Below, one piece after another: positions 1 to 64,000 of a DNA stretch of 64,000 nt (positions within the stretch are counted from its first letter, which is position 1; every line of letters begins with the position of its first letter). The DNA is taken from assembly GCA_037379345.1 (NCBI GenBank), contig CM074522.1:31744001-31808000 (forward strand), in the 5' to 3' direction. The notes under the pieces were generated by a model. The model was not told where the DNA came from. It ran no database searches and was given only the letters and a program-made list of their open reading frames with translations. The position numbers and the translations under genes were made by a program. Source of the stretch: Perna viridis (lineage: Eukaryota).

Positions 1-185
1 GATCCAGAAGGGTGTCGTAACTCCCCTTATTGTTGGAACATTCTGTTCATTGCATGCATAACTGGGCAAAAATGAGCGAATAAAAGCCAAGAAACAGCCT
101 TTTTCTGGTACCCTTGTGGACCCGAATTTTGAACTCTGTACCAGCCCAACAATGTTAAATAACAAATTAATGTTCGTTTTAACAG

Positions 186-3080
186 GCAAGGAATTTACAG
201 AATGATAGATGTCTTGATAACCATGGTTACCTCTTTCAAGCCCCGGAACCATTGTATGTTGAAGTCTGTCATTACAGACTAGCAACTCAGGTACATTGTA
301 TATATTAAACTCGCTAATCGTTAAAATATATCTATTTCCACTGTGAGTACATATTTGTTCACAGTGTTATAATATTTCTTTCCTTTTTTGGTATCCCGGA
401 CCGGAGGTGACATTTTAAAACTGTATGATCATCTGGACAGGTGTTTGTAGAAAAGCAGAAGACGCTTACTATACCGGCACACATGATAATAGAGACCGTG
501 TTGCTTGTTTACTTTTGTTTCTTTGTGTGTGCTATTTTTGTTATTTTCATTCTTTGTTGTGTATGTCTTTTCCTTGTCTAGATCTCATGCTTGGATTTTT
601 TTTCATTTATATTACCGTTTGACTATTGGATTTTTAGATTGATTTCCCTCTCACATAGCAACCAAGGAAGTTGTTTTGCTTAATTTGACCGAGACCACTA
701 ACACATAGGCTATATAAATATACAGTCTTCGCCAAGTCAATCCCCCTCGATCTAGGGAATGTATGGAAACACAGGACAACTCATATTGGTTTTACTACGT
801 ATGATTGAACAATAAATAATGGTATGGGCCGTTGGACTTTGTGTAGGTGGTGTTGTCATAGATGTTACAGCGGTACGAGTTCGAATTCCGAGGGAACAAC
901 CTACAATTGCAGTAGTTAGTTTTTACATTATCTAACAACGATTCTATTGTTAGTATTCTGCTCTTTTAAGGGACCCACTCATTTTTCGTTATAAACCGAT
1001 TATTGTTTTTATCTACTCTCATTTTCCTCCTTATACACTCTTTAAGCTTGGAGTTGAAGTACTCTTGGATCCTCAAACTTCTAGCAAAGTTGTCGAGTTG
1101 CTCGGTCTAGATGGTTTCATGTACAAGGTCGGGAACTGGGTATGAAAATTAAGGACTTTTGAAAGTAAATGATTTTTCATCTGCCGTAAGGTGGCTTGAA
1201 GAAATATTTATAACATGTTATATGGTTGACTGTCAGGTTGGTCTCTTCGTTTGACATGTCTGTTGCGTATTTTGTTTTGTTGAGACGATGGTATACATGG
1301 CTTATTGGGGGGAAATTGCATGATTGCATTTTCACCATTATAAAATTGATAAAAATAAATTCAGTTGGACGACGTCAAATAGTTCATAATATCATAACCA
1401 ATCATTGCATGCATGACATTCTTATCATTATTTTGATATGGTTAAATTTACGTCTTTGTTTATTATGAAGGCCTTTTTATGTCATTTTAGACGCTATATG
1501 ATAGTTTCATGAACACAGACTGGAAGATCATTTGTCGATCAGTCTAATAATGAAATGAATTGTATTGTTAATTTCTCAAGATGCTCGTCACATGGTTGTT
1601 TCAGTATAGGATGGGAAGGCGTTTTGATCAATGTGAAGTGTCTGATCCCTTATACAAAATAGAGTTTCAGAAGCTGGTGTATGTGACAAGAACGTAATAT
1701 GAAGATTCATAGGAATGGCACATTGTTGACGTTATTGTGTAAAATTAGAGAAATGAAGACTGGTTCTCGATTGTTTCTGTTCAATTACGCTGTGTTTGAT
1801 AAAAAATCCTCTTAGTTCATAATGAACTATTTTGTATATATGACCGGTTTACATTCATGATCAGTAATTAGTTTTAAACAAGTATCGAACTGGTTGTTGA
1901 ATAATAATGTATTGTATATTACATTTTATAGGGATTTTCATGGACCAAAGAGGGACTATTAAGAACATCGTTACAATGTGTGGTACTACAGGACCAACGT
2001 GAAGGAGGAAGACCCATGTTAGAGGATTGTATTATTGGATCAAGAGACAAATGGCACCATAAAAAGGTACTTGTAACCATGGTTCTTCTGTATTACTAAT
2101 TTTGACTATGAAAAGAACATAGAAGGATCTTGGAGACAATGCTACATCTCAAAACATATCTCAAGCTAACGATCCTGTATTCTTTGTATGTATTTGCACC
2201 GTATAGTGAATTTTAGACGACCCCTGAAGTACCAAAGTACCAAAGTACTTAATTGTATGGTTCATTTGTGAAGAATACATGTTTGCATTTTCATGATGAG
2301 AAAAATAACAAATGTAAGTTCAGTTTGGTAGATCAAATGTTCAGTTGGACGAGGTCAAATAGTTCGATAGGTCGAATACCATTACCAGTCACCACATGAA
2401 TGACATTTTTTCCCATTATTCTTGTTAGAAGTATTCGTTTTATTTCATTTTTTTAGTTCTAAAATTATTTGTGTTGTTTCTGTTTTGAGCCAAACAGATA
2501 TGCAATTATCTGTAAGAGCACTATTGTCTATCATTATTACTAAAACCATTACATGTACAGATCTAACCCCTTGGAACTGCCGTCATCGTTCATACACCAG
2601 TTTGTGTTAAAGGAGAATTCAAGGGACACAAGATTCTAACGACAATAAAACAATACACACATACATACAAATGCAAAAGAGCAACTCAGACTTCACTAAA
2701 AATGGACCAAGTTCCTGGTAGGTAAAACGTCATCTCAATTTTAGAAACACCCATCACCATGCTCATAATATGCACGTCTAGTGAAGACAACAAAAGAAAA
2801 GAAACAATGACACGGTTAACAAATCGGCTATCATTGTGTAGACTAGTGCACCATAAGGGTTCATAATGACAACAGTAAACTTTTGTAAAGATGACTTTAA
2901 ACAATGACAAATGATTGCTTTAAATTACAGAATGGACACATAATGCACAAAAGAACTGGACTATGTTTGGACTATGATAAAATTGGTCTCATAATGCGTG
3001 CCTGTCGAACTTCAGCTATCTCACAACGCTGGCAATTCAATCATTATCTGATGAAACAGGTATTGATGAATATAGTGTGA
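186..3080 (+). CDS. GALNT: Polypeptide N-acetylgalactosaminyltransferase, paralog A (3' part only: ricin-B lectin domain; 5' exons lie upstream of the window)
   Basis: Phase-0 GT-AG exons 186-290 ([35 protein letters not shown]), 1932-2066 ([18 protein letters not shown]...DKWHHKK) and 2931-3080 ([16 protein letters not shown]...SQRWQF...V*). CLD and QxW ricin motifs are present. Exons are colinear with the last three exons of paralog B. Confidence 0.92.
425..640 (+). repeat. Naiad-type 3' UTR fragment (old copy)
   Basis: Matches consensus GTGTTT.TAGAAAAGCAGA.GACGCTTAC...CCG.GTTGCT...TTTGTTGTGTATGTCT. Confidence 0.7.
925..1225 (-). mobile_element. Penelope-like element fragment (N-terminal region, Neptune/Penelope type), decayed
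   Basis: Frameshifted minus-strand translation NISSSHLTADEKS/LLSKVLNFIP...EQLDNFARSLRIQEYF...EWVP resembles the PLE motif LS..LT..E.SLLSKGLNF.P...F.R.LRL.EYF. Confidence 0.55.
2610..2900 (-). repeat. Naiad-type 3' fragment (old copy)
   Basis: Reverse-complement match to the RT end and 3' UTR of the family. Confidence 0.65.
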
Positions 3081-6000
3081 CAACACCGACACAGTAAGTC
3101 GTCAATTTGTTCAGTCAACTGTACTCATTTACAGGATGGGCATGTTTATTATCATAGGACACACATACAATCGCTGATAGATTCAGAAAACTGTGTTCAT
3201 ATCATAGGATGTACATCTTAATCATTATTAGACTCACACAATTTGTGTCATAGGTGCCATCACACAATACCGACGGTTTATCATTGTTTATGTAAGTCAT
3301 TATACCATTATACCGACCGGAACTGGTTTGAATTTTAACGTGTACATTGATTTTAACAGTAAGTTAATTGCCTAGATGATACTGAAATGTTTTTAACATG
3401 CCCAAATAACTGTGCGGTTGTCAATGATCAATCGCCATCATCATGTAATTGTGAGTATTAATCAGTGGACGACTGGGATGTTTCATTAGAGTGTTTCTAA
3501 AACTCTGATTTAGTCATACGTCTCTAACACATGTTCCCTAACTACTTTGAACTGTGAATTTTCTTCATGTCTGACAAAATGAAAGGAAGCATTTGTTTTT
3601 TATTGTCAAATTGTTTGCTATATGTTTATGACTAACAAAAAGACTATTTTTGCACTTTATGACTATAATCTGGTCCTACACAATTTTACCATCCCTCACT
3701 ATTAGATACTTTTCCTGTTGTCGCCTCAGAAAAAACGTAGATAAGCTACGGTTCCCTTCTTGGCCATTCAACAAATGTTTACGTAGATTATCATAATGAC
3801 GAGTGTCAGGCGATGTTGCTGTAGACGTGTCTGCACACAGGAGGGATTCGAACTATGCTGAGGGATTGTCCAAATCTGCAGTTAACACAGTCTATCCTAC
3901 TGTTTTGATTTTCATGGCGCAGATCGATACTTCATATATAACGAGTTCATGATGACGACCATAAAACTTCTGTAGTGATGACTTAAAGTGATTGTCATTG
4001 AATGGAAAATTCATTTGCAATTTGATTAAAAATTTGTGAATTTCTGTTATTTGAAATTCCCGAAAAAATGCTAATGGAGAGATTTAAAGCAAAATGCAAG
4101 CTCTTTTTTACCCTCATGAACATTCAGGCAAATACTGATGTGTAATCTACATGTTGTACTAGAAATGTTTGTATAATTGTATGATGTAATATTTATAATG
4201 TTATATACATATACTCTTTTGCGGCATCTTGTTCATGCAATTAAAATGTAACTTTTGTTTATTTGTCAAATATTGTGGTCTTTCAAAACATGACGTATTT
4301 GAAAAGTAATTAATTACGTTTTCAAAAGTATTTGAACAAAAAAATATATATTTTAAAAATCAAAGTAGTTGCAATGTAATGTATTTGACAAAAAATCCAA
4401 AGTAGTTGAAAGTATTTAATTACTTATGAAACTATCCCATCATTGGCCCCTATATCCACAAACTGTAAATTTTCTACTTGATTTCTTTATAGTACAACTA
4501 TATAAGTATTCATTTTTTTTCGCTAAACAAATTCACATTTTTACAACAACAGACGTATGTAGTAATGTGTCATTATTAACTATGAGTATACTGGAAAAAA
4601 GTAACAATATTATTGATTAAAGATTTATTATGAAAACAGATTTTTATTGATTAATTGCTACGAGGAATAGTAACAAGAATTTTGTAGTTTACAAGAGATT
4701 AGACAAACTGCTTATAATCTTTGATTTACCATTTGATTATGCTAATCTCTTATGTTTTTTTTCCCAGAAAATATTGTGTCAGTGTTAAAGTAAGTGAGAA
4801 AATAAACTTCATTTTTATTACGTCTTGATAAGTACAAATCACACATTTGATCCTACAAGTTACTAAAGCTCAATATTTTCATGATAAAACCTCTCATATT
4901 TTTCTCGTACATTCTTTTCACTATTTATGCATTTTTCCTACTATAAAACATTTCCCTAAAAATATAAGTTTAAAAAAAAAGAAAGTAATATGTTGCCATC
5001 TATGTTTTTTGTGTAACACTACCAGTTTATACACTATTTTTATCAAAATACTTGAAAACACAATATGGGAATCTGTGTGGCATTTTTTACATTCATTTTA
5101 GTCCATTGTTCATATAATTACATTCTACAAGAATTTCAAATACGCATCTTCCTTGGTGTTTCTTTACCTTATCTCTTCTTTTATTTAGAGGCTTGATTAT
5201 TCATATTTTTTTTTCTGTGTTATTTGATTTTTTTTATCTATCTGCATATTCTTAATTGTGTTTTTTTATTCTGTTGTCCATGTATCGTGTTTGATTCCTG
5301 ATATATAGATATTAAATTCACGTTTCGAATTGTTGTTTTCGATTTCATTATCTGTGTAACATGTATTCTGCTTTCAGCTGTGGAATAGTTTGAACAACTG
5401 TTCGTTGTAATTTTTCATCATAAAATACCTTACTGACATTCAATATCTTTGTCAATATGACATGAATATTACCTCCTCGAGCGACATTAAAAAATCAAGA
5501 AACTGAATATGGATAAATGACCAAATTGCGAGGTGTTTCTTATCTCTATATTTTTTATTTCTGTTTTAATATGCATTTTTTCTACTTCACCCGACGTCAA
5601 TAATGTGTTGCATGTTCGTAATACAATACACTGGACACAATTAACTGTGGGCGGGAAGGTTGTTAGGTGGTTTGCTTTTTAAAGACTAGTTTATTCAATT
5701 TTTCCGACTTTCGCCTTCAAATTGCCAAGAGTTTTTTCTTGATCACCCCATTTGATGATTGCCTAGAGATTATCAGTTCAGTAATTGTGATGATACCAAA
5801 TATTTTTCGGTTTGTTGTACAACTTCAGGGTACCTTGTATATTAACTAACTGATATCTCAATTTTCAAAACGGAAGCACCATTACCAACAAAAGAGCGTA
5901 TTTTTGCGCAACTAATTTTCTTTTTATTGGATTGGACATATGAGAAAACAATGTGAGTACTTAATTTTACCAAAAAATTTGGCTTTGTCAAAGTTGATTC

Positions 6001-6869
6001 ATGTTCAAATAATGTATTACCATACATTTAGTTTTAGAATGTCGTAACGTTGTTTTCACTGTCAAGAGGTACATGTATATGGCATTTTTCCTAATATTGT
6101 TTTTGTGCGAATTTTCGGCTTCCATTAAACTGAATTTTGATGAAATTTTGAAACGTTTAAATCATAATTTGAAAAAAAAATGTAATCGTTCATTAAATAA
6201 AGCGTATCACATTTTGGTAATTTACTTAATACTTATAGTAACATGAGGGGAGGCAAATATGGCCCTGATCGTTTTCTTTTCTTTCCCAGTGATACTTAGG
6301 GTCTAGTTCCTTAAAACGAATCGCGTTTAGGTTTATATATCTCGAATTATGACAAATAAAGAGTTTGAAATCAAATATTTTCTAATGAAATCCGGAAACA
6401 CACATTACTATAGTTTCAGCTCTGTTTTTTTTTGTCGTTTTTGCAACCCATTTATCAACAATTACATGTGTACAGGAACAGTGACACACGTTTAAACTGA
6501 TTCCCTTTTGGTCCATCGAATTGTGTTTAGTATAGGTTTTTTTACAAAGGTTCAAAATCATTTAATCAATGAAAACGGACTTAAACAAGTTTCTGCTTTA
6601 CACATGGTTTTGGATTATTCAGGGTACGGTTTAGACAGGTTTGAAAAGAAAAGTAATACAAGGATGCAATTTGATTATGACAATGTCCCTTCCCCGGAAA
6701 TAATAGGGCATAATTTGCCTTGAATAAGCCAATTAGCAAAAGACAAATATCTTTCAGCCAAAGCATAGTACAAAGTGACTGCCTTTAGTTTTCCGTACAG
6801 GTGTGCATACTTGAATAATACTAGGATATTTGTTCTTATCAAAGAGATATTAAATCAAAAGGCACACAT

Positions 6870-7050
6870 GTAAGAGTAATCAAGGAACCAAGGTTATAAC
6901 GGTAATCAAAAGAATACAGACATACACAACAAAGAACATAGAGTAACTAAAATTATATATACAAAGTAACAAAAGCAAATGAGCAACTCGAACTTCACTA
7001 ACAACTTTGAGCATGGACCAGGTGCTCCGGTAGGGTAAGCGTCCTTATAA
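6870..7050 (-). repeat. Naiad-type 3' UTR fragment
   Basis: AAGAGTAATCAAGG...ATGAGCAACTCG...GGTAGGGTAAGCGTCC, the reverse complement of the consensus. Confidence 0.8.
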
Positions 7051-7329
7051 GCGTAAAATAGGGAACAAAGTGGATACGGGAAATGTATCACAAAGACAAC
7101 AACCTTACCAAATAGGGGTCAATAGCCAGAGACAGTGATTAGACCTTCAATGTATTCTGCAAAATACACCACACCGGAATTGTCCTTTCGAATGGTTCCT
7201 GAAACGAAAATATACCGATTCAGTAAAATAAATATTGTTAGAATAATCAAGTGATACAAGTTTCAAACGATAAGCAAAAGAATGTTTATTCCAAGAATAA
7301 AGACTAGATAAAAGTGAAATAAGTAAAAT

Positions 7330-7910
7330 GGGTAAGCACAACATAAAATAATCAAGACAACACGTATAAGAAAAAAAAGTCAATTAAAAAAACCACCGGA
7401 CCCCCCCCCCCCAAAAAAAAAAAAAAAAACAAAACAAAACAAAACAAAAAACAAACAAACAAACAAGGTGCATGGAACATGCGCATCGGTCATGTAAGCG
7501 CATTCTGCTTTCATAGAAACAACCATATAGTTGTTCAAACTATTTCCGTTTTGGGAAGACAAAGGGAGAAAGGAAAACTGAGACACGGTAAAAACATTGG
7601 ATCATCATTGTGCAGATTTATGCACTATGAGGATCAACAAATTCATTATGATGATCATAAAACTTTTGTAGTGATGACTTTGATATTAAAACTACATTAC
7701 CCTGCACCGGAAGCCTAATTATAAGAAGCTCTTCACGGTACAAAAATTCCGTGTAGTTTTGGAAAGCTCTCGCAAAATTTGAAGTGCATTTTGGGGGGCT
7801 GAAAATATTGGTAATCTTTTCCAAGTACTACGCATTCCTTTTTTTATGCGCAAATCGATTGGTGTTTCTAAAATGCAGAAGACGCTAACCCTACCGGTGC
7901 ACATGCTCAA
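7330..7910. repeat. Naiad-type fragments in inverted arrangement (minus about 7330-7790, plus about 7835-7910) with a C/A-rich microsatellite
   Basis: Minus-strand SSLQKFYDHHNEFVD match; plus-strand GGTGTTTCTAAAATGCAGAAGACGCTAACCCTACCGGTGCAC; C11/A18/(CAAAA)n run at 7400-7465. Confidence 0.65.
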
Positions 7911-8089
7911 TCGTTACATTAACAATAAACGAAAAATTATTAGCAGTTACTGACATGTTGGCTACATTGCTACCCTCCCTTCATATCATGCACTGTATGT
8001 TTACTCTTTTGCATTTTCAAATGCAATCATTTCGACTGCAAGAGTGAATTCTTGAAACCATGTAAAGAACCTAAAGAATCATAATTTTG

Positions 8090-8395
8090 ATATGTCCAAT
8101 GTGTTTTAGTTTTCCTTTCCTGTTTCGTCTACCCCGGGCTTAACTTTTTATGAGCAACTCGGAGGTTGTTTCTAGAAAAACAGAGGACGCTTCCCCTGCC
8201 GGTGCACCTGGACCATGCTCCCAGTTTTTAGTGGAGTCCGAGTTGCTCATTTACTTTTGTTACTTAGTACTTTAATTTTGGTTATTTTATGTTTTTTGTT
8301 GTGTGTGTGTGTTTATCTGTTTACCATATCTGGTTTTTGTACCGGGATTACATTCTCGTGATTTCCTTTAGAATCTTGTTTCCCTTGATTATTCT
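8090..8395 (+). repeat. Naiad-type complete 3' UTR copy
   Basis: Full match from the RT stop region to CCCTTGATTATTCT. Contains a perfect 14-bp inverted repeat 8150-8163/8237-8250. Confidence 0.85.
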
Positions 8396-8994
8396 TTGAA
8401 AAAATAAACAAACTAAACAAGACAAACAAAACTGTTTGTTATATATGTATGACATTTGAATTTCGTTGCTGATATCATATTCCTGAAGATGACGTGGCTA
8501 CATGTTGAGTTACATGTACATGCAATTTGCGTTTACCGTTAACGTTTAACATCTCTAATAAGAGTAAGTACCAAAAATAAGTATGCTGCATATTATTAGT
8601 ATGAACAAGTTCTGAAAGAGTCAAATCCATTCGTAAAAATGATAGTTTCGGATGGCGTGTCACTTGTACAGTATGCATATTTACTCGAGTCGACTTTTCC
8701 TACCGGTCAAGTTAGAAATAATACACCCAGTCGAGCCCAACCGCCTGTAGGACTTGATTCGTCAATTAGGTATCTTGACGACTTGGCTGTCCCGGTGTCG
8801 GTGTTCACATACATCAAGGTTAAGAAATAGGGAATCCACTAATCATCACAAATGCATCCCGCAATTATAGGCTGACATTCTGCACGAGTCACATTCATTT
8901 TATTGATATTTAATCTATTTCATTTTTTTTTATTTTAGTGTTCAATTTCGTCAATCATTACTTATATTTGGTCAAACACTATAACGATATTACA

Positions 8995-11900
8995 ATGCCG
9001 CGATTATCGCATCGTTACATATCTGCTGGAGGTTTCATAATGTTATTGGTAGTCACCTATAAAGTTGTAATATATTACAAAAGCGCAAAATGGTCGCTTA
9101 AAAAGAGTTTCGTTTCAAAAGAGGATTATATTCGCCAAATGGAAACGACTTTTGTGCAGAGATTACATTTTACTAAAGCTTCAAACATATCATCGGATAC
9201 TAGTAGTAAAATTACTTTAAAAGAAGATGGGAGGAATATTAATTTAAAAACCGGTAATATACTCATTGATAATTATGGCAGAAATGATCCATTGAAGAAC
9301 GGCGAAAATGGTCGAGGGGTGACCTTTGCTGGGAATGAGAAACTCATGGTTTCAGCAGTAATGCAGAAGTTTCGAGTCAACGTGATTGCAAGTGATATCA
9401 TACCTTTAAATCGTCTTGTGCCTGACTCTCGACCATCGGGGTAAGTGATACATTTTCTCATATCACTTATATACGTTTCAATTTCGAGAGTGCGAAATAC
9501 TTTAAATTTAGTAGTCCTTGCCACAGGGCCCTTGGAACCAGGATTTTTTTTATCACAAAAATATCATTAAGCCATTTTGTTTCTCTTTTTGTGATATTAT
9601 GTGTGTTATGTATTTAAGACATATCCGCTTACTATTTAAGTACCAGTCCACATAAACTTCAGACACAGTCAATGGTAAAGTGATTCATAGTCAAGAAAAA
9701 CCCACCAAACAAACGATGCATTTTTAGTCTACACGTGCTATACTTTCACATAACAACAATCTTTTCTGCATTTAGATGTGCACTTTTTAGAAAATCATTC
9801 ATTTATCTCCCACTAAAATCATCAACCAAATGAAGCCAAATCAAGAACAATAACTCTTGCAAAGTGCAAATTTCATGTACAATCTATATAATTTTTATAT
9901 CAAAAATGCAACAACCAAATGAAAAACTAAGATTGGTTTTGTGATCAGTTACTGTTTCTGAACAAGAAATAAAACTGAAATTGGTGGGTTTTTGACATGC
10001 ATGAATCACCTCCTGTCTGATTTTTAGAAAGACTGTTACTTAATGCTGTTAATACTATGACCTATTTTTGTCTATCGCTTTCTCTAACAAGGCTACATAA
10101 ATTCGAAAAATGTATTTTTTTTAAAAATACGATTACTCCGCTTTGTTTTTCTCACATGATAATTCAAATGTACAAACAAAATGATTTAATTATATTCTTG
10201 TGATAAAAAAATCCTTGTCCCAAGGGCCAGTGATCATTGCTTCTCTACCTAGCACACGGTATTCAAGGAGATGGTGTGACAACTGGTTGGCTTGGAGTCA
10301 GAATCATGTGTCCGAGGGGCTGGCATGCCTTCCCGTGGGCTCTTGGTTCAGTGAACTAGCACAATAATTAGCGGCTCAGCGTATCGGTTTAGTACAAAGT
10401 AGGTTCCTCTTGATCGGTCAATTTTCCTCGTTCGCAAATGCTTGAAATATCTACTTAAAAGTCGTTAAACCATATTCGATCTACCATATTACTTATTTTG
10501 TTATTATGTTAATAGTAAAGTATGGAAATAATCGCACACATTAAGAATAATACTTCCATATATGAACATTTATTTTTTTATTTAGTTTACTGCAAAAATA
10601 AATGCTTCGTAACATATTTATTTATACAGTAAAAGATAATGACATGACAAAGCATACGTTACATGCTGTCATACTTGGTATACCATAGGTCATGTCTGTT
10701 ACATATTTTGACAGACTTTACTGCTCCACTGCTATATATGCCTTTTTTTAAAAGATATCGAAGGAGGACATAACAACAGCTTTATGCGAGCGAACGAATC
10801 GGTTTGCGAGTAGCAGAGCACAATTCGTATTGAAGAATTGAAATGCCAACCGTCTGTTGAAAAACTCGTCAACCACACTTTTGTTGTCGATACATAAAGC
10901 CAGCATTTTGACATTTTTTTTTCGGTTTATTTAAAAGATGATCGACGAATCGTGTTTACAAAGTATGGATAATCTTTGCCAAAAACCACGTTTTTTGTAT
11001 CTGGGTGTTCCATTAATGCATCTATCAAATTTCAGGTTGTTTTGTTTTATAATAGGGGAAGTCAATGAAGCCGTGATTCGAACGGTTAACAAATAGACTA
11101 ATCTTCAGTGATAAGAGTTGAAAAGGGAAATAGAAGCCGCAGGAAAGATCATGAAATTATAAAATAGCACGCAGCTAGAAACAAAAATTAGTGAGCAACA
11201 TTAACTCGGGCTCCTCTTAAAAACTGAAAGCATAGAAAAGGTCCAAATCATAGACAAGGTCCATCTGTAGGATAGGCGTCCTCTATAAAACATTTGATGA
11301 TACAGTAACAGCTAGTTTTGATTAGATATTAGTATTAAATTACTGTTCCACTGAAAATTTCAGGTGCAAATATCGGACGTATGAACACGACCTACCACCA
11401 ACTAGCATTATAATAACGTTCTATGATGAATGGCCGTCCATCCTTTTCCGTACAATTTACAGCATAATAAACAGAACACCGAGACATTTACTTCATGAGA
11501 TCATCTTAGTTGATGACAACAGCCACATGCGTAAGATTTTTGTTTTCATATGCTTCAAGTATTTTCAATTTTATACAATGACAGGGTCTAAATATTATAA
11601 GGCCTTGTGTCCCCCAGATTAAGTCATACATGTACGTGCATAAACTATTTGAAAATAAGGAATATAAGTAAACAAGTACTGAACTATTCAACTCTAGGCA
11701 ATTGTCATCAAGAAAATGAAAGTCCTCAAACAAATGGCAATATCAAGACAAAATCTGGAAATTTGAACAACCGCAATGGTCCTATCTTGATGAGGGGTAT
11801 TTTCCGATGAAACCAGGTTTTACAGCGCGCTGAACCTCGCATTCTTTGCTATAAAAGAGTGATCCAGGGAACCACAATTATAGCGGCTATCAAAAGAATG

Positions 11901-14900
11901 TAGTCTAGTGACAAAGGCCAGTCATGGTAAAACGGACACACAAAAAAAAACTCAAAATAACCAAAACAACACATACAGAGCAACAAAAGTAAATGAGAAA
12001 TTCAGACTCCATTAAAATTGGGAGCAGGGACCAGGTACACGGGCAGGGTAGGCCTCCTATTCCTTTCCAGAAATACCCAACGAGTTGCCCATAAGTAGTC
12101 AATTAAGGGGTAAACAAAAGGCGAAAGGAAAACTATGACACGTTGAACAAATCCGTTTTCATTGTGCAGATGGATACACCGTAACGATCCACGAGTTCAT
12201 GATGACGACCATGAAACTTCTGTAGTAATGATTTCAATCTTGTGGCAACATAACCCTGTTCCAAAAGCCTATTTGTTAGAAGTCTAGCGCGATACAAAAC
12301 GTCTGCGTAGTTTCGTCAAGCTCTGGCATAACGTATGAGTTGTGATTGAGCAGCACTCCATACGCAGGTGTTGAAGGGATGTTGCCACAGATGAAAGGAA
12401 AGTTAACATACATGGTCTTGTTCCAGAAACCTAATTGTAAGAAGCGCGAGACAAAATGTCTGCGTAGTAACAGCATGCTCTGGCATAACGAATGAGTTGC
12501 GCTATATAAACTCCATAAGCAGTTACGTAGTAGAGAGATGTTGCCACTGATGAAAGCAAAGTAGAAAATACGGAATGGAAAGTCATTGCGTTTGTCGTAT
12601 ATTTTGGTCGATAGTTTTCTTTTTCCATCAATCTCTAAGTGTTGATCAAGATATGAGGCTTACATCACAGTGTCTGTAGTATCATTTATCTCAAGTTCTT
12701 TGTAGTAGGTGCGATGAATAAAATCCCCGAAACTAGGATGGTGTAACGATAACTCTTCATCTTTAAGGCGAAAACTGATATTAAACGATCTAGCTAAACG
12801 ATATTCCTTCTTCCAGATCAAGTCAGCTATAATTTTAGTCTAACGGAATAGAGTAGCAAGTAGAGGACCACAATTGTTTTTTCCAATTGGAATGCCGACT
12901 GTTTGTTGAAAAAGCGTCCACCACTGGACAAATTTGCAGTCAATTAAAAAATTCAGCATTTTGAAAACATCTTCTTCGGTATATTTGAATGCAGTACGAA
13001 GAATCTCTACAAATTACTACATATCTGTATCTAGGTGTACCGTTATTTTGTTTTTAGTAAAAACGATGCATAATGTTTTTAGTCGGGAATTTTACTAAGT
13101 ATTGGAAATAGATGTATAAAGAGTTGAAAAATCATAGGTTTTAATACTTGAATTGAGGATTTCCAGAAGGTCTGTCGAATTTTTCAGGATCCACATCAAT
13201 ATAACTACGGGAGTAACAAGTGTCGTAGTAGGACTAGATACCCTCTTTGACAGCTGTGAGTGTAGAAGTTAAGTTCTAAAAGAGTATTGGTGATACATTT
13301 TGCAAATCCGGCTATGTAGCTTTGTTTGTATGGATTCTTTTTGGTTTAGGAATCCAGTACGTAGATGGCAATCATCGTCTTTGGTAGAAAGACCGAAAGA
13401 GGATAACAAAGATTTATGGTTTTCCACTCTCAATTCTTTGTAAAGTGTGGTGGCCGTATAGGTCTTATTGCTGATACTACATCTACCTCTAATAATATAC
13501 ATTGGATGTAATACGTTTCGCTTTGTCTGCTTTTACAACAGCATATTGTTCAGACAATGTTTTAGCTACATCGGACTCTTTGAAAATTGATGTAGCATTA
13601 ACACTCATTAACCTACTTGAAACTTTCAGAAAAAGATCTCACAGCCCTTACCCATTCTGACAGAGAATCAATGTCTTCCTGTTGTTTTCAGTATAATACA
13701 GTATAATAAAATATTATCAAGCAGTCTAAAATTGCCCCCGGGTAAATTAGTAAAAGCAGTAGTCATAGCAGTACAGGAGATAATTATATTAATATTCTTT
13801 TCCCAGCTAATCTTAAAGCGCCATTAGACAAATATATTAAAGACAATTTTCCTGAAGGCATAATAAAATTACTACGTAATTCTCGTCGGGAAGGATTAAT
13901 TAAAGCCAGACTTAAAGGATGGAGAGCATCAACTGGAGAGGTAGTAGTCTTCTTGGATAGTCACATGGAGGTTAATCTCAACTGGTATGTAAAATTTTCG
14001 CTACAATGTACTCACTGACAGATGTTTATTTTAAATAGACCCACGCCGATAAAAATAATAGAATAAACCTTTAAGCAGTTATCGTCCGTATTCCCTCAAG
14101 TTTCCCTTTTTAGTTGTAAAAAAATAGGTTGATCGTTTTACATGAACTGATATTTGTACTTCCTGTTGCATCACTATTCAGGTTCTGACCTTGTAATTAG
14201 AGACACATGCATAAAATGTTATGAAGAGATGACTTTATGCTGTATTAAGAAAATAATCTATATCCGTTTTCTCTTCAGTGTTTTTTATTTTTAATCTTTA
14301 TCAAAGCCACATGCACAGTCATCATTTTTGTTCGATACTATAGAGTCTTCATAGAACACAGCATGATTTTCAAGAAAGTCCAAGTTTAAGAACTACATTC
14401 AAACACTTTAATGTACACCCTTGTCCAGAAATAAAATGACTTAATATCAGCTTTCTGTTCATTGAACTGCCACGGTGATCTCGAGGTAGCGTGTTAATTC
14501 AATCCGCAGCCAAGACATACAAAATATTTTTAAAATAAGCTGTCATTGCTTTGGCAAGCACGCGGCATATATGAGATGGGATGCTGTTATTGGCTCAGTT
14601 AGAATAATGAGTTCGAGTATGGTAGTTAGCATATCTGTAGACTGATTCTTCTGTTAGCCTATTACAAAATAAATCGTGCTCAGTGTGTCGGACTAGTTAA
14701 TTGCAGGTTATGTTCATTTGGTCTAACGTTTTTTTACCTGAAAGGCATGAAATATCTGCGAAAGAGTGTTAAAACACAATAGGTCAATCTAATTTCGTTT
14801 TTTAGTTAAACTGCTTATGAAAATCGTATGATAACAGATATCATGTAGTGCATAGTCAACATTCACCAGTAACGTAGAATTACATGAAGATCTCATTATA

Positions 14901-17900
14901 TCTTTACTTTGACCAAACTGCACTCTTCAATCTTCACATTGTCATATTTTTTCCGACATCGTAGTGCAAGATATTGTAAATTAAAACAATATAAAATTGG
15001 TATGAATTGTGTAAATACCACGGTTAATTCATGTTGAGAGAATAATCAAGGGAACCGATGTTAAAGCGGTAATAAAAATAATGTTTTTCAGGGACAAAGA
15101 CCAGACATGGAAAACAGGCATATACAAAAAAAAATGAAGTAACTAAAATGATATATACAAAGTAACAAAAGCACAAATGCACAATTGCAATTAATCTCAT
15201 TCTATCTTCAGCAGTTGAATTTAATTGTTTTGATCGTCTACTGTAAACAACATTTTGTGTTTAGGTTACAACCTATTGTGACAGAAGTGAAAAAAGACCG
15301 AAAAACAATAGCTATGAGCGTATTAGATTACGTAAATGCTGAAAGTTTTGAGTACCGTTTTAACATGGGCTACATGACTCGTTATGGGTTCGATTGGAAA
15401 ATGGTTTTCTTTGAGACGTTTTTCAGAAAAGACCAGATTGGACCTACAGAAGAAGATGTAAGACCGTATGTTTAATGTTGAAATCAGCTACACACAGTAA
15501 AAGTTGTTTATACACGGTGAAACTTGTCAAAACCGAGTAAACTTGAAAAATAAAACTGTTAAAAAAACAGAGTCCAATGGGGTTTGCTGAAGACAGATTT
15601 CACGGTGTTAGTATCGAATATCTCGAACACACACCACCTCAAAATGTTTTCTATTTTGTTCGCACGATGCAAGTTCTTTTTTCGTCATTTGGTAATAAAT
15701 ACAAAAAAAAATCCCAATTGCAAATTTCGGTATTTTGCACACGTCTTCAGTAACCTCTCATCAGCAGCATCAAGGTGCAAGATAAAATTGTATGCAAGAA
15801 GTACTAAGAACCTAAAACATCTAAATATGAAGCCAAATCTAGCACCGAAAAAATCAACCAGAATATGTCAAAGGAGATACATTATTGCAGCCGAATGTTA
15901 AGTGAAGGAAAGAAGCCTTTGTGCTTCGATAATTTTCGTGTAAATAAAATATGATATAGTTTATTTCATATAAGTTGTCTCTGAATTTAAAATGTGTTGA
16001 CTTCTTTGTGTTGTTTTGTACTGATATGTTGGTTATGCAACAGGGGCACAGTAATGGTCGGGGCTGCCTTCGCAGTCAACAGTAAATACTTCGAGGAGAT
16101 TGGAACATACGACGACGGGATGACCATATGGGGAGGGGAAAACCTAGAATTATCCTGGAGGGTAAGCCCTTGTGAGAGAGGCACATGTATATGTTATTAG
16201 AAATATTTCAGGATCGAGGGTCTATTTAGTTAGTGTTACTATTTTTATCTTTATGTAATCAACAACTAATTGATTTGTAAGAAAATCTTCTGGGTTTTGT
16301 TTGTTTGTTTGTTTTATTTTTTTTGTTTTATTTCCACGTAAAGAAAAAAGTAACATGTATGGTGTATGACACTTGCTTTTATATGGACCAAAGCACTCTC
16401 CTGATGAAATTATTTCGCTGTTACAATATATCTATAACACACCTTTTTCGAACAGGTTTGGATGTGTGGCGGGCGACTTGTGCATTTGCCCTGCTCACAT
16501 GTTGGACATATAGCAAGAAGCCAACCGTACGATTTCCCTGGAGGAAGACGCAATATAGAAATATACAATTATAAGAGAGCTGTGGAGGTCTGGATGGAAC
16601 CGAACCATAAAAAATTTGTGTATGACCACTTTCATGAAATGAAGGTAAATTTTCTCAAATCTTTGTGTAAATTATGAACAGATGCAACAAGAACAAATAA
16701 TGAGGATTATTGGAACCATATTTTTGATTAATGTTTAATACGCAATACACAGTCACGCATAAATAAAGACGATATGACAACCTGTCCATGGGGAAAAAAG
16801 CTTCAGTGCTCGGCGTTCCCTTGGGGAGTTAACAGACAAAAAGAGCAGGTTGTGGAATGAGAAAGGTTGTTTGCCTTAAATCCGAAGTGGTATTTAAACT
16901 CATAAAACATAAGTTCTCAAGTCCGACACCTTTTTTTGACTGAGTAAAAGCTTAAATTTCTTTCTGTCCTGGTTAAGTGCTAGAATTAATGTTATTTTTT
17001 TTCTAAAAATTTATTTTGAATGACTTTGCAAATCCAAAACACAAAATTTTCAATATATTTTGTTTTATTATTAAATGAATTGATTAAGCTTAAATTGATG
17101 CATGTATTTTGATAGGATTTAAATCCAGGTGACCTGTCTGAGAGGATGAAGTTAAAAGAAAGACTTCAATGTAAAAACTTTACATGGTTCATCACAAACG
17201 TATGGCCGGAATTATCTATCTTTGATAACAACGTCTTTGCATGGGGATCGGTAAATTTCGATCAGTAATTACTAAGAGACCAAACTTATATGCAGCTTAA
17301 GAGACATCTTTACATTCTTTTTCAAGTTATGTGGTAAAGTTCATACACGAACTTTACACTATTTTTATATACACTCCTTGGTTAGAAAGGCCTAATATAT
17401 CAGGTAGTCACTCAGATAATTTGACACATGAATAACATCGCATGAACTGACTTTGTAATGTGTTTTTTTTCGTACCTTTATTTACATGTTATTACTATGT
17501 ATTAGCGTTGCAGATACATGTACCTAAATAAAGTCACATATCAAATGAAGTGCCCAGTAAAGGTGTTGTTAACCCCCCTTTTTATTGGACAAGTTTGTTT
17601 CTTGCATGCAAACTGTGAAAAATAACAATTTTATGAATGCAATACATAATAATTTTTGCTTTTACAGGCAAAAAACCTACAGAATGATAGATGTCTTGAT
17701 AACCATGGTTACCTATTTCAAGCACCACAACCATTGTATGTTGACGTCTGTAATTACAAATTAGCAACTCAGGTATATTTTAAACATAACTTCCTGAAAT
17801 CTTGGATCGTTTTAATGTTACCATCTGCACAAAAAGAATCGTTTTGTGCATTGTCTCATATTTTTTTCGTTACTGATTGGACTACCCTAAACGTGACATT

Positions 17901-19380
17901 TTGTCAACAACTCGGCGGATATTTCTAGAAAAAAAAACAAATGAAGCTTATTCTACCGGTTCTGGTTTATGCTCCAAGGTTGTAGTTGTTTACTTTGATA
18001 CTGCCTGTTCTTTGGATTGTTTTATGTTCTTCGTTGTGTGTGTGCTTCTATTGCTTTTGTTTAGTCGTTATCTCTGATTTCTTTTAGTTTTACAAACAAA
18101 TTTGAAAAACAGGAAACAAGCAACATATTGCAAAAGTTTTTTTTAACGTGAAATCTGGCCTATAGTCTAGCCTAGAAATTTATATAAATACACGTCTTAT
18201 ATAAATTCCAACCATAAAGGACCAAACTGTACTGTTAAGTTCTTAACGAGGATCAAACTTTTTGTTGTATGATAACAGGTGTTGGTAAATATATTGTAGG
18301 GATTTTCATGGACCAAAAAGGGACTACTAAGAACATCATTACAATGTGTGGTATTAAAGGACAAACGTGAAGGAGGAAGACCCAAGTTGGAGGATTGTAT
18401 AATTGGACCAAGAGACGAATGGCACCATAGAAAGGTAAAAGTTTTATCAATTTGACTTTTAAAGGACAGAAGCAGAGAAGGGACTTCGAGAAATTGCTAC
18501 ATGCATATAACATACCTATAGTTATCCATGCGGTCTTCTAATATAAATATATATTTATATGTATGGTTCATCGGTGAATAATACAAGATTATGGCCTAAA
18601 TCAAAAGAATGTAATCCAGTTACAAAGACCAGACATGGAAAACTGACATACACAACAAAGAAAATAAAATGATCAAAATAATATATACAAAGTTCAAAAG
18701 TATATGAGCAACTCGTACTCCAATAATAAAAAAAACGGAGAAAATGAGCCTGGTGTACCGGCAAGGTAAGCGTCCTTTGCTTTTCTAGAAATATCCGCTG
18801 AGTGGCTCATAAAGAAGTCAAGTCTAGGGTAGACGAAAGAAGAAAGAAAAGCTGTGACATTTTGAGTAAATCAGTTTTCATGGTGCAGATTTATAAACGG
18901 AACGATCAACGAGCTCATGATGATGACCACAAAACTTTCTTGATACAAACGCAAAGGAGTAACTCGGAGTTAACTAAAAATGAGGGCATGGATCAAGTAC
19001 TTGTGCGCTTGTTCATGTATATTAAGCATCATCTGCTTTTTAAGAAACACCCGACAATTAGCTCATAAAGTTCGTCCGGGATAGACAAAATGAAAAAAAA
19101 ACCACAAAACAATACAAAACAATAACACAGTGAATAAATCAGCTCTGATGGTGTAGATGGAAGTACCATTTGGGTCCACAGTTTCGTGATGACGGCAATT
19201 ATATTTTCCTACTGACGACTTTAAGAAATGATGTATATTTGATTTATATTTCAGAATGGACACATAAAGCACAAAATAACTGGACTATGTTTGGATTATG
19301 ATGGAATTGGCCCAATAATGCATGTTTGTCGAACTTCAGTTCTCTCACAACGCTGGCAATTCAACAATTATTTGATGTAA
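8995..19380 (+). CDS. GALNT: Polypeptide N-acetylgalactosaminyltransferase, paralog B (complete, 10 exons, 599 aa)
   Basis: Exons 8995-9440, 11364-11530, 13807-13984, 15265-15465, 16044-16161, 16456-16644, 17116-17250, 17668-17772, 18300-18434, 19255-19380 total 1800 nt, all GT-AG and in frame. N-terminal TM anchor, [35 protein letters not shown] motif (FLDSHME), [18 protein letters not shown] and a C-terminal ricin lectin. Confidence 0.96.
9640..10039. mobile_element. TTAA-flanked MITE family M2
   Basis: TTAA|GTACCAGTCC...GACTGTTAC|TTAA. Homologous copies at 53712-54110 and 61912-62140. Confidence 0.8.
10230..10480 (+). mobile_element. V-SINE-like (RUDI-type molluscan SINE) fragment
   Basis: TGCTTCTCT.CCTAGCACACGG...ACTGGTTGGCTTGGAGTCAGAATCATGTGTCCGAG...TCAGTGAACTAGCAC...TAGTACAAAG; recognised from family resemblance. 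Second copy at 14468. Confidence 0.6.
11855..13690 (-). mobile_element. Penelope-like retroelement (Naiad-type) RT remnant plus 3' UTR, partly tandem-duplicated, in GALNT-B intron 2
   Basis: Decayed RT motifs [14 protein letters not shown]...[62 protein letters not shown]. The ORF ends with no C-terminal GIY-YIG domain. Junction of two overlapping 3' segments at about 12410. Confidence 0.85.
14468..14790 (+). mobile_element. V-SINE-like copy, degenerate
   Basis: Colinear with 10230-10480 (AAGCACGCGGCAT...TTGGCTCAG...GCTCAGTGTGTCGG.CTAGT...TGAAATATCT.C...GTTAAA). Confidence 0.5.
15035..15175 (-). repeat. Naiad-type 3' terminal fragment
   Basis: AGAATAATCAAGGGAACC...CAGGGACAAAGACCAGACATGGAAAACAG. 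Confidence 0.75.
17905..18070 (+). repeat. Naiad-type 3' UTR fragment (old; positionally equivalent to 425-640)
   Basis: CAACTCGGCGGATATTTCTAGAAA...CTACCGG...TTATGTTCTTCGTTGTGTG. Confidence 0.6.
18570..19195 (-). repeat. Naiad-type 3' fragments (two segments)
   Basis: CAAAGACCAGACATGGAAAAC...GAGCAACTCG...GGTAAGCGTCC...CATGATGATGACCACAAAACTT. Confidence 0.75.
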
Positions 19381-21242
19381 CAGTACAATAGTTAGTTTGT
19401 TCAGACAACTCTGATCATATTTCATAATATGCACCTTAATCATCATGGGACGCGCCTGTGTTTAGATTAAGAAGGTGGAGGATCTGTCATGATGATTTGT
19501 ATCGAATAAAGATCTGAAATGACTTAAGCTATTAAAAGCCTTAGTATTGGTAATATATAGACAATGTTTGAATAGGACATTAATTGATACTGTTAACTTA
19601 AAATGGAGTGTTAAATAAGATACCCTGTCCAACCTGCCCAATTTGGGAACTACTGTGGATCTGCCTCAAGGTCTATTGCTTTATTTAGTATAGTTGCCAA
19701 TTTTCAAATAAAAAAATAAAATCTAATTCAGTTGATTATAAATCTGATTTGTTTTACAGGATACCCAAATTGATTTAAATTGAGTTGTGCTTTAGTCACT
19801 AATACTTCCTTAGAGTGAGAGACATGTAGAATTTATATGTGGATGCAGTTCAACGTCTTATAAGTTGTTTTTAAGAAATCAGTTGTTAAAATGACGTTTT
19901 ATATATCATTTCAAAGATTTTAAGCAAGTCAAATTGTTTCCGAGTTATACATAAATTGAATATCAACATGTCAAATTGAATTGTGTATCATATGCAGTAT
20001 CACCACGATACCCCACCATCACCCATGTAACCCAGGTCCGAGGGATGAAATAGGTCGAGAGTTGATACCGCATGCGATACCGATGTTGAAATATCATATT
20101 CATTAAATATTTAAAGTACACTTCAAGTGCAGGGGGAATGCACCCAGTATAGGTTTGGGGTGGAAGAGTGCGCGATATAGAATAAACGATGATAGATTTA
20201 AACAATCACTAATAATGCATTACAAAAAACATATATTTTGATCTTAATATGTGCTATACACAGAATATATCATATCCTAATCTGTGTCACATGCTGTATC
20301 AAACCTTATGGCATTATTAAATTTTATCGATGCTTCAAGTGTATTCCAAGTTGAGGGGTGATAGGATGGGCAAAATATCACACGCCATATCGAGCTACCA
20401 ATATCAGTTAGAGCGCTTTTGGGTCATGACTGAGGCTGATTTTTGTCGATGGTGATACCGCATGTTATACAGATATTGTTATGCATTTAACGCGTTATCA
20501 ACTATTTGAACAGGAAAGTATTAGTGCGATGTATTTTTTCATATTATCTTTTTTTATGTTTAATGATCACAAGGATGTTTCTTATTGTGTATGAAATTAT
20601 CATTCTTTGGTTTGATTTTAATGCTCAAGTAAACTTGTGGATCAATTTGAATCTTTTTTATTAAATTTCGATTAAACTGTGTATTTGTGCTTTTTGATTG
20701 ATTCTTTTATCTTTCTTTCATATCATTACTCCTGTGATGTACATGACCTTCACAGGTATAAACGTCATCTATTATATCTCGGTAGTCATCTTCTTATTTT
20801 TTGCATCCCTCACCTGAATTTTATCCTCTAACTGCAGGTTGCCTTTTGTTGGACTATTTACAATCCGTTTCCCAATTTGGCCACACAGTCATTATGTATA
20901 TCTATCGCAGCAAATTAAACAATGCTGTATTCCATTAGCCGAGACAGTCAATAAATAAGCGGATACAGATACTAAATTAAAAAAAACGAATAAGAACACG
21001 ATGGTTTTTTCCAGAAATATCTACAACAGACTATAAACCAATAAAACATCGACATTACTTATATAAATGTCTGTAGGAATAGAAAAAAATTCTACGTAAT
21101 TTACGTTTTGACTGTAAGCATAAGGACTACTTTTATCTCCTGAGACTTCGTCCTTCATTTTATATAATTAGAATGTTAAGTTATTGTGATATACACATTT
21201 TATATAACGATCATGCTTATGTATACATTAAGAAGACAAAAG

Positions 21243-21744
21243 GTTTTGTTTGTTTGTTGGGGTTAACGTCCGAGCAGTAATATTTCAGCTATATTCAGAC
21301 GATGAACATGAAATTGATGATAAAATGAACATGAAATGATGATAAAATGAAAAAGGGATCGGACACAAGGACAATGTGGTCGACAAATTTTGACTGCCAC
21401 TGAAAATAGGGAGAGGTGGGTAGGGTCGGGCAATTTAGTCTCCTGTGGCGGAGCCCTATGGTTCCTACTCCGGGAGAATACCCCAGTAGGGTTTTTAACG
21501 TGCGAGGAACGTGGCATCTTTCGCAACACGATGCACCACTATGGTTTGCGGTCAGGTTTTCCGTATTATAGCCTGACAACCCCAGCATGTAACACGCCAG
21601 GGATACCCCATACCACATCCCAGTTGCTCTGTGGGCAGAGCGCCCTAGCCCCCGACTAAGGTTCTGAGCACTATTTAGTCGCCTTTTACGACAAGCTTAG
21701 CGCCGCTGCAGGCCTATTCTTTTAACACCCGGACCTGCACGGGC
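21243..21744 (-). mobile_element. SINE-like non-autonomous retroelement with a structured non-tRNA head (copy 1)
   Basis: About 500 bp, colinear with 33964-34495 in opposite orientation. Head CCCGTGCAGGTCCGGG...GCTTGTCGTAAAAGGCGACTAAA, core GCACGTTAAA.ACCC (MetaSINE-like), tail TATAGCTGAAATATT.CTG...CGTTAA + (CAAA)n. Confidence 0.8.
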
Positions 21745-22049
21745 AAGAAGAAGATGTGACCTTCTTGGGTGTGAAGTGCAATAAAGTCAATGAACTAGGT
21801 AAACCATAACATTTACGCAAGCTGATAATATCAGTTAGCTTGATTTAACATATTTTATTTTGTAAAAAAAACGTTAACAAAATTGCTGAACTGTCGGGGA
21901 AAGTACATACATTTATTCTATATAATCTGAACCGTGAATAATAAGTAAACCTAATAAAAGCGACTTATATTATCATTTAAAGTAATTTTGACCCTTGACC
22001 CTTCGAATCGAACACCTGTCTTCAAAAACTAATTTTAAAGTCGAAAAGC

Positions 22050-22435
22050 AGTTTGTTCAAGACATGTTCATCTATGAAAACTATCAACAAACACGATGAC
22101 TTTTCATTCCGTATTTTCAATTTTTCTTTTCATCTGTGGAAGCATCCCTTAAGAACCTTTGTATATGACAACTCATATGTAATGCCAGAGCTACATCACT
22201 ACAGAAGTTTTGTGGTCGTCATCGATCAATCATGAACTTGTGAATCATTACAGTATATTTATTTGCATCATGAAAATTGATTTGTTCATCGTGTTATAGT
22301 TTTCCTTTCCTCTTTCGTCCTAGACTTGACTTGTATGTATTATTTTGGTTATTTATGTTCTTTGTTGTTTGAGTCTGTTTACCATTTCTGGTCTTTGTCC
22401 CTGGATTACATTCCTTAGAATCATGGTTTCCTCAA
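22050..22435 (+). mobile_element. Naiad-type PLE 3' fragment (same family)
   Basis: KHDDFSFRIFNF, LQKFCGRH and the shared 3' UTR (TCTGGTCTTTGTCCCTGGATTACATTC). Confidence 0.75.
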
Positions 22436-22514
22436 ATTTTTGAATAAAGCCAACATTAATTATATTGAATGTCCGTTTCTGGATCGTAGAATTCATATGA
22501 ATATTTAAACATTT

Positions 22515-22990
22515 AATACTAAAACTGTCGAAAAATTGGATGACTTTTCATTCCATGTTGTTAACTATCCGTTTTTGATGATGACGTCCCATTATCACAG
22601 TCATATGGTGTTTACATATCACAATTGGTTCGATTTGCTCGTATTTGTAACAATGTTTTGGGTTTAACGAAATCAATCTTTATATACCTGAGAAATTACA
22701 ATATCAACGTTTTCGATATCACAAACTCATAGAAAATACATGCACGAAATTTTTCAGCCGATACAAGAAATTCTCAAATACGGGTGTACATGTACTAGTA
22801 GTTATAACTATTAATATGTGCGGGTATCTCCCACAGTATATTGTAAAGTAATATTCTGCACAAAGCACTGAAATTTCAATCAAAAAATCCTAATCAGTTG
22901 ACTTAGCCTTTCATTTTTTTAATGGATCTAGTTATGATATTGTCGACAGATGAATAAAAATGGCATATTTTGTATTAATATTATTTCGCT
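22515..22990 (+). mobile_element. Second, distinct Naiad-type PLE family; RT C-terminal fragment
   Basis: Frameshifted translation DDFSFHVVNYPF/DDDVPLSQSYGVYISQLVRFARICNNV...EKL...FRYHKL, homologous to but clearly diverged from the main family. Confidence 0.7.
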
Positions 22991-23545
22991 CATAGGGTCT
23001 TTATCTATAAAAGCAGTTTTTGGCATGAAACAGGTTGTGCCCTTATTGTATGAATAATTATGTACCCCGCATTGGAAGAATGGGAATAACTATTTTATAG
23101 AATGATGGTATAACTTTGTGTAGGTTAAAACTGATCTGCAGATAGTTAACTGTTAGTAGTCAGATTTAAATCAAGAGGGCTTGTAATCACACCAAAGTAC
23201 TTTAGCCCACTGTATTGTTTGCGCCTGTCCCAAGTCAAAAGTTTCTGACCTATTTCTACCCATATCCATTCTCGCTATTTTAAAAAAATGTAAATGTCCT
23301 TGATGGTTAAAACATTATGTATAAATATATACATGTACCAGTTTCATTTAAATGCGCAATTCAATGTTTATGTTTATTCAGAGACACTGCTTTTAAAATG
23401 ATGAACTAAACATTTCAATTTTAATTTTTTTACAGTACTCACGTGTTTGCTGTTTTTCAACGTCTTAATTATTTAGCTCTTTTTAGATTCATTGACATAT
23501 TTTGCAACGAAAACAGGATTTTTTGTTTAAGCAGCTAAACAGAAG

Positions 23546-26500
23546 ATGGACACAGAAACCTTTGACGTCATAATTGTAGGTGGCGGCATTATAGGGACAT
23601 ACACAGCTTACCGACTTATACTTGAAAACCGAAAAGTTCTTTTGATAGATCAGGTATTTATCAATTATGGACTTTACAACACAAGACGGGTATGTGACGT
23701 GTATTTTATATACACACATAAATATGATCATGACTAGTTATAATTTTTGCTAAGAATCAGGTTAAAAATAAAAATAGACTAACAAACTTTCAAATGGTAC
23801 ATTTACACATGTTACGTTCCAATATTATTGTATTGATATTGATATTTGCAATAATTGCGTGTCTGTCTATAAAAACAAGATGGGAAATTTTTATTAGAAA
23901 AAATACAAATTGACAGAAAGAAATTATTACAGTGAGATGCATCGTATGTTTAAATTTTAAATAAATAATGCATTGTTTAACCAAAGACATGTTTAAATTC
24001 AGGTCGCCTCTGTAAATTATATTTTGCAGTCGAAAAATGAATTTACCTTGACAGATTGAGATTTATTTTACTATCCTGAGTTTTCCAGAGACCAGGATTT
24101 CTAGAAAACAAAAGCAAACAAGACTGTGAATCTGTAATGACTCTGAGACTATATCATACTCCACGCCACATACTTTATGTGCCTCTCCCAAGCCCGGAAC
24201 CTGTAGTCCAGTGGGTGTTGGTCTTTATTATGAATTTCAGGTTTTTTTTTCTATAGATTATGTCGATTTTAGTCTTTTATAAGTTGTTTCTTTTCCTTCA
24301 TCTTGGGGGCTTTGATAGCTTGTTTAATGGTATGCACATAACTGAAGAACATGTGGTGACTTGTAAAAAATAAATTGCTTGGCTTTTGGCGGATGACTGT
24401 CTCATTGGCCTTCTATTTTTACATAAATTATATGATAAAACGTGATATTAAATAACTGTAAAATATTGATACAGTCAAACCTGTCAAAATAAAACCTCTG
24501 TAATTTTTAATGCTTTGTTCGCATTCAGCATGTGTTCAATTTTCACAAGATCAAATATTTTAAGTACAGTTCTGACAAAAAACCAGACAAAGGCATACAA
24601 TAGATTATTCTGGATTTCTTAATCCCAATCCTTCTGTAGGCCACATAGAAACTGTATAGGAGATATATAAGTGCAAATAAAAGTAGGCCACTGGAAAAAT
24701 CAAAACTTAAAATTTGGTAATTTTCTACTACAGAAAAAGTACGGGAAAATTTACAGCCAGATTTGTTTTACACTATAACTAGTGAAATAATAGGAGATCC
24801 CTAATATTTGTAACTGGAAATCCATCAGTAGGCCTCATAGAAACAGTATTCAAAAACAAAAGTAAAATGAAAATTACCCACTGGAGATATCACCACTTAC
24901 ATTTTACTTATGTTCTAATGCAGAAATTAAAATACAGGAAAACTTCTCTTCTGAATTTTTACACTATAACCAGTCAAAGATATTTCACGATAAGTAGCAG
25001 ATCCAACATAAACATAGGGAGGGTTGTTTGTAAGAACTAACAAAGGCATTTATAAAGTTACATTGATTTTCTTAATAGATGATGAATCCCCCCGTGCCTC
25101 GTATTGAGGCAAGAACCATACTTGAGAACTATTCTGTTTAATAATCAAGCAAAATATGTATAAGGTGAGGCAGATTAAGAAACAACACATTTGTATGGTC
25201 TTATGCAAGTATTTATACTTCATGACCTTCTGAAACAACCATCAAAGTGATTGTAAAGTTTACCTTTTTAAGATATTGATAGGTCAAATTCAGTTCAAAT
25301 GAACTATGAAAAAAAAATGTTAGAACATTTTCAAGCATTATTTCCCTTTACAAGAAATCAAACATATCTATGATATAGATGCTTCATGATAAATTGAAAT
25401 AGTTTTTAGTTGTTTTCTAGATGAGGCAAAAAAGACCAAATTAAGAAAAAAATGACGTGCCAACCATTGTCTAATGTTTTACTCAGATGGTACTTTTGAG
25501 TTGTATGTAGGGACTTTGTCTTTTCCTATATGTTTCCTGTTTCCTATATATCAGGAGCGTTCGTTTATTTTTGTACTTTGTTTATTTTATTGATTTAACT
25601 GTTATTTTATATATTTTTTTGCTATTATTAATTTTTATAATTTCACTAATTTTATTTTCTATTTTTTCTGTCCTGATTATATATCAATATGATTATTTTT
25701 CGTCGTTCATCTATCGTGCGTTTAAACGCACAATATGAGCGTTTGTCTATCTTGCGTTTAAGCGCACGCTAGGAGCGTTCGTTTATTGTGCGTTTAAACG
25801 CACGATAGGATCGTTTGTTTAAACGCACGATAGAAGAGTTTGTTTATCGTGTATTTGGTAAGCGTTTAGCGTGCGTTTGGTTATCTTGCGTGCGGGAAAC
25901 CTAAACGTCTCAAGGAGTGTAAAAAGCTTTGTGTTGTACTCGCTTTGTTTAATGTTTTCTTCAGTTTTCTTGTTCGAATGGGAGCTCTAGTGGCCGAAGC
26001 CGAGGTGTACAAAGATCAACATTGTTAGATCCTTCAGATTGCTTGGAAAAGATGATAATTTTTTCGCTCATGCAATGGAATGACCTTGATGAAAAGTATC
26101 CACAAAAGTTTATGAGGTAGTAAGGTTTTTGCTTAACTCGAATAAAACCATACACATAATCTTGTAATCATCTTAATTGGACTGCTTCTGCCAATCATAT
26201 GTCATTGTTTGTACTAAACACGCATGAGTAGTTACCTCCCTGATACAAATATTATCATATGTCATGTGTAATATACACTGAAACCACAAAATTTAATTTT
26301 TCCTTATATTTACTAGTATATATTTTACTATGTTATGAACAAAAAAGTTGATATTTTTGGGCAATATTCATACAAAATGCAACAGTATGAAAGGCGGAAG
26401 TCAAGGTGAGAGCGGCAACGTTAGGGAAACAAAACAAGAAACAACATATACTAATTTAATTCCACAGGGGTAACACGGTTTCTGATTGGTTAAAAAAATC

Positions 26501-29500
26501 GTTTATCAACTCATAGACTATTCAGGATTTGATTTTTGGTTTATACAGGTTTTATGGTATATAATTCGAGATTCATTTAGCAGTTCATTTAGAGAAGGTA
26601 AAATAATAACTGCGCTAATATTATACATTTCAATTTTTAGACCGACGAACTTGCTTTATGTCGGAAGAAAAGATGAGTCATTTGTGAAACAAGCGAATCA
26701 AGAGGACCCAGATGATGAGAAAAGAAACAGAGGAGACAATTTTAAACTATTCAGTAGGAGTGACATTCGTGAACATTATCCAGACCTAAACATTCCGGAA
26801 GATTACGTCGGTTTGCTAGACGCAGACTCCAAAACGTTATTTGCCGACGATATAATTAAACATCTAATGGTATTTGTTTCCTTTTATTTATGAATAATCA
26901 AAAGTGATGTTCAATTTTAAGTGCCTGATTCTTACAGGGACTGCCATTTAAAAGTGGAAACTTGCTTTCTATATATAGTATCAAATTGATACTGGGAAGA
27001 TATTGTAAGCAAAGAAGGATCTGAAAACTTCCTAACGATGTTAGAACTGTCAAATTTGCGAAGCAAAATTTTTGGTCGTTCCCTTCGCGGGACTCAAACT
27101 CGCACCGCTCTGACATCTATGGCAACACCGCCTGCATAGATTAATCTAGGTCTGTAACTTAGTACACGATGTATGGTAGTACGGGACAGTTCATCTAGAA
27201 GTTCTGATTTTTGTGGTTTTGGGAACTTGAATTTTATACACTTAATTAAGTGTCAGTCTTTGTCAGAATCTGGCAGAGTCTGTGAAACATAGTATGAAAA
27301 AAAACGTCATTATGATATTGTAGTTTTACTATTTGCACGATCAGAATCATAGAAAAAGAAAACAAATCATATCATGTTGGTGCATTGTGTTATAATTTCA
27401 TTCAAATGCATTGAAAATGCATATTTTAAGGGCAGATAACTTCAAAAACCTCATTTGTTTTTCTAGTATTCTTTTGAAAATTTCTGAACGAATCTAGTGA
27501 TGCAGATCAAATAATGGTTTTTTTTTCCAAATAAAAGAAGCATTCTTGAATGAAATCATATTTTCAGATCGATGGAGTTTTGATATGCTTGTTTCTGATT
27601 TTTCCCATTTTTTCTTGAACTTTAGTCAATCTCAGTGACATTAATGACAATTTTATTTCTTGTCGTTTTTCTTTTCTAAAAGATCAGGTTCGATCCGATT
27701 AAGCTCTATATTCCTAATTATAAAACATTCATTGCTTTGTGTAATTGTTTGATTTAGTGTGATTTTTTTCTCTGGGTAGGATGAGTTTTTAAGAAGTGGC
27801 GGAAAACGTGTGACAACAAAAGTGGAAAATATCATATCATGCGGGAATGTTACAGTTCATACTGCCATGGGCGTACTCCACTCAAAGAAGGTTTTACTTG
27901 CAACAGGGCCATGGTCAAATGACTTTTTAACTGCATTAGGACTTTCTGTTCAGATTAAGGTATGTGGTTAAACAATTGTGGCCAAACAATGCTGTCAGAA
28001 TTCGTTTTTGATATTTTAATTTCTTCAAAGTTTGAAATAATCTTTTTTTTTTCAGATTACGATTAATCTTCATGGTTTATTTTCTTAAAACATATCAATT
28101 CATCTCTGAAGAACGAAATTTTTGATACATCAAATTTTCTCATTTTATACATCAGTCATATAACTAAATTAGAGTTTAACACTTTAAGATGTTAAGTAGT
28201 AGTCTTTGTAAGAATCATGCAAATTCTGTAAAATGTGATACATCTAAAAAAAAAAAAAAGGCTACATATTTTTATTTTTGTAATTAAGTTGCTTTATAGA
28301 TCTATATGATGAAATATATAATCATTTATTCCAATCTGTCTGCTTTTAGGAGATAATCCACATTGAAAATACAACAGTTTCTATTGTATTTAACTGTCAT
28401 TTACAGAGTTATCTCCATTAGTTATGAATTCTACAGTACATTCTATATAATATTTATCTCCTGAGAGCATATACTATGTTTACTATAACAATTTAAACAA
28501 AATATCAAGAATAAAAATATGTAGGCTTTCCAAACATGAATCATATTTTGCATGATTCTTAGGTGGAGTGCTACTGAACTCTTTAAGATGTTAATTAAAA
28601 TAGTAGTGAAAGGAGAAAGCACAATTATATAACTAATAAATTGCAGGAAGTCGTAAAAAAAAAAGACAACTTAAAAATAAAATCAGTTAAAAAATAAAAT
28701 CAGTTCGACAAATGGTAATTTCAATAAAGGTGTTTATAGAAAAGCAGAGGACGCTTACCCTAACGGTGCACCTGGTCCATGCTCCCAGTTTTTAGTGGAG
28801 TCCGAGTTACTCATTTACTTTTGTTACTTTGTATGTATGATTTTAGTAACTTATGTTCTTTGTTGTGTATGTCTGTTTTCCATGTCTGGTCTTTGTCCCT
28901 GGAATACATTCTTTTGATTACCGCTATAACCTTGGTTCCCTTGATTACTCGGTCAACCATACTATTCATAATTTTCCAATGAAAACGGAAAACCAGGTTT
29001 TATATTGTGATATTCCTACTGCGTCCATTAGAACTGATTAGAATGATAAAATTGCAAAACAAACGGGAAAAAATTACAACCGGATAAAATTGGTTAAATT
29101 AGTATCAAAACAGTAATGTGTCAGTTTTTGTACTGTTTTTGTCGTTATTCGTAGAGTTTGATGTCAATCAAGCTGGAAGACAAACTTTTTAGTCTTTCCG
29201 AAAAATTGAGGATTATTGAAATTGTTTTCATTATATTTTTGACATCTTTTGTCGTTTGTCGCCGATTAGTGGATGATATTATTAAAAAAAATAATTTTTA
29301 TCTATTGTTTATTTTATAGACAAAACACATCAGACAAGTATATTATAAACTGAAGTCTCCTGATATTCCCACACAATTTCCGACCGTAGTTGAATATAGA
29401 AATGGTAAAGTTAATTGGTCGAATATTACTACAGAGTACGGGCCATGCTTAAAGGTTAGAATACACGTAATTTCTTTTAACTATATAAATGAACATTCTA

Positions 29501-31975
29501 ATATTTATTAAATAGTTATCTTATTCCAATATATATATCAGTATATTCATTCAGGTAACATACGTTCATAAATATACCAACATTGCTTGGATATCTTATT
29601 TCAACAAACATTTATAACATGAACTAGTAGATAAGCAATGTTCGTAGAGTGCATGGTTCTCGCATACTTTTCTCGCATCACGACAAAATGCGATTCTCGA
29701 AACCTTTCGAATTTTGTACGTGTTTCCATGAACTTTTCGAAAACTAAATTACCGCAAAACTATCGTGGTTATACAGCATTTACGGCGATGTTCAACTTGT
29801 AAAAATATTTAAGGAATGTAAATAATATCTGCATATATTATACTGTATAAAGAACTTTGGTTCGGATTACGCAGAAATCGAGCCAAAGTTCTATACACAA
29901 GATAATAGTATTCAGATATTAGATATATTCCTCATTATTTAAAATGTTTGCAAAACTCTAATGATAAATTTGCTATCTATTACTGCCACTTGACATGGTG
30001 AAAAATCCGGTTAAAAGTGGTGTGGTTTAACGTTCATGACATCAGCTGAGTGGAACAATTGTATCCAAAGTAAAAGAAAAAACGTCGGCATCTTTTCAAA
30101 TAGTAAAAATGGGTATACTAAATTATTCATTAATACCAATATTATCTCTAATTCATTTTTTTTAAGATTTTACTGAGTGGTGATTATGATGTTAACCCAA
30201 CAGATATAAATATGATAAGAAACATTGAATTAACAGAGAGTATTGATTCGTATGCAAAACAGAGATTTAAGAATTTGGAAGATACCCCTGTTTCCATTGA
30301 GAACTGTATTTATTCGGTAATTGTATATTTACACACACAACAAAGAAACATGAAATAACCAAAACAATATAACAAAGTAACAGTAAATGAACAATTCGGA
30401 CTCCACTTAAAACTGGGATTATGAATCAGGTACACCGATAGGGTGAATCAGGTACACCGATAGGGTAAATATAAATACAACAAAACAAGCTTTAATAGCA
30501 AACGGTTGCAAAACTCAAAACCACATTCCTTAAACATATCAATATGACACTCATATTTTAGTTTGTCAGGATATCAATTAAATTTTTCTGCTATTTCTTC
30601 CGCAACTTACATTCTATGTGACAACCATTTATTCGCGGCAATGTGGTTTCACCATTGTCTTCCTTCTCATGAAAGAGAATATAAACCACTCGAGAAAACT
30701 ATAGGATAAACAGTATAAAGTAAAATGTGTCTAGGGAGAGTCATCAAGAATCAACCAGAAACAAAGATATATATGTACTTCAAGGATAAAACGATACCGA
30801 GAGAATTGAAACACACAAAATAAGAAATTGATAAAGCAAAACTAACACTTACAAATTAACAAAAGTTAATGTGAAATCCGAACTGCACCAAGAGTTCAGA
30901 ACACATGCACCGATAGGGCAAGACCTATCAGCCTATCGGAGAAAACAACGAGACAATTCGGTCTCAAATCAAAAAAGAATCGTAATAATTGGGTTCACTG
31001 ATCAATCAATGGAGTTATAAAATATACATTACGGTTGATATTAAATAAGAAGTGTGTTACTCCTTAGAAGTTGTCTACGTAAAAACCTAGGGAAACATGT
31101 GGATACTTAATCATTTTTTAAACTGTACTATCAACGTTTTCTATTTCTAGATTATCAGGAGCTGTGTTATTTGTTTTATAAGCCATTAGTTACCTTTAAC
31201 ACTAAAATTTTATGAGGTTCAATCAGTTTAAGAACTTTTTTCAGCTTACACCCGATTTAAAACCATTGATTGGGATTCATCCACAATACAAAAACATCGT
31301 AGTTGGCGTTGGAATGTGCGGTAAGATTTTTTTTACCTGTAGCATTTATATTGTACATCTGTTATAAATGTGAATAGTAAACACACCCATACCCTCCTAA
31401 ACATTTAAGTAGCAGTCTGTGTGAGGATCATGCAAATTCTGTAATATGTGATACATCCCCAAAATGGCTGCACATTTTCATTTATCTCATTAAGTTGCTT
31501 TATAGGTCTATACAATGAAATGTATAATTATTAGTTCTAATCTATCTGTTCTATTTCTATTTATTTCAGTGTAATTTACAGAGTTATCACCCTGAAGTTT
31601 TAAATCTATGGTGTGTTGTATATAATTTGTTATCTCTTATTTACAAAGGTTCGATGAGGAGCCACATGTGATTCTCTGTTTACTTAAGCATTTTAAACAA
31701 AATAAAGATATGTAGCCTTTCCAACTATGTAACACATTTTGCATGATTCTTAGCTGGAGTGCTTTTTATCTAACGATGCTAAATCAAGATTAAGATGGCG
31801 ACATTTTTGAATATTTATAATAATTCGATATTATGTGGCTAATTATACATATACATTCATTTCAGGATATGGCTTTGGGAACTCTCCAGCAATTAGCATC
31901 GTTCTATGCGATTTGTTATGTGACAGGAGTCCTCGGTTTAAAATAGACGAATTCGCTTTAAACAGATTTTTGTAA
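23546..31975 (+). CDS. PIPOX: Peroxisomal sarcosine/pipecolate oxidase-like FAD-dependent oxidoreductase (divergent; 8 exons, 379 aa)
   Basis: Exons 23546-23653, 25965-26116, 26641-26869, 27780-27959, 29320-29454, 30167-30316, 31245-31320, 31866-31975 total 1140 nt, in frame, GT-AG. DVIIVGGGIIG Rossmann motif, GSSSGRSR, LATGPW, CIYSLTPD (flavinylation Cys), HPQYKNIVVG, and an FALNRF C-terminus typical of the MSOX/PIPOX family. The symbol marks the family, not proven orthology. Confidence 0.88.
24635..24980. repeat. Degenerate tandem duplication of about 190 bp
   Basis: GTAGGCC.CATAGAAAC.GTAT...CCACTGGA.A.ATCA...TTTTACACTATAAC.AGT occurs twice (about 24637 and about 24828). Confidence 0.65.
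25705..25920. repeat. 36-bp minisatellite with a palindromic core
   Basis: Units start at 25711, 25747 and 25783, followed by partial copies. Consensus core TATCGTGCGTTTAAACGCACGATA is self-complementary. Confidence 0.8.
27025..27190 (-). mobile_element. tRNA-derived SINE-like fragment (related copy at about 835-900, +)
   Basis: GCAGGCGGTGTTGCCATAGATGTCAGAGCGGTGCGAGTTTGAGTCCC versus GTAGGTGGTGTTGTCATAGATGTTACAGCGGTACGAGTTCGAATTCC; B-box-like GAGTTCGAAT. Confidence 0.45.
28196..28574. mobile_element. TTAA-flanked MITE family M1
   Basis: TTAA|GTAGTAGTCT..TAAGAATCATGCAAA...TTTGCATGATTCTTA..GGAGTGCTAC; imperfect TIRs of about 28 bp. Confidence 0.8.
28729..28950 (+). repeat. Naiad-type 3' UTR copy (young)
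   Basis: Near-identical to copies at 43620, 57312 and 40757(-). Confidence 0.9.
29812..29931. repeat. Imperfect foldback palindrome (about 120 bp)
   Basis: AGGAAT...TAATATCTG...AGAACTTTGGTTCG / CGAGCCAAAGTTCT...CAGATATTA...ATTCCT. Confidence 0.75.
30330..30470 (-). repeat. Naiad-type 3' UTR fragment with an internal 21-bp direct duplication
   Basis: TGAATCAGGTACACCGATAGGG occurs twice (30422-30465). Confidence 0.65.
31409..31763. mobile_element. MITE family M1
   Basis: Colinear with 28196-28574. Confidence 0.8.
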
Positions 31976-32634
31976 CTGTTGCTCCGAATAACTTCGTTTA
32001 GGTCTTTTTGACCTTTGAAAGAAACAAATTTGTATTTTAGTATGATTTATTCTTGATTATTTATGTAACAATTCACAGGTTGTTTTCCTTTTTTCATTGT
32101 TATAGCGTAATTATCGCCTTAGAAAATTTATTATAAGATAAGCATATATTACAAGCATTGGTATATAAGATATTGAAAACTGCATTTTTATCATGGGATG
32201 GAAACAATGATAATGCTCATACCCACTTACTGCTACATAGGGCCAACGTTGGGCCAACGCTGTCTTGCCAACGCCAACTCATAACCAACGAACTTATCAC
32301 CAGCCAACGTTGGAACAAAAATTGGATTTAAATTGATTTGTATGTTTTTTTTTCACATGGACTTTGTCATTTATCATGTCGTAACTACGATGTTACAAAA
32401 TTACAGAATTACCAAACCTGATCAAATCAAGATATTTATCTGTTTTGTTTATTCCATAGAAAGCGTTTAGAAGCAGAAGTGTGTCGTTTGTCTTGACTTT
32501 TGCATTAGTTACAAAATAAAGAAAACTCTTAACCTGGAATCAAAAATAAGCTTAAATACATTGATTGGCTGTTTGTTACCTATATATTCGTGCGTTTTAC
32601 CAGTCCATCCTCTTTCCCATGCAGTTTATATCTC

Positions 32635-32830
32635 TCCCTACCGGTGCGCCTGGTCCGCGCTCACAGTTTTTACTGGAGTCCGAGTTGCTCATTTAGTTTT
32701 GTTACTTTGTATGTATTATATACGTTACTTTATGTTCTTTGTTGTGTTTGTCTGTTTTCCGTGTCTGGTCTTTGTCCCTGAATTGCATTCATTTGATTTC
32801 CACTGAGTCTTGGTTCCCTTGATTACTCTT
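32635..32830 (+). repeat. Naiad-type 3' UTR copy
   Basis: CCCTACCGGTGCGCCTGGTCC...GGAGTCCGAGTTGCTCATT...CCCTTGATTACTCT. Confidence 0.85.
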
Positions 32831-33963
32831 TAACAACTCATTCGATTGCTAGAAATGATAACATTTGCATCGATTTCCTTTACAGACAAAATATACTTGG
32901 TAATGTTAATGTTTATTGTAGAATGATGTCTTCGTTCTGATAGTAATAAAGCCTCACTTCCCAATTTAGTGTTTGCAATAATCAGGCAAAATTGGAAATA
33001 AAATCAGAAACATGCATGTGAAAACCCCACCGATCTGACAATCAAATATCAATCAAGGACGTCTTTTTCTACTTGAAAAGACCATTATTTAATCACTGCA
33101 TCACTGGCTTTGCATAGAACTTTTTCAATAGAATCTTAGAAAAATGAGGTTTTTGACAGATCTGCCTTTGAAATGTTCATTTTTAGTGCATTTCAATGAT
33201 AATGTAACTCAATGATCCAGAGTGATATGGAAAAATTTGTCTGTCTACCTGATTCTGATGGTGCTAATAATTAAATTACACTATCAAAATTATGGTTTTT
33301 TCATACCATGTTGCACCTACTGCCTAATTCTTTCAGGAACTGACACTTTACCACTGACACTATGATAAACGACTTTAACCAAAAAAGATACGAATGTCCG
33401 TAAGCAACGCAGCGATTGCTTTTAACTGGGGAAAAATTATCGCTAGATAAGAGTGAAATGGATAAATAGCAATAGGAAAGTTGTCACAATCCATGAAGTT
33501 CAATTTTCAATGTTCTCGATGGAGTCTATATCTAAATGATGTTTCTCGTCACTTTTAAAGTGACTGCATAACTATTCTTAAACTGAAACTAATGTCTTGA
33601 AACTTGATTCATATTTCTAACCATTAAAGTATGGATATCGGTTCTAATCACTTGTACAATAGTCCTCATTTTCATGCTTAGTTAGAGTCTTTAAATCAAA
33701 AAGGATCTGCTTGACCATTACACGCATACATTGGATAAAATTTGTGCGTCTTTTGTATAATTATGAAGATTTCACATATGAAGTCGAAATAATTAAATGT
33801 TGTCAGTTACTGACAAAATGAGTGTTTATAAAAAAAATCACCCAATCGTTTAGAAAAGAAAGTAACACTTTTTTTCTAAAAAACAAATAAAAATAATGAA
33901 ATTAAAAAAAAATAAAATAAAATAAAGCATGTTGCATCTACTCTTGATAGCTTTTGTTTTTAA

Positions 33964-34495
33964 GCCCCTTGCAGGTCCGGTGTCAAAAGAATAGGCCTGC
34001 TGCAGCGCTAAGCTTGTGGTAAAAGGCGACTAAATAGTGCCCAGAAACCTAGCCGGGGCTAGGTGCTCTGCCCACAGAGCAACTGGGTTGGGTGCCCCAG
34101 ATGGTGGAATGGGGTACCCCTAGCGTATTATATGCTGGGGTTGTCAGGCTGTAATACGGAAAACCTTACCGCAAACCATAGTGGTGCACCGTGTTTGGAA
34201 AGATGCCACGTTCCTCGCACGTTAAAGAACCCTGCTGTGGTATTCGATAGGAGGTAGGAACCTTTGTGATCCGCCACAGGAGGCAAAATTGTCCGATCTT
34301 ACCCATCCCCCCTTTTTCTAGTGGCAATCTAAATATGTCGACCCTATTGCCCTTTTGTCCTATCCCTTTTTCATTTCATTTTATCATTATTATCATCATT
34401 AATGTTCATTTTACCATCAATTTCATGTTCATCGCCTGAATATAGCTGAAATATTGCTGTTCGGGCGTTAAACCCCAAAAATTAATCAATCAATT
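33964..34495 (+). mobile_element. SINE-like non-autonomous retroelement with a structured non-tRNA head (copy 2)
   Basis: Same family as 21243-21744, with a (CAAT)n tail. Flanked by an apparent 12-bp TSD TTTTGTTTTTAA (33952-33963) / TTTTGTTTCTAA (34497-34508). Confidence 0.82.
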
Positions 34496-35089
34496 ATTTT
34501 GTTTCTAAAGACTTGGATTGTCTCTTTTTTTTTCACAAAATGTAATGCTATATAGAACGCTTGTCGATGTTTAAGTTTATTTTAGTCATTACTTCGCATA
34601 TTTGTTCGATTTTTCGAAAAGTCGTAAGTGATAAATGATCGTAAGTGATAAAATAATCGTAAGTAATGACATAGCATTGAGTTCAATATAAAAATATATT
34701 TCTGTGTAAAAATACTGTTAAAAAAAACAAATATCTAGTTTTACAGGATAAAAATGTAAGAAAAGTATAAAATAGAAGATTTTGCATTGTGATGTAGCTC
34801 TTCGATTTCCCGGATGTAAACAATAAAATGCATATCGGTCTTCGGATTTCAATACGTTCTACATCGAAAATTCCGAAAGGGAAACTGAAACTAGAACGAG
34901 ACTTACAAACCCTATTATGAAGTCATAACTTACAACCAATTTCCATGTTAAGACTTTCGTGAAATGAATCTATAGATTTTATATTTCAACCAAATGAACG
35001 TAAATAGGACGTCTCTTCTGTTGCATATGTTGGGTATATTATCAAACCACCACAGTTTCGTATTATTTGGTGTATAGTATACGAAGTGA

Positions 35090-35507
35090 AAGTAACACTA
35101 AAGATAAGAGTAATGCAAAATGTGATTCATTGTTGGAAAGCCTACATTTTTTTAATTTTTGGTATTTTTTTAACATGTTACAGTAAACAGTAACTAACAA
35201 GTGGATTTTCGTATAACCCTTGTTTTAGGAGATAAAAATATACAAAATGTAAACTAGAATTTAGAATTAAGGGACATAAAACTGTATTTGGCATGAAAAA
35301 ATCAGTAGAATAGAAAATGTTGGATTTTAAATGTGGACTATCTCCTAAACGCAGACAGATTTGTTGAAAAAATGATATATTTCACCATATTGACCTATAA
35401 AGCAACTTAATAACAAAACAGAAAATGTTTATTTTTTTTCTTTGGGGGCAGAGGGCTTTATCAGATATTACAGACTTTGTATGATTCTTTCAAATACTAT
35501 TATTTAA
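35090..35507. mobile_element. MITE family M1, degenerate, reverse orientation
   Basis: GCAAAATGTGATTCA...TTGGAAAGCCTACAT...GACCTATAAAGCAACTTAAT...TTTGTATGATTCTT. Confidence 0.6.
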
Positions 35508-35544
35508 TAATGCAGAACACTGATAAAACATAGCATCATATATA

Positions 35545-36006
35545 AGGTCTCACTAACCACTTCCGGGTCAAATGGCCACCCCACTATGTAGTACCAAAAA
35601 CACACTGAACCTAGACATATGCATTGTAAGTGCATTATTTGTGTGTATTATGATTAAAAGTAGTCAAAATAAAGCTGAGAATGTGTACTTTAAAATCATA
35701 TATGTAATTAACTACAAAAGTGTATGAATATTGTTTACATGTGTGAGTAATTTGCCTCCATGCTGTCAGTTAGCTGAACAGGTAAAAATGTGGATTTTCG
35801 ATATTATTTATTCAAATAAATTTTGTGAAGAATTTCTACTATCATCGTACCATTAGCATAATGATTTTGGAAGCCTTATTTTCCAAGCTTCGCAAGGGTA
35901 TGCAGCTTTAAGATGTCATTTGTCCTGGGAATTCACAGTGAGACTTTGAAAATTACTTTTTTAACGTGTAAAGTAATGGAAACGTTAGAAGTGGTTAGTG
36001 AGACCT
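35545..36006. mobile_element. MITE with perfect 19-bp TIRs (Kolobok-like ends)
   Basis: AGGTCTCACTAACCACTTC (35545-35563) / GAAGTGGTTAGTGAGACCT (35988-36006); degenerate TTAA-like flanks. Confidence 0.8.
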
Positions 36007-36753
36007 AAAGCAAATGGATATGGTGAATATGTCAAAGACACAACAACCTGCACGTTAAGAAACATAACAGATCAAGGCCACCTAATAAGTCTTAGCATGT
36101 TTAATTCTTACATATTCTTACACATGACCTTTAACTAATGACAATTTAGAATGTTTATGATTAGGAAGACAATACTCGTGGAGCAGTAAGAGTTTTTGAA
36201 CGATTTTAACAAAGTGAATCAAGGGAAAGAGCTGCTGACTATAACAATGTCATCAATGGACAAATATGAAGACAATCTAGCTATCTGAATCTAGTGAACT
36301 TTTTTTTTAAAGATTACAAACCTACTCATGCAGAATTTGTCATTCACCATTAAAGGTTTATGATTGTATCAACAAATGATATATATACATCAAATACGCA
36401 AACATAACTAGCAATATTTGAAATCTTTATTGGGAAAACATACAGCTTCTAATTGTGATACGGTAGGGGTGCACGAAATGATTATTTATTTGCAAGTTTT
36501 CCTTACGAAGTAACTTTTTATTGTGAACGAACACATCCAATATCGTTACATGTAATAATGTTTCACAGAAAAAAAGACACAATAGAATTATGTACAGCGA
36601 AGTCGGATGAACTTAGTTAGAAAAAGAAAAAAAAACAAAACTACAATGAAAAATGACGAGGAATTGTGATAAAAAAGTTGTTATTAATAATATATTTTAA
36701 CCGCGTAAACAAGAGAAGTTAGTCTTTACTAAGAACTGAAATAAAATCTGTTT

Positions 36754-39700
36754 TCAAAATTTCTCAGTTGATGTGACAGTGGCTTTTGATGAAATTTTTT
36801 CTCGGATTCGATTTACAACCTTTTGGGATGATACATATGCGAGGGATACAAATAAACCCTGAAAACTGCAAAGTGTTATAAACATGAACTCGGTTACAAC
36901 GTCATTAAACAAACTTCCCAAAATACCGGAAATCCAAAACATACCAGTCACAACACTGATGCGAACATATACTGAAACAAATCGGAAAGAGTTTGATTTC
37001 CGGACCAGTCGAGTCTCCATAGACTGTCTCGTAATTACGACAGCGACAATTCCAAGACAGAGCATGTTTGTCAAAATAGACATGCCTATAGGTACAGACA
37101 CAAATATTATGTTTCCTGGAAAACCAGTTGGAAAACATACTTTGTTATTGTATTTAACTCTTACATTATAGAATTTGAACTTATCGAAAACAATACCTGG
37201 CACAACAAATATAAGTGGAAGAATTAAGCTGAGAATGTTTAGTTTTTGTTTTGTATGCGTTTTTTGACTAGTCATGTGTGCACTATTGTTCATCATTGTT
37301 CTAATCATATGAGTCATGTGTACCAGTGCCACGGACTTGAATGCAAAAACCAAAAGCCAAAAATAATGAAGACCTACACCTATACAGTAACACACTCTTT
37401 GATTATCAGTTGCACCAATACCAGCCATGAACAGAATATTTGATACAAATAGAGAAATGAACAAGCTTTGAACTATAGAACCAGGAATGGATGTGTACAT
37501 GTTGGTGACTCTATACACTGCAATGGAAACGCCAAGAGCCACGACAGAGACTGACATTCCGGTATATGTCAGAACAATCTTAACTGTACTAAGAACAGAC
37601 CTAGACTTTTCAATACCTGCAAATTTTAAACATTTTACAGAATCTATTGTTAAGTTCGTGTCAAATGATTCACCTAATAGAGAACATTCGAGTTGTTGTT
37701 GTTGACATCTAAAGTTCTGCAATGTCGTCGACCCTAGTTTCGGTATGATTCCTTTGTCAACCATGTGATAGGAAAATGGAAAAATTTCATTTTTCCATTT
37801 TAGATCTTCAGCGTAAATAATAGGATTATCTTCAAAGTTATTGATTTCAAAAATTAATTTGTTCAACTTTCTTATACGAACAATCCATTTCAAGTTTGAT
37901 AAACGTTGTGCCAATGATTTCATTTCCGTCATCTCCAATAACACTGTTATTTTTCCTCTTATACTAATTCTGAGATTAAACTGGGTGTTGTCGACAGTCC
38001 AGGTCTTATACAAACTAATTTTATCAACAGACTCAATTTGTATAAAATCTGACAAGGAATATGCAAGTAAAATAGCAATGGTTTCACCAACGTCAAGGGT
38101 TATCGGTTTGTTTAGGTAAAAGTTGTATTGTTCTGTAAACTGATAACCAGTTATAAGAGGCGTGTTCTGGCATTTTCCTGAAATCTATAAAAAGAAACAT
38201 TCTTTTAAAAAAATATTCATATAAAATTGCAAGGTGATACGGTAAACCTATATACAGCTCTGAATCTATACTTCCCATTTACACGATATACCATCACCCA
38301 TTGTTCCAATCCCCATTACCCATTGAGAACTTCCCACTCTCATCAAAAAATCCCTTCTCTACAAAATCTCCATTGCATATTTCGTATAAAATATGTACAT
38401 TATCTGATTTGATTTAATATATTTTATAGAATTTAACATTAAAAGTGTTACACTGTGAATGTACTATTGTTCGTGGGGTACCAATTTTCATGGTTTCCAT
38501 CAGAGGCCAAATCACAAAATTTGCATTGATATGTATACTGAAAACCTCAAACCAAGAACTTGTTTTTCTTACCTAATCCACGAAAAATGGTACCCACGAA
38601 TTAAAGTATTTTCAAGGAATTTATTTAAATGTAATACATTTTTTACATCAATAAATACTAAAAAAACTGATTTCCGCAGGTCTCTCATTTAGAATTCACA
38701 TTATTCATGAAACTGTCCCCACCCCATCACCATTCCAAATCACCTCATACACCGTAGAATTGGAATTTTTTTCCTATACATGTACTATATCTTGTGGTAC
38801 CAGTTTAAACTTGTCACAATATATAAACGAATATAGGGTGTGCAGCAGATGACAATGCCTCAATTTGTTTTTCTTTATAGAATTATTATAAAAAACAAAA
38901 GATGTTCCATGGATATGAATCAGCATGATTTTTCAACTCTTTATACTTCTTTTCCCCATACTCAGTTCCCGACTCAACATTATACATCGTTGTTACAAAA
39001 AGACCGTATACCTTGATACAAATATGTAGTTCTTGGTAGAGATTCCTCATGCTTTGTAAATTCCAAATCATCTTCCAAATATATCGAATAAGTTTTCAAA
39101 ATGTTGGAATTTTTATCAACAACATAATTGACTATTGTGGTAGATACATTTTTCAACAAACGGTTGGCATTCCAATGGAAACAAATTGTGTACCTCTGCT
39201 TGTTTATCTAATCCTTCCCTTTTATGTATGTATAGATGACGTTGTTTCTCAAACAAAGATGGTACACCTAGATATAATTATTTAGTTCTTGGTAGAGATT
39301 CCTCATACTTTGTAAAAAATAATTCCAAAACATCTTCCAAATATTCATCAGAAGATGTTTTCAAAATGGTGGAATTTTTAATCGACAACATAATTGTCCA
39401 GTGTGGCGGACATGTTTTTCAACAAACGGTCTGTATTCCAGTGGGAACAAAATGTGCTCCTCTACTTGCTGACTTTTCCTACACTCTTATGAGGTTGACT
39501 TGATCTGATCCGATAGAAAGAACATGGTGTGGCTAGATCCTTTAATCTCAGTTTCCGCTATATAGATGACGTACTATCGTTAAACAATCCTAGTTTCGGG
39601 ACTTGCTACATCGCATCCACCCAAAATAACTTGAGATAAAGAATACTACATACAATGCGAAGTCAGTCTCTTATCTTGACCTACACTTAGAGATCAATGG

Positions 39701-42700
39701 TAAAGGAATACTATTGACCAAACTTTACGACAAACGTGATGACTTTTCATTCAGAATAGTCAACTTTCCTTTCATCTGTGGCAACATCCCTTCAACACCT
39801 GCGTATGGAGTTTTCCTATCACAACTTTTACATTATGCCAGAGCTTGCCGTAACTACGCAGACTTTTTGTATAGCGCTAGGACTCTTACAGTTGGGATTC
39901 TGGGACAGGGTTATGTTGCTACAAGATAGAAGTCATCAAAACATAATTTGAATTTTTATAAGCAATTCGGCGGGTGTAGAAAAGCAGAGGACGCTTACCC
40001 TACCGGTGCACTTGGTCCATGCTTCCATTTGTTAGTGGGGTCCGAGTTGCTCGTTTGCTTTTGTTACTTTGTATGTATTATTTTTGTTACCTAATATTCT
40101 TTTGTTGTGCATGTCTATTTTCCATGTCTGGTTTTTGTCCATGGATTATTTCTTTTGATTTCCACTAGAACCTTGGTTCCCTTGATTACTCTTTCAGGTG
40201 GTAACGAAGAGTATTACTGCAAACATGACATGTTTTATATGTTAAGTTTGGAATGAAGGGTACAACTGCAAGCATGGCATCTCATGTGTTCAGTTTGGAA
40301 TGAAATGTTCTACTGGAAACAAGACATATATTATATGTTCACTTTGGTACGAAGATTTTTACTGTAAACATCACCTCTTTTATAATTATGTTCCCTTTGG
40401 AACGAAGGATTAATATTAGGTTCCCATTATCGTGCGATTAGTTACGATTGCCATAATTGTTAAATCGTAACTGATCGTGAATCCATTTGGAATTGCATGT
40501 TTGTGTACGATGCGTTGCGAGTTGATACATTCTGATGCAACACTTTCACAATTTTCAAATTTTGAGTACCACGACCAGTAAAGACACACGTTTTGTTTCG
40601 ACAGAATAATATCAGATGCGATTGTCCCGATTAAGATCACGATATGATCACAATCTGATACGAAAATTGAGATCGATGTTCAATATTGCATACAATCTGG
40701 AAAGAAAGGATACGTTAACATACATTAAAAAGGATTATATACGTTATGTTGCGTTAAAGAGTAATCAAGAGAGAACCAAGGTAATAGCGGTAATCAAAAG
40801 AATGTAATCCAGGGACAAAGACCAGACATGGGAAACAGACATACACAACAAAGAACATAAAGTAACTAAAATCATACATACAAAGTAACAAAAGCAAATG
40901 AGCAACTCGGACTCCACAAAAAACTGGGAGCATGAACCAGGTGCACCGGTAAGTTAAGCGTCCTTTTCTTTTCTAGAAACACCCGACGAGTTGCTTATAA
41001 AAAGGCAAGTCCGGGGTAGTCGAAAGACGAAAGAAAAACTATGACACCTAGAACAAATCAGTTTTCATATCGCAGATGGATACACCGTATTGATCCCCGA
41101 GTTCATGATGACGAGCATTAAATTTTTGTAGTGATGACTTCAATCTTGTAGCAACATAACCCTGTTCGAGAAGCCTATTTGATAGAATTCTAGCGCGATA
41201 CAAAAAGTCTGCGTAGTTTCGGCAAGCTCTGGCAAGATACGATTAAAGTTGGTAAATCTTTTAAGATTAGATGAAAAATTATCATGACTCACCACGACTT
41301 GATCCCGATTGATGTCTATATATAAAGCCTAGCTACTAGTATTCCTATGTATTTTTCATTACTGTACATATTTGTGCAGAGTGCACATCATAGAAAATAG
41401 AATACCTATACTCTAAATTTATGAGAATGTGACATTTACCATTTTTATGTATGCATACGTAAAATGAAGTAGAAAAAAAAACGAAGCAAAGAACAGTGCG
41501 ATCAGATACAACGCCGAGTCCAAAGAACAAGGAGAGCCGCATTCTTGCGATCTTGGGTTCGGCCATAGATAACAGACGGACGGAGACAGCAATTTGGTCA
41601 TTTTTTTCTTGTCTACAACTTTCACATTTAAGGTTTAATAATCCATTGGCATTCCAAAACTACATAAGATTGCCCAAAAGCTCTTTGATTAAGTGCTATA
41701 AAAATAACTCCAGCTATAGGAAGGACGTGAACAAACTTCAGAAGTCATATTTCGCCCTCAGACATGTTGTCGCTGGAAAGATCTATAAGTAGCTGTCGTA
41801 TGATTTCAGGTGAGTGTGTTGTCTTGTAATTTCGAGAATAGTTTAGAAGTTTGTCAAACCATCGTAGGAGCTTAAAAATAAGTGTTCAGCCTACCTGTGA
41901 CAAGCGAAGCCTGGCGAGAATTAGCCAATCATATCAAGTATAAATGGAACGTTCCACACGCAACTGGAACCCTTGATGATAAATAAATTGCGAACAATAT
42001 CTTTTTTTCCATACCACTTCTAGCATTAGTAGATGCTGATTATAAATTTGTCTTGATGATGCTATGAAGTAAATGTCATATGTCAGACGCTCAGATTTTT
42101 AATGTCTCTGAGCTGTTCAGCGGTCTAGAAGATTAATACACAGGTCTTCCGCCACTTCGTCCGTAGAGACAAGCCCTGATGACAATATTGATATGACTTT
42201 TTTATCCTAGTGGTTGATGTTTTCGTCTTAAGGAACTACCTGACGAAACCATATAGCAGGAGATGCAAGTCTTGGGAGGAAAATTTCGAGGGGCAGGAGA
42301 GTGGTCGAAATTTTGCTTACTCGCTTATAAATTCCGGTGTCTTCTTATGACCCTAGAGCGGAAACCAAAAACGGTTAAAGATATTGTTAAGGCGACAACA
42401 GTTCATTATAATATACTGCAAATTAAGACATTCAGGTATTACAGCACAAGAAGAAGATCATGAAGATGAAAACCACAATGTAATCCGTAGGGCAGGGAGA
42501 GGGATAAAAAAAATTAGAACTTATCCCGCCACGACTCCTCTCTGTTGTTCATATCTCCATATCTACTCAATTTGTCTTTTTTTTTCTTTTTGAGACGTCC
42601 GATTACAGTTCTCATGTTGGCATTCCATGCTTTCAGTTGTTCTGCTGTGGTATTCACCTTTGTGGCCTGTGCAGCCTAACGAACATCCTTCTCTGAAACT

Positions 42701-45272
42701 CGCAGGGCGTTGACTGTATATAATCTCGTTTTGAGGCAGAATCTCTAATTCTTCTTTTTCACCCAGGTCATCCACCTCTTCTACCGTAAGCGTCCCTTCC
42801 GACATTGTCTCAGGGTCAGCTGCAACCACAGCGAATCTTTTCCTGTCTTTAACTTTGGGTGGCATATTAGGAAAAAGCCATATTTGATCAATTAATGCTG
42901 AGTTCAAAATGAAATTCGTTGAGTAGTAAATAATTTAGATCTAGTCTGATTTTATATAGAATTTGCAACTGGTCGTAAATGCACGTGACAAATCGTGAGT
43001 ATTCTTGTCTTATCGAATTTATCGTATCCAATCGAAACTGATCGTATCGAATCGTTTCTTATTGCTTGTCAGTCGTGTCAGATCGTGAACATTAGGATAC
43101 GATGAATCGAAACAGCTCGTATCTGATCGTAAGTAATCGTACATCGCAGCGAATCGTGTATTTTTTTTTTGGCCAAAGACTGATCCCGATCAATTACGAT
43201 GCGACAGTACGTTTAGATGCAATATATTGCGAGGTGTTGCGACCCCATACGATTTAATACGTTAACCATGATTGAAAATTCAATCGTGTTGCTGGAAGGA
43301 CAATTTTTCACAGTCAAACATTGTTCCATGATCACCACGATTGCCACGATTGGCGTCAAGATCTTTTACGATGTTATGCACTCACCACAATCGGTCCACA
43401 CCGTGACGCCAATGAGACTTTTTAAATTACTAATTTGTTCTAAACAATATGGATATAAACAATTTTTTAATTTAGTCAAATGTCAACACGAACATTTACG
43501 GTTTAATCTCTACAAACGAAAGCATAAAATCAATACCTGCCCAAAAAAAAGCTGCAATATTATATTCATGCAAAATTGTTAAACGTGTATAATATAAATG
43601 GATATTCATTAAATTCTAGTGTTTCTAGAAAAGCAGAGGACGCTTAACCTACCGTTACACCTGGTCTATGCTCCCAGTTTTTAGTGGAGTCCGAGTTAAT
43701 CATTTACTTTTGTTACTTTGTATGTTTTATTTTAGTTACTTTATGTTCTTTGTTGTGTATGTCTGTTTTCCATGTCTGGTCTTTGTCCCTGGATTACATT
43801 CTTTTGATTACCCTTATAACCTTGGTTCCCTTAATTTCTCCATCTAAACAGGCATTATTGTTTAACATGTAGAAACAAATTTAAAGGTTCCTGTAATTAA
43901 CAAGCAAATGTACCAATGAGAGTATGATATGAACGGTGAATGCAAATACCTTTGTTACACCTGCATGAAAAGATGACTTCTCGTTCGGTTTTATCTGGCA
44001 AATATGAAAGATAGTACACGTTTACATGGTACAAAAGGTAGATTTTCCATTTATGTTAAATATTTGTTAATTTTGTGATATAAGTTTCAAATCATTGCAT
44101 ATACATCTATGAGACTGTGTATGCAAAACACAGATCTACGCTTAATATATGTAGAGGATTTATTTGGAGGAAAATAAATATTGAATATTAGAATATTGCA
44201 GTATACACATTTGTGATGTGTGAATGAATAACAGCTAAATTATAATTACCTGCGCATGCCCTTCACATTGTCTTTCATTGTCGAAGGAAAAGATAACAGA
44301 CATTGGGTATAAATCAAAATCTTTAATGGCAACTAGGTGATATCCCAAAGGATCAAAACACTTCTTATACTGGTTGTTAGGATTGCAAAATACATTTCTG
44401 TCAAAACTCTGTTTTCCAGAAAGAATTTGTATTGCACTGATGGAATTGTTGTTGCACTTGTCTGCATTTTCAGAGTTTGGGAGCTGGTAAATTAAACATC
44501 TTCTAATAGAAACATTTGCTGACGGAACCATTTCTATGCGTGCTTTAGCGCTATTGTTTATCACATTAATGAAAGATATTTCATCTGTTATTCTATAGAA
44601 TTTTTCAGAATTTATATTAGAAACATTAATTGCAAATTGTGTAAACGTATCAATGCCATTACATTTTGCACAAAATTTGTTCTGATATATGACATTTTCC
44701 TTACTTATTACCCATGGACCCGTTGAAATGACATTTGTTGATTTGCACAAATAATAGATTTCAGATGAATTGTTGTGAAATGGACATTTCCGGACAATGA
44801 AATATCCGTATATCTGTTCAGAAGGTGTTTTGGGCGATACGCACTCATAAGGTCCGTTAACATCAATGGATGTGACATTCGCGTCAAAGCAGCAGTCATT
44901 GTATTTAAAGCACACATCATCACAATTACAATATCTGAAATTTTCCCCTATCATTGATTGATAGTTACATGAGCCATAATGATTACAGATGTCAGACCAG
45001 AAATGCCCGTCGTTAGATATTTTTGTTGTTTGCTCAGATTCTGTTATACTTCCCCACTTCTCCGTTTGGTGTTCTTTAGGTTTGTTGGGTGTCACTGTCG
45101 ACTGGATGAGAGGAAATATATTTTTGTCCTTTAAATGATGGTTCGGTTTATCCATAGTATCATGCTGAAATTGTGTGGTATAAAATTCCTTCATCTTTGA
45201 ACTCTGTTGTTGAATACATGATGATATCAACAGCATTAAATAGACTATTGCTATTCTCTTTTTATTTTCCAT
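36754..45272 (-). CDS. Class B-like (adhesion/Methuselah-like) 7TM GPCR with somatomedin-B-like Cys-rich ectodomain, 817 aa
   Basis: Exon 1, 45272-44250: signal peptide MENKKRIAIVYLMLLISSC, CNCDDVCFKYNDCC, IVRKCP, YQNKFCAKCNG; donor GTAATT. Exon 2, 38184-36754: acceptor TTTTATAG, phase 0 (...GHAQ|ISGKCQ...), seven hydrophobic helices with CYCIGVGLHYFWL and SFQGLFVSLAY (7tm_2-type). An acceptor about 10 nt before the ATG (45283-45284) suggests a 5' UTR exon further upstream. Confidence 0.88.
38450..38615. mobile_element. Short MITE (related copy at about 57715-57887)
   Basis: TTCGTGGGGTACCAATTTTC ... GAAAAATGGTACCCACGAA inverted ends; both copies share the internal CATTGATATGTATACTGAAAAC. Confidence 0.6.
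38950..40195 (+). mobile_element. Naiad-type Penelope-like RT remnant plus 3' UTR in the GPCR intron (two tandem segments)
   Basis: [66 protein letters not shown]. The segment TAGTTCTTGGTAGAGATTCCTCAT occurs at about 39028 and again at about 39283. Ends ...CCCTTGATTACTCT. Confidence 0.85.
40757..41235 (-). repeat. Naiad-type 3' fragment nested inside the Harbinger element
   Basis: Reverse complement of the RT C-terminus plus the full 3' UTR; it interrupts the CGAT-rich left arm of the Harbinger element. Confidence 0.9.
41460..42500 (+). pseudogene. Harbinger (HARBI1-like) DDE transposase pseudogene
   Basis: AFQNYIRLP; ALRHVVAG...LSYDFR; WNVPHATGTLDDK; FSIPLLALVDADYKF; MSDAQIFNVSEL; VDVFVLRNYLTKPYSRR; SRGRRVVEN. 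Many stops and frameshifts. Confidence 0.85.
42580..42866 (-). pseudogene. MADF/Myb-SANT-like DNA-binding protein remnant of the Harbinger element
   Basis: MPPKVK...QNEIIYSQR, then after a frameshift KDVR*AAQATKVNTTAEQLKAWNANMRTVIGRLKKKK, which fits the MADF helix pattern. Confidence 0.65.
43619..43840 (+). repeat. Naiad-type 3' UTR copy
   Basis: Near-identical to the 28729 copy. Confidence 0.88.
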
Positions 45273-45724
45273 TTTGAACGCTCTAAGAAAATATGACCTT
45301 ACAGGAATATGACTTGTACACCTCCTCTGTTTTATTGAAATATTTTTTTTTATCTTTTGCTCGCTTTAAATACCATTTGTTCATTTATTAAATGCCGCTC
45401 AGATTGATTTTCGACACTTATTTGTTTTTTTTTCTTCCAGAATAAACTTTGGATATATGAGATAAACTATATACTATTTATATGTAACGCAAGCTGAAGC
45501 TTTATTCCTACCCGGCATTTCAAAAGTTCATTATGGCCTTTGGTCGCTTTATATAAAACTATAGAGTTTCAGTCTTTAGTGTTTTAGTACTATTCTGTGT
45601 AAAAATCAGGCAATATGTGGCTCATCATTTTTCTCAATTTGGTTTTTCATGCCACAAATATATTCTATACATCATATACAATTGATATTCATTTCTGGCT
45701 ACTTTTAAGAATGTAAACCCTAAA

Positions 45725-46210
45725 TGAATATCAAATGAATATCAAATGGTTATCTTTTTCTGTTCGATATTCATTTTACATTCGTTTCCGGTTTATATAT
45801 ATTAAATATAGAATGGATTTGAATATCAAAATGAATATTAAACAGGATTTTTTTTCTGTTCGATATTCGTTTGACATTCGTTTCCGGTTTATATATATTA
45901 AATAACGGATTTGAATATCAAACTGAATATCAAACAGGAGTTTGGTCTGTTCGATATTCGTTTGACATTCGTTTCCGGTTTATATATTGAATATAGAATG
46001 GATTTGAATAGCAATTTGAATATTGAACAGGATTTTTTTTTCTGTTCGATATTCGTTTGACATTCGTTTCCGGTTTATATATTGAATATAGAATGGATTT
46101 GAATATCAAACTGAATATCAAACAGGAGTTTGGACTGGTAAAATTTTACCGTTTGATATTCAGTTTGATATTGAAACGTTTGAATGTCGAATATCGAACA
46201 TCGAATATCC
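45725..46210. repeat. About 95-bp tandem repeat array with an inverted terminal part
   Basis: TCTGTTCGATATTC recurs at 45759, 45855, 45946 and 46041; reverse-orientation motifs at 46150-46208. Confidence 0.88.
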
Positions 46211-46911
46211 AACTTGCTCTTGGTGGAAAATTGTACCTCCAGATGATCAAGATTATGACCAATTATCGCCATTTTTCAATCTTGGGAGTTCATTCGATTA
46301 TAGTTCTAACAAAACAACTAATAGGGACGAGACAAGTTAGCAAAAAAGTATAAAGGACAAGCACCTCTATGAAAAGAACTTCAAAAAATTTTCACATGCT
46401 AGAATCAAAGTGCAAGCTTCAAAAGAATCAAAGCTGTGTTGTGCCTACTCAATCTGTTATTATAGATAAACACAAAGTCATAAGTGTCTCTTTCGAAGAT
46501 GCATTATTAATTCAAATAGCATTTTCCCAGTGTCCAGAACTTAGATACCGGTACAGTTACTGCATTATATTACGCTACTCCTATTTCTGAAACCGATCCC
46601 ACAGCCGGAAACCTTACCAATGGCACGTCTGATGGGTTGGACATTGTTTACCAAGAAGTTCTGAGCAACGTTTCCATGTACAAATATAGTATCATTAATT
46701 AATAAAACCTACATGTATCCTTGAATCTATTCCACGTACTAGGTAAAATATACATTTAATTTTAAACGTGAAATAAATGTAATCCTTATATATATTTCCA
46801 GGAGGTGTCTTTTTATATAAGCCGAGACGGGGAGATGTGGATATTCGGTTCTTTTAGTATTCGGGATTTATAATTTGAGTGTATGTACATGTACCGGTAT
46901 TAGTAAGTTAA

Positions 46912-47945
46912 GGTAGCATCCCTCCCCAATGCATGTAAAATCATTCAGGCGTGAATTAAGAATGATTTGATATATGGACATGTTTTTCTCTTTCAAGTCT
47001 GACAACTTGACAAAATTTTTCATGTAATTTCAATTAAATAATCCTAAATACAAATAACCAGGAAATACCGTCTGATTGCTATTAGGGCATTTGTTAACGT
47101 CGCAACATCAAATGCAAACACCCCGTGACAATTGTATAGACATCTTTATCTTATTGATTATTCTGGATTAATTCCAATTACTTGCCTAATCTGATGGAGC
47201 ATTATTTTAACTTGCAACAAAAAACTTGATCGCTATTACCGGTCTGGTAGACAATGATTCTTATTAGTTATGGGTGAAAGAAACATAATATTAAGTTGAG
47301 TTTATACCAGAAAGCATTGTGTGCTAATGGGTATAAAACAAATACAGTTAAATGATCTTAAGATTGTCCGAAATTATACAGAACTCTAAAGGAAGTCCGC
47401 ATTTTTTTTCTAGTTTTACTAAATAAGTTAATTTAGGTATTTTTTCATTTCTGCTTGGTGCGGTTTCCCCCTTCTTCAAAAGTATCAATTGTGTATATTT
47501 CTCTTTTTGAGTCTGGTACCTAAAAAACACATACATGTATATCTACCCAGTCAAATATTTGTATCAGACAACTTAATCATAACCAAGTGACCGAACCAGG
47601 AGATTTTTGTGGATGTAAATATGCGTAAATTGTATAATACAACATGTATTCGAAAAACTGCATGACAGTGATAATCTTACGATTCCCATACATGTAATAT
47701 ACGACTTTTTGCGGTATTGATATTTTTTAGCAACACGGAAATTGAGTAATAAATACTAAATACGTTTATAAGATATAAGTACAGTTAAACATCTGGCACC
47801 CAGACCACTTAAGTTCTGATATTGACAGAAAGATTAGGAAGTATACATGTTGCTGTACCGTAGTAACCCGAATGAAGTTAATCATTTTGTTTAATCAGGC
47901 GTGCATCGTATGATAAGTAACTGATCCAACGGGAGAATATTAACC
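46912..47945. mobile_element. Putative TTAA-flanked (Kolobok-like) non-autonomous element
   Basis: TTAA|GGTAGCATCCCTCCC ... GGGAGAATATTAACC|TTAA; TIRs are imperfect. Confidence 0.4.
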
Positions 47946-48099
47946 TTAAGTTGCATCTGTTTTAGTATTATAATCAAAGATTTTTTTGGGTAACTTTTAC
48001 AATTTAATTTAATAAATTTTCAAAATATTTGTTATTCTTGATAAATAAGTTTAATTAAAGAAGTCAATTATAGATATACACACATAGAAATATACATGA

Positions 48100-51000
48100 T
48101 GTATCTTTAATGTGTATTTGCAGATCCTGGAAGAAGTCGCCTACTTTCCCGTCACACGAGGTGACATGCAGTAGAAAATTTTCAATTTCGCTAATAAAAA
48201 AATTGAGAATGGATTTTGATCTGAAACTGATCAGAAACAGATACATGGATGAAGTATTATTTACCATATTTCTGCATACAAAATGGAATTATTGTTTGTG
48301 CTAAGTCTTTACTGAAAATTTTCGGATTTAATCAAAACTTCTACTATGCTATTAGAAAGAAATTCTTAGATGACACATGTTTTTTTTCTGTAAAAGAAAG
48401 GGATTACTGTACAAGTCCAAAACTACTCCAGCCAATAAATTGGCTAGAGGACTACTCAGCTTACTATGCAAACAGTCTGCCAGACTGTTCAACCCTTTTG
48501 CTTTTATACCGGACAAGACAATGTACAATATACTTGAGGTAAAAAGAAGATATGAATCAGCGATCAGAACTGTTTTTATGCCATTAGCATTTTATTACGT
48601 GTAGAGAAAGTACGTTCCAAATCTAAAAGTCAAACAAGTAAGTATTCTATAAAGCAGAAGTCAGTCATTTTTGTACAAATAAAAATTGGTTCTTGAAATC
48701 ACGGAAGAAAAATGTCTAAACAGGAACTACAATGTCGATATGTTGAAAAAACTACCTAACGATATTTGTATATGCATGCGTGTTCTAATATTTCATAAAC
48801 ATTTGGTACGTAGAATAGTACAATGATACTTTTGCTGGCAGTACTTAATAGCCATAAGTTATCATCTTCTACAAGTACATGTATGTCGACTTTAACATTT
48901 TTATAAATGTAGTGCATATTGAACTTCTTCTTGTTTTCAGACTAAATCTTAATAAAGATTACAACTTGTTCGATTTTGGAGTCAAATTGAAACCGCCCAT
49001 AATCTTGTACTAAGAGAAAATTTTCGACATGAAAGAAGGGAACATAAAGAGAAGCAAATGTACGTTTTACTTATCACTTAACGTTAATGTAACAATTATA
49101 TTTGCTTTTCTCATTTCGTCATTCGATAATAGATAGATTTTGTATCTGGTTCTTGTCAATGTCAATAAATGGGATTAAGTCGTAGAATTATATATCTTCA
49201 ATGTACTACCACAGGACTCTTTCGTAAATGTAATACAAGTACATGTACTCTTCTTTGCTGATTATCTGATTGATAACAATACATTAATTGGACTTCGAAT
49301 TGCAAGTCTTAAGGAGGACTATTTTACTTTTCCACTCAATAGGTTAGGACGGAAGTACTATTATACCAAAAAGGATGTTACCAAAAAAACCTTACCTTCT
49401 CATTATATGAGATTGCTAATTGATTGGATGGGTCAGTGTAAGTTTTTTTATAGATGGTTTACTGCACTGTGCATGTATTAGTCATAAGAGAACACATGGC
49501 TATTTACTTTAGACTTTAAAATGATACTTTCAAAAAGCTGTTAAAGCAGGGTCAATTTCTTATCTCTTCTTAAACTGTTTTTTTAGTTTTATTACTGGGT
49601 GTATTTCATGCAATAAACAGTTCATCTCTATCTAAGGTAGTACAATACAGTTAGGTCATTTCTGAAAATTTGGTCTCATTTTGTTGAAATAAGGCTGTTT
49701 TGAGGCAGTCCGCACAGAAATTTCTAGTGTTTTGTCATAAAAAAGTGCATATTTTTGAAATCCTTGGTATGTGGAGGTTCAAGTCATTTATAAGTAATTT
49801 AGTGATTATTGTTACAAAATCAAGTAGCCATGGTAACATACTGAAAAATATATTACTGAGTTTTAGTAAAACTTAGGGGTGCCTTTCCAAAACTAACAGC
49901 CAATTACTATGTTTTATAAAATATCAGGCACTTAGACACTACCACAGGATAAAAGCATGCATGGAGAAGGTGTAAAAAGGGTAAAAATGAGAAGACTTTT
50001 CGATTCATTCTCTCACAATTTCAGTTCCAACAATTCCTGCGAAATAAGGTATTTTGAAAATCAGCCATCTGATGCTGAGGAGTGAACCTAATACAGCAGG
50101 GGACTGAAACGTTCCGGATACCATTCTTCATTTAAATTACACCTGTTTACCAGAGCATATATTACATGTGTCTATGTATAAATGCTTATCTACATTTAAA
50201 CAATATATCCACCAAATTTCAACTTTTAATTTTAAGTTTTACAAAATTTGACCAGGGTAACTTGGTGTGCGAAACAGTGCGCCTTAATGTAACTCTATAG
50301 TGCACCCTGAATACAAGAAAAAAACGTTTCGATTACCGAGGGTGCCACCGTCGCCTACTCTGTACTACTGCATCTACTTTTCTTCGTTTTAGCTTCGGGC
50401 ACGCTGATTGACATCATCACATTTTTGTAATGGGTATTTCTTATATAAAAAAATACAAATTTTCTTTTTAATTATAGTTTTGTTTATCCCTTGTCTCTTA
50501 CGTGGACTCATTTTTTATTACTATCTTAAACTGTTTTCTTTATTTTATTTAAGTAAAACTAACATTTCTCATTTTATTGGACGAATGGCAAATGTAATTT
50601 CAATTTATTGAATGCAGATATATGTAAAAAAAAAACTAGATAAAACACGAGCCATTCTAAATCTCAAGGGGTTATAAATAAAACATATTTTAATTTTAAA
50701 ATCTAGCAAGAAGCATTTTAAAGCCCCACCATCTAGTTGGTGGTAAAACTAATTTCATGAGATTCGATTCATATCCTGACACGAAGTCTAGGTAAAAATA
50801 ATTATTTCATGCAGACAAGTTTAACTGCATCAATTTGAAATTGTAAAAAAAAAGAACTTGTATGTTCTGTTTTCGTTTACTCTCTTACCGTTAATGGTAA
50901 CGTTTTTTTTTTCTCCATCAAGCCTTTTTCTTTACGAAATTTGACAGTGGCAATTAAATTAGTTAGGGACCAAGCATGCCTGAAAAGTTCATAGACTTCA

Positions 51001-51500
51001 AGGACATACCATTTTTCTGCTGGACGCTGTTAGTGCTCTGGACCTACTTGCAACGCATGTAACAGGAATTTTGGCCCACGGTCAGAACGGATTACATATA
51101 ATATGGCTGATATAAAACTCTTCGCACCAATGTTTTATTTTTGTATAGTTCAGACACAGCTTAATGTCATTAAAGTAAAGAAGAAAAATTCAAAATTTGA
51201 TTTAAGTAATTTTCATCGTCGACTGAATGTATAAGGTAAAAGTTTTTTTTTTCTTTTTTTCAGACAAAACAATATCAAAGAAAATTAAAAAGAACAACAG
51301 AAATCGACAGATTTATTCGTCATATGTTTATTACATTCCAACTTTAAAATGCTGTTCCAAACACATGACATTTTATCTATTTTATCTTTTGCTTGAGACC
51401 TTGTTATGTACTTTTATCTTACAAAATTTACTCAACTAGTAGTAAGGACAAGCCTACGCACATTTTGCTATATATAGAAAATTCGTATCACGCTAATGCA
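48100..51500 (+). pseudogene. Decayed intron-containing transposase-like gene (IIDGMDQ / HVTG.L.HG family, DUF7869/Sola-like)
   Basis: Ordered remnants: IVCAKSLLKIFGF...NWLEDYSAYYANSLPD (48280-48490); AFYYV*RKYVPNLKVKQ|GTAAGT (48637); an exon at about 48941-49058; RKYYYTKK...YMRLLIDWMGQCK (about 49343-49440); THVTGILAHG (about 51052-51082); PTHILLYIENS (about 51450-51485). Family assignment is from motif recall. Confidence 0.55.
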
Positions 51501-51668
51501 GAATTTTCAATTCCTGAAAAAGTAGAACTTTCAAATACTGGATTATATATCTTAAACAGTTTTGCCCATTTTGCTGGATGCAAGATGCCACCAGGGCTAG
51601 ACATATATAGGAGCAATACCATAAGATTTCTGGACCAAATTATAGAAATAATGGTATTCATTGTACAT

Positions 51669-51700
<32 letters not shown>

Positions 51701-52226
51701 TTTATTTTTTTGTCTTTTGACCAAGTCTATAATTCAGGTTCTTTTACCTACATTAATTAAAAACCAAGTGTCTCGCTCAATGATTTTACTGCTTGAAGAA
51801 ATATCTGGTCTAAAGGCCAACAATTGTATCAGATGAATACACACATTAACAGTCTGAATACTTCGTTTCTGGTCTAAAGACCAATTTATATCACTCGATT
51901 TTACTGTAATCATATTTTAAGTCATATACAATAGAGATGTACATTTAACAGTAAAAATAAAATTAAAATGATCAATTATGTTAATATTTTATTTGGTTTT
52001 TAGGCCAAATTATTCCTGTGATTGACAAAAAGAATAAATTACGTCGCTCCTCTGTTACCGAAATCACATAATGTATTACAAAACACTATTTAACTGCATT
52101 TTTATGCAGTTATATGTAGTTCGCCGATAACAATTAGTAAAAGGGAAAAGAAAATATATTCCTTTTTGAAAATGGAATCAGTTATTCATTTCTAGCCTTT
52201 CTACATAAAGTGAACATATCATTTAA

Positions 52227-52575
52227 GTGGCTGTCTTAGTAAGAATCATGCAAAAAACTCTGAAAAAAAAACACACCCCAAAAAGGCTACATATTTTTAT
52301 TTTTGTAATTAAGTTGTTTTATGGGTGTATATTATGAAATGTGTAATTATTCATTCTGATCTGTCTGCTCTTAGGAGATAATTTACTTTGAAAATCCAGT
52401 AGATTCTATTATATTTGAGTGTCATTTACAGTTATCTCCCCTAATTTTGAAATCTACCGTGCATTCTATATATTTTATATCTCCTATGAGCACGGGTTAT
52501 ATGAAAAACCAAACGTTAATTTCTGTTTGCTAAAGCATTTTAACCATTTTGCATGATTCTTAGTTGGAGTGCTAC
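52227..52575. mobile_element. MITE family M1
   Basis: TTAA on both sides (52223-52226 and 52576-52579); colinear with other M1 copies. Confidence 0.82.
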
Positions 52576-53037
52576 TTAAAAGGAAAAAATAGCTGCCTAG
52601 CACAAGTGAATGGATATGTCGAACCCTCATGAATTTTTTTTTTGTACACTTCAAAAGTAATAACTTCACTGTTTATTCAAATAATTACTTAAAAACAAAC
52701 AAATCGAAACAAACAAGCAAAAATAATCTATCTATAGATAAAAAATTAAATTATTATTTTTTTAAACATTTATAAAATCTCAACCTGCAGTGTCTCAAAT
52801 AATCCTGTGTTATAAAAATGTTCAACATCATAAGTTAACAGTGACGTAATTGGAACAAATTTGCAAATCTAAGATGTAACACAAGAGACTTCAATCTGAT
52901 ACAGGAATTTATGAATTGAGTTCGGGCAAAATGACCGAATAGTTCCGAATAAAAAAAAAACTGATTGTAGTCTAAGCGGTTTTCGTATAATAACATATGG
53001 AATAATCTCCATCAACAGAAAAGACGTTCCAAGTCTA

Positions 53038-53193
53038 CTACACAGGCAAAATTATTTCACATGATTTTCACACGAATTTCACTTGATTTTTGCCCGAACT
53101 GAGCAAATAAACTTTTTGACAGAGTTCACATGAATTTCATGTGAAGCTCAATTAACATGAATTTCACTTGAAAAAAAAAATCTGCCTGTGTAG
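53038..53193. mobile_element. Small MITE with 11-bp TIRs and internal TTCACATGAA repeats
   Basis: CTACACAGGCA / TGCCTGTGTAG. Confidence 0.7.
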
Positions 53194-53335
53194 AACTTGA
53201 GTCGTCATTGATTAGATTAGTCTAGCTTAAGATTTCGTCTAGTATCAGGTTAAACCTGTCTCATATTGTTTAAACTGTAACACAGTCACTTACTTAATAC
53301 TAATGTTAAGTTTCTCTCCATATTTTATATATTGA

Positions 53336-53707
53336 GTAGTACTCCAAATTAGAATCATGCAAAGTGTGATTTATGGTTGGAAAGCTTACATGTTTTTGTT
53401 TTTGATATTTTGTTTAAAATGTTATAGTAAACAAAACTTGACATGTGGCTTGTCATTTAATCCTTGTTTTTCGGAAATGAAAATTACATAAAATGTACCG
53501 TAGAATTCAAAATCAAGGGAGATAAATGACATCAAATACCGTAGAAATTTTGGATTTTCAATGTGGATCGTATCCTAAGAGCACACAGGTTGGAATTAAT
53601 AATTATACACTTCATCATTTAGACCAATAAAGCAACTTAATGACAAAAATAACATGTTTAGCCTTTTGGAGTGCATCACATATGACAGAATTTGCAAAGT
53701 CTACTAC
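53336..53707. mobile_element. MITE family M1, reverse orientation
   Basis: GTAGTACTCCAAATTAGAATCATGCAAA...AGTCTACTAC|TTAA; abuts the M2 copy. Confidence 0.78.
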
Positions 53708-53711
53708 TTAA

Positions 53712-54110
53712 GTACCAGTCCACATAAAATTCAGACACGGCCAATGGTAAAGTGATTCATGGTAAAGAAAACCGCACCAAAAAAAAAACCGATGTTTTTC
53801 AATCTACATATGCTATACTTTCACATAACAATAATTTTTCACCCATTCAGATCTGCACTTTTTAGAAAATCATGCATTCATCTCTCCCTAAAATCGACCA
53901 AAGCAAACCAACCCAAGAACAATTACTCTTGCAAAGTGCAAATTTCACGTACAATATTATATTTTTTATCCTAAAAACGCAACAAACAAATAAACAACTT
54001 AGACTTGTTATGTGATCAGTAGCTGTTTCTGAACAAGACATAAAACTGAACTCGGTTGATTTTTTACATGCATGAATCATTTTTTGTCTGATTCTTATAA
54101 AGACTGCTAC
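53712..54110. mobile_element. MITE family M2
   Basis: TTAA|GTACCAGTCC...AGACTGCTAC|TTAA; colinear with 9640-10039. Confidence 0.82.
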
Positions 54111-57100
54111 TTAAATACAATATTATGTACATGCATATAGTCGGTACAACAAAACGATCGAAAAAAACAATTTGAAAGTACAAGGACAATGATATTTGTA
54201 CGTCCTGTTTTACAGCCTTTCGAACGTGTCGTATCACGCTTTGTCTGTAACGTTCACGAGTACATGAAACGTTCATTTGTAAATAAGCAAATCACTTAAC
54301 ATTTACATTCCTTTTCAAATCAATTGTAAATAGCATAGCCAAAATATTGTATACAGTGTGTTTTCATGGTCATTTTGATGTTGTCAGACGTTTGATTATG
54401 TTAATATAAGAGCGTACGAGTTAGATTATTCTATCAAAATAAAAAAAAATGTCAAATTTTTGTTTGTTTTCATTTTCTGCAATTTTGTAAAGATGCAATT
54501 GCGGGAAAGGAAAAGAATGTGTGGATAAATATATTCTGATATAAGTTTGACAGGAATAATTCAGATCAAAGGAATGATATGTTCTTTTCACGGAGACTTA
54601 GACTTGAATGCCGCGACTTTTTCAAAAATAAATTCACTTACCCAAACTTATTATCTAAATCTAAGCATGAAATGAGAAACTAATGTTTTGCTACAGTTAT
54701 TTCAGCAACTGTGTAACTGAAGCCGAATTCAACTAACAACAAATCATTCCGTAGCTTCTTATAAAATATCCATGATATTGTCTCGGTCTACTTTTGATTT
54801 GTGGCATAAGGCAGTCTCTATAGATTGTGAGTCCATGTTTTAGCTATTCGTTGATGTCGCAGTGCCCATTCTTCTATGTCTACAACATATTCTCGAACCT
54901 TTTATAATATAAATAATATAAAGGAAGTAAACACGGGAGATAATTTTTATGCATGCCAGGCATTCGACGTTTTTTTTTTTTTTTTTTTTTTTGCCTTTGA
55001 AGGGGAAAATAAAACACTTTTAAGTAATAATTCTTATATGACGTCTGATAAATCTACTTACTTTTGCCAGAGAGTAATGGAGTCCGACAAGATGAGAAAT
55101 AAATACTGACAAAAGATATTTCAAACTCTGAAAAGATACAAATTAGACGTATTGTATAAAGGAATGGATCTTATTGGAATGTGGACTGCATACTCAGGGA
55201 TGTTTATCTGCTGTCCTGTCGATGACCTTATAAAGTTCCAGTTTTTAATACGGGAGGGGGGTTGTCTCCATAGAATGACCTAACAATCTCGTAAACCGTT
55301 CGTAAACCGTTCGAAGGTAGAAATGAAAGTAGAACATCTCTCTAAATTCTTTCTAAAATAACATAATGAAAATTATAAGATGGCCAACAATACTCATTAA
55401 GTTTAAAATAAGAGAAAAAATGTAAAGTGATTGCGTTTCATGATTGATTGAATGCACATGTAAAAAAAAAATGTGTAATAAAGAATATGTTAAGAATTTT
55501 TCATTCGATGTATTTATGAATGCATAATAAAACACACACAATATATGCACATTGTAGGTGTTGTTATCGCATCATTACTTTCTTGAATCAATAAATGGAA
55601 AAAAATAATCATATGTGGTTTTCATTCAGTCTACATTTCATTGTAAAAAGTAAAATGGAGGTAAATTCTTCCGCCGACCTATATAACCTCATCACGTATC
55701 ATTCCGCTAGTTCATAGGTTCTGCTATACTTGATGTGGAATTAATTCACAAACACTAATCATTACCAATTTACATGGCTGTTGTTTAATACTTATTTGCA
55801 TAATGATGCGGTTAAATATTAATAACGACAGAGGTTTCAAGCTTTAAGATATCGTATATATCCTTGCTCGGGGATTAAAATGATGGGTTTCTTTAGGGTT
55901 ACAATATTAACATTTTTGGGCGTATACAATCTTATCTATTCATAATGGAGAGAAGAAATAAGACTTTAGAGAAAAATTGGAAATATTGAAACCAAAAACA
56001 AAGGCATAAGCATATACATATAACCCAAGTCCAAATCAATAAATACATTCAGAACACCATAAGGTCTTCAGCATGTACATGTGAACATGTATCACATAGT
56101 TTGAAATCTCTGAAAGGCCTCGATATTAAGGGCAAAAAGTCATTGGTACATGTAGTAGAACGATTACAATGGTTGACTAAGACCCATTCTCGTGAAACTA
56201 CGGAGTCACATGACGAGACTTACAGACCCTATAGAACGATTACAATTATATTTCATTATCAAGCTCTGAAGTAATATAACTACACAAGGGCACATCAATG
56301 ATCAACATCTCAAATGTTGAAAAAAAACGGCGCTGGATTGAGGGGTTTCAATGGGGTTTTAAGCAAACAAAAGGAATTATTTTCTATTGTTTACCCATAG
56401 TAGTAAAAAAAGTAACCACATTTACCAGAAAAAGGGATTGGCAACCACGGAATGCCCCTAGATCCTCCATTGTATGTGTGAGTTTTAAATATGGCGTACA
56501 TCTATACTGCCAAGAAACTGGAAAAAAATCAAGTTCTGTGACACTTAAACAATAATATTTAAGATAAGGCAAAATTTACTCTAGTGATTATTCCTTGCTC
56601 TAACAATTCTTTTGTGGACTTAAGAAAGCTGTGTATGGAATTCTTTAGAACCAAATGAATCATCATCTTTCCTCACTAGACCGATGATAATCATCATACC
56701 ACCTTAAATATATATATCAAAGAAATTTTTACACGTATGCCAATCATCTCTTAAGGTTTTAAGAAACTTGGAAATACTTATCTGCAGACCGAAATATTTT
56801 TACACAATCGGAGCTACTCGGATATTTTCGTTTTTTGTGTAATGAGGGAAGTCGAGTAGTTCCGATCAATTTATGTCCACCAAATCATTTCCTATCAAAC
56901 AAGAATTAGACCTCAGTTGTTCTAAATTCATATGCTGAATCCGTGACAAATCTCGTAGATACATATTAGGGATTATTTTGTTCTTACATACAACACTGAA
57001 TATATATATATATATCTTTCGGTAATGCACTATATATCTATGACAAGCTTGCTAAAAAGGTAAGTAATTTCAAGACAGTTATGATAGAGAAGAAAGTTCA

Positions 57101-57311
57101 CGAGCTTCAAATGTAAATATCAAGGTACACATTGATCCGTTTTATGGTTAAGATTTTTCAAAAATTTTTGTCTACTTCCATTTGAATAAAATCATGTTAA
57201 TGATACCTGTCGTTAACTCCATTCCGAGATTGCTAAGAAACATTTCCTAGTCTTTAGCAGCATGGTTGGCAGAATGCTTCTGCCCTTACTTGGTTCCATC
57301 TTGAAAAAAAG

Positions 57312-57525
57312 AGAAAAGCAGAGGACGCTTACCCTACCGGTGCACCTGGTCCATGCTCCCAGTTTTTAGTGGAGTCCAAGTTGCTCATTTGCTTTTGTTA
57401 CTTTATATGTATGAATTTAGTTACTTATGTTTTTTGTTTGTATGTCTGTTTTCCATGTCTGGTCTTTGTCCCTGGATTACATTCTTTTGATTACTGCTAT
57501 AACCTTTGTTCCCTTGATTACACTT
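57312..57525 (+). repeat. Naiad-type 3' UTR copy
   Basis: Near-identical to the 28729 copy. Confidence 0.88.
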
Positions 57526-57936
57526 TCTATTGAACTACCTTAAGTACTATACAACTGAGAAAAAAAAGATTTGTGTTGTCGAACTACAGGCAGACAGATC
57601 AATGTCAAATTGATATAAGTTCGAAACATGAGACCATACAAGTTTAAGCAACACCAATAGTTCCATGTACTAGATACAAAATGTGTAACTGAATTAAAAG
57701 AATTAACAACTAGGTTAAGTATTAAATTTTGTGGTATTCATGGGTAAGCCAAACCACTAAATTTGGTTCTAAATAAATAGGAGATTCCCATTGATATGTA
57801 TACTGAAAACTTCAAAACCACGATACCAAGAATTCACCGTACTTGTGTATCTTCCCTGATCCATGAATAAAAGTACTTTCACAGTATATAATAACATACA
57901 TATGCTCGTATGCTGAAATCTATTGATTATTGCATA

Positions 57937-58284
57937 CAGTCATTGAACCGATCCGCGCAACGATATGACGGATCAATGACCGTTGACTAATTGATCGCTG
58001 ACGGATCGATGATTGATGACCGGTGACCGATCTGATTGCAGCTTTGTTATGTAAAATGACGTAAGATCTGTTTGAAATAAAAGAAATGTAAAATAAAAGT
58101 ATTGATGTTTAAATCTATTACATTATGTAAATATGTGTTAAATTGATAAAAAAAACCAACAAAAAACAGTAACCGCTCTGTGGTCACGTGATGCGATCAT
58201 GCGATGGATCGATGACTGACCGGAAACTAATCGGTGACTGATGACCGATCGCAATTTTTGTTGCACGGATCGGTTCAGGTACTG
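57937..58284. mobile_element. Tc1/mariner-type MITE
   Basis: TA|CAGTCATTGAACCGATCCGCGCAAC ... GTTGCACGGATCGGTTCAGGTACTG|TA; subterminal GATCGATGA/TGACCG repeats. Confidence 0.8.
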
Positions 58285-59065
58285 TATTTATGGATTAAAG
58301 TTTGAATGTCTGGCTCGCTGAATTAGGGGCGCTTGCATAGACTAAATTATAATGTTTTAGTTCTTTATTAAAAAACGCAATTCGTACTCATCAATATAAT
58401 ATGAACATTTTAAGCATCATTTAAACAAGAGTTGACTTTTAACACCTGTACCTATTAGAAAACCAGTGGTAACCACAAGCAGAAAACACAGTATACGAAG
58501 TTGGTGCGGAAGCATTGTTTGTAAATGTCGGTTCCGCTAAGAGCAGGAAGCATATTCCCATCCTGAGGCTCATATGAGAATGCAATGGAAGCTAAGCAAT
58601 GCACATGAACAGTAAAGAAGAAAAAAGTAATCGATATAAAAGTCACAGATACAATCATTTTTGAATAATTCTAATCATAATATTCTTCATGCTTATAGCC
58701 GTTTTTGATTGGTCGAGAACGTCTTTGCCAGAAAGTTCATACTTGCAGATCGTTTATACATGCATGAACTTCGGTCTGATTGAAACCAATATGTCGACCG
58801 TGTAGTTCGAAAGAGTGTGGCAACGAACTAAACGACATAATGTAGCCTTAACAATAGTTTATTACATCCACATTGATTTTACCTGTACAGTTTTTTTGCA
58901 GAGTGTAATTTTCAGCTGGGGGAAAGAAACTTATAAATGCTTAAAATCTAACTACAAGTAAATTCGCCCCAAAATTAAATTGTCCCAGAACTGGGTTCTA
59001 TAAATACTTTTACTGCTTCAACACTTTAAAAACAAATAATTTGCAAATGTTGGGATGGAATTATA

Positions 59066-59220
59066 AGGATTAAACAACTATTTTCGGTCGTTCATGAATG
59101 TATAAACGGATCTCTCCACTCCCAAACATTATATGAACGGCCTTCGGTCGTTTATTGAGTTTGGGAGCTCCGAGATCCGTTTATACATGCATGAACTACC
59201 GAAAATAGATGTTTAATCCT
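59066..59220. repeat. Long foldback palindrome (155 bp)
   Basis: AGGATTAAACAACTATTTTCGGTCGTTCATGAATGTATAAACGGATCTC pairs with GAGATCCGTTTATACATGCATGAACTACCGAAAATAGATGTTTAATCCT; inner stems surround GGCCTTCGGTC. Confidence 0.9.
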
Positions 59221-61911
59221 GTAATAGCTTGTGGTATATGACATAAATGTCTGTTTAATTGAGGTTGAAGTTTGAGTTCAGTACATTCAAACTTGTAGTT
59301 TTCGCAAAGATGAATAAAAATAAAACTAATTTGAACCCAAAGTACATTCAGAATACATGGACAAAGTTAAACAATAGAAGACAATCATTAGGTTTTTCAA
59401 GTTACCATATGCATAGCTGTTTTTATTACATCAAAACAAGTAAATGTTTTGTATACTTATCAATCTCATTTACATGTCAGAAAGAATTATATTTGTTTTT
59501 TACATACTTTAAAACATGACTGAGTATTCCGTAATATTCACTTATGAAAGTTCAAAATGCTAAAAGAACATTACCGCGCTTTTGTGACCGCTATGCACTC
59601 TTCAAAGAAATAAATGCTGTATTTGGTCATTTAGAAGCCAGTTTCGATATTGTTTCAATCCCTGTATCACTCAATTTTTCCAATTAAGCGCTCTCCGCTG
59701 AATATGAAAAAAAGTAATCACTCAATTGCTCATTGTACATTTCCAATCACTCATACTAATCACTTTGCTAATCGCTCAAAAAGTATCACTCAATTAAAAC
59801 GTGAAATAATTCAAACACTCTTTTAATGATAATTGCATCGGAACATATAAGATCGTACCGCAATACAGACAAATACATTTTCATGAATATTAAGAATATT
59901 TTCAATGACTGTACCCACTTAAAACTTGCTAAATTATCTGGATCTATGGAGTACTAGATTTAAGATGTTAAAAGTAGAAAAAAAAATAAAGCTACGCTCG
60001 AGACCTTGACAGTCCGAGCTCTTTAAATTGAGTTCCTTTATCACTTGTTGGAAAGAAATATCAGTGAATACAATGTGCATGTCAGGAACTATTCAAATAT
60101 TCATATAAACCGACGGCAGAAATTTAGACATTTCCTATTAGGCATTTTGAACCCAATAATTAATGGTCAAAGGGAAATAACTCTAACAGCAGCGTCATTT
60201 AGAATTGTCTCACCTTAAGCCGACAATACCTTTTGTATTCAAAATCACGATTTGATAGGTTTGTATAATTGTTATATGAATATGAAATCCTTTACTATAT
60301 ATTATGAATACATATTAAACTGAAAGAGACACTACATTATCATTAGATACATGTATGAGTTTCTCAAGAGCCCCAACCAAACGATAAGCTTTTTGCTTCT
60401 GGAAATAATTCAAAGCTTGATAAATTACAAATTGGAACAATTTCATAAGACATGCACTCAGCACAAGTAGGCATGTACTCAGCACAGGTAATTAAAGCAT
60501 GCTAATGCATGATATACCAGTACTCGTTGCTAGGATCTCAATTTTAACTTCTTTTTACAAATATACGAATACAACTTTAATAGAAACAATGAAACAACTA
60601 AAGCCACGTTTAATAGAGGTCGAAGTTATCGTAACGGCATTTAATGCAAATATGCAAGTCATAGCTGAATAGCACTGAGAATCTGGTTTCAGTCTGACAA
60701 GAAGTCACCTTTTCCGGACTTCCAATGCATTCGGTATTTTTGGATCTTCTTTACGAAAAAGCATTTATTAAATGGTCTTTAAATAAGATACTTTTTTCGT
60801 CTCCCACATGCCAATCAACATTTAGTAGTACCGGTTTCAATAGTCGGCCACAGGAAGTGTCAAGAACCATGTCTAGAACAAATGACAAGATGGAAAATAG
60901 CGACAAAATTTCTTTCGTTTACATTTTGCACCTACCTCATATTATGTAGACGTGTTCAAGTTACTTTAAATTCTGATTTTACTGCATGCTTTGATTTTTC
61001 CTCTTTTGTAGTTCAAGCTAATACGCGAGATTATTTTTTGTGGTTTTGATAGACATTCAAGATCAACAAGATCAACAATGTAAACAAATTTAAATCCAGT
61101 TTTAATTATTGCAAAATCAAGTCGGTCGCATTATTTTAAAGATAAATTGTGAATGCGTCTCAATCGTTTCGCAATCATTTTGCAGTTTACAGTACATGGT
61201 GATTATACACGTATGACAATCTTTTCTCGCCATTATCATATTTGTTTTATAGCACGTAGTATTGATTATTTTGCTGTTACGTATTTCACATTTTCATCAC
61301 GATCGTGTCATATTGTGAGCTTGTTTTAATTTGAATATGTGGAATGTATTTCCAAATACTCGTGTACTCGTTGAGTTTACACACAAATGTACTATTAATA
61401 CAAAGCAATACTAGACTAGATATGCCGTTAATACAATTAAACGATATGTATACAGTTAATGAAAAAAATATACCAGTGATGACGATTTTAGTTAAATTCC
61501 TGTTTTCGTTTTTTTTCACATTAACATCAAGGGATGTGACGTTCGAGTCAATTAACAGTCGTTGTACTTGAAAAATAAATCAATATAATGACAATTTGTT
61601 TCTCTATCTGTAATCTAAAGTCGAATAAAATTGAGGATTATCGATGTCAGATATCAGATATTTTTGTTGTCGTTTCCTCCTGCTCCATCCTGTATGTTTT
61701 TGTCGACTTTGAATCGGTGTTACTCGTTAAGTTGTGGTTCGGAGTATGGGTTGCATCATGCTGCAAATGTCTGCTGTGAAAATTCCTTTATAGACATCTC
61801 TGATCCCTGTTATTGAATACAAAATGATATCACTTGTTCCAATTATATAGCGTTCTGAGAAAGACACCACTTGAAGTGTGTTGTGTTCACTTCTTTAGTG
61901 CAAATATGTAA

Positions 61912-62140
61912 GTAGCAGTCTATACAAATCAGACAGAATTGATTCATACATGTCAAAAACCACCTAGTGAGAGATAAATGTGTAATTTTCTCAAAAATGC
62001 AGATCTAAATGCAGAAATGATTATCGTTATGTAAAAATATAGTATATGTAGACTGAAAAAGCATTGTCTGTTTGGTGGGATTTTCTACACCATGAATCAT
62101 TTTACCATTGGCAGTGTCTGAATTTTATGTGGACTGGTAC
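61912..62140. mobile_element. MITE family M2, reverse orientation, internally deleted
   Basis: GTAGCAGTCT...GGACTGGTAC|TTAA. Confidence 0.78.
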
Positions 62141-62866
62141 TTAAATATAGATATATCATGTGTACTGTCTATTCTGATTGGTTTCGAGTTCCAAACTATA
62201 GTCATATTATACGGTGTATTTAAATAAATATTTCTAAGCGAACTTTAGATATAGTAGATAATTATATTGTCAAAATGTAATACAAGCCGCCATTTATTAG
62301 GAACAGCTAACTATGGTGCGGAACTTTGTCGCTTCTTAAAATGTCATAGAGTTTCAATCTAAAGCGTTTATTATCACGAAATATTTCTTAGAACAGGAGA
62401 ACGATAAAATACATTTCAAATTGTAGTTTCAATGGTAACTGTTGTCTCAATGTGTATGTTTTTTTATGATATTTAAAAAGGTAGTTATTAAAGTCATTGA
62501 TGTACTTATAAAATCATCTGCATTTCTGTCTCTGTTTAACCTAAATATGAAATAGAAGCATAGATCCAAATTTGTCAAGACCATTTAATGAAATATGCAA
62601 GTTTTTTCTTTATTTTATGTAGCCGGTTGAATATGTAGAAAGTCATAACTATCGACAGAATCATACAGTTATATAGTCGACCTAATACCTCGAAAGAAGT
62701 TTTAACACTCCAAAAATGGTTATATCGTTATTTTCATAGTATTAATTGCAATAATTAATAACAAAGTTTGTTTAGATTTTTTTAAGTAGAGGTAAATTAT
62801 TTAGAAATACAAATAGTATGTACATTCTAAAGATTACTTGTAGTTACGTTTCCTTATTTTTATCAG

Positions 62867-63198
62867 ACGATCAAATACAAGTGTTTGAACCTCACAAACT
62901 AATAATTACTCATGGTTCGTACACAGTCAGGGGGTCAGGGATAAAAAAAAACAGCCTCATGACATTCATTTGGGACCATACCATCTTTTTTTCTAGATCT
63001 GTCACCAAGAAATCAACGGACTGGTTAATTGAAGAAGTAAAAAAAAAAGACAAGCAGTCTTGGCATAAAGCTAAAGAACGAATGAGTGAAAACAAGGGAG
63101 AAAATATAAGGCTGCTTCTTTCGGACGATTTTTTGAAAATGAGGTTTATGTCAAATCACTGCGCTGTTATTGTCTTCGACAAAAAGTATTTCATATAA
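62867..63198 (+). CDS. Possible terminal coding exon of an unidentified gene
   Basis: Polypyrimidine tract plus CAG acceptor ending at 62866, followed by about 110 open codons with protein-like composition (DQIQVFEPHKLIITHGSY...TFIWDHTIFFSRS...FDKKYFI*). No family recognised and no upstream exons identified. Confidence 0.35.
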
Positions 63199-64000
63199 AA
63201 CTGACTAAAATGTACTGTTCAATAGGTGACGATGTACTAAACCGTTGTAATATATAAAGATACATATTTTCTTTATAAGGCAAACATACTTTAATAATAG
63301 GTATACGGATTTTAAACATGATTAATATAAATTCAGTCGTTTTATTATTTCAAAGCTGCCTAAAGATGGACAGTAGACTAATTTGTATATTACCATTTTG
63401 ATAACAGTCTGCAATTACATTTGATAACACATGATTCATCTAGCAGGCATCTATCATTTGTCTTGGAAGGTCATTTGCGTCATCAAACTGGTATTCATTT
63501 GTTAATCATTAGTGGTACAATTAAAGGTCATTTGATCACTAAATGGGTTTGAGTTATATATTAAAAAAGTTACAAAAAAGTATCTATATATTGAGCTAAG
63601 TTCTTCAAACTTGTAATTTACATAGAATATCATCTCGATTGCATTATTGGATAGGAACTTCAAACAACACCACTGCTTCTGTCTCTTAACCTATTTTTCA
63701 CCATATATTGATGTTGTCTATTCAGTGAGACGGTATTTGCTTTGTGTGATGCAAACAATGATTAATATAGTCAACTGAAATATGAAGAAATAGAAGTTTA
63801 ATAGCATAAAACACGTTTAAGTATGTAACGTGTATAACAGAGACGATGAAAACATAACTTGGCATTCAATTAACACAAATATGAAAAAACGAGACACAAC
63901 GATAAAATTTGAAACATTTTCTTGTATGTTTTGTCAAACATATTTTTTTTTTTGAAATTTCCAATTAAAGGAGTCCATTTTGTTTAAAACAGAAGTAACA

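Follow-up and report, generated by a model that had tools for sequence, protein, structure and literature searches.

The 5′ head of a SINE family in Perna viridis is, as comparison of sequences indicates, a conserved RNA fold composed of a short stem (P1), a 7-bp H-type pseudoknot, the word AGAAUA, a second stem (P2) and an invariant hairpin (P3). One DNA virus carries the same fold in sense orientation, as do the 3′ UTRs of five RNA-virus contigs that differ in their Pfam make-up. We assign a probability of roughly 0.4 to the reading that the head acts as a 5′-to-3′ exonuclease block resembling the coremin xrRNAs, which would trim read-through RNA to the element's first base. The promoter role suggested for this head in 2016 has stayed a guess, and the precise 5′ ends of elements with neither a tRNA head nor a known ribozyme have lacked an explanation; a covarying fold in common with RNA-virus 3′ UTRs moves the question of the 5′ end to the level of RNA.

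The 64-kb stretch of DNA that was analysed (the window) contains exactly two copies of the SINE. The plus-strand copy (33964–34496) consists of an LP head, a body with a partial Nin-like domain, a Nimb-type tail and a (CAAT/CAAA)n end, and the minus-strand copy occupies 21243–21744. Both are delimited by an alignment of the two copies and by blastn, in which positions 33964–34488 match the family copy L002 at 87.8% and positions 21743–21247 match at 87.1%. The family is about 520 nt long, non-coding, dispersed and of high copy number: a 22-mer from the SINE has 7,203 exact matches in the 723-Mb genome (3,531 plus, 3,672 minus; control, 0), a first look yielded 2,373 head candidates (40 of them scored), and a variant with an AAGAG loop matched 134 times.

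A sequence-only reading that preceded this work had stated that both copies start exactly at the pseudoknot, which is correct in the window and extends to the family. Among 70 distinct head copies (loci L001–L060), 65 could be anchored; in these the commonest base accounts for at most 54% of copies at upstream positions and for 75–95% from G+1 onward, and a few copies (L036, L042 and L056 among them) start one base later by eye. The 5′ ends are therefore homogeneous, heterogeneity being one of the observations that reading had named as speaking against its proposal. A tail was in range for 46 of the 65 anchored copies, which thus count as full-length; 35 of the 46 have TSDs of variable length, mostly abutting +1, whereas controls with swapped flanks gave 91 of 2,070. 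The TSD of the plus copy is 12 nt long (33952–33963), its 3′ counterpart at 34497–34508 differing by one mismatch.

Neither window copy contains A or B boxes (judged by a simple box pattern), as had been noted from the letters, ARAGORN reports no tRNA in any of seven SINE loci (0/7), and Rfam returns no tRNA match; a tRNA-headed SINE (SINE2) was ruled out on these grounds. The head has instead been in print since 2016, as the LP (‘LINE promoter’) head of Matetovici 2016 (PMC4758252), so that the term ‘undescribed’, previously applied to it, does not stand. The accessible text of that paper reports that the first ∼70 bp of LP-SINEs match Nimb-17_LMi, I-3_DR and RTE-9_CPB, guesses at a promoter, draws a parallel with the promoter-plus-ribozyme of ingi/L1Tc, and names Sgl_LP, Lsa_2 and the pectinoid MESC SINEs among mollusc LP-SINEs (PMC4758252). 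Our family agrees with these descriptions in its LINE-derived head of ∼70 nt, absence of a tRNA, TSDs, simple-repeat end, and partial Nin-like body, as in Sgl_LP; it differs from the published account, as far as the accessible text goes, in that the latter gives no structure (‘pseudoknot’ occurs 0 times), proposes a promoter and includes no viral copies (PMC4758252). The same hairpin word is contained in the accessible supplement rows for a scallop SINE and Pan_3 (PMC4758252), as well as in metagenome repeats, bearing out the earlier suggestion that the motif occurs in repeats of other invertebrates; in the scallop head, both P1 and the pseudoknot can be traced by eye. The LP assignment rests on this word and layout and on the LINE L223 (below), rather than on alignment to Nimb-17_LMi itself.

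Downstream of the head, the plus copy contains a partial Nin-DC-like domain (34217–34290) with a 12-nt and a 9-nt word in common with Lottia_Nin by eye, spaced by about 53 nt in the SINE vs. 50 nt in the Lottia_Nin row of the accessible supplement (PMC4758252). The Nimb-type 3′ tail (34440–34496) is a two-stem hairpin with a simple-repeat end, (CAAA/CAAT)n repeats terminating members of the family. Its similarity to the tail of L223 was reached by none of 2,000 shuffles, and its weaker similarity to the tail of the genome's own Nimb-like family by 8 of 2,000; all three tails are predicted to fold as the same two-stem hairpin. By its sequence, the element is a SINE and an LP-SINE, and represents a new LP-SINE family of ∼520 nt with its own body.

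The head is about 78 nt long, the 5′ end of the element lying two bases before P1. In the minus copy (21668–21744, minus strand) the fold is intact: the copy starts at 21744, P1 pairs CCCG with CGGG (21743–21740 with 21731–21728), the pseudoknot pairs 21738–21732 with 21714–21708, and P3 spans 21692–21678. In the plus copy (33964–34040) P1 and P3 are mutated. Its pseudoknot (33971–34000) pairs GCAGGTC (33971–33977) with GGCCTGC (33994–34000), bridged by AGAATA (33988–33993); P2, internal loop and P3 occupy 34004–34040, P2 pairing 34004–34010 with 34035–34040 (GCGCTA at 34005–34010 with TAGTGC at 34035–34040) and P3 extending over 34016–34030, followed by TAAA. The pairings and coordinates proposed earlier for the pseudoknot, AGAATA and P2 agree with the letters of both copies, as does the remark that the first stem of the plus copy is mutated (a T at 33969 and the loss of one G).

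Three further proposals stood in part. The hairpin GTCGT-AAAAG-GCGAC, said to be present in both copies, is intact in the minus copy, and the plus copy reads GTGGT (34018). The pseudoknot, proposed as 8 bp, has seven conserved pairs; since in all 12 aligned distant examples the loop opens with a U whose opposite base varies, the eighth pair is specific to the SINE family. The hairpins CCTAGC/GCTAGG and TGCTCTG/CAGAGCA (34047–34081) are present downstream, but are likewise family-specific and outside the common motif, other carriers diverging after P2. The pseudoknot loop is variable (8–9 nt), with a one-base L1. Single-copy folding energies, computed by a method without pseudoknots, were not significant (z −0.97 and −1.39). 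Rfam at E≤1 gave no match to the head motif in window, viral or metagenome loci, its models being able to miss divergent members; together with ARAGORN this agrees with the expectation that no known ribozyme or tRNA model would match.

A structured, LINE-derived 5′ module in place of a tRNA head had been suggested from the sequence, and the LINE L223 supports it. L223 is an intact I/Nimb-like LINE with an ORF2 encoding endonuclease, RT and RNase H and an ORF1 zinc-knuckle match below cut-off (E 0.012); it starts with an LP head, about 350 nt before ORF1, in which the knot is partly decayed. Because L223 carries the same head and the same tail, both ends of the SINE appear to be Nimb-related. 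L220 and L223 (G001:C4, about 518900–525050) come from a scaffold filed under the genome of a bacterial symbiont, and are probably host DNA in the assembly. In the Perna viridis genome no autonomous LINE with an LP head was found, the loci examined (5 of 5 in one search, 30 of 49 variant-pattern loci in a second) being mutated SINE copies.

The best ORF2 relatives in the Perna viridis genome carry another head. A related Nimb-like LINE shows 64% identity over 400 aa of ORF2, and the young Nimb-like family of this genome is 6.08 kb long, with copies 98–99% identical and many with an open 1,247-aa ORF2. From its first base, the head of this family fits a nested, HDV-like double pseudoknot (L238:1686–1760 and L235:1804–1880, both plus), a descriptor match reached by 2 of 100 shuffles. 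HDV-like ribozymes usually have a first G and spare Gs for P1.1; the young Nimb-like head lacks both, and has no Rfam match. Because a related Nimb-like LINE bears an HDV-like topology in place of the LP head, comparison of these elements suggests that related LINEs swap knotted 5′ modules.

Strong evidence that the fold is maintained as pairing comes from comparison of distant carriers. A metagenome scan returned at least 122 stretches, mostly invertebrate-type repeat heads. In a test anchored on AGAATA and the hairpin alone, the first member of each cluster had to show at least 6 knot pairs enclosed in a stem of 3 pairs or more. Among the matches listed, 13 of 24 clusters passed; of the controls, cross-family swaps passed in 114 of 552 cases and shuffles in 119 of 1,200. 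At the level of instances, again among the matches listed, 101 of 183 passed the knot test, the others being decayed, truncated or without P1 (one cluster, 0 of 12). A P2 of at least 4 bp is present in 11 of 16 families, while swapping produced one in 58 of 240 cases. In one metagenome cluster (L090, L104, L116, L142, L147 and L176 among its loci) AGAATA, P2 and P3 are kept while P1 and the knot are lost; these copies are preceded by (GTAA)n-like repeats and probably represent an internal or fused head copy.

The head is nearly absent from prokaryotes, with five matches in 596 Gb of genomes, one of which is L223 itself; two of the remaining four lie near contig starts and two in AT-rich contigs of a symbiont bin, positions and composition from which we infer eukaryotic carry-over. 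No head-motif match was found in the phage collection.

Viral contigs were scanned with the hairpin pattern alone, which matched nine stretches. Seven of the nine (six distinct) have the whole layout; the other two (L065 and L069) have the hairpin without AGAATA and the knot. Four of the RNA-virus-like contigs encode, respectively, a peptidase-A21 capsid (L062), RdRP_4 (L064), RdRP_3 with a nodavirus-type capsid (L066) and RdRP_3 (L068), and the fifth (L061), with no Pfam match, is RNA-virus-like by layout alone. AGAATA lies 25–119 nt past the last stop in all five, and 27–119 nt separate the motif from the contig ends; the last 60 nt of L061 hold a second, tandem pseudoknot with compensatory letters of its own, cut off by the contig end. 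In the DNA virus, a 212,482-bp contig, the motif (L063:2954–3030) lies between two same-strand genes, separated by about 140 nt from the preceding stop and by about 150 nt from the long ORF that follows.

The six distinct viral pseudoknots pair at 41 of 42 positions, the true pairing being the best of 720 permutations, with strands that are pairwise identical at 2–6 of 7 letters. An alignment of 12 distant examples (A3), comprising six viral rows and six non-viral rows picked after inspection, gives a knot that is 97.6% paired, with two-sided change in all seven pairs and a covariation of 0.606 vs. 0.186 when shuffled. Compensatory changes across families, the absence of which had been named as evidence against the proposed fold, are thus found. 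For 16 non-viral rows with decayed copies included (A2), the corresponding values are 82.1% paired and a covariation of 0.291 vs. 0.125. RNA viruses have no DNA stage, and the G-U pairs fit the sense strand; for these reasons, selection on the head probably acts at the RNA level.

P3, by contrast with the covarying knot, is invariant in sequence across all examples. New viral scans in which either the P3 stem (14 stretches) or the loop (32 stretches) was freed yielded no new clear example with other letters, so that the invariance does not appear to be solely an artefact of the search pattern. All remaining matches, L074, L077, L210 and L213 among them, lack the fold and were treated as chance, with two exceptions. 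L315 passes the knot threshold without an AARAG loop and was likewise counted as chance. L313, with one loop change and a partial knot, is a degenerate candidate at the 3′ end of a viral contig of 4,371 nt, 14 nt short of its terminus.

Where the element begins appears to be set by the fold. In three families (this SINE, metagenome A and metagenome B, the boundary of the last resting on 7 anchored of 15 copies), the 5′ boundary lies 6 nt before the loop U, while the distance from this U to P3 is 47, 48 and about 60 nt. Because the first distance is fixed and the second varies, the element end seems to follow the knot and P1 rather than the invariant sequence. The first base is a purine in all three SINE families (G 75%, A 78%, G 86%), which is expected of a transcription start and would suit an internal Pol II promoter to which the RNA fold had been added as a second function, as in the 77-nt element of L1Tc. 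The promoter itself is the published LP hypothesis, proposed from position (PMC4758252, section 10), and a short C-rich start word common to retroelement heads also agrees with it. We nonetheless regard it as improbable: covariation and presence in RNA-only viruses cannot arise from a DNA function, a DNA-only promoter being insufficient because the fold pairs with differing sequences in those viruses, and families differ by about 13 nt in how far the invariant sequence lies from +1.

Transcript data came from one raw standard RNA-seq run, of a type poorly suited to 5′ ends, with 3,420 reads on a near-consensus copy. At least 462 reads extend into upstream flanks, vs. a depth of 549 at +5, so that most signal is read-through, and in this run neither a start pile-up at +1 nor a trimmed RNA is visible, the former speaking against a promoter. 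The two strands are represented by 356 and 193 reads at +5 and by 671 and 365 at +45, an excess of about 1.8 to 1 that would represent the sense strand in a library of the usual kind, and which the promoter hypothesis would accommodate. These counts are slight evidence against large amounts of trimmed or cleaved RNA in that library.

Reads that cross the 5′ edge, with a strand ratio equal at the edge and inside, also weigh against a self-cleaving ribozyme of a new class, which would excise the element from read-through transcripts at +1. Precedents exist in R2, L1Tc, RTE and baggins (PMC6765202), the parallel with ingi/L1Tc was drawn in the LP-SINE paper (PMC4758252), and linear RNA viruses do carry ribozymes (PMC13725137), mostly, according to the accessible text, before ORFs or as tandem pairs. 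The invariant junction bases (loop U, AGAAUA, UAA) resemble a catalytic core, and the HDV-like topology of the related Nimb-like LINE suggests exchangeable 5′-processing modules. A cut at the 5′ edge, however, would detach the 3′ ends of the viral genomes, and all five RNA-virus contigs run uninterrupted across it; the base at the would-be site is T, C, T, A, C and A in the six viruses; and there is neither an Rfam match nor, among seven LP heads, a match to an HDV-like descriptor. We therefore consider cleavage quite improbable.

Known ribozymes were set aside individually. HDV-like ribozymes share with the SINE head a pseudoknotted RNA at the 5′ end of non-LTR elements, common to differing elements (R2, L1Tc/ingi, RTE, baggins; PMC6765202, PMC11371274), and their fold is said to resist exonucleases (PMC11371274, accessible text); the SINE head differs in being a single H-type knot with a separate hairpin domain rather than a nested double pseudoknot. 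A loose descriptor of HDV-like features (P1-P2-P3-L3-P1′-P4-J4/2-P2′) matches 0 of 7 LP heads, yet matches the Nimb-like head of the genome. Pistol, twister, twister-sister, hatchet, hammerhead and hairpin ribozymes gave no Rfam match (E≤1), and their cores are absent from the motif.

We favour an exonuclease block because a single function must suit both the 5′ end of a retroposon and the 3′ UTR of a virus; of the earlier ribozyme-or-promoter suggestion, the structured 5′ module stands, and neither function is the best fit given the 3′ UTR position. The folded head would stall Xrn1/Xrn2 at the 5′ edge of the element; host read-through or intron RNA would be cut back to the first base and then protected; and the trimmed RNA would serve as template for the Nimb-type LINE protein via the common tail. 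xrRNAs yield short 3′ subgenomic RNAs, and the head would do so in viruses. This reading is supported by the covariation of the knot, by the sense 3′ UTR position in 5 of 5 RNA-virus contigs and the tandem copy in L061, by a 5′ end that follows P1 with a base at that site that varies in viruses, by the near-absence from prokaryotes, and by a layout that parallels coremin (small pseudoknot, one-base L1, downstream hairpin). Two xrRNA-type features are present: a pseudoknot at the 5′ edge of the putative retained RNA, and the viral 3′ UTR position, in which xrRNAs are mostly found, coremin in tandem (PMC10321173, PMC6546385).

Membership in either of two described classes was rejected. Coremin xrRNAs of BNYVV and cucumoviruses (PMC6546385, PMC10321173) resemble the head in their compact 5′ hairpin with a pseudoknot-like loop contact, one-base L1, A-containing conserved spacer, downstream hairpin, 3′ UTR location, tandem copies and presence in unrelated virus families. 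Coremin, however, as described in the accessible text, depends on a YGAD tetraloop together with a conserved spacer of 10 nt, and its second hairpin is variable, whereas the SINE head has a variable 8–9 nt loop, seven canonical, freely covarying knot pairs and an invariant downstream hairpin. Class 3 xrRNAs (ST9a, dianthovirus, polerovirus; PMC12397905) likewise have a long pseudoknot (as many as 9 bp in ST9a) between loop and 3′ sequence where the retained RNA begins, and form a ring round the 5′ end; the SINE head lacks their P1/P2 coaxial stem-loop with T-loop (L2B), has an extra P2/P3 domain and finds no Rfam match.

Several observations weigh against the exonuclease block. The knot alone proves nothing, by analogy with the plain H-type frameshift pseudoknots of BWYV, MMTV, IBV and SRV-1, which fail to stall Xrn1 whether or not a hairpin is added (PMC10321173, PMC6546385, accessible text). 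For the head to do so, extra contacts would be required, made by the loop U, by AGAAUA lying in the P1 groove and by P2/P3. The protected viral piece would be short, given the distances to contig ends; the purine first base is that of a transcription start; a mechanical block does not account for a fully invariant P3; the closest Nimb-like family of the genome has an HDV-like topology in the equivalent position, which would favour an analogy with cleavage; no autonomous LINE with the head was found in Perna viridis (30 of 49 loci examined); and no trimmed RNA was seen in the single run, of a standard type ill-suited to 5′ ends.

The invariance of P3 and AGAAUA across animals and viruses is what a conserved host-factor site would show, and raises the alternative of a protein- or ribosome-binding module, either a cap-independent translation enhancer or an RNP-loading element, which would aid translation of uncapped viral or LINE RNA and bring SINE RNA to the LINE protein, the 5′ end being set otherwise. 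3′ translation enhancers typically sit just after the last stop, as the head does in viruses. Retrotransposon 5′ ribozymes are, moreover, thought to be IRES-like (PMC6765202, accessible text). Such a module leaves the exact element end at P1 unexplained, and its retention by a non-coding SINE would be hard to explain; we judge it unlikely, if credible.

Beyond the exonuclease block itself, we tentatively propose that the head may define a novel kind of RNA that blocks exonucleases (or processes itself) and has moved between the 5′ ends of LINEs and SINEs and the 3′ UTRs of RNA viruses that are not related to one another. Host Xrn enzymes would then carve retroposon RNA from read-through transcripts, halting at its first base, and no promoter would be required. 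An Xrn1 stall would make this a new xrRNA class and, within the searches made, the first used by a retrotransposon; cleavage would make it a new ribozyme class. Either way, a small RNA module would have been exchanged between animal retroposons and viruses, and the thousands of head copies could affect the decay of host RNAs bearing them.

In the literature searched, LP-SINEs are named in PMC4758252 alone, and the letters of the head motif were not found. Nor were the fold, its covariation or its presence in viruses found in print; Repbase, Dfam, subscription journals, and Figure 3 and supplement file 1 of PMC4758252 lay outside this scope, and an earlier structural description is possible. 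The accessible text of PMC5786205 is confined to RTE and Vingi as sources of the LINE 5′ parts found in SINEs, and that of PMC11481361 describes tRNA-headed bivalve SINEs and does not contain the head motif.

Elsewhere in the window, another dispersed repeat family with many copies occurs on both strands (for example at 8167–8400, 28731–28955, 39971–40196, 43620–43845 and 57305–57528). A long, near-perfect hairpin at 25712–25807, with weak miRNA-type Rfam matches below gathering score, is probably a small inverted-repeat element. A 476-codon open frame on the minus strand (36754–38184), some 2.2 kb away from the plus copy, encodes a secretin-family 7TM domain (E 8e-13).
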